From a virus (lineage: Duplodnaviria; Caudoviricetes): DNA of 63,149 bases. The stretch covers positions 1 to 63,149 of IMG/VR virus record IMGVR_UViG_3300031965_000025. One strand, given 5' to 3'. Shown in pieces: positions 1 through 63,149 of this stretch. Made by a program: the position numbers and the translations under genes. The notes beneath the pieces are model-generated. The model was given only the letters and a program-made list of their open reading frames with translations, did not search any database and was not told where the DNA came from. Numbering within the stretch: position 1 is the stretch's first letter; each line of letters begins with the position of its first letter.

Positions 1-127
1 GAGGAGGGGCTCTTCGTCGGCGAAGCGTCGCTGCTCATCGTCAAGTCACGAGGCCGCGTGTACGTGTCGATCGTGACGGGCTCGGGTGTGTCGACCGAGG
101 CGAGGGCAATAGAAGCTCACGAGACCT
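1..127. repeat. Terminal direct repeat (copy 1); circular-assembly overlap
   Basis: 1-127 is identical to 63023-63149, and a reading frame (ATG 63002) runs through the junction. Confidence 0.97.
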
Positions 128-276
128 GGAGCCCGTTCGACGTCGAACGTCTGATCGCTGAGCAACTGCTAGGCGACGCCACGGCGAGGGCCGACCGGCG
201 CCAGCCGGTCTTTCATGCGGCGGCCAGCGGAAAGGGCGTGATCGATCTGCGTGGGCTCCGGGTGCCGAGGCGATGA
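1..276 (+). CDS. Hypothetical protein spanning the circle junction (starts at ATG 63002)
   Basis: MIVIAAIEEGLFVGEASLLIVKSRGRVYVSIV... is continuous across the overlap, with a GGAG SD upstream. Confidence 0.65.
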   Translation, partial: EEGLFVGEASLLIVKSRGRVYVSIVTGSGVSTEARAIEAHETWSPFDVERLIAEQLLGDATARADRRQPVFHAAASGKGVIDLRGLRVPRR

Positions 277-431
277 TGGGTAAGCGACGCTGCCGCAACA
301 CCGTCGACATCGAGAGCGGGCGGACTGATGCCGAGTGGCCGAAGATGACGACGGCGCAGCGGCTGCAAGGAGCCATGCCCCGCGCTTGGTGATCTGTGTT
401 GGCCTGAGTGCCCGCGGCGGCGGTTGTGCTC

Positions 432-641
432 TCAGTCGCCGAACAGGTCAGTCAGTTGAACGCCGAGGCCCTCGGCCGTGGCCTCTAGCACGTCGAGGGT
501 GCAGTTCTTGGCCGCTTCGATGTTCTGCACCGTGTGACGATCGAGCCCGCTGGCCTCGGCAAGCTGCGCTTGCGTGAGGCGTTGATCGCGGCGCAGCTCG
601 CGCACGCGGGTCGCTACCTGGAAACGGGCGGGCTTCGTCAT
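432..641 (-). CDS. XRE/Cro-CI family HTH repressor, probably leaderless
   Basis: RVRELRRDQRLTQAQLAEASGLDRHTVQNIE; TTGCGT-N18-TATTAT ends 7 nt before the ATG. Confidence 0.88.
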   Translation of the reverse strand: MTKPARFQVATRVRELRRDQRLTQAQLAEASGLDRHTVQNIEAAKNCTLDVLEATAEGLGVQLTDLFGD

Positions 642-657
642 GCCGACGATAATAGGC
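642..657. promoter_or_regulatory. Operator class B variant (GCCGA-N6-TAGGC) over the -10 of the XRE gene
   Basis: One mismatch to the GCCTA-N6-TAGGC palindrome found 7 times elsewhere. Confidence 0.7.
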
Positions 658-874
658 ATGGGCAAAACCACGACGCAACCGCGATGGTTGACGCGGGGGC
701 CGTTGCCTACGATGCTGGGCTTTGCCTGGAGAGGTACGCAAGAAGCTTCAAGGCCCCGAATAGAGCGCGGAGAACAAGATACGCACTCTATCGGGGCCAT
801 TGAAGGGGCGCCGAAGCGCATGACTATGACCAGTCGAGGCTCACAGTGTAGAGTCCGCCCTCCGCGAGCGCAAG

Positions 875-1147
875 ATGCGCCTGATCACAAGCCTGCGTCA
901 GCTCCCCTTCGCGCGAGCCTACGTCACCTATACCGACGTGTTGCTCAGCCGGCTCGAGCCAACCCGCGTCATCATGCCAGCCAAGAACGCGCTCGAGGCA
1001 ACGCAGCTCGCTACGCGCGCCCGAAGCCGCGCCGATTGCTCCAACGTCTACATCAACCCGGCAAAGCCAAAGCTGCGCCCTGGCACCCGCTACATCATGC
1101 GTGCTCGATCCACCGACCCCGACTGGTACGTGTTCCCGGCTTGTTGA
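875..1147 (+). CDS. Hypothetical protein
   Basis: 90-aa ORF whose stop lies inside the TTGACA of the next cassette. Confidence 0.5.
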   Translation: MRLITSLRQLPFARAYVTYTDVLLSRLEPTRVIMPAKNALEATQLATRARSRADCSNVYINPAKPKLRPGTRYIMRARSTDPDWYVFPAC

Positions 1148-1217
1148 CAACCACAATTGAGAGTGTTACCTTCTGAGCGTGAGGCCCGATGACCGGGCCC
1201 GAAAGGAGAACACGATG
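1141..1217 (+). promoter_or_regulatory. Promoter-operator-hairpin-SD cassette E1
   Basis: TTGACA-N17-TACCTT, GGCCCG-ATGAC-CGGGCC hairpin, AGGAGA, ATG; ~70 bp identical to E7. Confidence 0.9.
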
Positions 1218-1661
1218 AACGCCGAAGCCAAAGCCGGTACCCTGGCCGTCACCCGAGAAGGAGGCCGCGTGAGCTTCTACGTAAATCACCGAGTCTGGCC
1301 GATGTATGGGCCATTCGACACGTACGAATCTGCACGAGACTTCGTTGTCCGCGCCGAGTTCGAGGGCGCGCAAATCTTGTGCGAAGCCGAGGAGCCCGCG
1401 CCGGCTGACGTCGGGCCCATGAAGTCGTATCGCGAAATGTACGAGGCGCTCTGCGCCGAGGTTCACGAGGTGCACCGCCTGCTCAACGACCGCGAGGAGC
1501 TGCCATTCGGGGCGCCCCTGGTCGAGCGCGTGAGGGCGCTTGTCGGGCAGCACGAGCACCGCTCGGAGGTCGACGATAGGGGCGTTCAGCTCTGCCGGTG
1601 CGGTGCCAAGCGCGTGACGCTCGACGGCGGTGAGACCTACGGCGAGTGGGTGGCGCCATGA
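1215..1661 (+). CDS. Hypothetical protein
   Basis: ATG directly after the cassette SD. Confidence 0.75.
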   Translation: MNAEAKAGTLAVTREGGRVSFYVNHRVWPMYGPFDTYESARDFVVRAEFEGAQILCEAEEPAPADVGPMKSYREMYEALCAEVHEVHRLLNDREELPFGAPLVERVRALVGQHEHRSEVDDRGVQLCRCGAKRVTLDGGETYGEWVAP

Positions 1662-1942
1662 CCGGCCGCGACAAACGAACAGCTTCACTGAACATGAGCC
1701 AGCGCGAGCGACTTCGGCAATCGACCGAGCGCATCGACGCGCTCGACGACCCGGCCTTCGAAACCCTGTCGCAACTCGTCGAGTGGATCGCGCTGAATGA
1801 CGAGCCGACGCTACGAAGCCGAGGCGAGATCGCCGAACAAGTCACGGTGCAGCTCGTGTGCGACGTGTTCAACCTCGACCCCCAACACGTTGCAGCGATC
1901 ATCGTCGATCGGCGAACGAACCCTGACGCGTGGGGGCTGTGA
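1658..1942 (+). CDS. Hypothetical protein
   Basis: ATGA coupling with the upstream gene. Confidence 0.65.
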   Translation: MTGRDKRTASLNMSQRERLRQSTERIDALDDPAFETLSQLVEWIALNDEPTLRSRGEIAEQVTVQLVCDVFNLDPQHVAAIIVDRRTNPDAWGL

Positions 1943-2349
1943 TGGCAGCCGAAGACTACCTGCCTTCGCTCGACCCGTACGACGAGCCCGATTGGCCCGA
2001 AGACGACGGCGACCCCGGACCTGAGCACGACCCTGGCCCGTGGTTCGATCTGCGGCACGACAACGGCGACGTAACGATCGTGAACCCGAAGACGGGAGGG
2101 CGCAAAGCGTTCAGGGTGCATACGCAACTGTTCGGCGACGAGCCCAAGCGCGTGTTGGCGCTTCTTCGCCATGGCTACGATCGAGAAGAGCGCCGGGCGT
2201 GGGAGGGCTTCGCGTTCGTCAGCACGCGCGGCGTGCACCTGTGGCTCAAGCACCTTGACACCCCGTTCGAGAAGTACGCGAAGCTCCTCGAACACCACGA
2301 GGCGGGCGAAGCGAGCGGGCTCGTTTACTACTGGCGCAAGGACCGCTGA
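1942..2349 (+). CDS. Hypothetical protein
   Basis: TGATG coupling at both ends. Confidence 0.7.
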   Translation: MAAEDYLPSLDPYDEPDWPEDDGDPGPEHDPGPWFDLRHDNGDVTIVNPKTGGRKAFRVHTQLFGDEPKRVLALLRHGYDREERRAWEGFAFVSTRGVHLWLKHLDTPFEKYAKLLEHHEAGEASGLVYYWRKDR

Positions 2350-2735
2350 TGGGCGAGCGCATGGCGAAGCACCTGCGGTGCCCACCCGGCTGGGAGCGCA
2401 CCTCGCACGCGTGGTTCCAACACCGCTTCAGATCGCCTGACGGCCTCCTCGTCATCACGACACAGGACACGGAGCCCGACACCGGGCGGTCGTGGCTACA
2501 CGTCTCGTTCAGCCGTTCCGACCGCATGCCCACCTACGATGATTTGCAGCTCGTGCGGGAGCACTTCATCGGCACCGACCGCCTGTGCCTTCAGGTGTTC
2601 CCGCGCGAAGAGCACTACGTGAACCTTCACCCTCACTGCCTGCACCTGTGGTGCCCGGAGTTCGAGCTTCTGCCCGACCGAATCGTCGAGTGGATGGCGG
2701 CTGGGGTGGGCCCAACCCAGAGGCAACGAACATGA
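2349..2735 (+). CDS. Conserved phage protein (DUF7694-like)
   Basis: WLHVSFSR.DRMPT...YVNLHPHCLHLW motif. Confidence 0.7.
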   Translation: MGERMAKHLRCPPGWERTSHAWFQHRFRSPDGLLVITTQDTEPDTGRSWLHVSFSRSDRMPTYDDLQLVREHFIGTDRLCLQVFPREEHYVNLHPHCLHLWCPEFELLPDRIVEWMAAGVGPTQRQRT

Positions 2736-3154
2736 GCGACACAATCGACTACTCGCACGACATCACAGACCACGTGCTGCCCTCTGATTCCCTCAATGAA
2801 CGTATCGAGGTCTTCGCCGACGCGCGCGACCCCATGGCTGGCAACGCAAGCCATCGGTACGAGCTGCGCGTGAACGCCCCTGGCAAAGACGCATCAATCA
2901 TTTCGGGCCTGCTCCAGTTCCAGCACGGGCCACGAGACGAGCGGGGGAGCTTGCCGGGCGTCACCAACGAAGCTGTCATTGCTGTTGTGATCGACCGGCT
3001 TCGAGGCTTTCAATCGGGCCCCTACGCCTGCCGGGAAAATGCCCTGGCCATCACGAAGCTCGAGGAGGCCATGCACTGGCTTCAGCGTCGCTCGATCGAG
3101 CGCATGAAACAGGGCGTTCTCGGCAAGAACGAGACGCACGAGGAGCCGCGTTGA
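2732..3154 (+). CDS. Acb2/Tad1-hairpin-like protein (candidate signalling-nucleotide sponge)
   Basis: FQHGP...GVTNEAVIAVVIDRL..FQSGPYACRENALAITKLEEAMHWL. Confidence 0.6.
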   Translation: MSDTIDYSHDITDHVLPSDSLNERIEVFADARDPMAGNASHRYELRVNAPGKDASIISGLLQFQHGPRDERGSLPGVTNEAVIAVVIDRLRGFQSGPYACRENALAITKLEEAMHWLQRRSIERMKQGVLGKNETHEEPR

Positions 3155-3549
3155 TGGCGACCAGAAGACGACTCCCAGATTACGGCTGCTCGTTCGTCGT
3201 CGTGGAGGGCGATTGGGTGAAGTCGTGCCATGGCTCGCGGAGCTACGCTCGTGAACAAGCCGACAAGATCGCCGCTGCTCGCGGGCTCGCGGGCAACTTC
3301 CTGATCGAAGTCTACGAGACGAACGGAAAGGCTGAGGTGGGCCAACAGGTCAAGATCGAATGGCGCCGCGACTACGCCATCTGTCACCTTGGGGAGTGCT
3401 GTGTCGCCTGCGCGTACCTGCTCGACAACTGCAAGTGCGCTGACGAGGTGCCCGCGCGCGGATCGTGGCGCCACTGCCCTGCGTGCGGCCATGACGAGCC
3501 AGATGGGTCTTGCCTTGCGTGCTCGCCACCGCACAAGGATCCGAGCTGA
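3154..3549 (+). CDS. Cys-rich hypothetical protein
   Basis: TGATG coupling; several CxxC motifs. Confidence 0.6.
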   Translation: MATRRRLPDYGCSFVVVEGDWVKSCHGSRSYAREQADKIAAARGLAGNFLIEVYETNGKAEVGQQVKIEWRRDYAICHLGECCVACAYLLDNCKCADEVPARGSWRHCPACGHDEPDGSCLACSPPHKDPS

Positions 3550-3767
3550 TGGCTTCGTGGGGCGAGGTATGGGAGGCGACCTTCGGCCGCGACTGGCGCG
3601 AAGACGTGCAGAGCGTTCCGACGCCGAAGGTCTGGCGGGCAACTGCCGAGGACAAAGCAAGGTGGGCTGAAGCCTGTACAGGCATCGCGGCGAGCTGGTG
3701 CCCGATCTGCGGCGACTGTTGCTGTGACAGGGAAAAGGGGTTGAACGACCCAGCCTGCCCGCTGCAT
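3549..3767 (+). pseudogene. Cys-rich gene with its 3' end lost at a rearrangement junction
   Basis: WCPICGDCCC...LNDPACPLH runs straight into an inverted DUF1643 fragment. Confidence 0.5.
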
Positions 3768-4152
3768 CACCCATGCGACAATGGGGCCGTCAGACCACGC
3801 ACGTGTAAGCTCGTATCGGTGCATCGACTTCTCAAGGCGCTGGGGTTTTGGCGCCCTCGTCATCTTGAATCTCTACGCGTGGCGAGCAACCAACCCGCGC
3901 GAACTGATCACGGCCGGGGTCTGCGTGTTCCGACGTATGTGGTCATCGTTGAAGGCCCCAACGGGGTCCGCCGATCGCGTCGTCTGTGCCTGGGGCGTTC
4001 ATGCAAAGCCGGAGAGGGTGCGTGATGTTGCGGGCATGCTTGCCGAACCTGTGTGCCTTGGGTTGACGAAGGGGGGATCGCCGCGCCACCCGCTGTACGT
4101 TCGCGCCGACACGGAGCCACGCCCTTACAGCTCGACGCGCGGCGACGAATGA
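3765..4152 (+). pseudogene. DUF1643 family gene scrambled by two internal inversions and deletions
   Basis: + strand gives RCIDFSRRWGFG..NLYAWRATNP..VVCAWG..CLGLTKGGSPRHPLYV; - strand gives RYELTRAWSDGPIVAWVM (3765-3818) and DPVGAFNDDHI (3915-3969). Confidence 0.8.
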
Positions 4153-4409
4153 GCCAGCTCGACCTCTTCGACCTGCCGGTGGTCTGGGTTGTCACGTACT
4201 ACGACCGCCCGAAAGAGCGCATTCGTACGCGAACAACCGATTGGGGTGAGGTCTACGCCGCGCTTCGACTTCGGCTGAATAAGCCTGCATGGTGGCCAGC
4301 TCAGCGCATGGACCCCGTCTTTGGGTTCAGGCAGGAATCAGCGTGTAACGATGGTGAGCACAAGGTCGACGACGAAGGCCCCGACGCCGCCGACCAGAAA
4401 CCCCACTGA
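4149..4409 (+). CDS. Hypothetical protein
   Basis: ATGA coupling; MSQLDLFDLP start. Confidence 0.5.
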   Translation: MSQLDLFDLPVVWVVTYYDRPKERIRTRTTDWGEVYAALRLRLNKPAWWPAQRMDPVFGFRQESACNDGEHKVDDEGPDAADQKPH

Positions 4410-4823
4410 CACTTCCATCGGCAGCCCTGCCACGAGCGACGCTGCCGCGACTGACGTGGCTCCAGTCGCCACCGTCCGCAACCCGACGCTCAGCCACAAG
4501 GGCACCTGCCAACTAACCTCTCCGTCCGCGGCCTCGGCCTGGCAGTCTTCGAGGCGCGCGTAACACCGCTGCAGGCCGGCCTCCGATTCGAGGGCCGCCG
4601 CTCGATAGCCAGGCACGAGCCCGGCCTCCGTCAGCGCGTCGTTGCACACCACGTCAGCCGCGGCGTTGATGGCGTCTGCGGTCGCGTTGATGGCGTCGAG
4701 ATCGCCGGGTGGAACGCAGACGTTTGGCGCGTCGCAGTCTTGCGCGGTTGCACTGCCTGACGCACTCAGCGCCACACACAGCCACAGGAGCAAGCCGATG
4801 GCCATTGGGGTTCGTCTTTTCAT
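4338..4823 (-). CDS. Signal-peptide plus C-terminal TM protein, lysis module (spanin-like candidate)
   Basis: N-terminal hydrophobic signal, C-terminal TM helices, last gene of the late operon. Confidence 0.5.
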   Translation of the reverse strand: MKRRTPMAIGLLLWLCVALSASGSATAQDCDAPNVCVPPGDLDAINATADAINAAADVVCNDALTEAGLVPGYRAAALESEAGLQRCYARLEDCQAEAADGEVSWQVPLWLSVGLRTVATGATSVAAASLVAGLPMEVSVGFLVGGVGAFVVDLVLTIVTR

Positions 4824-4841
4824 TCGCGCGCCCTCCTGGGC

Positions 4842-5231
4842 CTACCTGTTGCGTCTGCGCTTTGCGAGGTCGGCGAGGTTGTCGACCACCTTGGGCTCGA
4901 CGTCGTGTTTCTCGGCTGCCTCGGCAACGTGCTTGTGATGTTCCACAAGCGCTTTGTCGTCGAGGCGCGGACCTTCCTCGCTCATCTTTGGCAGTGGCAC
5001 TGCGTCAGGGCGCCGAAGCGGCTCGGGCGGCGTGTCGTCGACGTCGCCGAGTCGCCTCGGCCTTCCAAGCATCACGCCGACCCACAGCATGAGAACAGCG
5101 CCAGCGCCCACCAAAACGCCCCAGAACCGCTTCGTGAGCTTCGAGCCATTCAAGGCCACGTCAAGCCCGACCATGAGCGCCAGGGCGCCCAGAAGACAGC
5201 CCACGATGATGGCTTCTGTGATGTCAGCCAT
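4842..5231 (-). CDS. Two-TM membrane protein, lysis module
   Basis: Two hydrophobic helices followed by a charged tail. Confidence 0.55.
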   Translation of the reverse strand: MADITEAIIVGCLLGALALMVGLDVALNGSKLTKRFWGVLVGAGAVLMLWVGVMLGRPRRLGDVDDTPPEPLRRPDAVPLPKMSEEGPRLDDKALVEHHKHVAEAAEKHDVEPKVVDNLADLAKRRRNR

Positions 5232-5700
5232 CGTCGGGCTCCGATGACGATTCCAAGACCTCCATCGCGTCACTGATCGGGCCCTGGATCGCCTCGCGCA
5301 GCGTGCGAACCTCTGCGGCGTGTCTGTCGCGTTCCGCCTCGGTCTGCTCGATCGCGCGCCGCAACATTACGTTTTGCTCGCGCAGGATGGTGTTTTGGGC
5401 GCGCAATTCGGCGTTCTCACTGACGAGGGCGTGCAGCTCGCCGCTGGTGACCTTGAGAGACTCTTCAAGCACCGTCACCCGAGCCGCCAGCGTCGTGATC
5501 ACACTGATCCGCTCGGAGTTGTCGGCACCAATCTGGGCCCTTTCCGTCATGCCTTCGTCGTTGATCTCGGCGACGTCGCGGTCGGCTCGCCCTTTCACGA
5601 GCGCTGCGATGGCGCCGCCGGTGAAAAGGCTTGCGATCGTCGCCGCGAGTAGCTGCCAGTACGTCGTGTCCACTACCCTGCTCCGCGCCTGCGCCGCCAT
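5224..5700 (-). CDS. Membrane-anchored coiled-coil protein
   Basis: One TM then heptad-rich LVSENAELRAQNTILREQNVMLR. Confidence 0.6.
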   Translation of the reverse strand: MAAQARSRVVDTTYWQLLAATIASLFTGGAIAALVKGRADRDVAEINDEGMTERAQIGADNSERISVITTLAARVTVLEESLKVTSGELHALVSENAELRAQNTILREQNVMLRRAIEQTEAERDRHAAEVRTLREAIQGPISDAMEVLESSSEPDDG

Positions 5701-5711
5701 TCTTCTGACCC

Positions 5712-6152
5712 TCAGTCGTTTCCGCCCGCCCGCCGATTCAGCCAGGCCCAGAACAAGCGCCAGCCCTTGCGGAGCAAATCGTGTGCGCCCTTGGCACCAA
5801 AGCCACCGACGACTCCTACCCCGAAAGAGACGATCGCGCTTGCGTCGATCTCGTCGCCGACGAACCTAACCCAGATCGGGCCAAGTTCGATGCTGAGCCC
5901 GGAAAGAGTCGCCGGGAACGCGCCGATCGAGAGCAAACCGCTCACGAGGATGGGCGCCCACGCAAGCGCGTGATGCTGCCGATGGGTGTAGGGCTTCTGC
6001 CACCGAAGCCGCCCCTTCACGCCCTCGGTGATACCCCAGACGGTCGCCGACCATCCGACTCCGACCGCGAGCAACACGAGCAGGTTGATTGCGTGCATGC
6101 CCCAGATCAGGGGCTCGTGCAGCGCGGACCAGATTTCGGCAAAGCTCGGCAT
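5712..6152 (-). CDS. Holin-like multi-TM protein
   Basis: About 3 TM segments, basic C-terminus. Confidence 0.5.
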   Translation of the reverse strand: MPSFAEIWSALHEPLIWGMHAINLLVLLAVGVGWSATVWGITEGVKGRLRWQKPYTHRQHHALAWAPILVSGLLSIGAFPATLSGLSIELGPIWVRFVGDEIDASAIVSFGVGVVGGFGAKGAHDLLRKGWRLFWAWLNRRAGGND

Positions 6153-6155
6153 GCC

Positions 6156-6473
6156 CTACTCAGCCATCAAGACGGTGACGCGAATCGTGCTCGCGGAGCC
6201 GAGGTGAACGAACCTTGGGAGGTTTGCCGACCCGAGCCTGAACGGGCCTTCAATTTGAGAGTTGCGCTCGCCAGAGCCGCCGTTCTTGGCGCCGACGATG
6301 GGGATCAGGGCTGTCTCCGTGGCGCTCCGCGTAAGCTCAACGTCGTCGTCGTCGGCGAGCGTAAAGATGTAATAAACCTCGACGTTCGGGTGGGTGCTCG
6401 CGGGAAGCACTATCGCCGTAGCGTCTACTGTGATCGTCTGAGGAGCCAGGGCGCCCGAAATTGCTTGAGTCAT
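6156..6473 (-). CDS. Small beta-rich virion-associated protein
   Basis: ORF in the late operon. Confidence 0.55.
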   Translation of the reverse strand: MTQAISGALAPQTITVDATAIVLPASTHPNVEVYYIFTLADDDDVELTRSATETALIPIVGAKNGGSGERNSQIEGPFRLGSANLPRFVHLGSASTIRVTVLMAE

Positions 6474-6545
6474 AGTGCTCTCGCGTCGTGGGGTTCCGTA
6501 CATTTGTTTTCCGGCGGATGCTGCGAGTAGCCGAGAGCATAGAGT

Positions 6546-8024
6546 CTATCGGTAGAGCGGTCCATATGACCCGAAAAGGTATCGGTGGTCGAGCTTTCGA
6601 GGCGACCCAGGGGGCGTTCCAGAATAGTCAGTCAAGGCCCCCGTAACTGTTGCTGTGCCGGAAGTTGTGCCCGAGATTTCTCCCGTGCCTGTTAGCAACC
6701 CCGTAACCGCTGTGGTGCCCGAAGCCGCGCCCGAGAGTTCGCCGGAAGAGAGGTCTGCTAGATCTCCGGTAACCGTTGCTGAGCCGACCGACGTACCTGC
6801 GATCTCGCCGGTTCCATTCAGGCTGCCCGACGCTGCCGACGAACCGGCGGCCGTCGCCTCGATGGCTCCCTCGCCAATCAACGAAGCTGACGCAGTGCTC
6901 GAGCCCGCAGAAGTTCCGGCGCTCTCGCCGGTTCCATTGAGCGAGGCGGCGACAGTCGAGGATCCGGGCGCCGTGCCGGAAATCTCGCCGGTGCCAGCCA
7001 GGGCACCGGTAACGGTGGCCGTGCCCGAGGACGCTCCAGACAGCTCGCCCACGCCCGCAATCGAGGCGGTGACCGTCGAACCTCCCGAGGCCGTGCCGGA
7101 GATCTCCCCAGCGGCGGGCGCATCTGTAAGGTCGCCGGTGACTGTTGAGCTGCCTGCGGACGCCGCGGACATCTCGCCATTTCCAGCCAGTGCGCCAGTG
7201 GCCGTTGCCGCCCCGGCAGAGGTTCCTGCGATCTCGCCTGTGCCGCTGAGTGCGCCTGCGACTGTCGCTGCGGCGGGAGCCGTGCCGGAGATCTCGCCCG
7301 TGCCTGTTGCCGTCGCGGTTGCCGTCGCGGAGCCTGACGATGCGCCAGAAATCTCCCCGGAACCCGTCAGTGCCCCTGTGACGGTGGAGGTCGTCCCGAT
7401 CGATGTTCCCGCGAGTGAGCCATCTCCCGCCAGCGATGCCGTGGCGGTCGCAGCGCCGATCGACGTTCCCGTGAGAGCGCCAGCGCCAGCCAGCGCACCG
7501 GTAACGGTGGCCGTGCCCGAGGTGGTCCCGGTGATCTCGCTGGCGGCGGCCGAAACCTCGGCGGCCCACTCGATCGCGTCGACGTTGACGGTGTTTCGAG
7601 CTGCGGGACCGCCGCCGGTCTTGGTGCCGATCATCTTGATCTCGACCGCGCTACCGTCCGCTGTCGCAAGTTCGTTCGCGTTCCACGCGAACGTCAGGAG
7701 CGTTCCACCGTCGAGAACGTTCGTGTCACTGCCCGCACGCACGAGGGCCCCGCCCTCCCACAGCTCGATTCGCGCCACCGGCGTACCCGATTGGCCCTCG
7801 TCCCACTGGCGAACGAACGCGCGCAGCGTTTGTAGTCCTGCGCCTACCGTTGGGTTCCCAGAAGGCGTGCCGAAGGAGCAGTGTAGCTCGATGCTCGTGT
7901 TGTTGTCGTCGGCAGACACAAGCGCGGTGTCTGGCGAGTCGGGCGACTCGTCGATCCAACCCACCTGGCCGCTGCACCCGACGACGTCGAGGATCGCATC
8001 AGGCGGGATGTTTTCCGCCGACAT
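6546..8024 (-). CDS. Gly/Ser/Thr/Ala-rich repeat protein (fibre/decoration)
   Basis: About 15 degenerate ~20-aa repeats of the form GEISGTSxGxATVTGALxGT. Confidence 0.8.
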   Translation of the reverse strand: MSAENIPPDAILDVVGCSGQVGWIDESPDSPDTALVSADDNNTSIELHCSFGTPSGNPTVGAGLQTLRAFVRQWDEGQSGTPVARIELWEGGALVRAGSDTNVLDGGTLLTFAWNANELATADGSAVEIKMIGTKTGGGPAARNTVNVDAIEWAAEVSAAASEITGTTSGTATVTGALAGAGALTGTSIGAATATASLAGDGSLAGTSIGTTSTVTGALTGSGEISGASSGSATATATATGTGEISGTAPAAATVAGALSGTGEIAGTSAGAATATGALAGNGEMSAASAGSSTVTGDLTDAPAAGEISGTASGGSTVTASIAGVGELSGASSGTATVTGALAGTGEISGTAPGSSTVAASLNGTGESAGTSAGSSTASASLIGEGAIEATAAGSSAASGSLNGTGEIAGTSVGSATVTGDLADLSSGELSGAASGTTAVTGLLTGTGEISGTTSGTATVTGALTDYSGTPPGSPRKLDHRYLFGSYGPLYR

Positions 8025-8464
8025 TAGTCCTCAGTGATCTGAAGGAGCCCGGTATCGAAGTTCGGCGTAATGTTGAGCGACACTGCGAGGGGGTCGTCCA
8101 ACGCCCCGGAGTAGACGACATAGCCGGGGCCCGTCTCGTCGGTCCCGACCGAGAAGTGCGTGAGGGTATCTGACCCTCCCGTCGCGGTGGGAAACGTAAC
8201 TGGCGCCGCGTTGGAGCCGACGCCGTTTGCCACGTCCCATCCGCCTGCCGAGCGCGCCACGGAGACTCGACCGTAGCTGGTGTATGTCGCTTCGGTCGTG
8301 TTCTGGGAGCCGCCCTCGCCGGGATCTGCGGTGTGCAGACCGAGCCAGAGAACGCCGGCCGCGGCTGACGGCTGAAGTCCTCCAGCGTCGCCGATTCCAG
8401 CAAGCGCGACGTTCTGAAGGATGAGCTTCAGGATGTCTGTTTCGAAAGCGTTACCTTTGCTCAT
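8024..8464 (-). CDS. Conserved phage tail-fibre-associated structural protein
   Basis: LGLHTADPGEGG...YTSYGRVSV...SNAAPVTFPTATG motif; GAGG SD. Confidence 0.75.
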   Translation of the reverse strand: MSKGNAFETDILKLILQNVALAGIGDAGGLQPSAAAGVLWLGLHTADPGEGGSQNTTEATYTSYGRVSVARSAGGWDVANGVGSNAAPVTFPTATGGSDTLTHFSVGTDETGPGYVVYSGALDDPLAVSLNITPNFDTGLLQITED

Positions 8465-8532
8465 GGTGTATCCCTCTGGTTAGACCCAAACCGTAGCGCC
8501 CCCGCAATCGAGCGTCTAGCCCGGATCGCACC

Positions 8533-8859
8533 ACTGAACACCGCGCCTATTTCGATAGGCCCTGAGAACGATTCTACGGGCCGCTCGCGCTTGTTGGAAC
8601 CAACATAAGCGCTCGTATTGGGGCATGGCGATCTTCGCCTCTCCGCCGGTCGCCATCGGAGCCCCGCATTCTGTGCGGGTTTGCGAGATCGGGTATAGGC
8701 GCTCCCCCGCATTCGACTTTGGGCGACCTCGGAAAGTGGCGTGGTTACTGGCGCGGCGCCCTGTCAAATCCGAGGTACTGCGTTTGCGTGGCTTTCTATG
8801 CGGGGCTCAGGTTGCTCGGCCAACTATTTTTTCCACTGAACACGTGTGCACCACTGAAC
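8533..8859. repeat. ~330-bp non-coding inverted repeat, copy A
   Basis: Reverse complement of 42886-43212, about 12 mismatches by manual alignment. Confidence 0.95.
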
Positions 8860-9017
8860 GGCAAAGGCGGGCGGTGACTCGCCTTCCGCACCCCTTTCGG
8901 GGCTGACGCCTAACCGAGATTTCGTGCGTCAATTATCGGAACTGAACCCGGTCCATCGCTGCGCCTCAGCCGCGACCACTTCACCAGGGGCACCGCCCGC
9001 CCGACACGACCGTAGCA

Positions 9018-9881
9018 TCAGAACCAGTCTTGTTGCCAGATGGCGCCGCGGAACTGCCAGGGCTTCGAGTCTTTCACCTGCGAGATCGTGTAGAGCTTGA
9101 GCAGCTCGGAGCCGAACGTCGTGACCCCCGCCACGAGATGAGCGGTGTATTGGAAGTGCCACCACTCGGCGCAGCCGTAGATTTTCGGGTAGCCTGCGCG
9201 CTGGCCAATGCGCGCGAAGCCGTGCTTTTCCATCAGCGCGGTGAAGTCGATGAAGTGACCTTTGACCTTCTTCGTCTTCTGCGTCTTGTGAACGCAGCCG
9301 TCGAGCGTCATGGGCATGCCCTTGTCGTCAGCGCAGCGAGCAAACACACGCCAGTGTCGCGTACCATCACGCACGATGACGTAGGGGTCGGTTTCGGGGT
9401 CGACCATGCCGGAGTACACGAACAGATCGTGAGCGAGGCCCACGTAGTGCAGGCTCTTGGTCGATTGCGCCTTTCCGCCGCCCGAACTCAGCACCCGCTT
9501 TCCGCCCGAGCTGGTGACGACAGCGCCCTCTTCGTGCGCTTCGTCGCGCATTGCGGTGAAGTGCTTCGCCACGTCTTCGCGCAGCGAGGTGCGGTCGTAG
9601 CCTTCGCCGTGCTTGTCGCAATCGATCTGTGCCCAGCCGAGCCGGCCGCCGACACGATGGACCTCTACAGGCTCCGGCGCGATTCCGAGCGCCGCCCACG
9701 TCACCGAGCCCACGATGCCGTCAACGAGGATGTCTGCGCCTTCCTGAAACTCGAGCACGGCGGCGAGCGTCTTTGCGCCGAAGTGCCCGTCAACGAGCAA
9801 CGGTTGCGAGCGGTGCCCGTTGAGCAGAAGTTGCAGGCGCTCGACTTCGGGGCCTTTGTCGCCTTGTTCGAGTCGTTTCAC
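9018..9881 (-). CDS. Endolysin: PG-binding domain plus M15-family Zn peptidase
   Basis: LEQGDKGPEVERLQLLL..DGHFGAKT..DGIVGSVTW; SLHYVGLAHD and EWWHF. Confidence 0.88.
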   Translation of the reverse strand: MKRLEQGDKGPEVERLQLLLNGHRSQPLLVDGHFGAKTLAAVLEFQEGADILVDGIVGSVTWAALGIAPEPVEVHRVGGRLGWAQIDCDKHGEGYDRTSLREDVAKHFTAMRDEAHEEGAVVTSSGGKRVLSSGGGKAQSTKSLHYVGLAHDLFVYSGMVDPETDPYVIVRDGTRHWRVFARCADDKGMPMTLDGCVHKTQKTKKVKGHFIDFTALMEKHGFARIGQRAGYPKIYGCAEWWHFQYTAHLVAGVTTFGSELLKLYTISQVKDSKPWQFRGAIWQQDWF

Positions 9882-10765
9882 AGAAACCCTCCACGCCGCT
9901 TAGGCGTTGCTTTCAGGCTTTGATTGTAGCGCCTCAACCACTTCGTGAGAGCGTCGCGTCGCTTTGCTGGCGTTGGTGGCGTTCCCGCGCCGATAGCCTT
10001 ACACGCGTTAGACTGCACCGTCGCCGAAGTCGAGGCGAGCGCAGCCAGCACGATCTCCGCGAGCTGCTCGGCCGAGGGCTCGGGCTGGCGCGTCGGTTTC
10101 GCAACGGGAGCGGCGAGCGGCTCGGTTTTTGGTGGCGGTGCGGGGCATACGCAACGGTGCCTTTGAAGCGCAACCAGATACCGGCGCCAGTCCGAAACCT
10201 CGGATCGAGCTACGTCCGCCACCTGCGACAGTTCGGCCAGGCGCGGGCTCTTGGGCTCCTCGGGTCGACACGTCGCGCACGTCTCAATCTTCGCCGCTTG
10301 CGCTCTGAGGCTCGCAATCAACTCCCGGTGCGCCTCGGGGTCGTGCGCAAGCGTGACTTGCCAGTGGCCCAGAATCTCCACGCGTTGCGGCCCTGTTGGC
10401 CACTGCTCGGGCCGGGGCGTGACGTGGACTTCCCACCGGGCGCCCGTTTGGCCAATGCGAAACTCGCGCCCGGCGTGAACCAACGCAGTGACGGCTGCCT
10501 CTACGGGTTGCGCGGCCCCCCAGACGCGCTCAAGGCGCGGATCTGCGGCGTCGAGGTCGTGGTACTCGGTGTCGATCGTCGACCACGGCTCGGGTTCCTC
10601 GGTGCGCCACACGCGCCAGACGCCAGAGGAGTAGTTCAGCGCTTCCGCCTCGCCTTCCGGCAGCACTTCCACGGGACTATCGCCATCGTCGTATGTAGCC
10701 TCGCCCACAGGCGAGAGCGGCCGCTTTGGGAGAGGGTGCTCAACCTTCTGAATCTTGAAGATCAT
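9878..10765 (-). CDS. Hypothetical late protein
   Basis: Translationally coupled to both neighbours. Confidence 0.65.
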   Translation of the reverse strand: MIFKIQKVEHPLPKRPLSPVGEATYDDGDSPVEVLPEGEAEALNYSSGVWRVWRTEEPEPWSTIDTEYHDLDAADPRLERVWGAAQPVEAAVTALVHAGREFRIGQTGARWEVHVTPRPEQWPTGPQRVEILGHWQVTLAHDPEAHRELIASLRAQAAKIETCATCRPEEPKSPRLAELSQVADVARSEVSDWRRYLVALQRHRCVCPAPPPKTEPLAAPVAKPTRQPEPSAEQLAEIVLAALASTSATVQSNACKAIGAGTPPTPAKRRDALTKWLRRYNQSLKATPKRRGGFL

Positions 10766-12789
10766 AGCCCGTACTCCGCCGCGATCGCCGCCGAATGGGC
10801 CGCGATGTCGCCGTCTGAAAGTGCCGTGTTCCAACGATACATGCACTTGATCGCGCCCTGCCAATCGGTACCGGTGCTGACAATGCCGCCACCCACGCCG
10901 ATCATGCGGCTACGCGTGTCCGATGTTGCTCCCGCCGAGGAGCCGAGCACAAGCGTTTGACAAACTTGTGCGCCGTCAACCCACAGACTGGCTTCGCGGT
11001 TAGCCCAATCCCACCGCGCGAAAAGCACGCAGAACCCAGCGGGCAAGGGTGAGCCCGTGGCCGTGGCGAACACCGTTACATCGGCGTCAAGGCGTCGGCC
11101 GCTGATTCGGATCTGGTCCGACGACATCATCACGCTTGCGCGAGGGTTGGGCGCTGCGCTTGTCGCCGTACCCGTGTGCGCCAGAAACATGTTGTCGGTC
11201 GGTGTGCCGGTGGTGGCTTGATCGTTCCGCACGACCCACGCGAAGGTATGGCCCTCGACGTTCTGCAAGATGTCATCGCCGAGGTAGAGCCATGCGTTTT
11301 GCGCGTCAAGAAATTCAACGGCGTTGTCGGCCTCAACATACTTCGGGTGTGTGGTCGAGGTGCCGATCGACCTCGTCCGCACCATCGAGTGACGGCTTCC
11401 GTGTGGGCGCCACTGCTGCACCTGCGCCTGATCGGCGACTTTGGCTCCGGTAGCGCCCCTCATCCCCGAGCCGACCCATGCCTCCGCTTGCCCGAGCGCG
11501 AGCGGAACGTCGGAGAGATCTGGCGGCGGCGGGTCTACGTGTTGCGTGATGCGCGCGAACATGCCATCTAGCCGGTCTGCCGTCAGGTAGATGTCGCCGT
11601 CGTATCCGATGTCCAGCCGATTCCACCCGTTGCGGTTCGAGACGTTCTCGACGATTCCGATCGCGCCTGGCATCGGCAGGCTGCCGTTTGACACCCAGAC
11701 AACGTTCCCGTCTGGGTGAATACGAAACAGCACGATGTCGTGAGCACCTCCGCCGCGGCCGACGAGAACGTACAGCTCCCCGAATCGATCGCAGCGCATG
11801 GCACAAACACGTCCTACCGCCGTGGCCAGATTCCCGGCCGCTTGCAGGTTGATCTGCCACAACTCCAGCCCCGTCGCCATGTCGATGCAATATATGACAC
11901 CGGCGCCCGTGAAGGTGCCAGCTGGATACCAGTAGACCCGCCCCCCGTCAGGCGAGACGACCGTGTAGCCGTCCCCGCTGGCAAGTGTTACGCCCGGCGT
12001 GTATTTCCACAAATAGGCGGGGTCGGCTCCGTCGCCGACGTCTCGATCGTAGGCGTACAGGCTGTCGTGGGCTTCGTCGTGGCGCACGAACGGGCCGCCC
12101 TCGCCGCTCGGATCGACGCCAACCTGCTGTATGTCTCCGGGCGCGAGTGTTAGGCCGTCTTGGACAACGTTGGTGATCCATTCGTGTGGATCTAGGTCCG
12201 CAAAGTCTTTCGCGAACTTTGCCACACGCCGATTTGCAACCCCGCTACCGCCAATGGTCTGATAGATGCCAAAGGGCGAGAGCGCGAGCGCATGATTGCT
12301 GGAACCCGCTCCAGCAAAATCGGCCGTCCGACGAACGGTGTCGCCCGTGGCGGCATCGATGTGTACTACGCGCACGCTTGTGGTGCTCGGGATTGCGCCC
12401 TGATACCAGGCGTAGACACCCGACGCGTCGGCGTCGGAGGACATGAACCCATCATTGGCGTTCGGGCTCGACAAGATCGTCCACGTCCATTCGAGCGCGC
12501 CGTCAGCGTCCACACGAAACGCGGCGCCTGTGTTTAGGGCGGCTGGGTTGCCATACAGCACAATGCAACCGCCCGATACGTCGTCGGGATCGACACGCGA
12601 AGCGGCGTGGATCCCTGCGATGCGCGTGGCCTTGAGCGAGACTTGCCACTCTAGTTGGAGGATTACGCCGAACTCGGTGGGTTCGGGTTCGGGTTCGGGC
12701 TCGTCTTCAGCCGACAGGTTTGGCGGATAGATGAACGCCGCGTTGCGCAAAGCCCCCTCACGCTGCGCGCTGATGTTGCGGAACGTCAT
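10762..12789 (-). CDS. Putative receptor-binding protein: beta-propeller plus C-terminal LamG/ConA-like domain
   Basis: PQQ-like repeats (IYCIDMATGLELWQ); SLWVDG...WQGAIKCMYRWNTALSDGDI. Confidence 0.65.
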   Translation of the reverse strand: MTFRNISAQREGALRNAAFIYPPNLSAEDEPEPEPEPTEFGVILQLEWQVSLKATRIAGIHAASRVDPDDVSGGCIVLYGNPAALNTGAAFRVDADGALEWTWTILSSPNANDGFMSSDADASGVYAWYQGAIPSTTSVRVVHIDAATGDTVRRTADFAGAGSSNHALALSPFGIYQTIGGSGVANRRVAKFAKDFADLDPHEWITNVVQDGLTLAPGDIQQVGVDPSGEGGPFVRHDEAHDSLYAYDRDVGDGADPAYLWKYTPGVTLASGDGYTVVSPDGGRVYWYPAGTFTGAGVIYCIDMATGLELWQINLQAAGNLATAVGRVCAMRCDRFGELYVLVGRGGGAHDIVLFRIHPDGNVVWVSNGSLPMPGAIGIVENVSNRNGWNRLDIGYDGDIYLTADRLDGMFARITQHVDPPPPDLSDVPLALGQAEAWVGSGMRGATGAKVADQAQVQQWRPHGSRHSMVRTRSIGTSTTHPKYVEADNAVEFLDAQNAWLYLGDDILQNVEGHTFAWVVRNDQATTGTPTDNMFLAHTGTATSAAPNPRASVMMSSDQIRISGRRLDADVTVFATATGSPLPAGFCVLFARWDWANREASLWVDGAQVCQTLVLGSSAGATSDTRSRMIGVGGGIVSTGTDWQGAIKCMYRWNTALSDGDIAAHSAAIAAEYGL

Positions 12790-12790
12790 T

Positions 12791-13852
12791 TCAAGAGGCG
12801 TCTTCCTGAATCGCGTAGCCCAGGTAGGCGCGTGCAACGATGCCGTCGGCGCTGGCGATCTCGATGTCGGCGCGCGTGCAGCCCGCGGTGGAAATGCGCT
12901 CGTCAAACCCTCGGAAGTCGAGCGCCGTAAACCGCAGCTCGTTCGGGCAGCGCCAGCCCGAGGGAGGGTTCTTGCCCCGAGCAGTCACGTGCATGAAGAG
13001 GTCGCACGTCGTCGCGTCTTTGTCGTACTCCAGTGCGCCCGTGCCGTCTGCGGCTACCGCGATCGTCGGCACCGTAGTTTGCCCCGCCAGCTCGGGAAGC
13101 TTCACGTACTTTTCCCGTGTCGACAGCGCGCCCCATACGTCTGATTGATCGAGGGCATGGCGCACGGAGATCACGAGGGTGAAAACGGTTGCGCCTCGAA
13201 ACGTGCGGCTCTCGACCGTCGCCGTCACCTGGCGCCGCGTCGTGACGGTGTAGGCAACCCCTGCCTCGGCAACCACGGCATCGCTCGGAATGCACGTAAA
13301 GATCGTGGCGGTCGGCGCCGTACTGGCGTGCGCGGTAAAGATCGCACCGTCGTTCAGCCCCGCAGCGTTCGCCAAGATGATCTGCGAGCCCTCGCTCACG
13401 ACGGGCGCGGCGGTGAAGTCGCCAGCCGATCGCGTCACGGTATCGGGGTTCGCATCGACCATCGTCAGCGTCAACGAGCCGAGCGATACCCCGTCGTTGA
13501 TGACGTCGCTCAGGCCGGTGAGGATCGCCTCCTCGTCATCGCCTGCGCCCGCTGCGTAGTCGTGGGCGAGCCCGTCGATCGTGACGGTGTAGGTGGCCGC
13601 AACGTCGACCGTCGTCACGCGGACCCTGAAGCCGTACCTGGCTTCGTCTTCGCGCAGGTCGACGACCACCCGCGTCTTGGGGCTGTTGTCGAGCAGGTGC
13701 CCCGAGTTTGCCGAGGTGGGCGCACCCTTGAGCGAGACTGGCGCCGCGAGCGCACCGTCATCGAGCAGCTCCACCGCAACCCATTCGGGGCGTCGCGCGA
13801 TGATGAGCTGCCCGAGCAGGTTCGCGGTTTCAAACAGGGCCTTGTCGCTCAT
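12791..13852 (-). CDS. Virion structural protein
   Basis: Beta-rich, Thr/Ala-rich, in the tail operon. Confidence 0.65.
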   Translation of the reverse strand: MSDKALFETANLLGQLIIARRPEWVAVELLDDGALAAPVSLKGAPTSANSGHLLDNSPKTRVVVDLREDEARYGFRVRVTTVDVAATYTVTIDGLAHDYAAGAGDDEEAILTGLSDVINDGVSLGSLTLTMVDANPDTVTRSAGDFTAAPVVSEGSQIILANAAGLNDGAIFTAHASTAPTATIFTCIPSDAVVAEAGVAYTVTTRRQVTATVESRTFRGATVFTLVISVRHALDQSDVWGALSTREKYVKLPELAGQTTVPTIAVAADGTGALEYDKDATTCDLFMHVTARGKNPPSGWRCPNELRFTALDFRGFDERISTAGCTRADIEIASADGIVARAYLGYAIQEDAS

Positions 13853-13853
13853 T

Positions 13854-15146
13854 TCATTCTCCCGGCACAAATCTACGGCGAAACCAGTGGAAATTTGCTG
13901 GGTTGTCGCCGGTGTATCGCCAGACGCCCGGCTGTCGCCCCGTCGCCACCTGTTTCAGTGGGTCGTTGGGCGGGTCGTTTACTAGCGAGTAGACGTATTG
14001 CCCCGATGTCACACACACCGAGGAGTCGAAGTCGCCCTTCGGTCCGAAGACGGTATCTCGGAGACCGGCACTGTAGGGGTATGATCGGAGCGTCGAGGTG
14101 GACGATACCCAGACGTATCGGTCGTCGACGGAGATGGCCGTTCCGCCCGATGCCACGAACGAGGCCGCCGATGCCGCGAGCCGGCCCACGTGCGAGTCGC
14201 TGAGCGAGAACTCGTGAAGGTTCGTCGTGTCGAGCACGAACAGCCGATCGGGCCCGAGGGCGATGCAACGCGCGGTGATCGCGGCAATCGTGACTTCCGT
14301 CGCTTTGGCGCCTGACGACGCGAGGATGCTGATGAGGTGCTCGCCCGTTGTGCCGGCCACACCACCCGCATAGACCCATGTGCCATCGGAGACGATGGCG
14401 TGCAGCGAGCCTGCGCCGTGGGCCACGTCGAGATCCCATGCCCACGAACCGTCGGCGAGGTTGTATGCCTGCACCTCGCGAGCGTCTACGCCGTCGGGCG
14501 TCGATGTGCCCGCCGCGCCGCACGCGTACACCCTCGTATTGTCGATGGCGAGCGCGGTTGTCGTGGCGTTTCTGTCGAAGCTGAAGTCAAGCGTGCCGTC
14601 GTACTCGTAGACGTCGACCTCGCCTGTGGATCGCGACACAGCGATCCGCGTGCCGTTTGCGACAACCGCGCTGAATGTCGCGAAGTCGCCGACATCGAAA
14701 CTGGTCGTCGCCTGCGTGAAGCTCGGGTCGTGCAGCCAGACCTTTGCCTCGACTCCCGCACCGTCGCCTTGCTCCAGCGCGATCAGAAACACCCCGTCGT
14801 GGTCGATCGCAACGATGCCCTCGCCAACGGGGATCGATACGATGGAGGCGGCTGAGCCAGGAGCCGTCAGGCCGCCCAGGCCGGTGAGGAGGGTATCGTT
14901 CGCGGTGACGGGGAAGTCGCCGCCAAGCGCCGACTGCGCCGCAGAGTAGTAGCCCGAGCTTCGAGACATCCACGAGAACCACAGCCCCACCGCCCGCCAG
15001 AACTTGTTGATGATAGACGACGGGGGCTTTGCGCGAACGCCCCAGCCCGCGTTCCGAATGACGTCGATCTCAGCTTCCGTGGCAACGCGGCCCGCCGCCG
15101 CCGAACTGGCCCAATCTACGCTGTCTGTCGTCGGTTTTATTGCCAC
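13854..15146 (-). CDS. Tail fibre/baseplate-attached beta-propeller protein
   Basis: N-terminal GW...KPPSSIINKFW anchor motif; follows the gpI-like gene; GTG start with GGAGG SD. Confidence 0.65.
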   Translation of the reverse strand: MAIKPTTDSVDWASSAAAGRVATEAEIDVIRNAGWGVRAKPPSSIINKFWRAVGLWFSWMSRSSGYYSAAQSALGGDFPVTANDTLLTGLGGLTAPGSAASIVSIPVGEGIVAIDHDGVFLIALEQGDGAGVEAKVWLHDPSFTQATTSFDVGDFATFSAVVANGTRIAVSRSTGEVDVYEYDGTLDFSFDRNATTTALAIDNTRVYACGAAGTSTPDGVDAREVQAYNLADGSWAWDLDVAHGAGSLHAIVSDGTWVYAGGVAGTTGEHLISILASSGAKATEVTIAAITARCIALGPDRLFVLDTTNLHEFSLSDSHVGRLAASAASFVASGGTAISVDDRYVWVSSTSTLRSYPYSAGLRDTVFGPKGDFDSSVCVTSGQYVYSLVNDPPNDPLKQVATGRQPGVWRYTGDNPANFHWFRRRFVPGE

Positions 15147-15235
15147 CTTGAGACCTCCCTGAACTCCAAGAACCACCAGGCCGACGAGCACACCGGCTAG
15201 AATTGATGGCCAGTGCGGCCGCCGATTGATGACCA

Positions 15236-15802
15236 TCAGATTATCTCCGACCACTCGCCTTCGTCATACCCCGGCGCGTCGTCGTACTCAATCGAGGCGC
15301 CCACGATGCTCTCGACGAGCAGCATACCAACCCCGGCTTTTTTCGCATCTTGCATCACGAGGCGCACCCGCGTTCGGTACTCGTCGCGCATCGCAGCCTC
15401 CCGCTGCGTTTCGAGCACGAAGCCCGCCGGGTAGCTCTCCCACAACCTCACTTGCAGGCTTTCGGTGATCGCCTCGAACAAGGCGATCAGCTCGGGTGGC
15501 GAGCCCTGCGACTGGCGCGCGGCGATGCGCCCCAAAATGATGAGGCGATACTCGTCGTCGAAGAGGGCGCCGCGCGCTTCGCCGACAAGCTCACCCCAGA
15601 ACTCAAGCTCCTCGCCCGTCGCGAAGTGCAACCCCGTCGAGACGATGAGGTTGACCACCATCTCTTCGAAAATCTGGAACGCCCGACAGCACGCTACGAA
15701 GAATGCGCGCATTACGGGGTCGTGCCGGAACTGCGAATAGAAATCGCGCAGCGCAAGAGCTTCGTGGTCTGGCTCGAGCGTGATGAGGTCGACGCTACTC
15801 AC
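15236..15802 (-). CDS. Baseplate wedge protein (DUF2612/gpI-like)
   Basis: ATGEELEFWGELVGEARG...DDEYRLIILGRI; directly after baseplate J. Confidence 0.75.
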   Translation of the reverse strand: MSSVDLITLEPDHEALALRDFYSQFRHDPVMRAFFVACCRAFQIFEEMVVNLIVSTGLHFATGEELEFWGELVGEARGALFDDEYRLIILGRIAARQSQGSPPELIALFEAITESLQVRLWESYPAGFVLETQREAAMRDEYRTRVRLVMQDAKKAGVGMLLVESIVGASIEYDDAPGYDEGEWSEII

Positions 15803-15904
15803 GCCGCCTCGTCGAAGCATTGGCACCCAGACGGCCGACGAAGACTACCGACGCCACCTTGATACCCGTTTCGCTTTCGATGGCTCTGCGTGGCGCTCAT
15901 GGCC

Positions 15905-17095
15905 TCACACGATAGTAACGGTCGGCGTGCCGTTCAGGGTTGCGAGCTGGGTTGCTGTGATGGTGACGTCGGCCGCGGCGCCGTTGAACTTCACGACCAG
16001 GCTCTTGATGCCTGGCACGTTTTGCTTTGCGCGGTGGGCTACGTCGAGCATCAGTAGATCGTCGCCAGGCACGAGGTCGGAGAAGTAGTCTGCGCCGAGT
16101 TCTTGAAGGGCCGTTTCGACGTCAGCGAGCGCGAACCCTTCGAAGAGCCCGACGTCGAACGCGAGGGTGTAGGCCACCGTCGTTGCGTAGTTCCAACGGA
16201 CGGTGATGACCACGTCAGCCACCGTGATCTCGGCCTCTTCTGTGCCGAGCATTTTGATTCCTGTCGCCTTCGCGTCGAACAAGACCGAGGCCAGCTCCTC
16301 TTGCTCCTCGGTCGTGATGGTGTCTGGGTGCACGAACACCGCGACCGAATGCGCCTCCATCACGTAGCCCGAGATCGTGGCCTCAGAGCCAGAGTCGTTT
16401 TCGAGCACCGAGCAGGTTTCGATGCTCGCCAGCTCGCGCACGCGCTCTCGGAGCGACTTCGGGCCACCACGCCCGGCGCGGTACGGGGCCTCCGGTATGC
16501 GACGTCTCAGGCTCGCGTGCGACTCGTCGTCTTTACCGAGCACGGCCGCGGCGGCGTTCGTGCACGACGCGAGGCCCTCGACAGGGGAAAGGATCTTGGT
16601 GATCTCGCCGATGGCCGCAGCGACCGCGCCCTCGTCGACAGCCTCAGCCGCGACGACGACGTTACCGCCCGTGGCTGGCACGAACACGGCTTCAAGCGTC
16701 CGCCACCTGGCCCGCCCGTCTTCGCCGCCGCCCGAGAACAGCGACGCCTCTTCGATGAACACGGGTGCCGCGATCGCAGCCGTTGACGTCAGCGTGAGGT
16801 TGACCTCCGAGCGGGTGGCGCCTTCGCGCTCTGTGAGGCTGAGTTGAGCCAGGTCGTCGAGCTGCGCGCCCGTCGCGTTGTTGACGGAGCGACTGTCGCG
16901 CAGCGCAGCCACCGTTTCGGAGAGGCTGCCGAGACGTCTGGCAATGACGAGCGACCAGGGGCCAAGCACAGTCTGTCGCGACCAGTCGACTTCAACGCCC
17001 ACCTCGGCCTCGAATTCGTCGCGAATGATCTCGAGCCAGTCGGCCGATCGCGGGGTCACGAAGCCCGCCGTTGTGAGCCCGAAGTCAATCGCCAT
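15905..17095 (-). CDS. Baseplate J/gp47 family protein
   Basis: GLTTAGF...ATGAQLDDLA...GKDDESHASLRRR. Confidence 0.9.
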   Translation of the reverse strand: MAIDFGLTTAGFVTPRSADWLEIIRDEFEAEVGVEVDWSRQTVLGPWSLVIARRLGSLSETVAALRDSRSVNNATGAQLDDLAQLSLTEREGATRSEVNLTLTSTAAIAAPVFIEEASLFSGGGEDGRARWRTLEAVFVPATGGNVVVAAEAVDEGAVAAAIGEITKILSPVEGLASCTNAAAAVLGKDDESHASLRRRIPEAPYRAGRGGPKSLRERVRELASIETCSVLENDSGSEATISGYVMEAHSVAVFVHPDTITTEEQEELASVLFDAKATGIKMLGTEEAEITVADVVITVRWNYATTVAYTLAFDVGLFEGFALADVETALQELGADYFSDLVPGDDLLMLDVAHRAKQNVPGIKSLVVKFNGAAADVTITATQLATLNGTPTVTIV

Positions 17096-17264
17096 GCTTG
17101 AGCCCCATTGCTACTGCGCGCGCGACACGCTGTGCGGCCTGATAGACGTCATTTGGAATGCGCACCGACCGCACGTGATCTGGGCCGACCTCGAACGTCA
17201 CGACCACTTCGTCGGGCTTGTGAACGATGGGGAAGGCGGTTGCGCGGCGGCCGTGACGGGTCAT
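17085..17264 (-). CDS. Small hypothetical protein
   Basis: ATGA-coupled 59-aa ORF filling the gap. Confidence 0.45.
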   Translation of the reverse strand: MTRHGRRATAFPIVHKPDEVVVTFEVGPDHVRSVRIPNDVYQAAQRVARAVAMGLKHGD

Positions 17265-17671
17265 CCCAGGAACCTCTTGGAGTCGAAGCTCGTGTAAACG
17301 AGCGGAATCATGTTCCCTTGCGGGCCCGCCGCGAACTCGACCTGCACGCCGAACTGCTCGCCGTCGTCGGTAAGGAGCGAGGCCGTCACGAGGATCTCTC
17401 GGCCGACCTGCCTGATCGAGAACTCCGTCACGCTCGAGACGCCCTGCACCTCGGCAAGCTCCGCCCTGATCGTTCCGCCGATGCTCTGCAAGTCGCGCCA
17501 GAGCTGTTCGATCCACGTGGTGAACGCCATTCCCTTCGTTCGATCTGGCAGCCATTCGCCCGCGTGCGTCTTGCACGCGATCTTGACCGACTGCGCGATC
17601 TTGCGAGCACCTCGAAACAATCGAGGGTACAGGGGGCAGGAGCCATCGGCGTTCAGTTCGAGATCGTACAT
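17261..17671 (-). CDS. Baseplate gp25/gpW-like protein
   Basis: IAQSVKIACKTHAGEWLPD..GM; position between spike and J. Confidence 0.75.
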   Translation of the reverse strand: MYDLELNADGSCPLYPRLFRGARKIAQSVKIACKTHAGEWLPDRTKGMAFTTWIEQLWRDLQSIGGTIRAELAEVQGVSSVTEFSIRQVGREILVTASLLTDDGEQFGVQVEFAAGPQGNMIPLVYTSFDSKRFLG

Positions 17672-17685
17672 GATGCCCTAGTATC

Positions 17686-18345
17686 TCACTTCGCCTTGAC
17701 TTTGGTAGCGGCAATCGCCGCGAGCGGAACGGGTATGAGCACTGCGGTTCCTGGCGCAATGCCGTTCACGTACAAGATGATTTTGTTGAGTTCAACAACG
17801 ATGCTGTCAAGGTGGCTCTTGGTCGTCGGCGCCAGTGCTACATCATCGGTCGCCGTGGCGTCGCCTAGCAGCACAGGGTCGCCCGAGAGCACCGGGTTGT
17901 CATCGTGCGTCGAGTCGGCGGGCGGTGCGTCGGCCGCGGCGCGGATCGGGCCGGTGACAACCGCATCGCTCAGATCGAATCGGACGGGGTCGGCCGGTGT
18001 CACGTCATCGCCACCACTCGCGCGCCATTCTGCGAGCGAGCGCTCGGCGCACTCACACCAGACGTAATCACCTTGCTTGTAGGGCAGCACGAGCCCGCCC
18101 GCGTCTGTGAGGTGCTGCACCACGCGAACGCCGTGCACGGGCTTCGGCAGATAGGTGACGTATGCGCGCTCAACGGGATCCCAGCGCCGCCCCCGAAGCA
18201 CCGGCTGGATCGAGGCGGTGAAGCTCGCGCGATCGTACTTGATGATGCGCGCCGGAAAGCTCGTGTGCATTTCGGCCACCACGCCGCGAGCTGCCAAGAT
18301 CGCAACGTCGTCGAAGTCGGGGGCGTCGAAGTCGTCGTCAGCCAC
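17686..18345 (-). CDS. Baseplate spike (gpV/Gp138-like)
   Basis: HTSFPARIIKYD...LPYKQGD....CAERSLAEW...RFDLSDA. Confidence 0.85.
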   Translation of the reverse strand: MADDDFDAPDFDDVAILAARGVVAEMHTSFPARIIKYDRASFTASIQPVLRGRRWDPVERAYVTYLPKPVHGVRVVQHLTDAGGLVLPYKQGDYVWCECAERSLAEWRASGGDDVTPADPVRFDLSDAVVTGPIRAAADAPPADSTHDDNPVLSGDPVLLGDATATDDVALAPTTKSHLDSIVVELNKIILYVNGIAPGTAVLIPVPLAAIAATKVKAK

Positions 18346-19167
18346 TCAGCCCACCCTCCGGGCTGTGCCCTCGGTGTAGAACGGGGTATCCCAGCCGGGG
18401 TCACCGTAGAAGCGGGTATCGCGCGCCTTCGCGACGCCGCTGAAATCGGGGTGCTCGAATACGACGCGACGCCCTGGCCTGATCGAGCCGTCGAGCAGTG
18501 CCCTGTATTCGATCGTGCCGTCTTTCTGGAGTTGCAGGTTCAGAAGGTTGCCGCTCTCGGTGCTGAGTACGGGTGCCACCTCGCCCGAATCACCATCATT
18601 TGGAATCGCCAGCAACGCGCCGTCACGCGTCGTTGCCGCAAAGCCAGCCATCAGACCCAGCCGATCGAGCACGCGGTCGACCTTGCCGCTTGCGTGAAAC
18701 CCGTTCCCGAACGTCAGTGTCGCAAGCTCAGCCGGCAAAGGCCCGAGCGGTATGGCGAGCTGCGTTGCCGCCGCCCGCATGATCTCGAGCCCTGTCGTTG
18801 GCCCGTCGAGCGAGAGATCGAGGTACGACACGGCGTATCTGTTCCCGGCATCGAGAGCCTGAATGTCGAGCGTCCGCGATCCCCCGTCGTGGTAGTACCT
18901 CGCGCCGACCTTGGGAATCGGGTTGCCGACAAAGATGAGCTTTGGCGTCGTGTACCCGGCCAACAGGCGCACGACTGCGCCCTTTCGCTGCGCTGCGCCG
19001 TACAGGTCGCGCGCTGCGCCCTTGATGGCAATCTGGCCCGCGTTGGGCTTGCCATCGAGCTTGAATGCGATGTCGAACACGATGGGCAGCCCCGTGATCG
19101 AGGTGGCAAGCTCGCCAGGCTGCCCGACGTCGAATACCACCTTTCGGCCGTGTAGCCGTTCGCTCAC
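18346..19167 (-). CDS. Baseplate hub protein
   Basis: VRLLAGY...IFVGN; ALLDGSIRPGRRV. Confidence 0.8.
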   Translation of the reverse strand: MSERLHGRKVVFDVGQPGELATSITGLPIVFDIAFKLDGKPNAGQIAIKGAARDLYGAAQRKGAVVRLLAGYTTPKLIFVGNPIPKVGARYYHDGGSRTLDIQALDAGNRYAVSYLDLSLDGPTTGLEIMRAAATQLAIPLGPLPAELATLTFGNGFHASGKVDRVLDRLGLMAGFAATTRDGALLAIPNDGDSGEVAPVLSTESGNLLNLQLQKDGTIEYRALLDGSIRPGRRVVFEHPDFSGVAKARDTRFYGDPGWDTPFYTEGTARRVG

Positions 19168-19535
19168 AGAAGCCTCACGCTGAACTCGGCTTCTAGTTCG
19201 TCGGCGGCGGCTTGCAGGAGCGCCGCGTACTCGTCTTCACTCAGGTAGTACAGCTCCACCGCACTTCCGAGGTCTGATTGCTGGTAGGGGTCGTCGGAGC
19301 CCGTGACGAAAAAGATCCCTCGCGGCGCACCAATGGCGCCGCGAGGGAACGGGATACCGCCCGGAGAGATACGGCGTCCCGAAATGATCGGCACCTCGGC
19401 AAGCGTCAGAAGGTCGACGTACCAGCCACCGAGCCGGTTGAGCCAGTAAAGGCGCAGGCGGTAGACCGCGCCGTCGAGCTGCACCGTCTGAATCGTGCGC
19501 GGGTGCTCGTTCGGTGTTGAGATCGCAATCATCAC
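19164..19535 (-). CDS. Baseplate protein (plug-like)
   Basis: QTVQLDGAVYRLRLYWLNRLGGWYVDL; synteny. Confidence 0.75.
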   Translation of the reverse strand: MMIAISTPNEHPRTIQTVQLDGAVYRLRLYWLNRLGGWYVDLLTLAEVPIISGRRISPGGIPFPRGAIGAPRGIFFVTGSDDPYQQSDLGSAVELYYLSEDEYAALLQAAADELEAEFSVRLL

Positions 19536-20128
19536 GAACCCGAGGGAAGGTTTTCGCCAATGTACTTGCCCGCGCGCTTGAGCATCGACTTTTGCACGGG
19601 TGCCGCCTTCTCCGCGGGCACGACGCGGGTAGGCTGCTCTCCGATGTCTTCGTCAGGCGGAAGGTCTGGCTTTGCGCGCGAGACGATGCGAGGCAACAGG
19701 GTTGTAGTGCGCCCGGCAAAGCCCGTGCGGCTGAACGTGAGACTAAACGGCGTCGACAGCGAGCGGGTCAGTTCGGTCGGCCACGCCGCGAGCTGGCAGT
19801 CTGTGATCGGGCGTCGGCGTGGTAGCTGTACCGTCACGTACTCGCCCACAATCGACTCGAGGAAGTCGGCCGCTGCCTCCTCGCGCCGCGGGTCTGCAAT
19901 CGCACCCACGGGCGCAAGCGCGCTCACACGCACCTGTACGGTGAAGTCGAGCGGCTCCTTGACCGCAGAGTCGTTCACCGTTCGCAGCGTGCCAGGGCCC
20001 GCGCCTGGGTCGACGGGGTGGCGCGGCAGAATCACGGTGTTCTGAAAGCTCGCGCTCTCGACGACATCGAGCACGATGAACGAGCCGTCTTCGCGCGTGA
20101 TCGTCAGTTCGCCGATTTGCACCGCCAT
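19532..20128 (-). CDS. Dit-like baseplate/tube initiator protein
   Basis: LDVVES...PRHPVD.G...VNDSAVKEP; follows the tape measure gene. Confidence 0.75.
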   Translation of the reverse strand: MAVQIGELTITREDGSFIVLDVVESASFQNTVILPRHPVDPGAGPGTLRTVNDSAVKEPLDFTVQVRVSALAPVGAIADPRREEAAADFLESIVGEYVTVQLPRRRPITDCQLAAWPTELTRSLSTPFSLTFSRTGFAGRTTTLLPRIVSRAKPDLPPDEDIGEQPTRVVPAEKAAPVQKSMLKRAGKYIGENLPSGS

Positions 20129-20130
20129 GG

Positions 20131-21912
20131 TTACCGCTCCCCGCCTTCGATCCGAGCGTACGCGAGTTGCAGGTTCTTGCGCTGCGCCTTCGTGACTTCC
20201 CGAGCGTTCGCGCTGGCGATCTGATCGGCCGTCGCGCCGCTTTGTGCGACCTGAGTCGAGACGTTCGTGTCGCCGAACACGAGATTGGTAGCCCGCTGCG
20301 CCGACTGCGTAAGGGCGAGCTGCCCGAGCGCCGGGAACAGCCCGGCAACACTTGCGGCGTTCGCCGCCCGGCTGCCTTCGAGGGCGAGCTTACCAAGGGG
20401 CAGGGACCGGATCTTGTCGACCAGGACTTGCACGCGATCAATCACGCCCTGCACAGAGTCGCGGACGGTGCCGGCCCACCCCATGATCGCACCCTCGCCC
20501 ACCTTGAGCGCTGCCGTGATCGCGTCGAGGGTGTCGGCCCAATTCTCGAACTTGAGGGCCGTTTCATCGAGTTCGACGCCGAGAAAGTCAGCAATGAGCC
20601 CGGCAATCATCGTGACGCCCTCGACCAGCTTGTCGATGATGGGCCCCGCGATCGTCCAAATGACGTTGAACGCCAGCGGAACAGCCGTACTCAGGAAGTT
20701 CGCGACTGACTTCGCAAGCTCCCACGTCGACTCGAGCCCGCGCGCGATGCTTCCGAAGATACCCTCCTGGCCGCGCCATGCGTCGAGGAAGTCTTTGGTA
20801 TAGCTCTCGCCGCCCTGGAGCCCGGTAATGAGGTCGTCGATACCGAGGGCGAGCGCTGTTACGATCGCGACGATCGCAATGATCTTGATGAACGCGATCG
20901 CACCAATGGCCATCAGCGTTTTGGCAACGGGCACGATCAGAAGCAACGTCGCGCGAAGCTTGAAAAAGCCAGCGAGCAGGCCACCCGCCACGAACACCGA
21001 CGCGATCGCGCGCAGCACGGGCTCCCAGCCGCCGAACTTCTCCTTTACGATCTTGTCGAGTTCGATGAACTCGAGCCGCAGCCGGCGTGCGATCTTCCGC
21101 ACCTTTTCGATCCACGCCTCGATACGCGATCTGATCAGGGCTCGGTTTGCCTTGAGCCAATCGAGCGAACGATTGACGAGCCCTTGCAGCGCTGGCATGA
21201 GCGCTACAACGATCTGTGTCTTGAACCCGGCCCATGAGCGCTTGAGGCGTTCGAGGTCGTCGTTGAACTGCTCCATTGCGGCGGCGTCTTCGGAGCTGAG
21301 CACGAAGCCAAGCTCCCGAGCCTCTTCGCGTAGGGCGCGAAGCCCTTCGGCGCCCTCGTTGAGCAGAGGTAGCAGCTTCGCGCCAGACCGCCCAAACAGG
21401 TCGTTTGCGAGCGCTACCTTGAGCGTCTCGTTTTCCGTCTTGGCGAGCTTGTCGGCGATCTCCTCGAAAAGCTCCATCTGGCCGCGGATCTCGCCCTTCG
21501 AGTCTTTCGCATTCACCCCAAGCTTCTTGAATGCGTCGGCCGCTGGCCCCGTGCCTTTGGTCGCCACGTCATAGGCGTTCTTTCCGAGCCGCCGGAAAGA
21601 GGTCTTGATGTCGCTCATCTCGGCGCCCGCGAGGTTCGCGGCGTACGTCAGTTCCTGCACCTCTTCTGTTGTGAGCCCGATTTGTTGAGCGGCCTTGGCT
21701 GCGTCATCGGCGGCGCCTGCGATCTGCGTCACCCACCGCCCGAGCGCTACCGCCGCGCCCGTGGCGACCCCAGCGACAGCACTGAACGCGACCGCGAGCC
21801 CCTTGGCGAGCCCCTTGGCGAGCTTTCCAACGAGCTGGTCGGCGGCCTTCCACGTCTTTTCGTCGACGTCGAGCCCGAGCCTGACCAGGAATTCGCGAAG
21901 TACGTCAGCCAT
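20131..21912 (-). CDS. Tail tape measure protein
   Basis: LREFLVRLGLDVD; LFGRSGAKLLPLLNEGAEGL; helical, Ala-rich. Confidence 0.92.
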   Translation of the reverse strand: MADVLREFLVRLGLDVDEKTWKAADQLVGKLAKGLAKGLAVAFSAVAGVATGAAVALGRWVTQIAGAADDAAKAAQQIGLTTEEVQELTYAANLAGAEMSDIKTSFRRLGKNAYDVATKGTGPAADAFKKLGVNAKDSKGEIRGQMELFEEIADKLAKTENETLKVALANDLFGRSGAKLLPLLNEGAEGLRALREEARELGFVLSSEDAAAMEQFNDDLERLKRSWAGFKTQIVVALMPALQGLVNRSLDWLKANRALIRSRIEAWIEKVRKIARRLRLEFIELDKIVKEKFGGWEPVLRAIASVFVAGGLLAGFFKLRATLLLIVPVAKTLMAIGAIAFIKIIAIVAIVTALALGIDDLITGLQGGESYTKDFLDAWRGQEGIFGSIARGLESTWELAKSVANFLSTAVPLAFNVIWTIAGPIIDKLVEGVTMIAGLIADFLGVELDETALKFENWADTLDAITAALKVGEGAIMGWAGTVRDSVQGVIDRVQVLVDKIRSLPLGKLALEGSRAANAASVAGLFPALGQLALTQSAQRATNLVFGDTNVSTQVAQSGATADQIASANAREVTKAQRKNLQLAYARIEGGER

Positions 21913-22180
21913 GGTTCTTAAACCTTGCCGTCAACTCGGCCTGGTAAGCCTCGTCAGCGGCGAGTCGCCATTCGGCGAAGCGAAGGGCAGAGGCGATATG
22001 CCCGATCGACCACGTGCGTTCAATCGTCACGGGGTCGACGTGAAAGAGGCCCGTCAGGGCGACCCGGTAAGTGAGCCCTCGGGCGATGGGTGTCCCTCGG
22101 AGATAGGCTGAGTGCGGGTCGCGGGGGGCGTCAGGCTCACCCTCTTGCTTAACCCCTTGCTCAGCCCAGAGAACAAAAAA
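21905..22180 (-). CDS. -1 frameshift extension of the tail assembly chaperone (gpGT-like)
   Basis: Slippery T TTT TTG at 22180-22174; ATG-less -1 frame stays open to a stop overlapping the tape measure start. Confidence 0.75.
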   Translation of the reverse strand, partial: FFVLWAEQGVKQEGEPDAPRDPHSAYLRGTPIARGLTYRVALTGLFHVDPVTIERTWSIGHIASALRFAEWRLAADEAYQAELTARFKNHG

Positions 22181-22692
22181 TCGAGGAACCCGTTGAGCTG
22201 AACGATGCGCACCATTGCGCTCCGAAGCTCGGCGTAGTTCGCCATGTAGGCCCGGTTGAAGTGGCCCTCGGCCTTCAGTTCGCAGCCGTCGCGCAGCGTC
22301 AGGGCGAACAGGTCAGAGAGCAGACCGTCCTCTTCGCACGCAATGAGCACGTCGAAAATGCCCTCTATCAGCGCCATGGCGTCGAGCTTGACCTCCCCTG
22401 TGCCGTTCAACACGGCACCCATCATGATCTCCTTGAGCCGCTCTTCGAAGTCGACCCCCTCCTCGCCGCCGTTCAGGTAGCTCTTCACGAGCACTGCCAG
22501 GTTGTTCTCGACGAGACTCGAAAGGGCTGCGCCCCCAGCCTTCGAGAGGCGCAGGCACAAGGGCAAAGCCCTTTTGGGCGGGTGATACGTCAGGCGATAC
22601 AGGTGCACGTTGCCGGCTGCGTCAGCCAGCTCGAACGTTTCCGTGTGCTCCTGTAGGTGATGCGGCGAGGGCATCGGGTAGTCAGCGCTCAT
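22054..22692 (-). CDS. Tail assembly chaperone
   Basis: Between tube and tape measure; HFNRAYMANYAEL...LNGFLDF. Confidence 0.8.
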   Translation of the reverse strand: MSADYPMPSPHHLQEHTETFELADAAGNVHLYRLTYHPPKRALPLCLRLSKAGGAALSSLVENNLAVLVKSYLNGGEEGVDFEERLKEIMMGAVLNGTGEVKLDAMALIEGIFDVLIACEEDGLLSDLFALTLRDGCELKAEGHFNRAYMANYAELRSAMVRIVQLNGFLDFLFSGLSKGLSKRVSLTPPATRTQPISEGHPSPEGSLTGSP

Positions 22693-22729
22693 CGTCTCTC
22701 CGGTTGCTGAGCGAGGGTTGTTGCGGGCC

Positions 22730-23224
22730 TTACACGCCTACGAGCAGTCCGGCCCCGCGAATGATCTGGTCTTTGGCGTTCGGCAAGCCGAGCCGGAAGA
22801 CCTGATCGGACTTCGATTTCATCTTGGACGGCAGACTCCCGCTGATGAACCCCGCGGCGGGCTCCGTGAGGGCGTCGAGGTTCGCTCGGTCGAGCATGTT
22901 CACCGAGATTGGCAAGAACTGCGCAAGCGCTCGCGTCTTGCGCTTCCAATCGAGGTACATTTGACCGAGCAGGCGGTATGCCTGTGACGTCGGCGTGAGC
23001 GTCAGGTTGAGGTACGCAAGGTCGTTCTCGTTCCCCACGTAGCTCGGGAAGCCACCCGCGCCCATGATGAAATCGCCGTCGTCTTCGGCAAACTCGAGTT
23101 CGAACCCGCCGTCATCGCCCCACGCTCGCCCGATGCTCACGAAGGCTGCCGCGCTCACCAGAAGAGGGCAGGCGATGGCGACCTCCACGGCCCCGAGTGT
23201 GTAGTAACCAGCTTTGAAGGCCAT
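22730..23224 (-). CDS. Tail tube protein
   Basis: Follows the sheath; LNLTLTPTS motif. Confidence 0.7.
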   Translation of the reverse strand: MAFKAGYYTLGAVEVAIACPLLVSAAAFVSIGRAWGDDGGFELEFAEDDGDFIMGAGGFPSYVGNENDLAYLNLTLTPTSQAYRLLGQMYLDWKRKTRALAQFLPISVNMLDRANLDALTEPAAGFISGSLPSKMKSKSDQVFRLGLPNAKDQIIRGAGLLVGV

Positions 23225-23226
23225 GC

Positions 23227-24288
23227 TTACGCTCCTGCGGTAAGGTCGACGGTGAAGCTCACGATCCGCCCGTCGACGAGATAATCGATCGAGCCCTGAA
23301 CCCTGACGCGTCGCAAGATGAGGTCGGTCGCCGTGTTTGCCGGGTATGTGACCTCGCCTCGCACGAAGTGGCCTTTCGCGGAGCCCTCTTCGATCAGTTG
23401 CTTGAGGATACCGCCGACGTCGACCTGATGCCCCGGCGTGACGCCCACAGCCTGAAGCTGGTTCGACTTCGTGATGATGTACGAATACGTGCGCTCACGA
23501 AGCCTGGCGCGCAGCCAGTCTTTCATGATGTTCACGCGCAGCGTGCGGCCCGCCATGTTGACGCCCGCGTCTAGCCACGTGCTCGACTCGCCGAACTCGC
23601 CGAATACGTTGATGTCGTTCGCGATGGCGAGCAACCGTTGCCCTGTCGTCAACGGCGTTGTGTAGGCCGCGACACCGCCCACGTTCATCGTCCACGGCGC
23701 GCTGAAGCTGTCTGGGTCTTGCAGGCCCGCGCCCAGCGCCGCGAAGTCGAGAGCCGCGGTGGTCACGTCGTGATAGACGCCTGCGCAACGCTCGAGATCC
23801 ACGAGGTCGGCGTAAGCGGCGGGAACGCCCGAAGTGAGCCAATCGGCGCTGTCCGACTGGAACATGAAGAGCGCCTCACCCTCGGCCTCGATCGCGACGC
23901 CCACCGCTTCGGCGATCGCGCCGTCTGTGTGTTCCTGAATCGCGTAGCCGTAGAAACCGGGGTCGGCCGCGCGGATCAGAGCGAGTGCGGTTGCGTACGT
24001 CTCGCCGCCCACGAGGTCGACATACCCGGCTTTGACGATGGGTGGGCGCGGACGGTTCGATTGCGACAGCGCAGCGGAGAGCTGCGCGGCCGTCGTGGCG
24101 CTGATGAACCCCGCCGTTTCGTCGTCGGTGACATCGGCCGATTCAGCGTAGGAACGAACGCGATCGCCGTCGAGGCTGTTGGTCGCGAGCGGTACCGCGA
24201 GCAACGGCACCTGAAACTCAGGGCCCGCGGCGGGCGGGCTGTCGAGGGTTACCGCTACTGTGACGTTGGGGTCGTGGGTTGTGACCAT
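23227..24288 (-). CDS. Tail sheath protein (DUF3383-like)
   Basis: RVRSY; IMKDWLRARLRE; ..RRVRVQGSIDY. Confidence 0.75.
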   Translation of the reverse strand: MVTTHDPNVTVAVTLDSPPAAGPEFQVPLLAVPLATNSLDGDRVRSYAESADVTDDETAGFISATTAAQLSAALSQSNRPRPPIVKAGYVDLVGGETYATALALIRAADPGFYGYAIQEHTDGAIAEAVGVAIEAEGEALFMFQSDSADWLTSGVPAAYADLVDLERCAGVYHDVTTAALDFAALGAGLQDPDSFSAPWTMNVGGVAAYTTPLTTGQRLLAIANDINVFGEFGESSTWLDAGVNMAGRTLRVNIMKDWLRARLRERTYSYIITKSNQLQAVGVTPGHQVDVGGILKQLIEEGSAKGHFVRGEVTYPANTATDLILRRVRVQGSIDYLVDGRIVSFTVDLTAGA

Positions 24289-24291
24289 GAT

Positions 24292-24807
24292 CTAGCCTAC
24301 CTTTCGTGCGGTTAGTACCGCGGTGGCCCACGTGATGTTGGCGCCACCGGCTTCGCTCGAATTCACGAGCACTGTTACCTTTTGCCCTGCCGTCACTACC
24401 GCGATCGCGCCCAACGATACATGGTGCGAATTCCCCGCGCCATCCGTGACTGCTGATTGCACGAGCCCAAGCCCAACGCCATCGAGCGCCAGGTCGTAGA
24501 ACCACCCCGTATCGGCGGGCCCTGTGCCCGTGAACTGCGCGCGCAGCTCGTACGTACCCGCGATGTCGAGCGTGATCGAGTCGTCGGCACTGTCGCCTGT
24601 AGCGTTGTCTTCGGGCCCGACATCATCGAACGCTTCGGCCTTGACGGCGGCGGTCGTGACCCCGGCCTGCGCCTCTGCGGTACCAGAGATCATGCCGTAG
24701 CAGCCGAGATAGGTATCGACCCCGTCGCGCAGATCTTCGGGCCCGATCGCCCCCGTCTGATTGTCGGGGTACAGGTCGAGCAACTCGGCTTTGGTTCGGG
24801 CCGTCAT
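24292..24807 (-). CDS. Virion structural protein (jelly-roll-like)
   Basis: YPDNQTGAIGPEDLRD; ITLDIAGTYEL. Confidence 0.65.
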   Translation of the reverse strand: MTARTKAELLDLYPDNQTGAIGPEDLRDGVDTYLGCYGMISGTAEAQAGVTTAAVKAEAFDDVGPEDNATGDSADDSITLDIAGTYELRAQFTGTGPADTGWFYDLALDGVGLGLVQSAVTDGAGNSHHVSLGAIAVVTAGQKVTVLVNSSEAGGANITWATAVLTARKVG

Positions 24808-25388
24808 GCGAATGCCTCGTCAGCAAAGCCGAAGTCGAACCCGTCGCCAGAGACTACGAGGTCGGCGGGCACCGGATCTAGGCCGTCGTCACCCTGAAGC
24901 GTGAGTTCGAAGCTCACCATCGCAGCAACAGGCCCCGTGCCTGCCGCCAGGGTGCGCTCTTCGATGAAACCGACGCGCAGCTCTCGAAACACGCGCGTCT
25001 CCCACTCGCCCTCGTATTGCTGGTTCACTTCGAGCGCGGCGCCCATGTCGTCGACCGTGAGGTTCTGCGCGAACAGGTAGCCGTCGACGTCATCGCGAGC
25101 GCGGGTGATCTCCAGCTCGTCAATGAGTGCTGCGCCGTCGTCGCCGTAGCCCCAGAGCTGAACTACCGCCGTCCGCGCGCCGCGAATGATGACGGAGCCG
25201 TCAGCCTGCAGGAGCTTTTCGTCGAAGGGCTGCGCGCGGAGCTGGCGCTGAGGGATTCGAACGCCGATGAACGACAGCGGACCTCGCACGTTCAGGCCGC
25301 GCATCGGCTTGACCTCGAGCGCCGATACGAGCGCGAGCCAGCCCTTGATGATGCGGAACACGAGGCGTGTCGATTCGTTGTCGAGCAT
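24804..25388 (-). CDS. Neck/tail terminator protein
   Basis: Synteny; GARTAVVQLWGYG. Confidence 0.65.
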   Translation of the reverse strand: MLDNESTRLVFRIIKGWLALVSALEVKPMRGLNVRGPLSFIGVRIPQRQLRAQPFDEKLLQADGSVIIRGARTAVVQLWGYGDDGAALIDELEITRARDDVDGYLFAQNLTVDDMGAALEVNQQYEGEWETRVFRELRVGFIEERTLAAGTGPVAAMVSFELTLQGDDGLDPVPADLVVSGDGFDFGFADEAFA

Positions 25389-25732
25389 TACAGCCGCCTC
25401 GTCAGGTAGACTTCGGCGTGAATGTGGCCGGTGGTGTACGCCTCGACCTTCACGACGCGGTACCGCTGGCCCCCAAAAGTGACCTCGTCGGCGGGCAGCT
25501 CGTTGGCTTCGTCGAGCGGGCGGGGCTCGGTGTACAGCGTCGTGTCGATGTAGAGCATCTTTTCGATGCCCTCGCCCATCAGGTCTTCAGGGATCTGACG
25601 CTGCGTAGCGGGCTGAAAGCTCCCCGCGATCGCCTCGGTGGTCTCGCCCGCCTTGCCCGTGACGATGCCGTCAGCGTCGGCCGTGTAGCCTGTGAAGCGG
25701 TGCAGGGTGCCGGCTTCTGGAAACAAGATCAC
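25388..25732 (-). CDS. Head closure/adaptor protein
   Basis: GSFQPA...IPE; ADEVTFGGQRYRVV. Confidence 0.7.
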   Translation of the reverse strand: MILFPEAGTLHRFTGYTADADGIVTGKAGETTEAIAGSFQPATQRQIPEDLMGEGIEKMLYIDTTLYTEPRPLDEANELPADEVTFGGQRYRVVKVEAYTTGHIHAEVYLTRRL

Positions 25733-26181
25733 TTCGCCACCAGCTTGTAATTCACCTCGCGCAGCATTTCGTCGGAGTCGATGAGGGGGTTTGAGCTGCC
25801 CTTCTTGGCGATGGTGCTCGGCGCGTTGGGCGGCGTGTCGATCTCGACGATCCGCTTTCGCATGATTGCCTGCCCCTTGATGCCGATGGCGTTGAGTGCG
25901 TCATTGACGCTCTTCTTTCCGTCGAGCGCCAACCCGACTTGGCGCTGCGTGAAGTCGATCAGCTCGTCTTTGTGCACGACGAACGCGGTCGTTGCAAACG
26001 GGCGAGCCGGCGCGTTGACGGTTCCGAACTCGTTCCAGATAGCCTTGTTGAGCACGTGCTCGCCCGACTCGGGAAAGATGCCCACCTGAACCTCTTCGTT
26101 GCCCAGATCGAGCATGGAGCGGCGCATGCGATCGTACCCACGATCGCGCACCGTCACACCGCCTTTGGGCTTGAGCTTCAC
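25729..26181 (-). CDS. Neck/tail completion protein
   Basis: AIWNEFGT..APARPF; PPNAPSTIAKKGSSNPLIDS. Confidence 0.8.
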   Translation of the reverse strand: MKLKPKGGVTVRDRGYDRMRRSMLDLGNEEVQVGIFPESGEHVLNKAIWNEFGTVNAPARPFATTAFVVHKDELIDFTQRQVGLALDGKKSVNDALNAIGIKGQAIMRKRIVEIDTPPNAPSTIAKKGSSNPLIDSDEMLREVNYKLVAK

Positions 26182-26450
26182 GGCTTCTTCTCCTTCGCTG
26201 CCTCGGCGGCGGCCTTGGCCTTTGCCTTCTCGCTTTCGGCGATCGCCTTCTCGCGGTCGGTGCGCGCCTTTTTGGCCGCCTGGCGCAGTTGCTTCGCCTC
26301 CTCCCTTGGCACGTGGCGCAGCACGATGCCTGCGCCAGCCTTGCGCATGAGGGTGACGTAACTCTTGGTGACGATGCCTTTCCACCCCGCGGGGCGCTTG
26401 CGCCCAGCAATGGTCATGGGCTCGTACAACTCGATCTCGTACTCTTCCAT
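26178..26450 (-). CDS. Hypothetical protein
   Basis: Coupled ORF with a Lys/Ala-rich tail. Confidence 0.65.
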   Translation of the reverse strand: MEEYEIELYEPMTIAGRKRPAGWKGIVTKSYVTLMRKAGAGIVLRHVPREEAKQLRQAAKKARTDREKAIAESEKAKAKAAAEAAKEKKP

Positions 26451-26935
26451 CAGTCGCCTCCCTTGGTCTCGGCCTCGATGATCCGTTCTACGAGCGCCCT
26501 CTTTGCGCCAGACGCCTTGAGCCCAAGCTCCCGCGCGACGTCGCGCAGCTTGGCTGCCGACATGAGTTCGAGGTCGCCTCGGCGTTCGAATTGAGCCTCG
26601 TACCGCTCCATGTCACTCAGGCTCGCGCGCTCAGAAGCACTCAGAAGCCAGCGGGCGCCGTTCTCTTCGTCGGCCTCACCCTCAGACGTGGAATCGCTCT
26701 CGCGCGAAACGGGGCCCGCTGCGTGCGCCTCGGCTGGCGTTTCCGACGATGCGGCAACCTCGGCCTTGGTGACGGGCGCAGGTTCGCAGCGTCTCGAGCG
26801 CGCGAGCGCATCGCCAAGGTGCTTGGGCAACCACACGAGGGCGCCAGGGTCGAGGTCTTCGCCTGTGACGTTCAGGGGCTCACCGACCACGCGGTAGCGG
26901 TGCTTGGTATCGGTGCTCTGTCGGGCGCGTCTCAT
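26450..26935 (-). CDS. Protein with C-terminal SAP-like DNA-binding domain
   Basis: LELMSAAKLRDVARELGLKASGAKRALVERI. Confidence 0.7.
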   Translation of the reverse strand: MRRARQSTDTKHRYRVVGEPLNVTGEDLDPGALVWLPKHLGDALARSRRCEPAPVTKAEVAASSETPAEAHAAGPVSRESDSTSEGEADEENGARWLLSASERASLSDMERYEAQFERRGDLELMSAAKLRDVARELGLKASGAKRALVERIIEAETKGGD

Positions 26936-27315
26936 TCAGTTCCTTTGACCACCATCACCCCGGGGTTGGGGCTGATACGAAGTAGCTCCTGATACTCGAG
27001 CCCATACGGGGTGGCGTCGAGGGTTCCGCCCGAGCTGCCAGACCCACCGCCCGTCGACCCGTAGCTCACCGAGACGCGGCCCGTCGTCATAGACGTAATG
27101 GCGCCCGCTGCGGCCACAGCACCCGAGGCTTGTGCGCGCCTTGTCAGTTCCAACAAGTGCGCCGCGAGAAACAGGGCGGCTTCGGTGTACAGCGTGCCCC
27201 AAGCGGTGGCGTCCATTCGTGCCGCGGCCTGCGCAATCTTCGTGGTGACGAGTGCATCAGACTGCGCGGTGAACTCAGGGAAGCGGTCGCGGAACAGCTC
27301 CAGGCTTGTGGCCAC
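26932..27315 (-). CDS. Head-tail adaptor (DUF4054)
   Basis: FRDRFPEF...LFLAAHLL...VSVSY...TPYGLEY. Confidence 0.85.
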   Translation of the reverse strand: MATSLELFRDRFPEFTAQSDALVTTKIAQAAARMDATAWGTLYTEAALFLAAHLLELTRRAQASGAVAAAGAITSMTTGRVSVSYGSTGGGSGSSGGTLDATPYGLEYQELLRISPNPGVMVVKGTE

Positions 27316-27318
27316 GTC

Positions 27319-27585
27319 TTACCCCGTCGCGACGCCGCGCTCTCGGAGCGTGCCGTCTTCGACCCGCTTCTGAATGGGCACGAGGTCTCGTGCGCGAGCC
27401 CACTCGGCCGCGTCGACGACGTTGTGCCCTGGAAAGATGTCGAGCCACACCCGCTTGGGGTCGCTGATCAGCTTGCCGGTCGCCTTGTCGCGCTGGCGCA
27501 TGTCGATGCGCAACGGCGCTGACATGCTGCTCTCGATGATCAGGCCCTTGCCATCGGCAATCGGCGCTTTGGGTTTCTGTGCCAT
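27319..27585 (-). CDS. Small protein downstream of the capsid gene
   Basis: GGAG SD; IFPGHNVVD..EW. Confidence 0.7.
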   Translation of the reverse strand: MAQKPKAPIADGKGLIIESSMSAPLRIDMRQRDKATGKLISDPKRVWLDIFPGHNVVDAAEWARARDLVPIQKRVEDGTLRERGVATG

Positions 27586-27613
27586 GGTGGTCTCCGGTGA
27601 TTCGCGTTGATGC

Positions 27614-27687
27614 CGCGAAGTGAGGCCCGGACGGTGCCGGCACGTGGGGGGTCGTTCGTATCGAGCGCCCGGCCCTCACTTCGGGGC
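27614..27687 (-). other. Long stem-loop after the major capsid gene (terminator or processing site)
   Basis: CGAAGTGAGG-c-CCGG...CCGG-c-CCTCACTTCG arms; no clear U-tract. Confidence 0.5.
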
Positions 27688-27701
27688 ATCAGCCCCGGCT
27701 A

Positions 27702-28697
27702 TCAGGCGGGAAGTTCGCCGATCGCCATTTCGAGCGGGTAGGGGGTGTAGAACCCACCCGACTTCGAGATACAGTTGATGACGTACTCGAGGTTGACCTC
27801 CTGCACGGGAAGCTGCCGGAAGGGGATCGGAACGACGTGCTTCACGACCCGTCCGTCCATCGGGTACGCGATGATCACGTCAACGCCGCCCGTACCGGCG
27901 CCAGCCAGCTCCCACACCTTCTCGACGCGCAGCGGCATGCCGGCATCGGATCGCTTCTTGATGAGGAATTCGAGAATCGTCGTGTCGGTCGTCGCGCTAC
28001 GCGGCGTGTCGGCGATGTAGTCGTACGCCGCGGGCGGCAACAACAGAACGCCCGCCATCGCGGTGGTCTCCGTCACCTCGTCGATCGAGTTCAAGAACTC
28101 GTTGACCGTCGCAATGATCGCGTCGCTGGAGCTGGCCGCTGCCGTGAGCGGCTCCGCGAGCACGAGGCGCGGAATGAAGGGGTGCGAGAGCACGCCCCAG
28201 ATCCCCACTTCGTGATCGCCGAACCACAGCACGTCGTTCAGAAACTCTTCGTTCGCGATGCGGCACGCGCGCGCCAGCTCGGCATCGAGCGGCATGCTTG
28301 TGAGGCGCGCCGCCATGATGTCTTCGATGGTGTACGAGTACGCCGAACCGAAGGTCTTGATCGGGCGGTTCAGCTCCTTGCCCGCGACGCTGACGCGGTT
28401 GAGGCTGTCGCCGTAGTTGTTGATCCACGACGCCTTGCCGAGTGACTCGTACATGCGGTGCGTGTACGACTTGTGCCCCTCGCCCGCCGTGGTGGGGTCG
28501 AGCCCGAACAGGCGCAACCCGTTTCGGGGTGGCGTCTTCGTGCGGTAGACGGTCGGCACGATGCTTTCGAGCTGCCGGCTGAACCACAGCCCGGTTCCGG
28601 GCGTCAGAATAGCGTCAGCCCGCATGTTCGGGTTGCGCAAGACGTGGTGCCGCGCGAGCAGGTCCAAGCGCGCCATCGTTACGTGATCGAGAAACAT
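27702..28697 (-). CDS. Major capsid protein (DUF2184 family)
   Basis: FSRQLE..; YSYTIEDI.AA; LWFGD...GIWGVLSHP; GGFYTPYP. Confidence 0.9.
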   Translation of the reverse strand: MFLDHVTMARLDLLARHHVLRNPNMRADAILTPGTGLWFSRQLESIVPTVYRTKTPPRNGLRLFGLDPTTAGEGHKSYTHRMYESLGKASWINNYGDSLNRVSVAGKELNRPIKTFGSAYSYTIEDIMAARLTSMPLDAELARACRIANEEFLNDVLWFGDHEVGIWGVLSHPFIPRLVLAEPLTAAASSSDAIIATVNEFLNSIDEVTETTAMAGVLLLPPAAYDYIADTPRSATTDTTILEFLIKKRSDAGMPLRVEKVWELAGAGTGGVDVIIAYPMDGRVVKHVVPIPFRQLPVQEVNLEYVINCISKSGGFYTPYPLEMAIGELPA

Positions 28698-28722
28698 GCG
28701 AGACTCCTTGAGGCGTGAGCGC

Positions 28723-29898
28723 TTAGCGCTGAACTCGTAGCACTGCGAGGTTGTCTTGTGACTGTCGCACCCATTCCCAATTGGGAACGCGAACGACGCC
28801 TGCTCCCGGCGTCGGCGTGAACGCCCCGAGCTTGTCGAGAGCACCGGAGGCCACGAGGCGCACGAACACCGGATCGTCTTCGGTGACGGCCGCCTCGGCG
28901 TAGACGCACACGTCGCTGTCGACGCGGGCGACCGACATCACGCTGTTCTTTTCGTACTGCGTGGTGCCGGCGTCGAGCAGGCCACCATCATCGGTGGTCT
29001 CGACGTCGTACTCGAAGATCGCGACGCCCGCGAGCGCCTTGGTTACGTCGGTGTACGCCGTGCGATTGGTCGTGTGCACCCATACGCCCGTGTCTTCGCC
29101 CGTGCCGAACCCGTACGAGACCTCGAACGGTACGCCCGCCACCTCGGCCGTCAGTGTGAGGGTGTCGGCGGTCGGGTGCGTCGCAATGACCGTGCTTGCC
29201 GGCATCTGGCCGTTGATGAGCCCCGCGAGCGCGATGATGCTCGTATCGGCGTCGGTGGCCATCGTGTGCTCGAATTCGCGCGTCACCCAATCGCCGATCG
29301 TCGGGTCGTAGTACCTGATGGTGATGAGCGCCGACACGGCGGCGTCATACGTCAGGTCCAGCTCGTCGACCTGAGCCGTGAGCGCCGTAGCAGAAGCCAG
29401 GCGCCCGAGCCGCTTGGTTGCGAGCCCCGAGTTGGCCGGACCCGTCCCGAGCCCTGCCTTGACGACCGCGCGCCCGAACGGCACGGGGTCGGCCTCGTCG
29501 TTCGCCGTCGTCTGCGCGAGCGTCAGGTTTGCGTCGCTCTCGGTGGCCACGAACGCGACCCCGCCGTAACGAGCCGTCACGGTGAAGGTCGTCGCCGCGG
29601 TGCCAACCGCGATCACGCGCCCGTTGACGAGCGGCTCCGCGTTGATGGCCGCAACCAGGGCGTCGTTGATCTCCTGGTCAGTCGCGGTTGCGTCACTGGT
29701 GATCGAGATCGCCACGCCGTCGATCTGGAGGGTGTACACCGTCGAGTCGACAACGCCCGACACGGTGTACGTTGCCACCTGTGCCGCGCGTGGCGCGTCG
29801 TTGACGAAAGGCTCGGTGATGCCCTTCGCTGAGGTCTTCACCAGCTCGCCGAGTCGCATGGGATACATGCGTGTGCGGACTACCGTTTGAATGCCCAT
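28723..29898 (-). CDS. Capsid cement/decoration protein with inserted beta domains
   Basis: VPFGRAVV; VYAEAAVTEDDPVFVR; immediately upstream of the capsid gene. Confidence 0.75.
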   Translation of the reverse strand: MGIQTVVRTRMYPMRLGELVKTSAKGITEPFVNDAPRAAQVATYTVSGVVDSTVYTLQIDGVAISITSDATATDQEINDALVAAINAEPLVNGRVIAVGTAATTFTVTARYGGVAFVATESDANLTLAQTTANDEADPVPFGRAVVKAGLGTGPANSGLATKRLGRLASATALTAQVDELDLTYDAAVSALITIRYYDPTIGDWVTREFEHTMATDADTSIIALAGLINGQMPASTVIATHPTADTLTLTAEVAGVPFEVSYGFGTGEDTGVWVHTTNRTAYTDVTKALAGVAIFEYDVETTDDGGLLDAGTTQYEKNSVMSVARVDSDVCVYAEAAVTEDDPVFVRLVASGALDKLGAFTPTPGAGVVRVPNWEWVRQSQDNLAVLRVQR

Positions 29899-29937
29899 CT
29901 GATCGTCTCCCTTTGGGGCTGTGCCCGGTGCGCTGGT

Positions 29938-31164
29938 TTACTCGGCCGCGCCGATCCACTGGTTCTGAAGCTGTGAGTTCATCTCCACCTCGGCCTTGAT
30001 GGCCTCGTCGTCGCGGCCCTCGGCCCCGTTGCCCGCGGCGACCGGCTGTGCGGCGGCTGCGGTGGCGGGCACGATCTGCGCCGCGAAGGCGTCGACGTGC
30101 GAGGTCTGGGGCGGTGCGGGGTTCGCAAGCTCCATCTCGATGCGGTCGAAGCACGCGGCGAGGTAGTCAGCCGACGCTTGCGAAACGTCGCGCTTGAGCC
30201 AGGCCCCTGCGATCTTCCGCTTGAGGTCGAGGTTTTCGAGCTTCGCGATCTCGTCGGCCGCGATGTCGAACCGGCCCGCGGCGGCGACGAGCTTCTGCCG
30301 CTCGTTGAACCACGCGAGGGATCCGCCGCTCTGCCGGAGCTTCGCGAGTTCGGCGTCTTTGGCGTCGAGCGCGACCTTGGTGGCGTCGAGTTCGCCCTGG
30401 AGCTTGTCGGCCTTCGCCGTGGCTTCGAGCGCAGTCTTTGCCGCGGAGTCGAGGGTGACGCGGACGGCGGTTGCGAGCGAGGGCTCCACGTCGTCGAAGC
30501 GCACCCCGTTGAGTTCGATGCTTGCCATGGTTTTCCTTTTCGGTTCCGTGGGCACCTGGCCCAAGTCGATCCTCATAACGCCGACCGATACGTCGGCGCT
30601 GTCGACGCGGGCGCGAACCTGAGCGCCAGCCCGACCCCGCTCGACAAAGGCGACGTGGTTGTACTTGATGTTTCGCTGAACGCAATCGTAGCGCTCGCCA
30701 GCGTACTCGCCTGCCGTCTCGTCAATGTCGACGTAGTAGCCAGCGGAGAGTTGCTTCGCGCCCTTACGAATCCCCTCGAGCCCGTCGCCGCGGTGAATGG
30801 CCGCGGTGATGCGAACGAACCCGTTTGCGCCGTCCTGCTCCCAGGAGATCGAGTCGCCGACTGTGCCGATCTGGTACTCACCGGCGTTGTCTGGGGTCAC
30901 GAGTTCTGGCGGGTGCCCGAGCGTGATTGGCTTTCGCCCGAGCGTCTCGAGGCTGTCGGCGCGCGAGACTTCATCGGGCGGGCGCAGCTCACGGCTGACG
31001 GTGCCGTCTGCCATCACGTACTCGAAGACACCCGAGCGGGTGGCGAAGCCCTCAGCGAACATGAAGCCCTCACCCGTGCGATGGGGTTGCTTCGTAAGTT
31101 CGCCGAAATCTAGCCGAAAATGCCGCACGTTGTACCGACCGACCGCCTGGGGGTTCGGTCGCAA
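29938..31164 (-). CDS. DUF2213 head protease/scaffold-like protein (start uncertain)
   Basis: RSGVFEY...ELRPPDEV...KPITLGHP...QLSAGY...NHVAFVERGRAG plus coiled-coil tail. Confidence 0.9.
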   Translation of the reverse strand: MRPNPQAVGRYNVRHFRLDFGELTKQPHRTGEGFMFAEGFATRSGVFEYVMADGTVSRELRPPDEVSRADSLETLGRKPITLGHPPELVTPDNAGEYQIGTVGDSISWEQDGANGFVRITAAIHRGDGLEGIRKGAKQLSAGYYVDIDETAGEYAGERYDCVQRNIKYNHVAFVERGRAGAQVRARVDSADVSVGVMRIDLGQVPTEPKRKTMASIELNGVRFDDVEPSLATAVRVTLDSAAKTALEATAKADKLQGELDATKVALDAKDAELAKLRQSGGSLAWFNERQKLVAAAGRFDIAADEIAKLENLDLKRKIAGAWLKRDVSQASADYLAACFDRIEMELANPAPPQTSHVDAFAAQIVPATAAAAQPVAAGNGAEGRDDEAIKAEVEMNSQLQNQWIGAAE

Positions 31165-31219
31165 CTATTCGGGTGCACGATCCGCGTGTCAATTGAGTAG
31201 CCCGAGGAAACGGGCGTTT

Positions 31220-31235
31220 GCCTAACGGGGTAGTC
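31220..31235. promoter_or_regulatory. Operator class B variant upstream of the capsid operon promoter
   Basis: GCCTA-N6-TAGTC; TTGACA-N17-AATAGT lies just downstream on the minus strand. Confidence 0.5.
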
Positions 31236-31545
31236 TCAGTCGGCGTCAGGGGTCGCGTTCGGTGCGGTGTCGGCGCCCTTGCGGCGCTCGGCCCACGGCT
31301 TGACGCGGATCTCTCCAGGGCGATGGCTCTGGATCTAGGGCTCCGAGTAGGTCGCGCTCATGAACGCCTCCGCAGAGGCTTGCGCGTCCGAAAGCGCTTG
31401 AACCTTGAGAGAGCCGCGCAGTCGTCGCACAGGTGCCATTGCCCATCCGCCCCCACGCACGTCGTCGCCTGATTCGCGCATCCCTCGTACTTGTCTCCGA
31501 GGATGAGCGCGTGTCGGTCGTTCGCCGGGTCCCACTCGCAGCGAC

Positions 31546-32601
31546 TCATGCGACCTCCTCGTTGCCGTGCTTGAACTGGCAGGAGGCGCAGAGCCACTGA
31601 GGCTCGATGCCAGGCAGGAATCCCTCTCCTCGGCGATGCGCCAACCAGGAAACGGGCGGGCGTTCATCCCATCCCCACGGGAAACCTGCCGCCTTGACAC
31701 GGGCCTCAAGCGCTCGGAGGCGTGCGCCCTCCTCCGGGAAGCACGCCTCGATTACATCGATCTCGCCCTTCTTCGCGAACGCACCGCAGAGGCATTCCCC
31801 TGACATGCACAGGAGCCGGACGACGAGGTTCTCCGGCATGATCCAGTTCGACATGTACGCGTTGCAATCGCGCTTGCTCCACGAGAAGCAAGGGTTCACC
31901 CACACCACGGAGCCGTCGACGTTGATTGGTTCGTCGTAGCCCATCCGCCGCTGCGACTCCTGTTGCCGAAGGCCGCTGCAAATCAGGATCTTGTCCCGAC
32001 GGTGTGTCTTTCGCTCCTGAATGAACTGGGACAACGCTCGGCCTTTGAGCCGGTCGTACATCTTGCGATGGTGAGCCGGGCCCGGGAACCCGTACTCGAG
32101 AACGAGATCCTCGTAGACCTGCGGGTCCGGAGTCCCGTCGGCGCGAACAAACGCGGTCGCCTCCCGCTCGAAGAGCTCCCACCCGAAATACCAGGAGGTG
32201 GCTCTGACGAACGTGCGCGTTCGCTCGATCCCGATACCCGTGTTGATGTGGAGCGCGCCTGCGAACGCGGGGTGGCCGCTGCTGACGTGAGTGGATACGA
32301 GGGAATCGTGGCCGCCCGAGAACGCGCCCACGACGAGGCTTGGCTTGTAGCGGTCGATAGCAACGGAGATGGTCAGATGCGCTTCGGCGCGGAGCTCGCG
32401 CGCGCGAGTCCACTCCTCAGAGTCTGGCTCTCGGAGATTTCGTTCGCAGGCTTCCTCGACGACATCGACCGCCCCGCACGACTCACACAGAGTCGCGAGC
32501 CTTCGCTCTCGGATAAACGGGAGCGAGTCGGCATCGCCGCAGTGCGGACAATCGAGGCGGATGACTCCGCGATGAATGCCGAGGAGGTCGATCTGGCTCA
32601 T
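31546..32601 (-). CDS. PAPS reductase family protein with N-terminal Zn ribbon
   Basis: FSGGHDS, HINTGIG, GLRQQESQRR, SGECLCGAF; CPHC..CESC. Confidence 0.88.
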   Translation of the reverse strand: MSQIDLLGIHRGVIRLDCPHCGDADSLPFIRERRLATLCESCGAVDVVEEACERNLREPDSEEWTRARELRAEAHLTISVAIDRYKPSLVVGAFSGGHDSLVSTHVSSGHPAFAGALHINTGIGIERTRTFVRATSWYFGWELFEREATAFVRADGTPDPQVYEDLVLEYGFPGPAHHRKMYDRLKGRALSQFIQERKTHRRDKILICSGLRQQESQRRMGYDEPINVDGSVVWVNPCFSWSKRDCNAYMSNWIMPENLVVRLLCMSGECLCGAFAKKGEIDVIEACFPEEGARLRALEARVKAAGFPWGWDERPPVSWLAHRRGEGFLPGIEPQWLCASCQFKHGNEEVA

Positions 32602-33161
32602 ACCCACTCCCCGCACTTCGAGCAGGTCCAGTCGTAGTCGAGCGCCTCTTCGGCGGTGATGTCGACGTCCTCCAGCGGCTCCGGTCCTCCACCGGCGCAC
32701 CCGGACCCGCCAACCTCAGGAACCGCCTTCGCACCACAGCACACCGTCAGCTCAGGCCTGTGCCTGAACTCGATGCGGGTGACCTCTGACGGTGCCCACG
32801 GTTTCGGCTCAATGCCGTTGACCTCGCAAAAGACATCCACGAATTCGTTCCATCGCGCAGAGAGTTCAGGAAACCCCTCTGCCGCGGTTTCGCGCGCAGA
32901 GAGTTCACCCCGCGGAGGTATCCAATGGCCGTAGGGAGAGACCCGAAACAGCGCCTCCCGTCTGACCTCCACGATCTCGATGACGCCGATTCGCTGGATC
33001 TGCTCGCCCTTCGGGATGCCCTGTCCCTTCTCGACGGCACACACCAGCGTTCCCGGCGCGAGGACACGGAGCCAGTAGCCCTTCGAGTCGAGCCGGCGCG
33101 TCACGGTCTTCGCGCGGGCCCGCATCTGGGCGGTCGTGGCTGCGAAGCTCATGAGCCTCAT
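32598..33161 (-). CDS. ASCH/PUA-like domain protein
   Basis: MSF..T....RAKTVTRRL...IEIVEVRREAL...AAEGFP. Confidence 0.7.
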   Translation of the reverse strand: MRLMSFAATTAQMRARAKTVTRRLDSKGYWLRVLAPGTLVCAVEKGQGIPKGEQIQRIGVIEIVEVRREALFRVSPYGHWIPPRGELSARETAAEGFPELSARWNEFVDVFCEVNGIEPKPWAPSEVTRIEFRHRPELTVCCGAKAVPEVGGSGCAGGGPEPLEDVDITAEEALDYDWTCSKCGEWV

Positions 33162-33334
33162 GGCGCCACCTTCCTGAAGTCGACGCGAACAACGAGCGTC
33201 GGAACGGGGCACACGTAGACCGACAGCCAGTGACGATCGAGCCCTCGCCAACGGTTCCAGTAGACACCGACCCACATGTCGCGCGGTTCGAACTTCGCAT
33301 AAACGAAGTGTGCGTCGAAGGACATGAGCCTCAT
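33158..33334 (-). CDS. Small hypothetical protein
   Basis: FEPRDMWVGVYW...YVCPVPTLV; ATGA coupling. Confidence 0.65.
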   Translation of the reverse strand: MRLMSFDAHFVYAKFEPRDMWVGVYWNRWRGLDRHWLSVYVCPVPTLVVRVDFRKVAP

Positions 33335-33595
33335 TCCCAACCCCGTCGGCAGGCGTCGCAGGCCTCTCCAGCGTCGACGTCGACCCCCGTGATTCGGCGG
33401 ATGATGGCCGCCATCGCGTCTCGCTCCCTGGCCGCCCGCTCCAGCCGCACACACCCTTTGATGTGAAAGTCGTTGGCCGTATGCTCGGAAACGAGGAGGT
33501 TGCGGCGCAACCTCCTCGTTTCCGAGCATGAGGCGATGCGGTGTGCACGGCACGACGACACGCACACGGTCGCCCTCTTGAATCGGATCGCTCAT
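33331..33595 (-). pseudogene. Hypothetical gene frameshifted by a 25-nt fold-back duplication
   Basis: Removing one palindrome arm plus the loop restores a 79-aa ORF coupled at both ends. Confidence 0.6.
33481..33529. repeat. 49-bp palindrome (24-bp perfect arms, 1-nt spacer)
   Basis: ATGCTCGGAAACGAGGAGGTTGCG-G-CGCAACCTCCTCGTTTCCGAGCAT. Confidence 0.97.
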
Positions 33596-33861
33596 TTCGA
33601 GTTCTCTATGGTGATGGCCCGCGGCGCCTCGATGTCGAGCGAGCACCAGCCCGCACGACAGCCAAGCACACGGATCCTTACGTCGGGCATGCGGCGAACC
33701 TGCGACAGCGTGCCGCGAGCGATACAGAGGCGGTAGCGCTCGCCCTGTTCTGAGAACTCGACGTCACGAGCCCGCGCTTTGACGAGCGCGAAGGTGCGTT
33801 TCGTCTCGCCGCTGATGAGCGTGAGCGTGTCGCCCTCACGCATGGCGAGCCTCAGCCCCAC
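33592..33861 (-). CDS. Divergent CsrA-like protein with internal insertion
   Basis: LRLAMREGDTLTLI...VRIRVLGCRAGWCSLDIEAPRAITI resembles CsrA strands 1-2 and 3-5. Confidence 0.5.
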   Translation of the reverse strand: MGLRLAMREGDTLTLISGETKRTFALVKARARDVEFSEQGERYRLCIARGTLSQVRRMPDVRIRVLGCRAGWCSLDIEAPRAITIENSK

Positions 33862-34568
33862 AGCAACACCGAATCAGTCTCGATGCAGGAAGCCACGAGC
33901 TGCTGCAGCATTTCGAGGGCACCTCGGAAAGCTTGCGCAGGGTTCTCGATGGGCTCACCCGTTCCCGTCCGCGCTTCGCCCGTGCGGTTGAGCGCCACCA
34001 TGACGCGCTGTTGCAGGTACGGCAACCCGCACGGCTCGACCGCGTCAGGCATCCCATAGAGCCCGTCGAGCAGCTCGACCAGGGCCACCGCGTCGGCTGC
34101 GTCGAGCGAAAACGCGGGCTCGAGCACTGCACCCTTCGCCGCCCCGAAGGTGACCGTTGGGCCCACCCCGTTCTTTCCCATCGCTACTACCTCCTCGCGG
34201 CCCATGCCTGGCGTTCGTGTTGTCGTCAGAGGCATAACGTCATCGCCCGCCGCCGTCGAACCGAGCACGGCTTCGATCTCGTCGAGCATCGCCCGCACGG
34301 CGGGTATTTCGTCGGCGCGATCGAACGCGTCTAGCTCCTCGTCGAGCACTCGCAGAGCGCGACAGATACCGACGTCGCTACCACCTCGTGCGGCGATGCC
34401 GCGGCGCACGAGGTGCAGCAACATGCTCTTCGCGTGGGCAGCTTCGGGTGTCCGAACGGTCAGCCCGTCGTTGCGCCCGCGCAGATCGATGGCGTCGAGC
34501 GCGAGCGCTTCGTCCATCAGTTCGTCGCGCGCTCGCAACAGGCCGCTGTTGATTTTCGTCATGTCCAT
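33852..34568 (-). CDS. Hypothetical protein
   Basis: ATG follows cassette E2. Confidence 0.7.
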   Translation of the reverse strand: MDMTKINSGLLRARDELMDEALALDAIDLRGRNDGLTVRTPEAAHAKSMLLHLVRRGIAARGGSDVGICRALRVLDEELDAFDRADEIPAVRAMLDEIEAVLGSTAAGDDVMPLTTTRTPGMGREEVVAMGKNGVGPTVTFGAAKGAVLEPAFSLDAADAVALVELLDGLYGMPDAVEPCGLPYLQQRVMVALNRTGEARTGTGEPIENPAQAFRGALEMLQQLVASCIETDSVLLWG

Positions 34569-35100
34569 TTTCGTTCTCCGTCGTGGCCTGGTCATCGGGC
34601 CTGTTCACAGGGTAGCGACTCGGGTTGTTGGTGTCAACAAGGCTACGTCTTTCGCTTGCGAGCGCGCCAGTACTTCCACCCCGGCGAGTCGCGGTCATGC
34701 CTGAGAGCTTGCCCGTCTGCTCGTACTGGCGTCGCCATTTTGATGCCGCGCTGAGCGACAGGTCGAACGCCACGGCCAAGACCGCATCGAGTCTGTGCTT
34801 GGGCTGATCTTGGTGGGCGTCGATGGCTTCAGCGAACGCCCGCTGAATGTCGATGGCCTCGCGACGGTGCGCAAGCCAGCACTCAGCTTGCTTGAGGTTC
34901 ATCAGGTAGCCAGCTCGCAACGCCTGCTCGTACGTCAACAGGCGCGACTCTTCGCAGAGCGTGGCAATATGGGCGTTCACCGAGCGGATCAGGTGGTCGG
35001 GCCACGTCGTGTTGATGAGGGCGATCAGGCTCTTGAGGTCAGAGCGTTTCTCGCGAGCCTCGGAAAGACTCACCACGGGCGCCTGTACCTCCTCAGTCAT
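34378..35100 (-). CDS. Hypothetical protein (possible HTH); 3' end runs through cassette E2
   Basis: LSLSAASKWRRQYEQTG is HTH-like. Confidence 0.5.
   Translation of the reverse strand: MTEEVQAPVVSLSEAREKRSDLKSLIALINTTWPDHLIRSVNAHIATLCEESRLLTYEQALRAGYLMNLKQAECWLAHRREAIDIQRAFAEAIDAHQDQPKHRLDAVLAVAFDLSLSAASKWRRQYEQTGKLSGMTATRRGGSTGALASERRSLVDTNNPSRYPVNRPDDQATTENENGHDENQQRPVASARRTDGRSARARRHRSARAQRRADRSDTRSCPREEHVAAPRAPRHRRTRW
34566..34640 (-). promoter_or_regulatory. Cassette E2
   Basis: TTGACA-N17-TACCCT, GGCCCGATGACCAGGCC, GGAGA, ATG. Confidence 0.88.
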
Positions 35101-35624
35101 AGAACCACTCACCGGGTAACGGAGCACCCTCGGGTACCACGTGGTACGGGGGCACGCTCATACCTTGATAGCCGCCTTTGTGGGCTTCGTACAAGCCGTC
35201 ACAGTCGCGCCAGACGAGCACCCACCCGCTCGCCTGGATCTCGACGGCCCACCCACTCAGCACGCCGGTCTTGGCGATGGCGTGGTAGATGAACCTGTAC
35301 AGCTCGCTTTGCCGATCCGTCAGCGTGGACAAATTGACATGCCCACCCCGAGATTCGCTTGTCTGATCGTCCAAAATCACTCTCCTTTCAGTTCGGGCGG
35401 TAGCACGTCGAGCTTTTCCGCGAGCCAGGGCTCAACCTCGAACTCGTAGAGCCCCATGAGCGGCTCGCCCGCCATCTTCTGCACCCGCTTCACGGCTGAG
35501 CGCGGGAGCCATGCCTCGCGCTTGCCGAACGCGCCGCCCGTCACCTTCCATGCCTTTTCGCCGGTGTACAGAATGCGCACCGACGACAGGCGGATCGAGG
35601 CGATACCGAGCCAGGCCCAGGCCG

Positions 35625-36314
35625 TCACCCGCCTTGCCCTCGCTTGCCCTCGCGCAAGTCTCTGAACGCGCGTCGGCACGTCCCGCATTTGCCCGTGTTC
35701 GGGTTCCATTGCCGATCTCGAAGATCGCAGTCACACGGCTCCGCAGCACGGTAGCTGATGCCAGCCCGATCCACGTGGGCAGCGGCGCCTTCCTGGGTCC
35801 GGTGTCGCGAGCCGTCTGGCGCCGCGTAGGGAAACCGGCACTCGAGCTTGATGATGTTCTCGGAAAGAATCTCGCCCAGCGGCACGCCCACGAACCGAGC
35901 AAGATCGCCAGCCAGCTCCAGGCCGCTTCTGGCTTCGTGGTCGTGCTCGCTTGGCCAGTGAACGAGCCGGAAAGCCTGCGAAGCAAGCTCCCACTCCAGG
36001 GCTGGCCACTGCCGTTCAGTCGTACTCGAACGCCGCGGCTCGATAGGGCCCACGAAGTGAGCGAGCACGTTCGCCATCCAAGCGAAGTCGCCGATCTCTT
36101 CGACGAGCTTTGGCATGCAGCGCGAGCACTGCGCCACCGTAGCCGCGGGAGCCTTGCAGTCGCGGGCATGCTTCGCAGCAACCCCGATGACCTCCCATGC
36201 CTCGGCACCCATCGCGCGGGGCAGGTACTCGACCCAGCTATCGCCGTCGAAATGCACCGTCCTGAGCGCCAATGCCCTGTGTTCGTCTAACGTCATTTCG
36301 CCGACTCGCAACAT
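35625..36314 (-). CDS. MazG-like nucleotide pyrophosphohydrolase
   Basis: AEAWEV...K...LVEEIGDFAW...ILSENIIKLECRFP. Confidence 0.75.
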   Translation of the reverse strand: MLRVGEMTLDEHRALALRTVHFDGDSWVEYLPRAMGAEAWEVIGVAAKHARDCKAPAATVAQCSRCMPKLVEEIGDFAWMANVLAHFVGPIEPRRSSTTERQWPALEWELASQAFRLVHWPSEHDHEARSGLELAGDLARFVGVPLGEILSENIIKLECRFPYAAPDGSRHRTQEGAAAHVDRAGISYRAAEPCDCDLRDRQWNPNTGKCGTCRRAFRDLREGKRGQGG

Positions 36315-36364
36315 GGGGCCAAGCTCTGCGCTCCGCCCGTTTTAGTTAAATGCTACACCCCCAA

Positions 36365-36429
36365 GCCTAACGAGATAGGCACCGTTTCCCCATCCGCTGT
36401 GCGGGTTTGGGGTGCCTATCGCAATAGGC
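36365..36429. promoter_or_regulatory. Two class B operators (36365-36380, 36414-36429)
   Basis: Two perfect GCCTA-N6-TAGGC copies in an intergenic gap. Confidence 0.8.
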
Positions 36430-36923
36430 TACAGCGCCACGGTCGCCTGTGGCGCGTTGCTGTCGCCGCTACACCCTTCGCACCTGAATTGGGTGCGCTC
36501 GCCCTTGCACGTCTTGCAGAGCTTGTGATTGCAGCCCTCGACAGAACAGAACAGCGCACCTTCGCAATACGCCTTGCACGACTCGCAGCGCTCGGCAACG
36601 AGAGGGTCGAGGCACTCGTCGATTACGTCGATGCCCTCGGCGATCGCTTCGGCGAAGCCACGTAGAAGCTGTTCGGGCGTCAGGTCGGGGTCGGGCTTTT
36701 GAAGGCTCACGAGGTATTCGCGCAGCTCATCGAGCCTGTTGGCCATCGTGATGACGAGCGCCTGAAGCTGGCCGCTGAACTCCACGAGCTGTTGCGTGCG
36801 CTTCGCGAGGTGGTTGTAGTCGTCGATGGCCTTGTTGTGGCGATTGACGATCGCGCGGGCGGTGTCGCCTGTTTTGGTGATCTGCCTCCGTCCGCGCTTC
36901 ACTGACTTTTTCTTTCCGCCCAT
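36429..36923 (-). CDS. Coiled-coil plus Zn-finger protein
   Basis: Helical N-terminus; several CxxC. Confidence 0.7.
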   Translation of the reverse strand: MGGKKKSVKRGRRQITKTGDTARAIVNRHNKAIDDYNHLAKRTQQLVEFSGQLQALVITMANRLDELREYLVSLQKPDPDLTPEQLLRGFAEAIAEGIDVIDECLDPLVAERCESCKAYCEGALFCSVEGCNHKLCKTCKGERTQFRCEGCSGDSNAPQATVAL

Positions 36924-37052
36924 CTCACTTCTCCTTCGCGGAGGCCATCGCCGCGAGTAGCTGCCAGTACGTCTGGTCGGCGATCCGCGCCATCTCCGCG
37001 TCGCCTGATGGGCTCCAGAGGCCGTTTCCGAGGTACACTTCGCGGTCGTCGC

Positions 37053-37364
37053 TCATCGTCGCCAGCTCCAGCTTTCCTCGACGAGCATGCGGAACAGTCC
37101 GGGCCCGCGCGCTTGCGCCTCGGCCTCAGCCTCCTCGGCGGTGCCCTCGATCTCACCGAGAAACCCGTAAATGGTTTCGTTGCGCATGCCGAACCCGCCC
37201 CAGATTTCAATCGTCAGGTCGGCGTTGATGTCGTTCGCGACGAAGTCCTCGACGCGGTGCTCAACGTAGAACTCGACGTGCTCGATCTCGGCGATGTTCA
37301 GTACGAGCGCCCCGCGCACGTTCGGGCCGACCCCGTGCATGGTGATGAATCGCGTATCGCTCAT
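37053..37364 (-). CDS. Hypothetical protein
   Basis: ATGA coupling. Confidence 0.6.
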   Translation of the reverse strand: MSDTRFITMHGVGPNVRGALVLNIAEIEHVEFYVEHRVEDFVANDINADLTIEIWGGFGMRNETIYGFLGEIEGTAEEAEAEAQARGPGLFRMLVEESWSWRR

Positions 37365-38515
37365 GGCGTTTTGCTCACGTCTGCGGTGCCGAGGTACCGG
37401 GTTGGGACTGCGCGCGCACGCAGAAGGCGTAGCGCTGTGGCCTCCTGGCGCGGCTGCGGGGCTTCAGGGTCGCTCTCGGCAACCCACGCGCGCCACAGCG
37501 CGAGCGCGGCTGTCATCGCGGCGCTTGGCGACTCATACCGCAGCGGTAGCTTTTCGCTCGTCTCGGTTCCGTAAAGCCAGACCGACCACCCACGACCACC
37601 CACGTGCTCGACTCGAGCATCGAACAGTGGGCCGCGCTTTACCAGCCACCCGCTTGCAAGGCAATCGTTCTCGTACCTACCGATCTCGGAGCCAAGAAAC
37701 TCGACCTCCCCGAACTGCGACAGGCACGCGCTGACGTCGCCCTCAGACCACGTGCCGAAGGCGACGACGCGGGCTCCTCCAAGCACGTCGCACACGTCGC
37801 GCTTGCCTGCGGGATCCGGCGGCAACCGTTCCTCGAAAATCTCGGAAGGCTGCGCCCCGAACTCGTACGAGACTTTGAACGGCACGCCCGCGAGTTCAGA
37901 CGTCAGCGTGATGGTGTCGGCGATCGGGTGCGTCGCGACGACCGTTGGGTGTGGCATTCTGGCATTGATGAGATCCACCAGGGCGATCGCGGTCGAATCG
38001 GCGTCGGTGGCCATCGTGTGCTCGAATTCGCGCGTCGCCCAGACTGAATCAGACCACGTCGGGTCGTAGCAACTGATGGTGACGCATACCGGCGTGCCAT
38101 ACTCGTACGCCAAGCGCTGGCTATGCTGCACGACCAGTCCGCTGTGAACGCTCGCGGGCGCTTCGCGTGGGTCGGTGTCTTCGATACCGAGCATCGCGGG
38201 CGGTACCGCGCATGCGGTTGCGATCTTCTGGTGAATGCGGGCGTAGGTCTCGGCGAGGGTATCGACAAAATCGCCGCTGCCTCTGAGTCCCGCGCGCGTG
38301 GCCACGTCCGCGGCGCGAACCATCATGGGGGAATGCTGCACGCCCCTGGCGCGGCCGAACTCGGTCGGGCTGCCGTCAGCAAGCACCAGCTCAACACCTT
38401 CGGTGCGCGCCCTGTCAAAGACAGCCCGCCACTCTTCGGGGTCTGGTATGCGCCCATAGATCCGCCTGTAAGCGTCGTAGCCGTGCTCCCAGAGAACTCG
38501 AATATCTAGTTTCAT
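37361..38515 (-). CDS. Chimeric protein containing a copy of a capsid-decoration domain
   Basis: TREFEHTMATDAD...THP.ADT.TLT.E.AGVPF.VSY.FG shared with 28723-29898. Confidence 0.7.
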   Translation of the reverse strand: MKLDIRVLWEHGYDAYRRIYGRIPDPEEWRAVFDRARTEGVELVLADGSPTEFGRARGVQHSPMMVRAADVATRAGLRGSGDFVDTLAETYARIHQKIATACAVPPAMLGIEDTDPREAPASVHSGLVVQHSQRLAYEYGTPVCVTISCYDPTWSDSVWATREFEHTMATDADSTAIALVDLINARMPHPTVVATHPIADTITLTSELAGVPFKVSYEFGAQPSEIFEERLPPDPAGKRDVCDVLGGARVVAFGTWSEGDVSACLSQFGEVEFLGSEIGRYENDCLASGWLVKRGPLFDARVEHVGGRGWSVWLYGTETSEKLPLRYESPSAAMTAALALWRAWVAESDPEAPQPRQEATALRLLRARAVPTRYLGTADVSKTP

Positions 38516-38964
38516 GCCGACACCCACACGGTAGCCTGGCGCCCCGATGACGTCTTTCGACGCTCGCCCGAGTCTTTGACGAGCCCGGCAAGCACAAGCT
38601 CGCGACGTCGCGGCGATACCGTTTGATGCGCCAGGCCGAAAGCCAGCTCGACCTCCTCGTCGGTAGCGCCCGCCGCTGATTTTGCGATGTACACGCGCAC
38701 CGCCTCCTTGAGCGACTGACCGTCAGCCACCTTGTGCGCGGGCTCAACCTCGCCCTCCGCTGTTGGCGTCAACAAATCATACACCGTGACCCCAAGGCCA
38801 TCGGCGAGCCGGTACAGGTTGCCGAGCGTCGGCACGAACGATCCGGTCTCGTATCGGCTGATGTCGGCCGATTGAATTCCGGTCGCCTGGCTCAAGTCGG
38901 TTTGCTTGAGCCCCCGCACCTCGCGCAGCGTTCGGAGTCGTGATTGCAGTGCATCTTGCCACAT
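38512..38964 (-). CDS. XRE HTH fused to a winged-HTH
   Basis: RLRTLREVRGLKQTDLSQATGI...ISRYETG; GATDEEV...HQTVSPRRRELV. Confidence 0.85.
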   Translation of the reverse strand: MWQDALQSRLRTLREVRGLKQTDLSQATGIQSADISRYETGSFVPTLGNLYRLADGLGVTVYDLLTPTAEGEVEPAHKVADGQSLKEAVRVYIAKSAAGATDEEVELAFGLAHQTVSPRRRELVLAGLVKDSGERRKTSSGRQATVWVSA

Positions 38965-38968
38965 TGGG

Positions 38969-39460
38969 TTAGCCTTGGGTTGTTGTGTCGTGCTGGCGGT
39001 CTTGCAGTTCGTTCAGGAAGGCCCAGATTTTCCGAAGGGCTTCCTCCTCGCAATCGTTGAGTCTCGCCTTGAGCTTCGAGCGTATGACGTCGACCGCCGT
39101 CTTTGCGCCGAAGTCGATCGCCACCTGGCGCCCCGGCTCCACCCACACCCAGACGACGGCATTACGCCCAGAATCGGTTTTGCGGGTCTGGCCGGAGTCT
39201 ACCACCTCACCGAGCAGCACAAGCTCCCTGCGTCGCGGTGAGGCTGTCTGGTGACGCAGCTCCAGGGCGTTCTCGATCTGTTGATCCGTTGCGCCGAAGG
39301 TGCCGCAGCTCTTGATGTAGGTCCGCACTGCGTCTTGCAGGGTCGGGCGCGCGGAGCTGATCGAGCTGGCCGCGGCCTCGCTCGTCTCGCTTGTGGCGAC
39401 GTGCGGCGCCTTTCCGCCGTAGGGGATATAGGTCTTCACGACGACACCACGACGACACAC
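38969..39460 (-). CDS. Winged-HTH protein, paralog of the adjacent gene's C-terminal domain
   Basis: GATDQQIE...HQTASPRRRELV...DSG.TRKT.SGR.A.VW. Confidence 0.75.
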   Translation of the reverse strand: MCRRGVVVKTYIPYGGKAPHVATSETSEAAASSISSARPTLQDAVRTYIKSCGTFGATDQQIENALELRHQTASPRRRELVLLGEVVDSGQTRKTDSGRNAVVWVWVEPGRQVAIDFGAKTAVDVIRSKLKARLNDCEEEALRKIWAFLNELQDRQHDTTTQG

Positions 39461-39876
39461 GACTTGCGGCTTTCGCGCCAGGCTTTCGCAGGGCCTTCGT
39501 GAACGCTGTCGAGCCAGCTTTCGGTGATGGCCTTCGCGCGCTCGATCGCATCATCGCCGCGAAGCCACTCGGTGTAGCGAACCGCGGTGCGATGGAGATC
39601 GCGATACGTCACGTTGCAGTCGAGCACGAGCCCGCCCGAGGCGTGCGCATCGAGCGTCACGTCGATGCCGTGCCACTGGTCGCGGTAGTAATCGCTCGTC
39701 CATTCCTCGTACACCATCGCGACGGTGCACCCGCCCCGATACACGGGCGTGTACGTCGCGCCCCTGAGCGCCTTCTCGTCAGCCACGGGGGGCTCCGCGA
39801 GCTGAACCCATGCGCCCTGATTGGCTCGGGCGCTGTACGGTGCCCCTTTGGGCGTGATGATCGTTTTGAGCTTCAT
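39436..39876 (-). CDS. Hypothetical protein
   Basis: GAGGAG SD before MKLKTII. Confidence 0.65.
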   Translation of the reverse strand: MKLKTIITPKGAPYSARANQGAWVQLAEPPVADEKALRGATYTPVYRGGCTVAMVYEEWTSDYYRDQWHGIDVTLDAHASGGLVLDCNVTYRDLHRTAVRYTEWLRGDDAIERAKAITESWLDSVHEGPAKAWRESRKSCVVVVSS

Positions 39877-39886
39877 GGCTGGCTCC

Positions 39887-40225
39887 TCAGAACGGAAGGT
39901 CGGCATCGCCGAAATTCTGGTCCATGCCAACGGGCGCCTTGCAGATCATCGAAGGCGCGGGCGAGGTGACGACCAGCTCGATCACGTGCTGCGCCTCCCA
40001 CCCGTAGTACGCGCAGGCCCGACAGGGGCCCATCGAGCTGTCATCGCCGCAGATCGGGCACTCGAAGCGCCCGAGCGCCCAGCTCTGAATCTGCACCTCG
40101 GCCTTGACGGCGACCTCGGCGAGCAGATCCGAGGCCGGCTCGGAAAGCCGAGCCACCGAGCGAATTAGTGATTGCGCCTCGAAGGCGTCCATCGCCAGGG
40201 CACGAATGTCTTTGGGAATCTCCAT
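39887..40225 (-). CDS. Hypothetical Zn-finger protein
   Basis: Follows cassette E3; CPIC..CRAC. Confidence 0.7.
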   Translation of the reverse strand: MEIPKDIRALAMDAFEAQSLIRSVARLSEPASDLLAEVAVKAEVQIQSWALGRFECPICGDDSSMGPCRACAYYGWEAQHVIELVVTSPAPSMICKAPVGMDQNFGDADLPF

Positions 40226-40300
40226 CTTCGTTCTCCTTCGCGGCCCGGTCATCGGGCCCACGCTCATCACGCTACAGACCTACTTTGTGGTTGTCAACAA
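40223..40300 (-). promoter_or_regulatory. Cassette E3
   Basis: TTGACA-N17-TAGCGT, GGCCCGATGACCGGGCC, AGGAGA, ATG. Confidence 0.9.
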
Positions 40301-40918
40301 ACTACCGAGCTGGAGCGTCATCACTTCTACGATCCGCTCCTTGGGCAACCCGGAGGCCACCGCGTACGCGATCGCGCGCTCAAGCCCGGCCACCGCCTCC
40401 GCGGGCTCCTCGACATCATCGAGAATCGTGGCAGCGGTGCCGAGGTGCTCAACGACCGACTGCGCCATCACGATCGGGAGATCGACTTCGAGCACGGGCC
40501 ACACGTCGACGTTTTGCTGCGTGTCGAATACTGCGGGGTACCTGGCGCTACCCCCGCGGGCTGGAAACTCGCCCTCGACGCACGCAACGCCATCGTCGAG
40601 ACGCACGATCCAGTCTCGCTGCCCGCGGTGCGCGAGCGTGGCGTTGCCAGCCACGAGGTGGCTCTCCGACGTCGCGCGGGAGCGCGTCATGCTGTCGCTG
40701 AAGTCGATCCGAACCGTGACCATGACGGGCGCGTTGTCGCCGTCTGTGCCGTAGATCGCGATGCACGCCTTACGTAGCCGCGCCGCGTGCTTGGGGTCGA
40801 ACACCCAGACCCCGAGCCCGGCATTCCATCGGCCGAAATTGCGAACGCGCTTCACGAACTTCGCGCTGTACGGCGACGCGCACCGCAGCTCGCCGTCGAC
40901 TTCTGTGATCGTGACCAT
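40280..40918 (-). CDS. Conserved phage hypothetical protein
   Basis: SPYSAKFVKRVR..GRWN...WVFD...IYGTDG. Confidence 0.7.
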   Translation of the reverse strand: MVTITEVDGELRCASPYSAKFVKRVRNFGRWNAGLGVWVFDPKHAARLRKACIAIYGTDGDNAPVMVTVRIDFSDSMTRSRATSESHLVAGNATLAHRGQRDWIVRLDDGVACVEGEFPARGGSARYPAVFDTQQNVDVWPVLEVDLPIVMAQSVVEHLGTAATILDDVEEPAEAVAGLERAIAYAVASGLPKERIVEVMTLQLGSLLTTTK

Positions 40919-40921
40919 GCC

Positions 40922-41700
40922 TCACCTCCCTTTGATGTAGCGCGACCAGTCGATGATCTGCGCCTCGCTTGCGTTGATGGGTTGCCCCATGCTCTCGGCA
41001 CGTGCTCGATCGAGTACGTACATATGCGCCTTGTGCTCGCCGAGATCGATCGCGCGGCGGCGGTAGAACGTCGGGTGCCCCTCGAGCTGATCGATCAGCT
41101 CGAGCTGCTCGGGCGTGACTTCGTACACTTCGCCGAACACCTGGCGCGCACCGCCCTCGACCAACGCCGGGAACGCCCCCAGATCGAAGAGGTCGAAGCT
41201 CGGGCTTGTGAGTGCAGGCCCAACCCACGTCGCGCCTTTGAGGTGGCGGTGATTGCCGAGCCCGTGCATGAGGGAGCCGTAAACGAACAGCCTGTCAGAG
41301 CCAGCGTGCGCGACGCTGAGCGCCTCCGCGGCCTCGCCCATATCGAACGCCTCGTAACCCCGCACGAGCGCCTCCACGTACCGCCTGGTCGGTAGGGCGT
41401 CGTACGTGTCACTGACCTTGATGTAGGTCTCGCACCGAAGGTTGAGAAAGGGGTCGCCCTGCACCCAGCCGAGCCGGTCGTGGTCGAGCTGCACGTCGAC
41501 TCCGATCCGCTGGTAGGCGTAGGGGTGGCCCTCGTATCGATCCATCGCCTCGAAGTCGACGTTACGCCACACGACGCCCGCAACGACCCCGTTGGCCACG
41601 CGGCGCACGGTTGCGACCCCACCGCCCCACGTCGCGGAGTCCCCGACAAACGCCAGCTCGTACCCTTCGAGGGTTGCAGTGCCTACGAATTGCGAGCGTT
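40922..41700 (-). pseudogene. Tandem gamma-glutamylcyclotransferase (AIG2-like) domains, 5'-truncated
   Basis: MDRYEGHP and LFVYGSLMHG..IDQLEGHPTFYRR; first domain lacks YFAYGSN and has no good start. Confidence 0.75.
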
Positions 41701-42471
41701 GCCATTGCGGTACCACAGGTTATGCAGGTTGAGCGCGCGGTATCGGGTGTGACTGTAATGAAAGCGCGCCTCACCGTGCCACTGAGAGGCGCAGTACCAA
41801 GCACGAGCGACCCCGTCGTGGTCGGGCGTTTCTGCGTCGAGCCTGGCGACGAATTCACCGTCAACCTTCTTGCACCACGAATTGGCGCGACGGTCGGCGA
41901 CCGCGAAGGCGCGGAACGCGAGGTCTTCGGTCGCCTTCATGTTTTTGACGAGTCGAACGAGCGCTTTCGCGTCGAGCCCCGCCGCGCCTACATGCACGTG
42001 CATTCCGCAGCTTTCGTTGGTGCGCGCGCCAGCCATGCGAAGCGCGCGAACGACGGTCTGCAGCGTCTCGATCTCGTCGAAGCGAAGCGGCGGGGTCACG
42101 ATCTCGGCGCCCTCGCCGATCGGTGCCTGAATGCTCGCGTCGCTCATCACCTTCCACGCGCGCCCCTCGCTGTCGATGGCGGCCCACACGTCGTAATAGG
42201 TGCCCTGAAACTCAACCCGGTTCGTTCCGAGCGCCTCCGCTACCACCGTAGCGGCCTGGCGACGCGTGAGCCCGTAGGTCTCGATCTCGACCCCGAACGT
42301 GAGCGCCTCCGCTTCGCGACGAATCGTGCGCGTCGCGTTGTCGAGGTCGCGGCATGCCTTGCACTGCCCCCACACCTTCACGGTGCCGTTCAGGTAGTGG
42401 CGATAGCCGAACACGTTCGCGATCTGGTCGTCGTCGGTAGCGGTGACTTGGCAGGTCGAGCAGGTAGGCAT
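41683..42471 (-). pseudogene. Amidoligase-2 (COOH-NH2 ligase) family gene, 3'-truncated
   Basis: TFGVEIE, DASI, EIVTPPL, SCGMHVHV, RYRALNL; ends before the expected T(V/I)EFR motif. Confidence 0.8.
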
Positions 42472-42548
42472 TTTCGTTCTCCGAAGGTTGGCCCCTCATG
42501 GGGCGTCTTGGTCATGAATCTACAGACTGCGATTGTTGGAGTCAACAA
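42469..42548 (-). promoter_or_regulatory. Cassette E4
   Basis: TTGACT-N17-TAGATT, GCCCCATGAGGGGC, GGAGA, ATG. Confidence 0.85.
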
Positions 42549-42553
42549 TTGTT

Positions 42554-42760
42554 TCAGGCGATTTTCAGGTACTCGGCCTCAACTGCGTCGTACCGCTCCA
42601 GGGCGCTGGCCGCGATGGCCTCTCGCCCGAGGTCAATGGCGCGGAGGTAGAGCTTCCACAGTCGCTTGCTTTCGGCGGCCAGCTCCAGAATGCGCTTGTG
42701 GTTCAGCAAGCGGTCGATCTGCTCGTCAGTAAGATTCGTGATGTCGGTAAGGTTCGTCAT
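42554..42760 (-). CDS. Small helical protein bracketed by cassettes E5 and E4
   Basis: ATG follows the cassette SD. Confidence 0.75.
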   Translation of the reverse strand: MTNLTDITNLTDEQIDRLLNHKRILELAAESKRLWKLYLRAIDLGREAIAASALERYDAVEAEYLKIA

Positions 42761-42838
42761 TGTGTTCTCCTTGTGGTGGGCCCCGTCATGGGGCCGACTT
42801 CCACCACGCTAACAGACCTCGATTGTTGGAGTCAACAA
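42758..42838 (-). promoter_or_regulatory. Cassette E5
   Basis: TTGACT-N18-TAGCGT, GGCCCCATGACGGGGCC, AGGAGA, ATG. Confidence 0.88.
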
Positions 42839-42885
42839 TATTTCTTCGGGCGCGTTTCGCGGCGGCAGATTGCCCGAAAGGCGCT

Positions 42886-43212
42886 GTTCAGTGGTGCACA
42901 CGTGTTCAGTGGGAAAAATAGTTTGTCGTGCCACCCGAGCCCCGCATAGAAAGCCACGCAAACGCAGTACCCCGGATTTGACAGGGCTCCCCGCCAGTAA
43001 CCACGCCACTTTCCGAGGTCGCCCAAAGTCGAATGCGGGGGAGCGCCTATACCCGATCTCGCAAACCCGCACAGAATGCGGGGCTCCGATGGCGACCGAC
43101 GGAGAGGCGAAGATCGCCATGCCCCAATACCAGCGCTCATGTTGGTTCCAACAAGCGCGAGCGGCCCGTAGAATCGTTCTCAGGGCCTATCGAAATAGGC
43201 GCGGTGTTCAGT
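42886..43212. repeat. ~330-bp non-coding inverted repeat, copy B
   Basis: Reverse complement of 8533-8859. Confidence 0.95.
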
Positions 43213-43373
43213 ACCGCGATCTGGGCTCACTGGTCCGCGCGCCGATCGGGTGGCTGGTCGGAGGCGCGCGCGCGATCGGTGCGCCGTGTGTGTGCGTGTG
43301 CGAGCGTGTAGGTGGGGGTGGTCGATGGCGTGTCGGGCGACCACAAAGTGAGCGGTTGTGGTTTCGGGTGCTC

Positions 43374-44033
43374 CTATGTAGGCAAACGTAGCCGACCCTG
43401 CGACGCACACCCACGGTGTAGGTTGGTGTCGCCGTCTGTAGGTCGCGGTAGTCGAATGGAGGTGCCTTCGTGCCGAGGTAGGCACAGGTAGGATAGGAGG
43501 CCGCGGGACCGGATCATCGACTCAAGGCTCTGGTACCTCTGTCGGTCGCGATACTCAAGGCTCTGGTACCTCTGTCGGTCGCGATGCAGGGCGATGTCGT
43601 ACCCTGTCGCATACGCGAACTCATCGCCCTTCGAGAACTCGACCCATCGCAACGGGTAGTCACGACCGAACCTCGGGGTGTTGAGGAGCAACGCGCCCTG
43701 CTCGTCGGGGTCGAGCGCCAGGGCCTCCACCCTGCAAAGGTGCAGCCCGCAGCGGTACGCCTTCTCCGCTTTCGCGAGCGACTTCGTACCGCCTTCGTGG
43801 TGGACGCGGATCGGGCCGATAGCCACCTCGGCCGCGCGGCGCAGAAACCCCGTGAGCTGGCGAACACCCTGCGAGCGCCCGTAAACCCAGATCGACGCCG
43901 ACCCAAGCCAATCGGCCACCTGGAGGCAGTCGATGATCCATTCCAGGTTCGGGTCTAGCTCGTCGCGGCGCCACAGCGGATCGAGCAACTCGGCGATCTC
44001 AAGCCTGTGTTCGGTGTCGAGCGGCTGGCTCAC
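43374..44033 (-). CDS. Hypothetical protein
   Basis: GTGA-coupled ORF containing an 11-aa duplication. Confidence 0.55.
   Translation of the reverse strand: MSQPLDTEHRLEIAELLDPLWRRDELDPNLEWIIDCLQVADWLGSASIWVYGRSQGVRQLTGFLRRAAEVAIGPIRVHHEGGTKSLAKAEKAYRCGLHLCRVEALALDPDEQGALLLNTPRFGRDYPLRWVEFSKGDEFAYATGYDIALHRDRQRYQSLEYRDRQRYQSLESMIRSRGLLSYLCLPRHEGTSIRLPRPTDGDTNLHRGCASQGRLRLPT
43520..43585. repeat. Perfect 33-bp tandem duplication
   Basis: ACTCAAGGCTCTGGTACCTCTGTCGGTCGCGAT x2. Confidence 0.95.
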
Positions 44034-44254
44034 TTCGGCGCGAGCAGCGCGCGGACCGCGGCGTCCTTTGCTTCCATGAGGTGCTCCAGCGCCTTCACCA
44101 ACGACGGGTTGACGGGTAGCGTCTCGACCATCCGGTGCGCCAGCTCACAGAAGGGCCGCGAAACCGCGGCGAGGTGCTCAGGGAGGTGCGCGTGGGTAAA
44201 GAAGCCAAGCCAGTGCCCGACCTCGCGATCCCATTGCGTTCTTTCGTCTGCCAT
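44030..44254 (-). CDS. Conserved small helical-hairpin phage protein
   Basis: FFTHAHLPEHL..VSRPFCELA...LMEAKDAAVRA. Confidence 0.75.
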   Translation of the reverse strand: MADERTQWDREVGHWLGFFTHAHLPEHLAAVSRPFCELAHRMVETLPVNPSLVKALEHLMEAKDAAVRALLAPK

Positions 44255-44270
44255 CTTTTTGCCCCTTCGC

Positions 44271-44348
44271 TTGTTGACTCCAACAATGGAGGTTGTTAGG
44301 GTGTTGAGAGTCGGCCCCATGACGGGCCCCACCAAGGAGAGCATCATG
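44271..44348 (+). promoter_or_regulatory. Cassette E6
   Basis: TTGACT-N17-TAGGGT, GGCCCCATGACGGGCC, AGGAGA, ATG. Confidence 0.88.
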
Positions 44349-44642
44349 AGCAACGCATTCAAGATCCGCAACCGCATCGCCGCCGCGTGCGCCGTTTCCG
44401 AGGAGCCCGCAGCGGGCGAGAGCCGAGAGGCGTGGCAAGCGCGCGTTGACGAGTACAGCCGCAAGCTCGAGGAGCAGGCCGCGCGCGTGCGCGAAGCTCA
44501 ACGCCGCGAGTGGGCTTCGCGCGTCGACGTCATCGCCGAGAGCCAGACCCGCCGCGCAACGCGCCCGGAAAAGGATCTGAGCCCCGCGGTTGTCGAGGCC
44601 CGACAGCTCGCCGATCAATTTCCCATTCTCTTCGAGGGCTGA
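44346..44642 (+). CDS. Hypothetical protein
   Basis: ATG follows cassette E6. Confidence 0.7.
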   Translation: MSNAFKIRNRIAAACAVSEEPAAGESREAWQARVDEYSRKLEEQAARVREAQRREWASRVDVIAESQTRRATRPEKDLSPAVVEARQLADQFPILFEG

Positions 44643-44645
44643 ACC

Positions 44646-44981
44646 ATGGCGACGACAACGGCTGCACTTGCCGAGCACGGCATGATCATGAGGCAAACCA
44701 GAAACCCCACCCGTGGGGTGTTCTACACGACGTGCGCGAAGTCGACGGGCTCGACTCCCGAAGCGCAAGCCCAGCACTACATCAATCAGCTCGGGCGCAA
44801 GAAGCGCAAGCTCACAGGGCGCGAGCAGTGGATCGAGCGCATGCTCCTCGACGGGTGGGTTCCGATGTATCGGTGTCGTCGGTACATCGACAGAGAGGGC
44901 AAGCGGTGCGAGGCGTCGGAGCTGACGGCTGCACCGCCTGGCTATCTCTTCCGCATCGTCAAGAACAAGCCGGGGTATTGA
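44646..44981 (+). CDS. Hypothetical protein
   Basis: Tightly packed ORF in the E6 unit. Confidence 0.7.
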   Translation: MATTTAALAEHGMIMRQTRNPTRGVFYTTCAKSTGSTPEAQAQHYINQLGRKKRKLTGREQWIERMLLDGWVPMYRCRRYIDREGKRCEASELTAAPPGYLFRIVKNKPGY

Positions 44982-44982
44982 A

Positions 44983-45186
44983 ATGGCAACGACAACGATG
45001 AAGGTCGGAAAGGACCTGTATTGCGCGCACGCGTGGGTCGACGAAGACGGGCGACACGTCGAAGTCGAAACATGGCGCGTTCGAACCATTCGGCGGCGGC
45101 CAATTCTTCGATACCACGACGTACATGCAGGGCCGCGGCACGAACCAGCGGACGGACTACAGGCCCCGCCTGCGCCGCTTCGCTGA
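44983..45186 (+). CDS. Hypothetical protein, possibly truncated
   Basis: Tightly packed ORF. Confidence 0.5.
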   Translation: MATTTMKVGKDLYCAHAWVDEDGRHVEVETWRVRTIRRRPILRYHDVHAGPRHEPADGLQAPPAPLR

Positions 45187-45258
45187 ACGGCGCCCCTGGC
45201 TGACGCAGGACGAACGAGACGCGCTGTGCTACTACTGATCCGGGTTCCGACCTCTCAC

Positions 45259-45337
45259 TTGTTGACAACCACAATTGAGAGTGTTACCTTCTGAGCGTGA
45301 GGCCCGATGACCGGGCCCGAAAGGAGAGCACCCCATG
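45259..45337 (+). promoter_or_regulatory. Cassette E7
   Basis: ~70 bp identical to E1. Confidence 0.9.
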
Positions 45338-45529
45338 AAAGACCGCTACGCACTGACGATCGCCGACGAGACCTCCAACAAGCGCACGTGCGACGGGCGC
45401 CGCGTCACGACGCTGTACTACTCGGAGCGTCGCGCTGCCGAGAATGCTTGGAATGCCTACGGCAACCGCCCTTGGGCCCAGCTTGTCGATCGCTACTTCG
45501 ACTTCACCATTCGTTTTCGCAACGTCTGA
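45335..45529 (+). CDS. Hypothetical protein
   Basis: ATG follows cassette E7. Confidence 0.7.
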   Translation: MKDRYALTIADETSNKRTCDGRRVTTLYYSERRAAENAWNAYGNRPWAQLVDRYFDFTIRFRNV

Positions 45530-45714
45530 TGTCTTGGTTCTGCCCCGATTGCGACGCGGCGCACCCCACCCCGAGCGATACGGCTCGACGCTGCGAAGCT
45601 TGTGAGGTGCGACAGGAACTTGACGCGGCCCGATGCGAGATCGCGGATCTAAGGCGCGAGATCGCGGAGTTGCGCGCGCGGCTAGCGAAATTCGACGCAG
45701 GGCTAGACGACTAG
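45529..45714 (+). CDS. Small Zn-finger/coiled-coil protein
   Basis: TGATG coupling; CPDC..CEAC. Confidence 0.65.
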   Translation: MSWFCPDCDAAHPTPSDTARRCEACEVRQELDAARCEIADLRREIAELRARLAKFDAGLDD

Positions 45715-47576
45715 CCCGCCTCGACTTCCTCGAAGACGGGCTCGGCGTAACACCGGCAATTGTGAATAACGAAATTATCGGCTATGTAGAGCCCTTCCGC
45801 AGTTTGAAGGTTGAATACATGGCCCGAAAATTCACTCCTTCGCTTCTCGATGACGCGCAACAACTTCACGCCCAGGGCTGCACGCTCAAAGACATCGCGG
45901 CTCGTCTTGGTTGCCATCCCGACAACCTCTCTATCCACCTTCGAGAGCGCGGCATCGACACGACGACAGGCAAGCGCCGCCCCACGCACAATCGCAAGGA
46001 TCTCGACACCGAGGCCATTCTTGCCAGCTACATCAGCGGCGTCAGCGAAAAGGCGATCGCCGAAGAGCATGGCGTAGCTCGCGCGGTGATTCGGCGAAGA
46101 CTCGAGGAAAGTGGCATCGAGATTCGATGCCGTAGCGCGGCGATGATCGAGAGAATGAAGCGACTGACGCCCGAAGATCGCAAGGAGCTTGCTCGCCCCG
46201 CGAATGAGTCTCTCCGGGGCGTCAAACAACCTCGACAACAAAGCCTGAAAAGAGCACGGGCCAGACAGGAGGTCATCGGGGCATGTCGCATCGGCGTGGG
46301 AGAGGAAGAGTTCGCAGAATTCCTGGAAAGCAGCGGCGTGTGTTTCGTGCGACAGGCAGCCGTTGAGGCGTACAACATCGACTTTTTGATTGGTGCCGTC
46401 GCCGTGGAACTGCATCGCTCTCCCGGCTACCCGCACAAGCGGAAGAGCCTGAGAAAACGACTCGAATACCTCGCTGAACGTGGGCTGTCGGCGGTCTATA
46501 TCATGTTCCGAGAACTCGACGCTCTTACCGACTCCTTCGATCAGATTCTCGCCGACCTGAACCTCCCCGATGGGCCGCCAACCATCGGAAGTCAATACAG
46601 GGTGATTCGGTGTCGCACGAAGCGTTTTGCCACCCTCCGTAACAAGCTCGGTCAATTCACCGTCGTACCAACGGCGGTACAGCACTTCTGCGATTCCACA
46701 GCCATTGACCTGTGAGTCGCCCGGAAGGCAGTTGAACGCTTCTCCGGGGTGCCCGTCGTCGGGCGGACTGTTCCAGTCGTACACCCTCCCCTCTCGTTCC
46801 CAATGATCGCCGTGCCCGTCTGTGGGCTCGTACAGGCCACCAGGGGCACCCACAACGCGCTCGTCTTGCATGTTGCGCCAGATGTAGCGCGTGACCCCGG
46901 CTGACTTCTGGCGCTCCCCTGTGAGCTGCCCGTTGAGGCTCGCGAGCTGGTCGCGCGCGATGAAGTCGGCTCGGCGCTCTGAAATGCCCGTGCGATGCCG
47001 TAGCGCCTCGCTCAGCGTCTTGTTGTCGAGGTTCCCGCGGAGGTAGCCGTCTTGAATGATGCGGCTCACGTCATCGAGATACGCGCCGTGAATCGACTTG
47101 ATGCGGCTCACGTTGTCGACCACGAAGTTGTCGAGGGTGCGCTCGAGCCATGGCTCTGACGACTTGGGCAGCTCGAAACGAAGGGCGCGCGCCTGACGCT
47201 CCCACCCCTTCTCGTGCAGAGCGTTGGCTCGTACGGCGACGTCTTGCACGATCGGCGACAGAACGCTGACGGAGTACTTTTCGTCGATCACGATGCGAGC
47301 TGCGGCCAGGCGGCGCAGTGCCTCCTTGGAATCGCCCGCGCCGTCGACGTGCAACGCCATGGCAACGCCGAGGGGGTCTTGCGTCTCGCGGCCAGCCAGG
47401 GCGACCAGTGGCCCAAGCACTCGCGCGATGACGGCGATCTGCAGCCGGAGCTTGCGCCGGTAGTCGCGCGCGATCGAATCGAATCGCGGCGGCCTGATGC
47501 GGCGGGGCGGGGCATCGGAGCGGCTGTCGCCTGGGTCGTCGAACGCTGGCGAGGGCTGGGTGAGCAAGGGTTTCAT
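45711..47576 (-). CDS. Head morphogenesis protein (MuF/SPP1 gp7 family), intein-containing
   Basis: RADFIARDQ...GVTRYIWR...DERV...H..REGRVYDW..PP..GHPGEAFN|intein|CRC. Confidence 0.92.
   Translation of the reverse strand: MKPLLTQPSPAFDDPGDSRSDAPPRRIRPPRFDSIARDYRRKLRLQIAVIARVLGPLVALAGRETQDPLGVAMALHVDGAGDSKEALRRLAAARIVIDEKYSVSVLSPIVQDVAVRANALHEKGWERQARALRFELPKSSEPWLERTLDNFVVDNVSRIKSIHGAYLDDVSRIIQDGYLRGNLDNKTLSEALRHRTGISERRADFIARDQLASLNGQLTGERQKSAGVTRYIWRNMQDERVVGAPGGLYEPTDGHGDHWEREGRVYDWNSPPDDGHPGEAFNCLPGDSQVNGCGIAEVLYRRWYDGELTELVTEGGKTLRATPNHPVLTSDGWRPIGEVQVGENLIEGVGKSVEFSEHDIDRRQPTFSEVFESFSQALPLVRVAGRAMQFHGDGTNQKVDVVRLNGCLSHETHAAAFQEFCELFLSHADATCPDDLLSGPCSFQALLSRLFDAPERLIRGASKLLAIFGRQSLHSLDHRRATASNLDATFLESSPNHRASYAMLFGDRLFADAADVAGKNGLGVEILAIVRGAALACRRVDAALSKVDREVVGMATKTSRDVFERAALGVKLLRVIEKRRSEFSGHVFNLQTAEGLYIADNFVIHNCRCYAEPVFEEVEAG
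45759..46730 (-). mobile_element. Intein (324 aa), no in-frame LAGLIDADG/HNH domain
   Basis: N-terminal CLPGDSQV; block B LRATPNHPVLTSDGW; blocks F/G VFNLQTAEGLYIADNFVIHN followed by +1 Cys. Confidence 0.95.
45819..46715 (+). CDS. Antisense-nested HTH-HTH-PD-(D/E)XK (Vsr/DUF559-like) endonuclease; putative intein homing endonuclease
   Basis: GCTLKDIAARLGCHPDNLSIHLRERGI; GVSEKAIAEEHGVARAVIRRRLEESGI; EEEFAEFLESSGVCFVRQAAVEAYNIDFLIGAVAVELH; GAAGG SD. Confidence 0.82.
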   Translation: MARKFTPSLLDDAQQLHAQGCTLKDIAARLGCHPDNLSIHLRERGIDTTTGKRRPTHNRKDLDTEAILASYISGVSEKAIAEEHGVARAVIRRRLEESGIEIRCRSAAMIERMKRLTPEDRKELARPANESLRGVKQPRQQSLKRARARQEVIGACRIGVGEEEFAEFLESSGVCFVRQAAVEAYNIDFLIGAVAVELHRSPGYPHKRKSLRKRLEYLAERGLSAVYIMFRELDALTDSFDQILADLNLPDGPPTIGSQYRVIRCRTKRFATLRNKLGQFTVVPTAVQHFCDSTAIDL

Positions 47577-49780
47577 CGGATCGCGGCGTTCGCGGCCTTG
47601 AGCGCCTCGGCTTCCTTTCTGTCGTCAGGGCCCGTCGTCGTCGCGTAGGTGGCGTTGAACACGGCCAGCCATTTGCGCTGCGCCTTCTCGGCCATGCCGC
47701 GCAGGGGCTTCCCGCCGATCTCGATGCTCGGCAATTCCTCGATCGAGGCGTAGGGGTCGCCCCGTAATGCGTCGAGCCCGTCTTTCTTTGCTCGTCGCGC
47801 CGTCCGCACGTTGTGGCACGACGCGCACACGGCTTCAACGGATCGTGGCTGGTCGTAGCCTCGGGTATGGTCGTACTGCGAAGCCTTCCCGCCGCAATCG
47901 GCGCACTTGCAGTCCTGGGGCGCCTTCATACGCCCGCTCTCGATCAACGTCTGAATCATGCGGCGCGCGGCGCGGACCTTCTTGGGGTCACCGCTCGCAT
48001 CGACCTTGGCTTGAGGCGGAACAGCGGGCCCCGCGAAGGCTGCGGGTGCTGGCTTTTCGCTCGCGAACGCGACCGCCTCGTCGATGATTTTGCGGGCCTC
48101 GGCCTGTGAGAGCTGAAACGCATTCACCAAAATGATGAGCGCGGCCTCTGGAGGCATGAGGCCATCTGCGACGTTCATCACGAGTTCGGCCATGGCCTGA
48201 ACCTGCGCACCGTTCAGAGCCGACTTCTGCACGTCTGTCGGCGCAGCCTGCTCGCCGCTGGCGGGCTCCACGGGTGTGGCCTTGGGCTCGCCCGTGGTTT
48301 CGACTCCGGGCGCTTCTGGGGCTGCCTGTTCAGCCTGGAGGCCGAGATCGCCCGCCATGGCTTCTGCCTCGGCTGCCGCTGCGCTGTCGGCTGGCGCTAC
48401 ATCGTCGAGCAGTTCGACACGTCGCACCTCTGGCCCGCCGTAGAGCGCCTGCCGGCCCTCTTCTGCGCTGACGATGCCGCGGTCGTACAAGATCGCAATG
48501 CCGTCGATGATCGTCTTTTCGCGCGTTGCCTCGGCAACCGGATCTGGCTTGTCGGTGGACGGGAACGAAATGCTCCACGCGTCGGGCGCGGAGCCGAACG
48601 GCCCTTCTGTCGCGAGCAACAGATACAGCGCCACCCTCTCGAGGTTAGGCAAGAGCAGGTTTTCGCAGAACGCTGATACGCGCGACTCCCAGAGCTTTCG
48701 CCCGCCTGCGTCGTCGGTGCTCAGCCCGCCCGGTGGCGTTCCGAACAGCCGCGACAGAGGCATTTCCGCCGCGCCCGCGAGCGACTGCGCCAGGCGATCG
48801 TAGAGCGCTTCAAGCCCCGTCACCGAGGCGGCCACGCGCGCGAAGTCTTCTTTGTCGGCGTCGATCACCGTCATGCCGGTCATCGACTTACTCAGGTTGA
48901 CGGCGGCCAGTCTGGTTGTGAGCTGGGTCAACCCGTCCGGGGCGTGGGCCATCTCCTTGAGGCCCTTGATCTTCATGATCGCCATTTCGAACTCGTGCAC
49001 GATATGCGCGATCGAGCGGTTCACCGCCTTGAAGTCCATTACCTCGTCGAACACGCGCTGGAGCACGCTCTGGCTCCAGTAGTTGAGCACCTGGCGCCGA
49101 CGCTTCGTAAGCGAGCGCCCGTCGAACCGAAGCATACGGGTGTGGTGGATCTCAGGTACGATGCCCCCGTCGAACTCTTCGATGTCGACTGCGAGCACGC
49201 CGAACTCTTCTGGGTGCACCCAATAGGTCAGGGGCTTGCCGAAGTTCGGGCCCGGCGTCTGGTCGATCTGGTTCGGCTCGAGCGCCCACCGATCGCAATC
49301 GAGGGCCCACTTGACGCGTTTGATCTTCGTCACGTCGACGGGCTCGTTCATCGGCTGCCCGTCGTCGATACCGAGCAAGACGGCACCGCCGCCGTAGAGT
49401 CGGCCCCATGTGGCTGCGCTCTGCATCGCCGACCACAGGTCGAGGCGCTTGAACTCTTCGTCCATGAGCGCCGGCTCGTCGAGCCCGCCGAACTCGGCAC
49501 CGAGCGCAAACGCGCTCTCGACCACCTCGTCGACGATGCGCGCGGCGTACACGTTGAACTCGTACAGAATGTCGAGCTGCTCACGCGCGAGGTCAGGCGG
49601 ACGGGAGAGCGTGTCGTGCATCGACTTGTCGGCGCCCGTTCCGAGCCCGCTGATGAGGTTGATCAGCCCGCCGCCGCGGGAGTCGGAGCGCAGCTCGAAT
49701 GCGCCGGGCTCGACCTCGACAAACTCAGCCGTCACGACATCGCGGCGGAACAGGCTCAAGAAGCTTTCGAAGATGCTCAT
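47573..49780 (-). CDS. Portal protein (DUF1073 type) with C-terminal HNH-like and ChaB-like domains
   Basis: WGRLYGGGAVL, IHHTRMLRFDG, MPLSRLFGTPPGGL; CADC..DH..Y...CASCH; PYASIEELP...AQRKWLAVFNATY. Confidence 0.88.
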   Translation of the reverse strand: MSIFESFLSLFRRDVVTAEFVEVEPGAFELRSDSRGGGLINLISGLGTGADKSMHDTLSRPPDLAREQLDILYEFNVYAARIVDEVVESAFALGAEFGGLDEPALMDEEFKRLDLWSAMQSAATWGRLYGGGAVLLGIDDGQPMNEPVDVTKIKRVKWALDCDRWALEPNQIDQTPGPNFGKPLTYWVHPEEFGVLAVDIEEFDGGIVPEIHHTRMLRFDGRSLTKRRRQVLNYWSQSVLQRVFDEVMDFKAVNRSIAHIVHEFEMAIMKIKGLKEMAHAPDGLTQLTTRLAAVNLSKSMTGMTVIDADKEDFARVAASVTGLEALYDRLAQSLAGAAEMPLSRLFGTPPGGLSTDDAGGRKLWESRVSAFCENLLLPNLERVALYLLLATEGPFGSAPDAWSISFPSTDKPDPVAEATREKTIIDGIAILYDRGIVSAEEGRQALYGGPEVRRVELLDDVAPADSAAAAEAEAMAGDLGLQAEQAAPEAPGVETTGEPKATPVEPASGEQAAPTDVQKSALNGAQVQAMAELVMNVADGLMPPEAALIILVNAFQLSQAEARKIIDEAVAFASEKPAPAAFAGPAVPPQAKVDASGDPKKVRAARRMIQTLIESGRMKAPQDCKCADCGGKASQYDHTRGYDQPRSVEAVCASCHNVRTARRAKKDGLDALRGDPYASIEELPSIEIGGKPLRGMAEKAQRKWLAVFNATYATTTGPDDRKEAEALKAANAAIR

Positions 49781-49781
49781 G

Positions 49782-51131
49782 CTACTCCCACCAGTTCCAC
49801 GCCGAATGCTCGTTGATGTAGATCACGGCCTGGCTGAAGCTGTCTACGATGTCTTTGAACGTCGCATTGGGGAACGCGACGTGCTCCTCGATGAAGTCGT
49901 GCAGCCATGGTGCGCGCTCGGGAAGCAAAACGTTACCCGACTCGAAAGCCGTACTGGAAACCTGCGCTCGCAAATACTTCGAGGTGCGGGGCTCGTACGG
50001 CGTCAGCCCTGGCACCTTGCCTTCTAGCAGGTTTAGCAGACCGTAGCCGTTGGCTGCCTTCTCAACAAGTTTGACGGTGGCGTCAGGGTAGCGCTCCGAG
50101 ACGAATTTGAACCGCTCGAGCAGGTCGGTAAGCTCGCCCTTGAACGCGTGCAGGTCGGCGACGTACAGCTTGGCGCCCTTTCGCGCGAGCACGACGATCG
50201 AGTTGCGCGCGCTCGTAGCCGAGTCAGTCAGGGCCGCGTCGACCGATATGATCCACTGGTCGATGTCGGCGGGTAGCTCCTCGTACCGATTTGCAAACCA
50301 CGGCCGCTTGAAGAGCTGGCCCTCTTTCGCGCTCGGGCGCTGTTGGTACAACCCCGCCCAAACGCGCTCGCCGACAGCCACGCGGATCTTGGCGAGCGCT
50401 GCGGCGTCGTAGCGCTCGGGCACAAGAGCGCTGCCGAGCGCGCGCGAAAGCACGTCGTCGATCTCAGCAACGGCCGGAATGCGAATGTGGTTCCAATCGG
50501 GGTAGTCGGCCTTTTTCTCGATGTAGCCGGTGAGATCGTCTTCGACCCAGCGGGTCATGATCACGACGATCGAGCCGCCAGGCTCAATGCGGGTTTGCGC
50601 GACCGAATCCCACCAGTTGTTGGTCCTCTCGATGTAGCGCGGGCTGTACGCCGTCTCCCAATCTTTGATGGGGTCGTCGACTACGAGGAGGTCGGCGCCC
50701 TTCCCGCTCAGCCCGGCACCTACGCCCGTGCAGAACATCCCGCCGCCCTGCGTCGTGCGGAAGTTCGCGGCGCCCCTGAGATCTTTTCGGAGCTTGTGCT
50801 TGAGCTTGTCGGAGTTCTCGAAGGTGTCGCGCACCTTGAGCCCGAACTCCGCAGACAGGGTCGACCCATACGACGCGGAAACGACGCGCTTTTGCGGAAA
50901 CCAGTCGAGGAACCACGTAGGCAGCCAGACGGAGCCAAGCTCGCTTTTGCCGTGGCGCGGCGGAACGTTGAGGATCACGCGCCCGTTGCCTCCCAAGACC
51001 GCATCTTCGAGGACTTCGGCAATGTGGGTGTGCATCGCCCACGCGTGCCAGGCGCCCTCCGATACGTGCTCAGCGAAGCTCGCGAGGCCAAACCGCCAGC
51101 TCTCGCGAATGACGGCCGGGGCGCCGATCAT
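49782..51131 (-). CDS. terL: Terminase large subunit
   Basis: Walker A PPRHGKS, Walker B VVDDP, MTRW, YQQRP, ISVDAA, KDIVDSFSQA. Confidence 0.95.
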   Translation of the reverse strand: MIGAPAVIRESWRFGLASFAEHVSEGAWHAWAMHTHIAEVLEDAVLGGNGRVILNVPPRHGKSELGSVWLPTWFLDWFPQKRVVSASYGSTLSAEFGLKVRDTFENSDKLKHKLRKDLRGAANFRTTQGGGMFCTGVGAGLSGKGADLLVVDDPIKDWETAYSPRYIERTNNWWDSVAQTRIEPGGSIVVIMTRWVEDDLTGYIEKKADYPDWNHIRIPAVAEIDDVLSRALGSALVPERYDAAALAKIRVAVGERVWAGLYQQRPSAKEGQLFKRPWFANRYEELPADIDQWIISVDAALTDSATSARNSIVVLARKGAKLYVADLHAFKGELTDLLERFKFVSERYPDATVKLVEKAANGYGLLNLLEGKVPGLTPYEPRTSKYLRAQVSSTAFESGNVLLPERAPWLHDFIEEHVAFPNATFKDIVDSFSQAVIYINEHSAWNWWE

Positions 51132-51134
51132 TGG

Positions 51135-51746
51135 CTACTCGCCAGTGGCGGCGCGTATCCTCGTCTGAATCTCTTTGAGGACGCGGCGCGATTCCTTATC
51201 GGCAAGGAGCTTCTGCATCAGCTCATGCTCGTCGGCCGCGTCGGCCGCGTTCGTCTCGTCATCGTCGACAGACTCGACGCCGCGGGCCTGGCGCTCAATA
51301 CGGACGGCGACGTCAAACATGCGCGAGCCGCGCATCATGAGCGAGAGCAGGTCAACGATCGGCCGGCTTTGCAGCTCGTTGATGACCGCCTCCCTGTCGT
51401 CGCGCATTTTCAGCACGATCGCGGTAGGCACGAGCGCGAGCACCTGTTGAACGGCTTGCGCTGCCTGCGCGTGCCGCTCGCTCATTTTCAGGATCTCTTC
51501 GATGGCGTGTTGACGCTTCAGGCTGTCTTGGTAGCGATCCCATGCCTCGCACCGATGTACCCAGAAATGATTTGCCGACCACCGCATGAGAAGGCTTGCC
51601 GACTTGCCGAGGCTTTCGGCAAGTGCCCGGCACGAGCGGTTGCCCTTCATGTCTCGGTACCCGACGAACGCCGCCCATGCTTGCGAGCTTTCGCGCTTCT
51701 GCCGCTCCCAGGGCTTCAGGTTGGGGTCGATCGTGAACAGCGACAC
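51135..51746 (-). CDS. terS: Terminase small subunit (putative)
   Basis: PWERQ..ES.QAWAAF..YRD...RS..LA...RWS...W..R..AWD; directly upstream of terL. Confidence 0.75.
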   Translation of the reverse strand: MSLFTIDPNLKPWERQKRESSQAWAAFVGYRDMKGNRSCRALAESLGKSASLLMRWSANHFWVHRCEAWDRYQDSLKRQHAIEEILKMSERHAQAAQAVQQVLALVPTAIVLKMRDDREAVINELQSRPIVDLLSLMMRGSRMFDVAVRIERQARGVESVDDDETNAADAADEHELMQKLLADKESRRVLKEIQTRIRAATGE

Positions 51747-51962
51747 TTACCGCCCCCTGACCTGCACCGTGTGAGCCGCGGTGTCTACGTCGACGTTGAC
51801 GACGACACGCGGGCAATGGGGGCAGTTGTTCTTGATGATGAGCCGGAACGCGGGTGCGGCTGGCGAGGCACTCGCGCGCTCGGCTGCGATCACGGCGTGT
51901 TTGCAACACCGAACCTCGGGCGCTTGCGCGAGCACCCGATCGATGACCTCGCCGTATGTCAC
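51747..51962 (-). CDS. Small Cys-containing protein
   Basis: GTGA-coupled ORF. Confidence 0.45.
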   Translation of the reverse strand: MTYGEVIDRVLAQAPEVRCCKHAVIAAERASASPAAPAFRLIIKNNCPHCPRVVVNVDVDTAAHTVQVRGR

Positions 51963-52783
51963 GCGGCGGCCTCGTCGCGGCGAGCCTTCTCGGCTCGGCA
52001 CAGGGCGATCAGGGCCGCGGCTCGCTCGTCGCCGAGTATCTCCTTGACGACCTCAGCCTCCGGGCCGTCGAGCACGAGCACCAGACGGAACACGTTCGTG
52101 TCGCGCTTGATCGCGGCTTTCTCTTCCTCTGACTTCGCCTTCGAGATTTTCTTTTCCATTTCTCGAAGCTTCGACGACGCGTGATCGCTCACGTCGACGT
52201 CGCGATTCAAGCCGACCTCGGCATCGTCTCCGAGTCGCATGGTGGCGGCCTCAGCCGACTCGGGCTCCCAGGCGTCGTTGAACTCTTCGCCCATGAGCAT
52301 CTCGGGTACGGGTATGTCGTCGAGCATGCGCTGCAGCTCAACGTCGTCCATCAACAGCGCGTCTTGCGCGAAGTCGAGGGCCCCAAGCTCACGAAGGTCG
52401 CGAAGGAGCTGAGCAGTAAGCTCGATGTCTTCGGAGCCCCTGGCGCGATTGTGGCGCAATGTCGACACCCGCATTTGCTCGGGCGTCATGTCGACGAACA
52501 CCACGGGTAGCTCCGGGTACCCAAGCTCTGCGGCGGCGCGCCACCTGTGCTCCCCGTCGACGATGCGGCGCGTGGGCCGGTGCACGATGACGGGCTGGGT
52601 AAACCCGTCGTCGCGCATCGACTTGAGCAGAAGCTCAAAATCTCGTTCTGATTGGCGGTTCGGGTTGTACTCGTTGGGCTCGATCGAATCGATCGGCACG
52701 TACTCGATTGCGAGGCGCTCGAGCTTGTTCGCGAGCGCCTCGACTTGCTTCTGACCCTTCTTGCGTCTGGCCACTGCCTGCAC
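51959..52783 (-). CDS. ParB/Srx-like domain protein (IbrB/YbdM type)
   Basis: IEPNEYNPN, DGFTQPVIV, IVDGEHRW, STLRHNRARG. Confidence 0.9.
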   Translation of the reverse strand: MQAVARRKKGQKQVEALANKLERLAIEYVPIDSIEPNEYNPNRQSERDFELLLKSMRDDGFTQPVIVHRPTRRIVDGEHRWRAAAELGYPELPVVFVDMTPEQMRVSTLRHNRARGSEDIELTAQLLRDLRELGALDFAQDALLMDDVELQRMLDDIPVPEMLMGEEFNDAWEPESAEAATMRLGDDAEVGLNRDVDVSDHASSKLREMEKKISKAKSEEEKAAIKRDTNVFRLVLVLDGPEAEVVKEILGDERAAALIALCRAEKARRDEAAA

Positions 52784-52791
52784 CTCGGTAG

Positions 52792-52865
52792 TAGCGGGAG
52801 GCGGATTTGAACCGCCGACCTACGGCTTATGAGGCCGTCGAGCTACCAGTCTGCTCTATCCCGCT
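52792..52865 (-). tRNA. tRNA with CAT anticodon, initiator-like scaffold, no encoded CCA
   Basis: AGCGGGA acceptor stem, GAGC D-stem, ACGGC-CTCATAA-GCCGT, GGCGG-TTCAAAT-CCGCC. Confidence 0.93.
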
Positions 52866-52992
52866 AGATGCCCGTCTCTCCGGGCCGTCACGCCATCGTC
52901 AGGCGTCCTACTCGTGCATCGCCACGTTTTTTGAAGGTCGTCTCTGCCGACTTGCGCCGGCCCCTGAGCACGAACAGCCACGCCTCGACCTC

Positions 52993-53029
52993 GCCTAACA
53001 ACGTAGGCGCCGACCTCGCTCGATGTCAA
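52993..53029 (-). promoter_or_regulatory. Promoter TTGACA-N18-TACGTT with a class B operator (52993-53008) over the -10
   Basis: Perfect GCCTA-N6-TAGGC upstream of the tRNA. Confidence 0.7.
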
Positions 53030-53751
53030 CGACGTAACACAACGGTCCGCGTTTCCTGCCAATCAACCCACGCTTGTGGGAGCCCACAACGCACGGCGTA
53101 ACTGCGCCAGTCGAACGATCCAACGGTCGGCGCCTCTTCGTAGACCGACCAGTCTACCGACAGGCCCGAGACGTCGGAGCCGATGAACTTGCGCGCGACA
53201 CGACCACCGTTCGAGTTGCCGCAGAAACTCGCCGAGGGCTGGAGGTGCTCAACCACGCTCGGAACGGTGGCCCATGCCTCGATGCGACAACGCCCGAGGA
53301 ACAGCCGCCAACGCACGTCGTCGTTGTGAGGCCCAATGTACGCCGATGGAACCTCCGAAACCCACGCGAGGAACGAGCGTACGAGACGCACAGGCATTAC
53401 GACGCCGAGGGCGGCCAACGGGTCGCGAATTCGCAACCAGTGGCACACCGGCCGGTTGAATGGGTCTGGCTGGCTCCGCTGGGTGAACAGCCAGATCGGG
53501 TCGGCGGGCCTGACGGCGACCAGGGCCTCGACAGTGGCTTTGAAGTCGGCGCATAGGCCGATGTCGTCTTGGAGCACGCAATGGTGTGTCGAGCCCGTTG
53601 TGAGCCCCCACGACCACGCCTTGCGATTGGTGGCCCATGCGCCCTCGCGCGCGACGTCTTGCACGATCCGAGCGCCCGTGACCCTGGCGAGATCGGCGAC
53701 GATGGCCCGCCGCTCGGGCACCCATGGCGCGTGCTGAATCGAGTACGTCAC
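53026..53751 (-). CDS. Glycosyltransferase-like protein (GT-A)
   Basis: HHCVLQDD...ATVPSVVEH. Confidence 0.6.
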   Translation of the reverse strand: MTYSIQHAPWVPERRAIVADLARVTGARIVQDVAREGAWATNRKAWSWGLTTGSTHHCVLQDDIGLCADFKATVEALVAVRPADPIWLFTQRSQPDPFNRPVCHWLRIRDPLAALGVVMPVRLVRSFLAWVSEVPSAYIGPHNDDVRWRLFLGRCRIEAWATVPSVVEHLQPSASFCGNSNGGRVARKFIGSDVSGLSVDWSVYEEAPTVGSFDWRSYAVRCGLPQAWVDWQETRTVVLRR

Positions 53752-54887
53752 CACGCGGGCGCACCGTTCCACGTGCCCGCACCCTGCCGAAAAAACTCGG
53801 GCTCTACGTACTTGATGATTCCTGCGCTCTTGGAGGCGAAGGGGTCGCCGTCGTACATGGCGAAGCAAAGCTTTTTCCAGCTACCTGTTGCGCCAGAGCA
53901 GCTCGTGCACGGCTTCACGTCAGGCAAGGGGTGGGCAGCATGGTTCGAGTGGCGCTTGATGACGGCCGCGCCCATGACGCGCGCGCGCTCGGCGACCCAC
54001 GCGGGTGCCTCGTCGATGCAAACGCGTTGGAAGCATTCGCGCCACGTCTCGCCGAGGCGGCGGACGGGCTGAGAGGCAAGCTTGCCGAACTGCGCCCCCG
54101 TCCGCGCGCCTGGGCAGCGTCGCGCGACGCGTTCGAACCACTGCGGCCACGCCTTCGCGGCGATCGGCAAGAGCAGGTCGGCTTTCATGAGCGGCGGCGC
54201 AACGCGAAGCTTATCACGGCGAATTCCCATGCGGGCGAAGACGTCATAGCATCGGTTGTAATCCCACTTGTTCTCGGCGATCGCGCGCCACACGTCGCTA
54301 TCCTCGAAATCGTAGATCGGGCGAAAGTTTCGAACCCCGTACTTGTTCGGCTTCGTGGCTGCGCCCTTCGCGTTGAAGATCGAACAAAGCCGCGCGCGAC
54401 TCTCGGAGCCGCGAAGGCCCATCACGCTGAACAAGTCGCGCTCGGGCGGCGGCGGGAATCGCTCGGGTACGACCATCCGATCGATCGAGTTCTCGTGCCG
54501 CAGCCAGGTTGCCCACGTCGGGGGCTCGCGGACCCAGGCCGATGGTTCGAGGCGTTCGTCGAAGACCCACCAGTACGGGCTCTCACGGTTGTAGACGTTC
54601 GTGCAGGGCTGCCCCATCACGAGCCAGTGAAATCGCACCTCGTCGCGAGCTGCTACGCGCTCGGCGTACTCGAAGGTGCCGGGGTACATGATCTCGTCGT
54701 CGCGCATGACGACATCGAGAGGCCCGTACCCTGTGAGCTGAGCCGCGAGCAACGACAGCTCGAGAACGATCGTGGAGTCTTTGCCGCCCGAGAACGCACA
54801 CACGAGGCGATGGCCTTCGCCCATGAGATCGCAAAGGCGCGCGAGTGCCTCGTCGAACACGTTGCGCCCCGTTACGAGCCTTGGCAT
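53748..54887 (-). CDS. PAPS reductase family protein (IbrA/YbdN type)
   Basis: AFSGGKDS, GLRGSESRAR, PIYDF...DVW, YNRCYD. Confidence 0.9.
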   Translation of the reverse strand: MPRLVTGRNVFDEALARLCDLMGEGHRLVCAFSGGKDSTIVLELSLLAAQLTGYGPLDVVMRDDEIMYPGTFEYAERVAARDEVRFHWLVMGQPCTNVYNRESPYWWVFDERLEPSAWVREPPTWATWLRHENSIDRMVVPERFPPPPERDLFSVMGLRGSESRARLCSIFNAKGAATKPNKYGVRNFRPIYDFEDSDVWRAIAENKWDYNRCYDVFARMGIRRDKLRVAPPLMKADLLLPIAAKAWPQWFERVARRCPGARTGAQFGKLASQPVRRLGETWRECFQRVCIDEAPAWVAERARVMGAAVIKRHSNHAAHPLPDVKPCTSCSGATGSWKKLCFAMYDGDPFASKSAGIIKYVEPEFFRQGAGTWNGAPAW

Positions 54888-54920
54888 TGCGCACTCAAGA
54901 TATACCCCAACGGGCCAGCG

Positions 54921-55529
54921 TCAGTGGGAGCCGAAGCACAGAGCCCAGCGCGGGGCAAGGCGAAGGCGAGCGATATGGTATTCGGCGAAACAGGCGTTGA
55001 ACGCCCTTCCAAGACAGGCCTCGTCGTGCGCCTCGAAGCCCATGGAGACCAGGAACGATTCCGGCTCACAGGCCACCAGTGCGACCACGTGGCGCCCTGC
55101 GCGCGCGAGCTGCGAAACGGCGTTGTCGAGGTAGTACGGCTCGGGCTCGTGCTCGTCTTCGTCTGGCACGTGATTGAGTACGCCCCACATGCACAGCACG
55201 AGATCGCGTTTGGCGAGCAGCGTTGCGATCTCGAGCGATCCAACCGCGAACGAGTGGGCCCCGAACTTCAAGCGCGCTCGACTGACCATGCCAGCGCTCA
55301 CGTCAACGCCCACGTAGCGGGCCGGCGCAATGTCGAAGGCATCGATCGCCCACCCCGTTCCGCACCCGACGTCGAGCACGTCGCAGGTTCGAAGCATTGC
55401 CCCGAACCTAGCGCACACAGCGTCGATGACCTCGCGGTCCTGGGCCTGAGACTGCGGCGTCGCAAAGTGCTCGTCGTAAATGTAAGCGACTCGATCGTAG
55501 CCCGCAGCGATGTCTTTCGTGTCGACCAT
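54921..55529 (-). CDS. Class I SAM-dependent methyltransferase
   Basis: VLDVGCGTG, YVGVDVSAGM. Confidence 0.9.
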   Translation of the reverse strand: MVDTKDIAAGYDRVAYIYDEHFATPQSQAQDREVIDAVCARFGAMLRTCDVLDVGCGTGWAIDAFDIAPARYVGVDVSAGMVSRARLKFGAHSFAVGSLEIATLLAKRDLVLCMWGVLNHVPDEDEHEPEPYYLDNAVSQLARAGRHVVALVACEPESFLVSMGFEAHDEACLGRAFNACFAEYHIARLRLAPRWALCFGSH

Positions 55530-55860
55530 GCCGCATCTTGCCTACCTCGATAGGCACCGTCAACCGGGCTCGCGAAAGTAGTAGTAGTAGTCTTTGATCC
55601 TATAAGGAGCGCGCGCGAGGGCAGTTGTCCCCAGACTTGTCCCCAGGCAAGGGGTGGTTTTCCCCAGAAAACAGGCGTTGTCCCCAGATCGAATTCGTAG
55701 CCTGTGGTTTGCGCAGCGGAACTAGCGGGTCTGTAATCGGTTTTCGGAACCAACGCCCTGTGAAAAACTCGCGAAGCTCAAAAACCTGTTGACGACGGAG
55801 GTCACCCATGCCTAACACTATAGGCACAGACGAACGAACCGGCCTCGATGGAGCGAGACG
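55530..55860. promoter_or_regulatory. Divergent control region and candidate replication origin
   Basis: Class B operators at 55540-55555 and 55810-55825 within divergent TTGACG promoters; (TAG)4 at 55579-55590; four TT(G/T)TCCCCAG boxes at 55625, 55637, 55658, 55678. Confidence 0.65.
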
Positions 55861-56616
55861 ATGAACGACAGCAACTCCTACAACTTTTCTGAACTGGCTG
55901 CGCCCTTCGAGGCGAGTGAACTCGAATGGCTGCCGAAGGTCGTACGCAAAGCGACACAGGGCGAGGGCCACGTTTCGTTGGCGCTGTGCTACGTCACGGC
56001 GAGGGCGATTATGGATCGACTCGATGCGGTGGTCGGGCCCGCCAACTGGCGAGACGAGTTCGTCACCGGGCCAAGCGGTGGCGTCTTGTGCGGCCTCGCG
56101 ATTCGCGTCGACGGCGAATGGGTGACGAAGTACGACGGCTCCGAGAACACCGACGTTGAGCCCGTGAAAGGCGGGCTGAGCGGCGCTTTCAAGCGGGCCG
56201 CGGTGAAGTGGGGTATTGGCCGATACCTCTACGATGCGCCGTCGAGCTGGTACAAGTGCGAGGCGTACGAACAGAGCGGGAAGCTGAGGCACAAACGCTG
56301 GCTCGAGGATCCGCGGCTGCCTGACAGCATGATGCCCGCCGGTGCGCCTGCCCAGACTCAACCCAAGAGCGCGGCGCCACCCGAGGCCCTGCCACCCATC
56401 GAAGCGCTGCGCGTGCGGCTTCGCGACCTCGTAAAGGTCGTTGGCAAGGCGAAGGCAAACGAGTTCATCGAGCGCTGGCTCCCGGCGCAGTTCGACGGGT
56501 GCGCCGAGTTCGCCGATATTCCAGCAGACAAGCTCGCAAGTATGGCTCAAAAGCTGTCGCAAATGTCGCAGCCCGATCGCAAGAAGATGATTTTTGAAAA
56601 GCTCAAGGAGTCGTGA
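55861..56616 (+). CDS. Rad52/Rad22-family (Sak-like) single-strand annealing protein
   Basis: YVTARAIMDRLDAVVGPANW...KGGLSGAFKRAAVKWGIGRYLY. Confidence 0.9.
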   Translation: MNDSNSYNFSELAAPFEASELEWLPKVVRKATQGEGHVSLALCYVTARAIMDRLDAVVGPANWRDEFVTGPSGGVLCGLAIRVDGEWVTKYDGSENTDVEPVKGGLSGAFKRAAVKWGIGRYLYDAPSSWYKCEAYEQSGKLRHKRWLEDPRLPDSMMPAGAPAQTQPKSAAPPEALPPIEALRVRLRDLVKVVGKAKANEFIERWLPAQFDGCAEFADIPADKLASMAQKLSQMSQPDRKKMIFEKLKES

Positions 56617-57111
56617 GTGCCGCTCGTACTCGACCGAAACCCTGGCGGCTGCATCGTGCTGACGACACGCAACGGCGTCGTGAAGGTGTACTACGAAGGC
56701 CACCGCTCGGGCGGGCTCGCGGGCTCGATTGCGATCGAGGCGCCGAAGTCGGTGGGTATCTACCGCGCCGAAATCTACGATGGCACCACACCCTCCTGCG
56801 CGCTGTGCTGCGATGAGGGCGTGGTGCTGGCGATGCCTGTTGAGGGAGCGGCACGGCGGCGAGTTCTACCCCTGAAGGGTGATGATGGGGGCGTGATGGT
56901 GTTGTGCCCGAGCTGTAAGGGGCAGCCGTTCGGGCACGACCCGCTCTGGCGCCCTACCGTCCGCGGGCGGGCGACGTTCTGCGGCCGCGGCTGTACGGTG
57001 CTCGTTTTCGACGACCAGGGCAGCGCCGTGGTGCAGCTCGACGAAAGCACGCTCCCAAAACGCGGCCAGATCATCGTTGCCGTTACCGACCTTCGAAGGC
57101 CACCCGACTGA
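56617..57111 (+). CDS. CsrA/RsmA-like domain fused to a Cys-rich C-terminal region
   Basis: LVLDRNPGGCIVL...IAIEAPKSVGIYRAEIY; CALCC..CPSC. Confidence 0.72.
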   Translation: MPLVLDRNPGGCIVLTTRNGVVKVYYEGHRSGGLAGSIAIEAPKSVGIYRAEIYDGTTPSCALCCDEGVVLAMPVEGAARRRVLPLKGDDGGVMVLCPSCKGQPFGHDPLWRPTVRGRATFCGRGCTVLVFDDQGSAVVQLDESTLPKRGQIIVAVTDLRRPPD

Positions 57112-57308
57112 TGACGCACGTTCTCACCGAGTACGGGCCCGTCCGCAAGACGTTCGAGAAACCCTCGTACAGCTACGAGCCCGGAACGCCCTGTGAGGTG
57201 CTCGGCGTAGATCCGCTGAACCCTCAAAAGCTCGTCGTGCGAATCGAACGCGACGGGTTCGTGATGACCCGCTCGGTGCCAGCCGAGCACGTTGCATTGG
57301 TGCAGTGA
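57111..57308 (+). CDS. Small beta-rich protein
   Basis: TGATG coupling. Confidence 0.65.
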   Translation: MTHVLTEYGPVRKTFEKPSYSYEPGTPCEVLGVDPLNPQKLVVRIERDGFVMTRSVPAEHVALVQ

Positions 57309-58121
57309 ATGACCGTCGAATACAAGACAGAGGCCGCGGTGTTCGAGGCCCTTCGCGCCATGTACCCGGAGCAAGCCTATGCCGTGCTGCCTAGCGTGCC
57401 CGACACCACAGGCACGGGCAGGACGAGGACGGCTGACGCGATCGTCATCGGCCTCTGGCCTTCGCGCGGGCTCGAAATCGAAGGGTTCGAAATCAAAGTC
57501 AGTCGCGCCGACTGCCTCAAGGAGCTGAAACAAGTCAACAAGTCGGCGCCCGTGCAGAAGTATTGCGATCGATGGTGGATCGTCGCGGGCGTGCGCGGCA
57601 TCGTCGATGCGGCTGAGTTGCCAAAGACGTGGGGCCTGATACAGCCCTACGGCGAATCGTTGCGCCGCGAAGTACCGGCACCCCAGCTCGAGCCAGCCGA
57701 GGTGAATCGCGGGTTTGTCGCGGCCCTCATGCGCCAATACTGCCGGCACGAGCTGCCAGAAGCGGCCCTCAACCTGGCCTGCGAGGCGGCTCGCAAGGAG
57801 GGCTTGAGCAAGGGAATCGAGATCGGCAAGAACTCGGTTGGCGGCGACCACAAAAGGCTACAGAGTGCGTACGATCAGTTACGCGAGCGCGTCGACGCGT
57901 TCGAAGCGGCTTCGGGCATCACGCTTCTGTCGGGTTGGTCGCGACAACTCGAAGACGGGCGCAGCACGATCGCCGACCACGATCCCTTTGCCCTTGGTAG
58001 GGCAGTCGCGACCGTGCTCAAGGGCGACAAGGAGCTTGAGCACGCGAGGAGCAGGCTCGGGCACTTCAAGAGCGACCTGCAACGCATTTTGACGCAGCTC
58101 GACAACATGGGGTGCAAGTGA
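57309..58121 (+). CDS. PD-(D/E)XK nuclease (MmcB-like)
   Basis: RTADAIVIGLWPSRG..IEGFEIKVSRAD. Confidence 0.8.
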   Translation: MTVEYKTEAAVFEALRAMYPEQAYAVLPSVPDTTGTGRTRTADAIVIGLWPSRGLEIEGFEIKVSRADCLKELKQVNKSAPVQKYCDRWWIVAGVRGIVDAAELPKTWGLIQPYGESLRREVPAPQLEPAEVNRGFVAALMRQYCRHELPEAALNLACEAARKEGLSKGIEIGKNSVGGDHKRLQSAYDQLRERVDAFEAASGITLLSGWSRQLEDGRSTIADHDPFALGRAVATVLKGDKELEHARSRLGHFKSDLQRILTQLDNMGCK

Positions 58122-58324
58122 ACGCCCTGAGCATCAGAGAGCCGTGGGCAAGCGCCATCGTTCACGGCGAGAAGCGCATCGAAAACCGCACGTGGGCGCC
58201 ACCTGCGCGCTACATCGACACCCAGATCGCGATCCATGCGGCGAAGACCTATGGGCGCGCGGATCAGAGCCGCTCGAAAACCGCTGCGGCGCGCGTCGCA
58301 CAATACGAAATGGAGGGAGCGTGA
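58118..58324 (+). pseudogene. Truncated ASCH domain gene
   Basis: ALSIREPWA.AIVHGEKRIENRTW..IAIHA, then the C-terminal half is missing. Confidence 0.65.
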
Positions 58325-59091
58325 CAGCACCAGCCGTCAATTTTGAGCGTCTCCGCACGCTCTTCGACGCCGGCCTCGTCGGTGGACTGGGCACCGAGTC
58401 TCAGACCTGCATCGAGGGGGCGATAGCCCTCGCGTGCGGCGAGGGGCTCACGGACATGCCGTCGTGTGTCGCCGAGCCGGACCGCCGGTGGGCGATCCGC
58501 ATCAACGACGCAAAGTGGTCGTCCGAGGCCGTCCGCGCGGATGCACTGTGGCCTGTCGCCCTGGCACAGATCGGGACGGCGGGGGCAGACCGGCTCCCAT
58601 GGGCCCGCGCCATCGCTCTCGGCACCGTCCGGCGGGTGCTGCCCCTGTTGCTCGACGAGCGCGGACTGACCAAAGAAGCGGCCGCCTGCAGAGCTGCGGA
58701 GGATCTGGAGGCTGCGCGCCTGGCTGCGCAGCAAGCCGGGCGCGCTTTATATAGCGCCGCCGCCTACGCCGACGGCGGCGGCGGCGGCGGCGCCTTCGCC
58801 GACGCCTACGCCGCCGCCGCCGCCTCCTTCGCCGCCTTCGCCGCCGCCGCCTACGCCGCCGCCTTCGCCGCCGCCGCCGACGCCGCCGCCGCCGACGCCT
58901 ACGCCGCCGACGCCGCCGCCGCCTACGCCGCCTTCGACGCCTACGCCTTCGACGCCTACGCCGCCGACGCCTACGCCGCCGACGCCGCCGCCAAGCGAGA
59001 CCAGATCCTGCGTGAGGCCGTCGCGGTCGCGCTGGACGCGTATGCCGCAGAAGGGCGGCACACGCCTGAAGCACAACCGGAGGGAGTATGA
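58321..59091 (+). CDS. Phage protein with Ala-rich low-complexity tract
   Basis: GTG start with GGAG SD; CIEGAI...PSCV....R..AIRIND..WSS. Confidence 0.75.
   Translation: MTAPAVNFERLRTLFDAGLVGGLGTESQTCIEGAIALACGEGLTDMPSCVAEPDRRWAIRINDAKWSSEAVRADALWPVALAQIGTAGADRLPWARAIALGTVRRVLPLLLDERGLTKEAAACRAAEDLEAARLAAQQAGRALYSAAAYADGGGGGGAFADAYAAAAASFAAFAAAAYAAAFAAAADAAAADAYAADAAAAYAAFDAYAFDAYAADAYAADAAAKRDQILREAVAVALDAYAAEGRHTPEAQPEGV
58755..58992. repeat. GCC-based trinucleotide microsatellite
   Basis: ~79 codons drawn only from GCC/GAC/TAC/TTC/GGC/TCC. Confidence 0.95.
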
Positions 59092-59173
59092 CCGCCGTCG
59101 ACTGGGAGGCACTACGCGCCCAATTCGAGCACGACCAGGTGAGCTGGGTCACCCACCAACTAGCGGGGGCACC

Positions 59174-59863
59174 ATGAGCGAGCGACGCAGGTTTCTGGCG
59201 GGCGATGTCGTGTTCCACAAGCCCACAAAGGAAGAGTGGTCTCTGGCTTGTGACGAGAGCCATCTGAGCGTGTACCCAAGCGGGTGGCCTGCGACGCGCG
59301 CGAGCGCCGATGATTGCGAGCTGCTCACGCCCATCACCCTCAAGGGCCGGTTCGAAACCCTTTGCGAAGTGTCGCGCTGGCGACTTCATGGCGAAGGGCA
59401 TCGCGCGGCGCGTGCAAGTGAAGACCTGCGACTCACGATTGCTCACAACGCCGAGGCGTCGCCCTTGTTGTTCATCGCGGGCCCGTATTCGAGCGATCCG
59501 TCAGCCGGGCTACGAAACGCCGTAGCTCTCGCCGAGTTCGTGATCGCGGCGGGTGGCTTCCCGTTCGTGCCGCACGTGTTCCACCTGTGGGACTTGATCG
59601 CGCCGCACCCCTACCAGTTTTGGATCGACCTCGACCTGCAGATACTTCGGCGCTGCCATGGCGTCATCAGGCTTGCGGGCGAGTCGAAGGGCGCGGACGG
59701 TGAAGTAGCCGAAGCCAGGGCCCGCGGGCTGGCAGTTCTCGATCTCGGTGTTGAGCCTGACCCCAAAGTGCCGCTGGGCGCTCGTGTGGAGGCCCTGGTT
59801 CGCAGGCTCTTCGCTGCGCACAATGATGCGTCGGGCTGGCTGCATGCGGTCCCGGCACCGTAA
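59174..59863 (+). CDS. DUF4406/nucleoside-deoxyribosyltransferase-like domain protein
   Basis: FIAGPYS...PFVPH...DLQILRRCH..IRL.GESKGA..EVAEA. Confidence 0.7.
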   Translation: MSERRRFLAGDVVFHKPTKEEWSLACDESHLSVYPSGWPATRASADDCELLTPITLKGRFETLCEVSRWRLHGEGHRAARASEDLRLTIAHNAEASPLLFIAGPYSSDPSAGLRNAVALAEFVIAAGGFPFVPHVFHLWDLIAPHPYQFWIDLDLQILRRCHGVIRLAGESKGADGEVAEARARGLAVLDLGVEPDPKVPLGARVEALVRRLFAAHNDASGWLHAVPAP

Positions 59864-61125
59864 TGGGAACGTTTCAAACCGTCGACGTGAACGAGCGCGC
59901 GCGGATCTACGTGGGTGACGTCGCAGACGTGCTTGGAAACATCGACGTCTGCGACGCGGCCTTCAGTGATCCGCCGTACGGCTGGAGCTTCATGGCGAAG
60001 GGCTGGGACCACGAGGTGCCGGGGCCTGACGTCTGGCGCCTCGTGCGATCAAGCGTGCGCCCCGGCGCGAGCCTCAAGGCGTTTGGCGGCCCGCGCACCT
60101 ACCATCACCTGGCTACCGCGATCGAGCTTGGGGGCTGGGAGATCCGAGATATGGAGCTGTGGCTCTACATTCAGGGGTTCCCGAAGAGCCACGACATTTC
60201 GAAGAGCATCGACCGTGAGCTTGGGTCTGAGCGCGAGATCATTCGCCGCGTGCCTGGCACCGGGCGCGCTGGCGGCGAGGGCTACCAGAGCGGTGACTAC
60301 GGCGGCGGGTGGAATGGCATCACAGAGACAGCTCCGGCTACCGAGCTGGCGCGCGCTTTCGATGGGTACGGCTCGGCGCTCAAGCCAGCCTACGAGCCGA
60401 TCTGCACCGCCATGGCGCCGCGTGATGGCTCGTTCGCGCAGAACGCAATCAAGCATGGCGTCGCGGGCATCAACATCAACGCCGGGCGGGTTGAGCTGGG
60501 AGAGGTGGCCGCGGGTGGCCGCTGGCCGTCCAATATCACGCTCGATGAGGGCGCCGCGCGCCTACTCGACGAACAGACGGGCGAGCTTTCGTCGGGCTAC
60601 ATGGCCGCGGGAACCCATCGGGCGAACGGCATGGGCTACAACGGGGGGCAGCCCGCCGTTGTAGCCCATGACACCTACGCCGACAGTGGCGGCGCGTCGC
60701 GGTGCTTCTACTCACCCAAGGCGAGCCCCGCCGAACGAGAGGCCGGGCTCGATGGGTTCAGAAAGGGGCACTGGAACGACGGGCGGTCGACACCCAAGAA
60801 TACCCCGCACCTTCGCAAAGACGGTGCGCGCGCGAACGTGCACCCCGCGGTCAAGCCGATTGATCTGTGTCGGTACCACGCCGCAATGCTCCTGCCGCCT
60901 CCGCGCGCTGATGGAAAGCCGCGGCGCCTGCTCGTGCCGTTCTCGGGCAGCGGATCCGAAATGATCGGCGGGCTGCTCGCGGGCTGGGATGAGGTCGTCG
61001 GCATCGAGATCAACCCTGAATACGTCGAGCTTGCGAAGGCTCGCATTGCCCATTGGCAGGAGTACGGGGTGGCAAAGTCAGAACGTGCAGACGTCGAACG
61101 AGCTGGTCAGGGCACCTTGTTTTGA
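59863..61125 (+). CDS. DNA amino-methyltransferase (N6-A/N4-C, beta type)
   Basis: SDPPY...HPAVKP...VPFSGSGS..GIEINPEY. Confidence 0.9.
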   Translation: MGTFQTVDVNERARIYVGDVADVLGNIDVCDAAFSDPPYGWSFMAKGWDHEVPGPDVWRLVRSSVRPGASLKAFGGPRTYHHLATAIELGGWEIRDMELWLYIQGFPKSHDISKSIDRELGSEREIIRRVPGTGRAGGEGYQSGDYGGGWNGITETAPATELARAFDGYGSALKPAYEPICTAMAPRDGSFAQNAIKHGVAGININAGRVELGEVAAGGRWPSNITLDEGAARLLDEQTGELSSGYMAAGTHRANGMGYNGGQPAVVAHDTYADSGGASRCFYSPKASPAEREAGLDGFRKGHWNDGRSTPKNTPHLRKDGARANVHPAVKPIDLCRYHAAMLLPPPRADGKPRRLLVPFSGSGSEMIGGLLAGWDEVVGIEINPEYVELAKARIAHWQEYGVAKSERADVERAGQGTLF

Positions 61126-61191
61126 CTTGTTGACGGCCACAAGGTACAACTTTCGAAAGCCCAATGACGGGCTGGAACGGAGAACGTGATG
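61122..61191 (+). promoter_or_regulatory. Cassette E8 (divergent)
   Basis: TTGACT-N17-TACAAC, TTGTTG-ACGG-CCACAA, AGCCCAATGACGGGCT, GGAGA, ATG. Confidence 0.75.
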
Positions 61192-61401
61192 AACCCACTA
61201 CATACAGGCGGCTACGCGGTGCCGTGCGAGTCGTGCGGCGAGCCGTTGCTGAGCGATGAGGAGAAGCGCGGAACGTGCGGCGACTGCGCCAAACGCAGCC
61301 GAAGACCCTGCAAGTGCATCAAGCCTCAGCCCCGCGCGGGCGCAACGGGCTGGGTGCCTTGTGAGGGGCGGTGCGGCGGCTACCTGTGGGTGGCGCCGTG
61401 A
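61189..61401 (+). CDS. Small Zn-finger protein
   Basis: CESC..CGDC..C.C..CEGRC. Confidence 0.65.
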   Translation: MNPLHTGGYAVPCESCGEPLLSDEEKRGTCGDCAKRSRRPCKCIKPQPRAGATGWVPCEGRCGGYLWVAP

Positions 61402-61889
61402 TCCGCTGCCCCTTCCAACCTGGCGATCGCGTGCGGGCCTTGCCGAGCCCGTCGTGGGAGTCGAACCCATGCCGCGTGCCCAAGGGTGCCTCCTCATGGG
61501 CCGTGCTCGAAGAGGGCCAGCGCTCGCGGATCGGAAAGGTGCAGCGCGTGTACGGCGGCGATGCGCCGATCGTCGTGAGCCCCGAACGCCCCTACATCAT
61601 CGTTGCCTTCGACGTGAAGGGTGGCGCGATGCTCAACGGCTACTGGCCGAACGAGCTGGAATTCGCGGGGATACCGAAGACCCTTGCCTCGGCTGAGAAG
61701 CGCATTGCGCGATACGGGTTCGGGGTGGTGCGGGTCTTCCACACCGACGAACGAAGCCAGGGGGCCCAAGGGCTCGAGGCAACGTGTGACGGGTTGCGGA
61801 TCTACCAGCCCGGCAACGTCAACGACCTTGCCACGTTTGCGGGCCTGCTCGAAGCGGTCGACCAAGCCGCGCGGGAGCAGTGGTCATGA
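61398..61889 (+). CDS. Hypothetical protein
   Basis: GTGA coupling. Confidence 0.6.
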   Translation: MIRCPFQPGDRVRALPSPSWESNPCRVPKGASSWAVLEEGQRSRIGKVQRVYGGDAPIVVSPERPYIIVAFDVKGGAMLNGYWPNELEFAGIPKTLASAEKRIARYGFGVVRVFHTDERSQGAQGLEATCDGLRIYQPGNVNDLATFAGLLEAVDQAAREQWS

Positions 61890-62302
61890 TGCAGGGAACG
61901 CTCTTCGGCGTAGGGGTCGAGCCCGAGCCCTCGCCCGCCCCGTGGGTAGATGCCACTTGGCGGCTCGGGCCCTTCCGTGCCGAGTTCGCCGAACTGATGG
62001 CGCGTGACCCCGCATTCCTGCGCTCTGGCTGGGCGCTGGGGCGCTGGGGGGTCTGCAAGACACCGGGCGTGATCGAGTGGTGCTGGCAGCTCGACGAGAT
62101 CACGTCAGGTAAGCGCGTGGGCCTGTGGCCGACGACGGGCGACCAGGCGGCTGATCTACGCGCGCTGATGAGCCACGTGGAAAGGCTCTATGCCGCGTCG
62201 CAGCGGTGGGGCCTTCTGCCGCTTGCGGAAGTTGATAACGAGTTCTTCGACGTGATCAGGCCGTTTCGGTCGGTGGTTCGATGCTTCACGGAGTGTATAT
62301 GA
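61886..62302 (+). CDS. Hypothetical protein
   Basis: ATGA coupling. Confidence 0.6.
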   Translation: MMQGTLFGVGVEPEPSPAPWVDATWRLGPFRAEFAELMARDPAFLRSGWALGRWGVCKTPGVIEWCWQLDEITSGKRVGLWPTTGDQAADLRALMSHVERLYAASQRWGLLPLAEVDNEFFDVIRPFRSVVRCFTECI

Positions 62303-62796
62303 GCGGGCGAGGAGCCAGGGCTGGCAAAGCGTACGAGCGTCAGGTCGACGAGACCAACGCGTTCCTGATGCAACAGGGGCTCGCGTTCGTGTTCAAGGTG
62401 CCAGATCCGATGCAGGTTAAGTATCGCGAGGGCCGCAACTACCTCGCGCGAAAGTCGGCGGCCGTCTATGCCGACTTCGCGGGCATGCTTGCTGACGGGC
62501 GGTTCGTCGGCTTCGACGCAAAGCGCTGCGAGGACACAGACCGCTTTCCGTTCTCGCAACTCAGCGATCATCAGCGGTGGTGCCTGCAAATGACAGCCGC
62601 GTTTGGTGGGCATGCCTTCGTGCTCGTGCTGCGAGTCGATGGGGCGCGCTGGAACGAGTACGTGTTTCCCGTCGACGAAGACGGCATCATCGCCGGGGTC
62701 ACCGACGCGAAATCAATCAGGTGGGATGCCGCGGGGGCCTTCATGGTGCCGCGTGGTCAAACCTGGTTCGACCAAATCGTGAGGGCGCAGCAATGA
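62299..62796 (+). CDS. recU: RecU-like Holliday junction resolvase
   Basis: GKAYE..V..TN...KVP.P...ADFAG...GRFVGFDAK...HQ...L...GG.AFVLV. Confidence 0.82.
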   Translation: MSGRGARAGKAYERQVDETNAFLMQQGLAFVFKVPDPMQVKYREGRNYLARKSAAVYADFAGMLADGRFVGFDAKRCEDTDRFPFSQLSDHQRWCLQMTAAFGGHAFVLVLRVDGARWNEYVFPVDEDGIIAGVTDAKSIRWDAAGAFMVPRGQTWFDQIVRAQQ

Positions 62797-63005
62797 GCCG
62801 ACTTCAAAGGGTGCTGTGCCGCATTGGGCTGCACCGTATGCGCGTCGTGAGAGACACGGGTCTACACGCCTACGTTCAGTGCGAACGCTGCGAGAAGCGC
62901 CGTTGCATCGTTCTGAGCACCGAGGGCATGCAGCCCCGCGATGACCATTGGGTGCGAACGGGCGAGTGGTATCAACCGCCCATGCCGGACGGGAGGGAGC
63001 GATGA
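62793..63005 (+). CDS. Small hypothetical protein (DUF1660-like)
   Basis: LCRIGLHR...CERC; coupled at both ends. Confidence 0.55.
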   Translation: MSRLQRVLCRIGLHRMRVVRDTGLHAYVQCERCEKRRCIVLSTEGMQPRDDHWVRTGEWYQPPMPDGRER

Positions 63006-63022
63006 TCGTCATTGCGGCAATC

Positions 63023-63149
63023 GAGGAGGGGCTCTTCGTCGGCGAAGCGTCGCTGCTCATCGTCAAGTCACGAGGCCGCGTGTACGTGTCGATCGTGACG
63101 GGCTCGGGTGTGTCGACCGAGGCGAGGGCAATAGAAGCTCACGAGACCT
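63023..63149. repeat. Terminal direct repeat (copy 2); circular-assembly overlap
   Basis: Identical to 1-127; 127 is a common assembler k-mer size. Confidence 0.97.

What the first reader, a model, noticed from the sequence alone, without database searches (positions are those of the whole stretch)
45759..46730. Intein whose putative homing endonuclease is encoded on the antisense strand as a fully nested gene
Seen: the MuF/gp7 gene (minus strand) is interrupted at GEAFN|CRC by a 324-aa intein with intact splicing motifs (C1, TPNH, terminal HN, +1 Cys). The ~220 aa between the splicing regions has no LAGLIDADG or HNH motif and reads like an antisense translation. The opposite strand carries a 298-aa ORF (45819-46715, GAAGG SD) that starts 60 nt inside one intein boundary and stops 15 nt inside the other, in exact codon register with the intein. 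It encodes two HTH units, a basic linker and a Vsr/DUF559-like nuclease signature (EEEFAEFL...FVRQ...YNIDF...VELH...H). Established: intein endonucleases are normally in-frame parts of the intein polypeptide, and Vsr-like PD-(D/E)XK enzymes act as homing endonucleases in phages. Inference: this is a two-stranded selfish element, with the sense frame kept open for splicing and the antisense frame supplying mobility. Both splicing regions are double-coded as well. I know of no standard description of this architecture but cannot check the literature here.
Basis: partly seen in the sequence, partly recalled or inferred. Interest (0 to 1): 0.95.

Follow-up and report, generated by a model that had tools for sequence, protein, structure and literature searches.

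The report
MuF intein with antisense homing endonuclease
A self-splicing protein insert (intein) in this phage's head-assembly gene carries a complete DNA-cutting enzyme gene on the opposite strand, codon against codon; it is real and kept by selection, but a 2025 preprint already describes this layout.

Summary
The minus-strand MuF gene (45711-47576) carries a 324-aa class-1 intein (45759-46730). A 298-aa plus-strand ORF (45819-46715) lies inside it in exact codon register.

The antisense ORF is a real gene. It folds with mean pLDDT 94 into two HTH units plus a Vsr-like nuclease (Vsr Z 9.8, I-Bth0305I Z 9.1). It has 2230 relative clusters and a free-standing homologue beside an intein-less MuF in an Acinetobacter phage.

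The ORF is open in 108 of 108 contig-complete related viral loci and in 10 of 10 inspected phage loci (GC 42-68%). Substitutions in the interior fall mainly on its wobble position (103 against 32). In both splicing regions the sense frame is the more conserved. Sense residues 121-280 get low model confidence.

Its start codon is the antisense of the block-F His codon (ATG 74, GTG 15 of 89 loci).

Close Jerseyvirus relatives show precise presence or absence of the intein.

Cleavage, splicing and expression remain untested, and the family's catalytic His is not conserved in this subfamily.

Gosselin et al. (bioRxiv 2025) already report full inteins with antisense VSR-like endonucleases. This scan has also met the layout before, in at least 52 other genomes. 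I rate it a new member of a known kind.

The parts
45711..47576 (-). MuF / SPP1 gp7-like head morphogenesis gene (621 aa precursor), interrupted by the intein
   Evidence: ORF and translation. Pfam Phage_Mu_F at 1.4e-4 over residues 175-283, below its cut-off. PHROG phrog_15127 'head protein' at 3.8e-91 and phrog_324 'head morphogenesis' at 1.6e-47. Portal (47573..49780) and large terminase (49782..51131) lie upstream on the same strand.
45759..46730 (-). Class-1 intein, 324 aa (C1 ... HN, followed by Cys+1)
   Evidence: Read from the sequence. C1, T40, H43 and N324 are invariant in an alignment of 71 sequences (the window's intein plus 70 homologues). The model matches mini-intein Hint domains, e.g. 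the Mtu RecA intein splicing domain at Z 13.2, rmsd 1.6, 107 aligned.
46371..46730 (-). N-terminal splicing (Hint) region, intein residues 1-120. It includes blocks A and B and the conserved FHGD...VDVV strand region. It lies opposite HEG residues 185-298.
   Evidence: In the AF2 model, ten-residue block means of pLDDT are 82-98 except 63 for residues 71-80. The sense frame is the more conserved opposite HEG 241-298.
45891..46370 (-). Sense-frame interior, intein residues 121-280: an open frame with low model confidence
   Evidence: Block means of pLDDT are 34-69 despite a 71-sequence alignment. No Pfam hit. Only Hint chains were matched. Amino-acid identity in this frame is lower than in the antisense frame in all 66 pairs listed.
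45759..45890 (-). C-terminal splicing region, intein residues 281-324 (blocks F and G). It lies opposite HEG residues 1-24 and the HEG ribosome-binding site.
   Evidence: pLDDT 78-98. The sense frame is the more conserved here. In close pairs, changes synonymous only in the sense frame outnumber those synonymous only in the antisense frame 10 to 1.
45714..45758 (-). C-extein, 15 aa (CRCYAEPVFEEVEAG), carrying the conserved MuF C-R-C motif
   Evidence: Translation. The same insertion point before C-R-C/S is seen in Aaphi23 and in Jerseyvirus phages.
45819..46715 (+). Nested antisense gene (298 aa plus stop): putative homing endonuclease, bipartite HTH plus Vsr-like nuclease
   Evidence: Translation. 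2230 relative clusters at E<=1e-3. AF2 mean pLDDT 94.1, pTM 0.74. Fold matches. Selection on this frame in the interior.
45806..45810 (+). GAAGG Shine-Dalgarno-like site 8 nt before the ATG. It is the antisense of the block-F Asn-Leu codons.
   Evidence: Sequence. At the homologous Leu codon, 79 of 89 related loci use CTC or CTT, which read GAG or AAG on the other strand.
45819..46121 (+). Two helix-turn-helix units (HEG residues 1-47 and 57-101)
   Evidence: Pfam HTH hits. Helices H7-43 and H64-97 in the model. Tc3 transposase bipartite DNA-binding domain at Z 6.8; resolvase and IstA HTH at Z 6.0-6.3.
46284..46574 (+). Vsr-like nuclease core (HEG residues 156-252), with E162, D188 and E197
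   Evidence: VIA-align: 1cw0_A Vsr Z 9.8 (rmsd 2.9, 109 aligned), 3r3p_A I-Bth0305I Z 9.1 (93 of 97), 3hrl Z 8.8. D188 and E197 are invariant and E162 is present in 86 of 87 relatives.
46398..46409 (+). Doubly constrained 12 nt: GTC GCC GTG GAA reads V-A-V-E (HEG 194-197) on the plus strand and F-H-G-D (intein 108-111) on the minus strand
   Evidence: Both motifs are present in all 11 nested sequences that were gathered by protein similarity only. That requires all 12 bases to be fixed. The free-standing Acinetobacter copy reads VALE / FQRH.
46593..46709 (+). C-terminal beta-hairpin of the HEG model (residues 259-297), opposite intein blocks A-B
   Evidence: Strands E259-274 and E280-297 with pLDDT 93-98. 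The sense frame is nevertheless the more conserved here.

Best explanation
This is a composite selfish element in a phage head-morphogenesis (MuF) gene. Two things are encoded on opposite strands of the same DNA.

On the sense strand lies a class-1 intein. It is translated as part of the MuF precursor and presumably splices itself out, restoring the conserved ...N|CRC... motif.

On the opposite strand, wholly inside the intein, lies a separate gene. It encodes a two-HTH DNA-binding module joined to a Vsr-like PD-(D/E)xK-type nuclease of the kind seen in the intron homing endonuclease I-Bth0305I.

Shown here:
- both frames are open;
- the antisense frame is under purifying selection across the interior;
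- the sense frame is the more conserved in the two Hint regions;
- the sense interior (residues 121-280) is only kept free of stops and gets low model confidence;
- the antisense start codon and ribosome-binding site are built from the block-F His and Asn-Leu codons;
- the antisense stop lies within the first intein codons, so the gene travels with the intein.

Inferred: the nuclease cuts intein-less MuF alleles near the insertion point during co-infection, and repair copies in the whole two-strand unit (homing). Splicing keeps the head protein functional.

Also inferred: the element arose when a free-standing endonuclease gene of this family lodged in reverse orientation at the endonuclease-insertion point of a mini-intein.
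For: Gene reality:
- P0001 has 2230 clusters of relatives at E<=1e-3 and 1032 at E<=1e-10.
- Invariant residues in 87 relatives are M1, R88, Y185, D188 and E197.
- AF2 gives mean pLDDT 94.1, with 265 of 298 residues at 90 or above.
- Fold matches: Vsr 1cw0 Z 9.8, I-Bth0305I 3r3p Z 9.1, 3hrl Z 8.8, Tc3 bipartite HTH Z 6.8. Foldseek's top hit is 3r3p.
- Of 87 relatives, 20 hit Pfam MTES_1575 and 11 hit DUF559.
- A free-standing, annotated homologue lies tail to tail with an intein-less MuF in Acinetobacter phage IME285. The opposite frame there is full of stops.

Conservation of the layout:
- tblastn finds P0001 relatives in 120 phage records.
- Of the 11 I opened, 10 are nested antisense in MuF with both frames open at GC 42-68%, and 1 is free-standing.
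- A DNA motif scan of viral contigs gave 119 loci.
- With the window that makes 120. All 120 antisense stop-to-stop ORFs hit the family HMM.
- All 108 that are not cut by a contig end cover the profile from HTH2 to the nuclease end.

Selection:
- Across 90 unique nested sequences, the antisense wobble position is the most variable and the antisense protein the more conserved over HEG 61-190 and 201-240. Across 191-200 (the VAVE/FHGD motif, fixed in part by the search pattern) the two frames tie. The reverse holds over HEG 1-20 and 241-298.
- In 5 independent close pairs, single-base codon changes in the interior (HEG 21-185) are synonymous only for the antisense frame 103 times and only for the sense frame 32 times. 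The counts are 25:9 for HEG 201-240, 1:10 opposite Hint C and 19:31 opposite Hint N.

Translation signals:
- The block-F His codon is CAT in 74 and CAC in 15 of 89 loci, which reads ATG or GTG on the other strand.
- 88 of those 89 starts lie in the open frame.

Intein:
- The Hint fold matches mini-inteins at Z 13.2.
- The interior has low pLDDT.

Mobility:
- 58 of 364 Jerseyvirus/Kagunavirus-like records hold the intein.
- 25 of the 40 rows shown (rows spread evenly down the ranking) hold both exteins joined.
- One empty allele differs by exactly 272 aa at AH..|CRS.
Against: - No expression, splicing or cleavage data exist for this element. No RNA run was listed for the window.
- No promoter-like site was found for the antisense gene (0 found).
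- The His and the second Asp of the EDxHD motif of I-Bth0305I are not conserved in the window's two-HTH subfamily. Only 26 of 87 relatives have any His 2-12 residues after E197, and 2 of 87 have GGxWH. Catalytic competence is therefore not assured.
- P0001 itself does not reach Pfam's nuclease families at E<=0.01. The direct sequence match to 3r3p is weak (E 2.1).
- Within the window, GC3 does not tell the two frames apart (0.65 against 0.66).
- The 119 viral loci were ascertained with a pattern that demands intact VAVE/FHGD and TPNH codons. Decayed copies would be missed.
- One locus (L058) has adjacent in-frame stops in both frames.
- The five close pairs are few.
Confidence: 0.85

Rival explanations
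1. The antisense protein is real and selected, but it is no longer (or never was) a homing nuclease. It might be a DNA-binding regulator, a nickase with another role, or an inactive relic kept for binding. On this view the intein is now inherited mostly vertically.
For: - The general-base His and second Asp of the EDxHD motif are not conserved in this subfamily.
- The strongest sequence signals are HTH domains, and PHROG hits name 'transcriptional regulator'.
- The preprint notes that some VSR-like cases look vertically inherited (section 15).
- The window's gene lies downstream of plus-strand ORFs, which suggests expression apart from the late genes.
Against: - E162 is present in 86 of 87 relatives, and D188 and E197 in all 87. 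They align with acidic residues of I-Bth0305I.
- The nuclease core is the most conserved part of the protein.
- The gene is confined to the intein in every nested case.
- The intein shows presence/absence polymorphism among phages with 85-94% identical exteins.
Confidence: 0.12
2. The plus-strand ORF is a shadow ORF. Long antisense frames in codon register are common in G+C-rich DNA, because their stops need the rare sense codons TTA, CTA and TCA.
For: - The window is 57-67% GC around the feature.
- From extein codon usage, the chance of an open frame in the window alone is only about 0.018. It is 0.15-1.0 in most loci of GC 0.65 or more.
- GC3 does not separate the frames in the window.
Against: - The frame is also open in phages of 40-49% GC, where the chance is 1.7e-7 to 4.7e-4.
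- The wobble pattern and amino-acid conservation favour this frame in the interior.
- pLDDT is 94 with a known nuclease fold.
- A free-standing homologue exists.
- Start codons are conserved at a fixed place.
Confidence: 0.02
3. The sense-frame interior is itself a functional in-frame domain (a new endonuclease or DNA-recognition region), and the antisense frame is secondary.
For: - The sense frame is open in 107 of 108 complete loci.
- The sense motif FHGD...VDVV is conserved even at positions that are silent for the antisense protein.
Against: - The conserved sense motifs lie in residues 85-120, which the model places in the Hint fold.
- Residues 121-280 have block-mean pLDDT of 34-69 (a mean of 49), no Pfam hit and no structural match.
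- They are less conserved than the antisense frame in all 66 pairs.
Confidence: 0.01

Closest known systems
Full inteins with an anti-sense VSR-like homing endonuclease in actinobacteriophages (Gosselin, Arsenault and Gogarten, bioRxiv 10.1101/2025.01.02.630785; outline, sections 8 and 15 and passages read)
   Same: - A contiguous intein with an open sense frame and a separate endonuclease ORF on the antisense strand inside it.
- Their endonuclease model matches Vsr 1CW0 (their Z 10.6, mine 9.8) and 3R3P.
- Their sense interior also lacks a recognisable structure.
- Minor capsid proteins are among their host genes.
- They propose origin from a free-standing endonuclease gene.
   Different: - Their survey covers PhagesDB actinophages only. 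The window is an uncultured soil viral genome, and the relatives found here include phages of Aggregatibacter, Salmonella, Escherichia, Klebsiella, Edwardsiella and Vibrio.
[quoted passage not shown] Here about 114 codons of the nuclease model lie opposite the folded Hint N region and 24 opposite Hint C.
- I found no codon-level selection test in the passages searched.
- Their supplementary tables, which list the phages, could not be opened.
Fractured genes: split inteins with a free-standing Vsr-like or GIY-YIG endonuclease gene between the halves (Dassa et al. 2009, PMC2677866; passages read)
   Same: A Vsr-like endonuclease gene of free-standing type sits at the endonuclease-insertion point of an intein (between blocks N4 and C2) in phage-like DNA.
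   Different: There, all three coding regions are on the same strand. [quoted passage not shown] Here the endonuclease gene is on the opposite strand and the intein stays in one piece.
I-Bth0305I, EDxHD family intron homing endonuclease of Bacillus phage 0305phi8-36 (Taylor et al. 2011, PMC3239194; passages read; PDB 3r3p)
   Same: - A Vsr-like catalytic fold (Z 9.1; 93 of 97 residues aligned).
- An N-terminal modular DNA-binding region.
- A phage mobile-element context.
- Acidic residues equivalent to E162, D188 and E197.
   Different: - I-Bth0305I is encoded in a group I intron, not an intein.
- It has NUMOD-type rather than HTH binding modules.
- The His and second Asp of EDxHD are not conserved in the window's subfamily.
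Canonical large inteins with an in-frame LAGLIDADG or HNH endonuclease domain (e.g. PI-PfuI 1dq3, TliVMA 7qss, both among the Hint matches)
   Same: The same Hint fold, the same position for the mobility function, and the same presumed homing cycle.
   Different: There the endonuclease is part of the intein polypeptide. Here it is a separate protein read from the other strand.

Membership tests
Class-1 intein (Hint domain) | Cys/Ser at position 1, block B T-x-x-H, C-terminal (H)N, and a Cys/Ser/Thr +1 nucleophile | tested here: met
   C1, T40/H43 and H323-N324|C are present in the window. C1, T40, H43 and N324 are invariant in an alignment of 71 sequences (the window's intein plus 70 homologues).
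Class-1 intein (Hint domain) | Hint fold formed by the N- and C-terminal regions | tested here: met
   The AF2 model is confident for residues 1-120 and 281-324. All 50 listed structural matches are Hint, intein or hedgehog domains; the best is Z 13.2, rmsd 1.6, 107 aligned.
Class-1 intein (Hint domain) | In-frame insertion with precise presence/absence in a conserved host motif | tested here: met
   Shown for Jerseyvirus relatives, not for the window's own lineage. The occupied allele has 619 aa and the empty allele 347 aa. They are collinear on both sides of AH..|CRS.
Class-1 intein (Hint domain) | Protein splicing activity | not testable with these tools
   This needs expression of the MuF precursor.
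Non-canonical intein with anti-sense VSR-like endonuclease (Gosselin et al. 2025) | One-piece intein with an endonuclease ORF on the antisense strand within the intein | tested here: met
   The same holds in 10 of 10 inspected nested phage loci and in 107 of 108 complete viral loci; L058 is broken.
Non-canonical intein with anti-sense VSR-like endonuclease (Gosselin et al. 2025) | Endonuclease model matches Vsr (1CW0) and 3R3P | tested here: met
   1cw0_A Z 9.8 and 3r3p_A Z 9.1. The preprint reports Z 10.6 to 1CW0 and an HHpred hit to 3R3P.
Non-canonical intein with anti-sense VSR-like endonuclease (Gosselin et al. 2025) | Host is an actinobacteriophage | not tested
   The window is an uncultured viral genome with terminal repeats, and its host is unknown. 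Gordonia phage relatives exist at 28-38% identity.
EDxHD / Vsr-like homing endonucleases (I-Bth0305I) | Vsr-like alpha/beta nuclease fold | tested here: met
   Z 9.8, 9.4, 9.1 and 8.8 to 1cw0, 1vsr, 3r3p and 3hrl. The next tied rows (mitoribosomal proteins, Z 8.1-8.2, and FASTKD4, Z 6.7) are not unrelated folds: one listed paper's title calls FASTKD4 'Vsr-like'. Clearly unrelated rows are at Z 7.1 or less.
EDxHD / Vsr-like homing endonucleases (I-Bth0305I) | Conserved E, D, H, D catalytic set | tested here: not met
   E162 (86 of 87 relatives), D188 (87 of 87) and E197 (87 of 87) are conserved. No His or second Asp column is conserved after E197: 26 of 87 have any His at +2 to +12. The window itself has H199 and H206. 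One-HTH relatives keep GGxWH.
EDxHD / Vsr-like homing endonucleases (I-Bth0305I) | Cleavage of the element-free allele near the insertion site but not of the occupied allele | not testable with these tools
   A biochemical assay is required.
Pfam DUF559 / MTES_1575 (restriction-endonuclease-like) | Profile match | tested here: inconclusive
   P0001 has no hit at E<=0.01. Of 87 relatives, 20 hit MTES_1575 (best 9.2e-9) and 11 hit DUF559 (best 5.6e-5).
Fractured gene / split intein with free-standing endonuclease (Dassa et al. 2009) | Intein broken into two genes, with the endonuclease gene on the same strand between them | tested here: not met
   The sense frame is continuous through the intein and the endonuclease gene is on the opposite strand.

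The most novel reading that the evidence does not exclude
The pair is more than an endonuclease gene parked in a dispensable linker. It may be an anciently co-adapted two-strand unit in which folded parts of both proteins are written on the same bases.

- The nuclease model from Y185 to its C-terminal hairpin (about 114 codons) lies opposite the folded Hint N region.
- A catalytic-site strand (VAVE) and a Hint strand (FHGD) fix all 12 shared bases.
- The endonuclease's start codon and ribosome-binding site are made from block-F His and Asn-Leu codons.

If so, splicing and mobility functions constrain each other's sequence. The unit has spread as one piece through phages of Proteobacteria and Actinobacteria. 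Free-standing copies beside intein-less MuF genes (Acinetobacter phages) may mark the ancestral state.

The two-HTH subfamily, which has lost the family's catalytic His, may cut by a changed mechanism or only nick.
Probability: 0.4. Interest if true: 0.55.

Novelty: new member of a known kind. Interest (0 to 1): 0.3.

Why it matters
It shows that an intein can obtain its mobility from a separate gene read backwards through its own coding sequence. This bears on how inteins and homing endonucleases came together, the 'splicing first' view in which a free-standing endonuclease invades a mini-intein.

In practice, gene callers and curators usually annotate only one strand. Of the 11 public phage records I opened, only 1 of the 10 nested ones (Salmonella phage PK1) annotates the antisense gene. 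These endonucleases therefore go largely unrecorded, and such inteins can be mistaken for decaying ones.

The family is also a natural, deeply sampled case of long antisense dual coding, useful for studying how two folded proteins share codons.

The layout itself is already in print as a preprint, so this window adds an example and some extra evidence rather than a new kind of element.

Tried and rejected
- Shadow-ORF explanation: rejected, see the rival explanations.
- In-frame endonuclease in the sense interior: rejected. No Pfam hit, low pLDDT and only Hint matches.
- Split or fractured intein: rejected, because the frame is continuous.
- The search for related loci with P0001 alone on viral contigs found no relative.
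I then used a DNA motif scan.
- The search for homologous proteins with P0001 gave only 5 hits. The exhaustive HMMER search gave 2230.
- The promoter and terminator scan of 45200-47000 found none. This says nothing either way in a G+C-rich phage of unknown host.
- The look-up of sequencing runs listed no RNA holder. It listed two DNA runs, one of which may be the source sample.
- GC3 within the window does not separate the frames.
- I first thought the C-terminal tail of the free-standing Acinetobacter protein was clearly homologous to the nested tails. Pairwise identity there is only 8-19%, so I make no claim.
- Literature searches for a prior description: 'intein' + 'homing endonuclease' + 'antisense strand' (nothing relevant), 'intein' + 'MuF' (noise), 'intein' + 'opposite strand' + 'endonuclease' + 'phage' (nothing relevant), 'I-Bth0305I', 'fractured genes', and 'intein' + 'actinophage' + 'minor capsid protein'. 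The last one found the 2025 preprint.
- Gorbalenya 1998 and Gogarten 2002 are known to me only as cited in that preprint.
Which phages and host genes carry the VSR-like antisense form in that preprint could therefore not be checked.

Full report
**What is there.** The window is a complete uncultured viral record of 63,149 bp with direct terminal repeats. On the minus strand lie a large terminase (49782..51131), a portal (47573..49780) and a 621-aa MuF/SPP1 gp7-like head morphogenesis gene (45711..47576).

The MuF reading frame contains a 324-aa insert, CLPGDSQV...NFVIHN, at 45759..46730. It follows GEAFN and precedes CRCYAEPVFEEVEAG. The plus strand carries an ORF from the ATG at 45819 to the stop at 46713-46715 (298 aa, P0001). 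GAAGG lies 8 nt before the ATG.

The two frames are exact reverse complements, codon for codon. HEG residue j lies opposite intein residue 305-j.

**The sense strand encodes a genuine intein.** I aligned 71 sequences, the window's intein plus 70 homologues drawn from the 160 MuF proteins that match the intein region at E<=1e-5. In that alignment C1, T40, H43, P44, G50, F108, D111, N307 and N324 are invariant.

An AlphaFold2 model built on the alignment is confident for residues 1-120 and 281-324. It is poor for residues 121-280, where ten-residue block means of pLDDT are 34-69. All 50 listed structural matches are Hint, intein or hedgehog domains. The best is the Mtu RecA intein splicing domain at Z 13.2, rmsd 1.6, 107 aligned. 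Pfam finds nothing in the interior.

**The antisense ORF is a real protein-coding gene.** An exhaustive HMMER search finds 2230 clusters of relatives at E<=1e-3, 1032 at E<=1e-10 and 102 at E<=1e-30. Most are about 300 aa long.

In 87 aligned relatives M1, R88, Y185, D188 and E197 are invariant. The model has mean pLDDT 94.1 and pTM 0.74. It shows two three-helix HTH units, a helical linker, an alpha/beta nuclease core and a C-terminal beta-hairpin.

- Foldseek's best match is the catalytic domain of the homing endonuclease I-Bth0305I (3r3p; TM 0.63-0.65 normalised by target length).
- VIA-align gives Vsr 1cw0_A Z 9.8 (rmsd 2.9, 109 aligned), 1vsr Z 9.4, 3r3p_A Z 9.1 (93 of 97 aligned) and the DUF559-like 3hrl Z 8.8.
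- The Tc3 transposase bipartite DNA-binding domain matches residues 1-99 at Z 6.8.
- Of the 87 relatives, 20 hit Pfam MTES_1575 and 11 hit DUF559. P0001 itself does not.

**The layout recurs widely.** tblastn of P0001 against 50,697 phage records finds 120 records at 26-38% identity. They are phages of Salmonella (62), Pseudomonas (15), Gordonia (11), Klebsiella (8), Vibrio (4), Acinetobacter (3) and others.

I opened 11 of them. In 10 the match is antisense inside a MuF or head protein gene, and both frames are open. These are Aaphi23, Edwardsiella MSW-3, Klebsiella KpTDp1, two Vibrio phages, Gordonia Angelicage and Malisha, Salmonella PK1 and LP31, and Escherichia Snoke. Their GC ranges from 42 to 68%. 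Only PK1 annotates the antisense ORF. Snoke annotates the intein.

In the eleventh, Acinetobacter phage IME285, the homologue is a free-standing annotated gene. It lies tail to tail with a 258-aa intein-less MuF that ends ...PMCKCRAKL... The frame opposite the endonuclease there is full of stops.

With the window that makes 120:

- All 120 antisense stop-to-stop ORFs match an HMM of the family.
- Of these, 108 are not cut by a contig end. All 108 cover the profile from the second HTH to the nuclease end.
- Among those 108, 37 have two HTH units like the window and 71 have one.
- The sense frame runs through the whole intein in 107 of the 108. L058 has adjacent in-frame stops in both frames.

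This sample was ascertained on intact VAVE/FHGD and TPNH codons, so decayed copies are under-represented.

**More than chance.** An antisense stop in this register needs a sense TTA, CTA or TCA codon. I calculated the chance of an open frame from the frequency of these codons in each locus's own N-extein.

- The chance is 0.018 for the window.
- It is below 0.05 in 26 of 52 loci.
- It is 1.7e-7 to 4.7e-4 in the six loci of GC 0.49 or less.
- It is not informative above about 65% GC.

**Which frame is selected, and where.** Across 90 unique nested sequences, column entropies show a mosaic.

- Over HEG residues 61-190 and 201-240, the antisense protein is the more conserved and its wobble position is the most variable base. 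Across 191-200, the VAVE/FHGD motif that the search pattern partly fixed, the two frames tie.
- Over HEG 1-20 (opposite Hint C) and 241-298 (opposite Hint blocks A-B), the sense protein is the more conserved and the sense wobble is the most variable.

In the 12 phage and window sequences, interior identity is higher in the antisense frame in all 66 pairs. Three closely related Jerseyvirus/Kagunavirus phages differ at 6-14% of antisense wobble positions but at only 0-3% of the other two positions.

In five phylogenetically independent close pairs, I counted single-base codon changes that are synonymous for only one frame:

| Region | Synonymous for antisense only | Synonymous for sense only |
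|---|---|---|
| HEG 21-185 | 103 | 32 |
| HEG 201-240 | 25 | 9 |
| Opposite Hint C | 1 | 10 |
| Opposite Hint N | 19 | 31 |

One 12-nt stretch (46398-46409) reads VAVE on one strand and FHGD on the other. It is fixed in all 11 nested sequences that were gathered by protein similarity alone. Both frames therefore constrain it.

**Translation signals built from intein codons.** The antisense start codon is the reverse complement of the block-F His codon (H304, nearly invariant).

- In the 89 of 120 loci where my block-F pattern matched, that codon is CAT in 74 and CAC in 15. These read ATG or GTG on the other strand.
- In 88 of the 89 the start lies in the open frame.
- The Leu codon four codons downstream of that His in the sense frame is CTC in 65 and CTT in 14. 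This gives GAG or AAG within a GGAG- or AAGG-like site about 8 nt before the start.
- In the 52 loci where my block-A pattern also fixed the intein's first codon, the antisense stop ends just beyond the intein's first codon in 3 and 3-111 nt inside the intein in the other 49, most often opposite intein residue 2.

Of the 31 loci without a pattern match, 10 are cut by contig ends. The rest have a divergent block F, most with the His two codons earlier.

**Mobility.** A megablast of a Jerseyvirus MuF gene finds 364 records, of which 58 hold at least 80% of it. Among the 40 rows shown (spread evenly down the ranking), 25 hold both exteins in two pieces spanning about 1,030-1,045 bp. These are intein-less alleles with 85-94% identical exteins.

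One empty allele (347 aa) and one occupied allele (619 aa) are collinear on both sides of the site. They read AHFG|CRS against AHPN|C...HN|CRS, a difference of exactly 272 aa. This is the expected picture for a homing or recently lost element. It is shown for relatives, not for the window's own lineage.

**What remains open.**
- Nothing here shows transcription, translation, splicing or cleavage.
- No promoter-like site was found.
- In the window the nested gene lies 105 nt downstream of a run of small plus-strand ORFs that converge on MuF. Read-through transcription is therefore possible.
- The EDxHD motif of I-Bth0305I is only partly kept. E162, D188 and E197 are conserved. The general-base His and the second Asp are not conserved in the two-HTH subfamily: 26 of 87 relatives have any His nearby and 2 of 87 have GGxWH. 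One-HTH relatives keep GGxWH.
- The whole intein has GC3 of 0.60-0.65, against 0.82 in the neighbouring genes. This fits foreign origin or dual-coding constraint.

**Comparison with what is known.** Dassa et al. 2009 (PMC2677866, passages) described Vsr-like and GIY-YIG endonuclease genes between the halves of split inteins, all on the same strand. Taylor et al. 2011 (PMC3239194, passages) characterised I-Bth0305I as a member of that endonuclease family.

Gosselin, Arsenault and Gogarten (bioRxiv 10.1101/2025.01.02.630785; outline, sections 8 and 15 and passages) report the following.

- Among 784 actinophage inteins, 63 have non-canonical endonucleases. These include LAGLIDADG or VSR-like endonucleases encoded on the antisense strand of full inteins.
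- The VSR-like model matches 1CW0 at Z 10.6 and 3R3P by HHpred.
- All the minor capsid inteins they found are non-canonical.
- They cite Gorbalenya 1998 and Gogarten et al. 2002 for earlier antisense LAGLIDADG cases. I have not seen those papers.

The architecture is therefore already described. This scan has also met it before in at least 52 other genomes, with the same verdict.

This window and analysis add four things:
- the spread well beyond actinophages;
- a codon-level demonstration of mosaic selection;
- the finding that folded parts of both proteins are dual-coded;
- start signals made from block-F codons.

**Verdict.** It is a new member of a known kind, of moderate to low interest.

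Noticed in passing
window 47573..49780 (-), residues 598-657 of the portal ORF: The 735-aa portal ORF has a C-terminal stretch with an HNH-like pattern (CKCADCGG...DH...CASCHN). It hits a PHROG 'endonuclease' family (phrog_2340, 2.2e-6). The portal may be fused to an HNH nuclease domain.
   Followed up: no
window 45759..46730 compared with 46731..51131: The whole intein has GC3 of 0.60-0.65 in either frame. The MuF N-extein, portal and terminase have GC3 of 0.82. Overall GC dips to 57-61% across the intein.
   Followed up: partly
window 44646..45714 (+): Three small plus-strand ORFs (111, 67 and 135 aa) converge on the 3' end of MuF and end 105 nt before the nested gene's ATG. The last has two CxxC pairs and a coiled-coil-like tail. 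None hits a PHROG family at E<=1e-3. AT skew is positive from about 44350 to 46450, as for plus-strand coding.
   Followed up: partly
L002 (Acinetobacter phage vB_AbaM_IME285) 413..1348 (+) and 1342..2118 (-): A free-standing homologue of the nested endonuclease overlaps by 7 nt, tail to tail, an intein-less MuF gene. That gene's C-K-C motif lies 17 codons before its stop. This may be an ancestral or escaped state.
   Followed up: partly
L058 (viral contig), about 8740-8750 in the orientation used: This is the only one of 108 complete loci with a break. Adjacent in-frame stops occur in both the intein frame (5 codons before the block-F FSGH) and the endonuclease frame (after MTRKPSSL). It could be a decaying copy, a split intein in the making, or a sequencing error.
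   Followed up: partly
L012-L130 and phage loci: There are two forms of the nested endonuclease. The two-HTH form (37 of 108 complete loci, like the window) mostly lacks the GGxWH motif. The one-HTH form (71 of 108; also Jerseyvirus and Gordonia Malisha) mostly keeps VAVE-x-FGGxWH.
   Followed up: partly
L011 and L132 (Salmonella Jerseyvirus phages): The two extein residues just before the insertion site differ between the occupied allele (AHPN|C) and the empty allele (AHFG|C). This is what a co-conversion tract or a target-site change would look like.
   Followed up: no
P0161, P0186, P0187, P0190 and others: Some intein-bearing homologues of about 1000 aa carry both portal (PF04860) and MuF (PF04233) Pfam domains. 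These are portal-MuF fusion proteins with the same intein.
   Followed up: no
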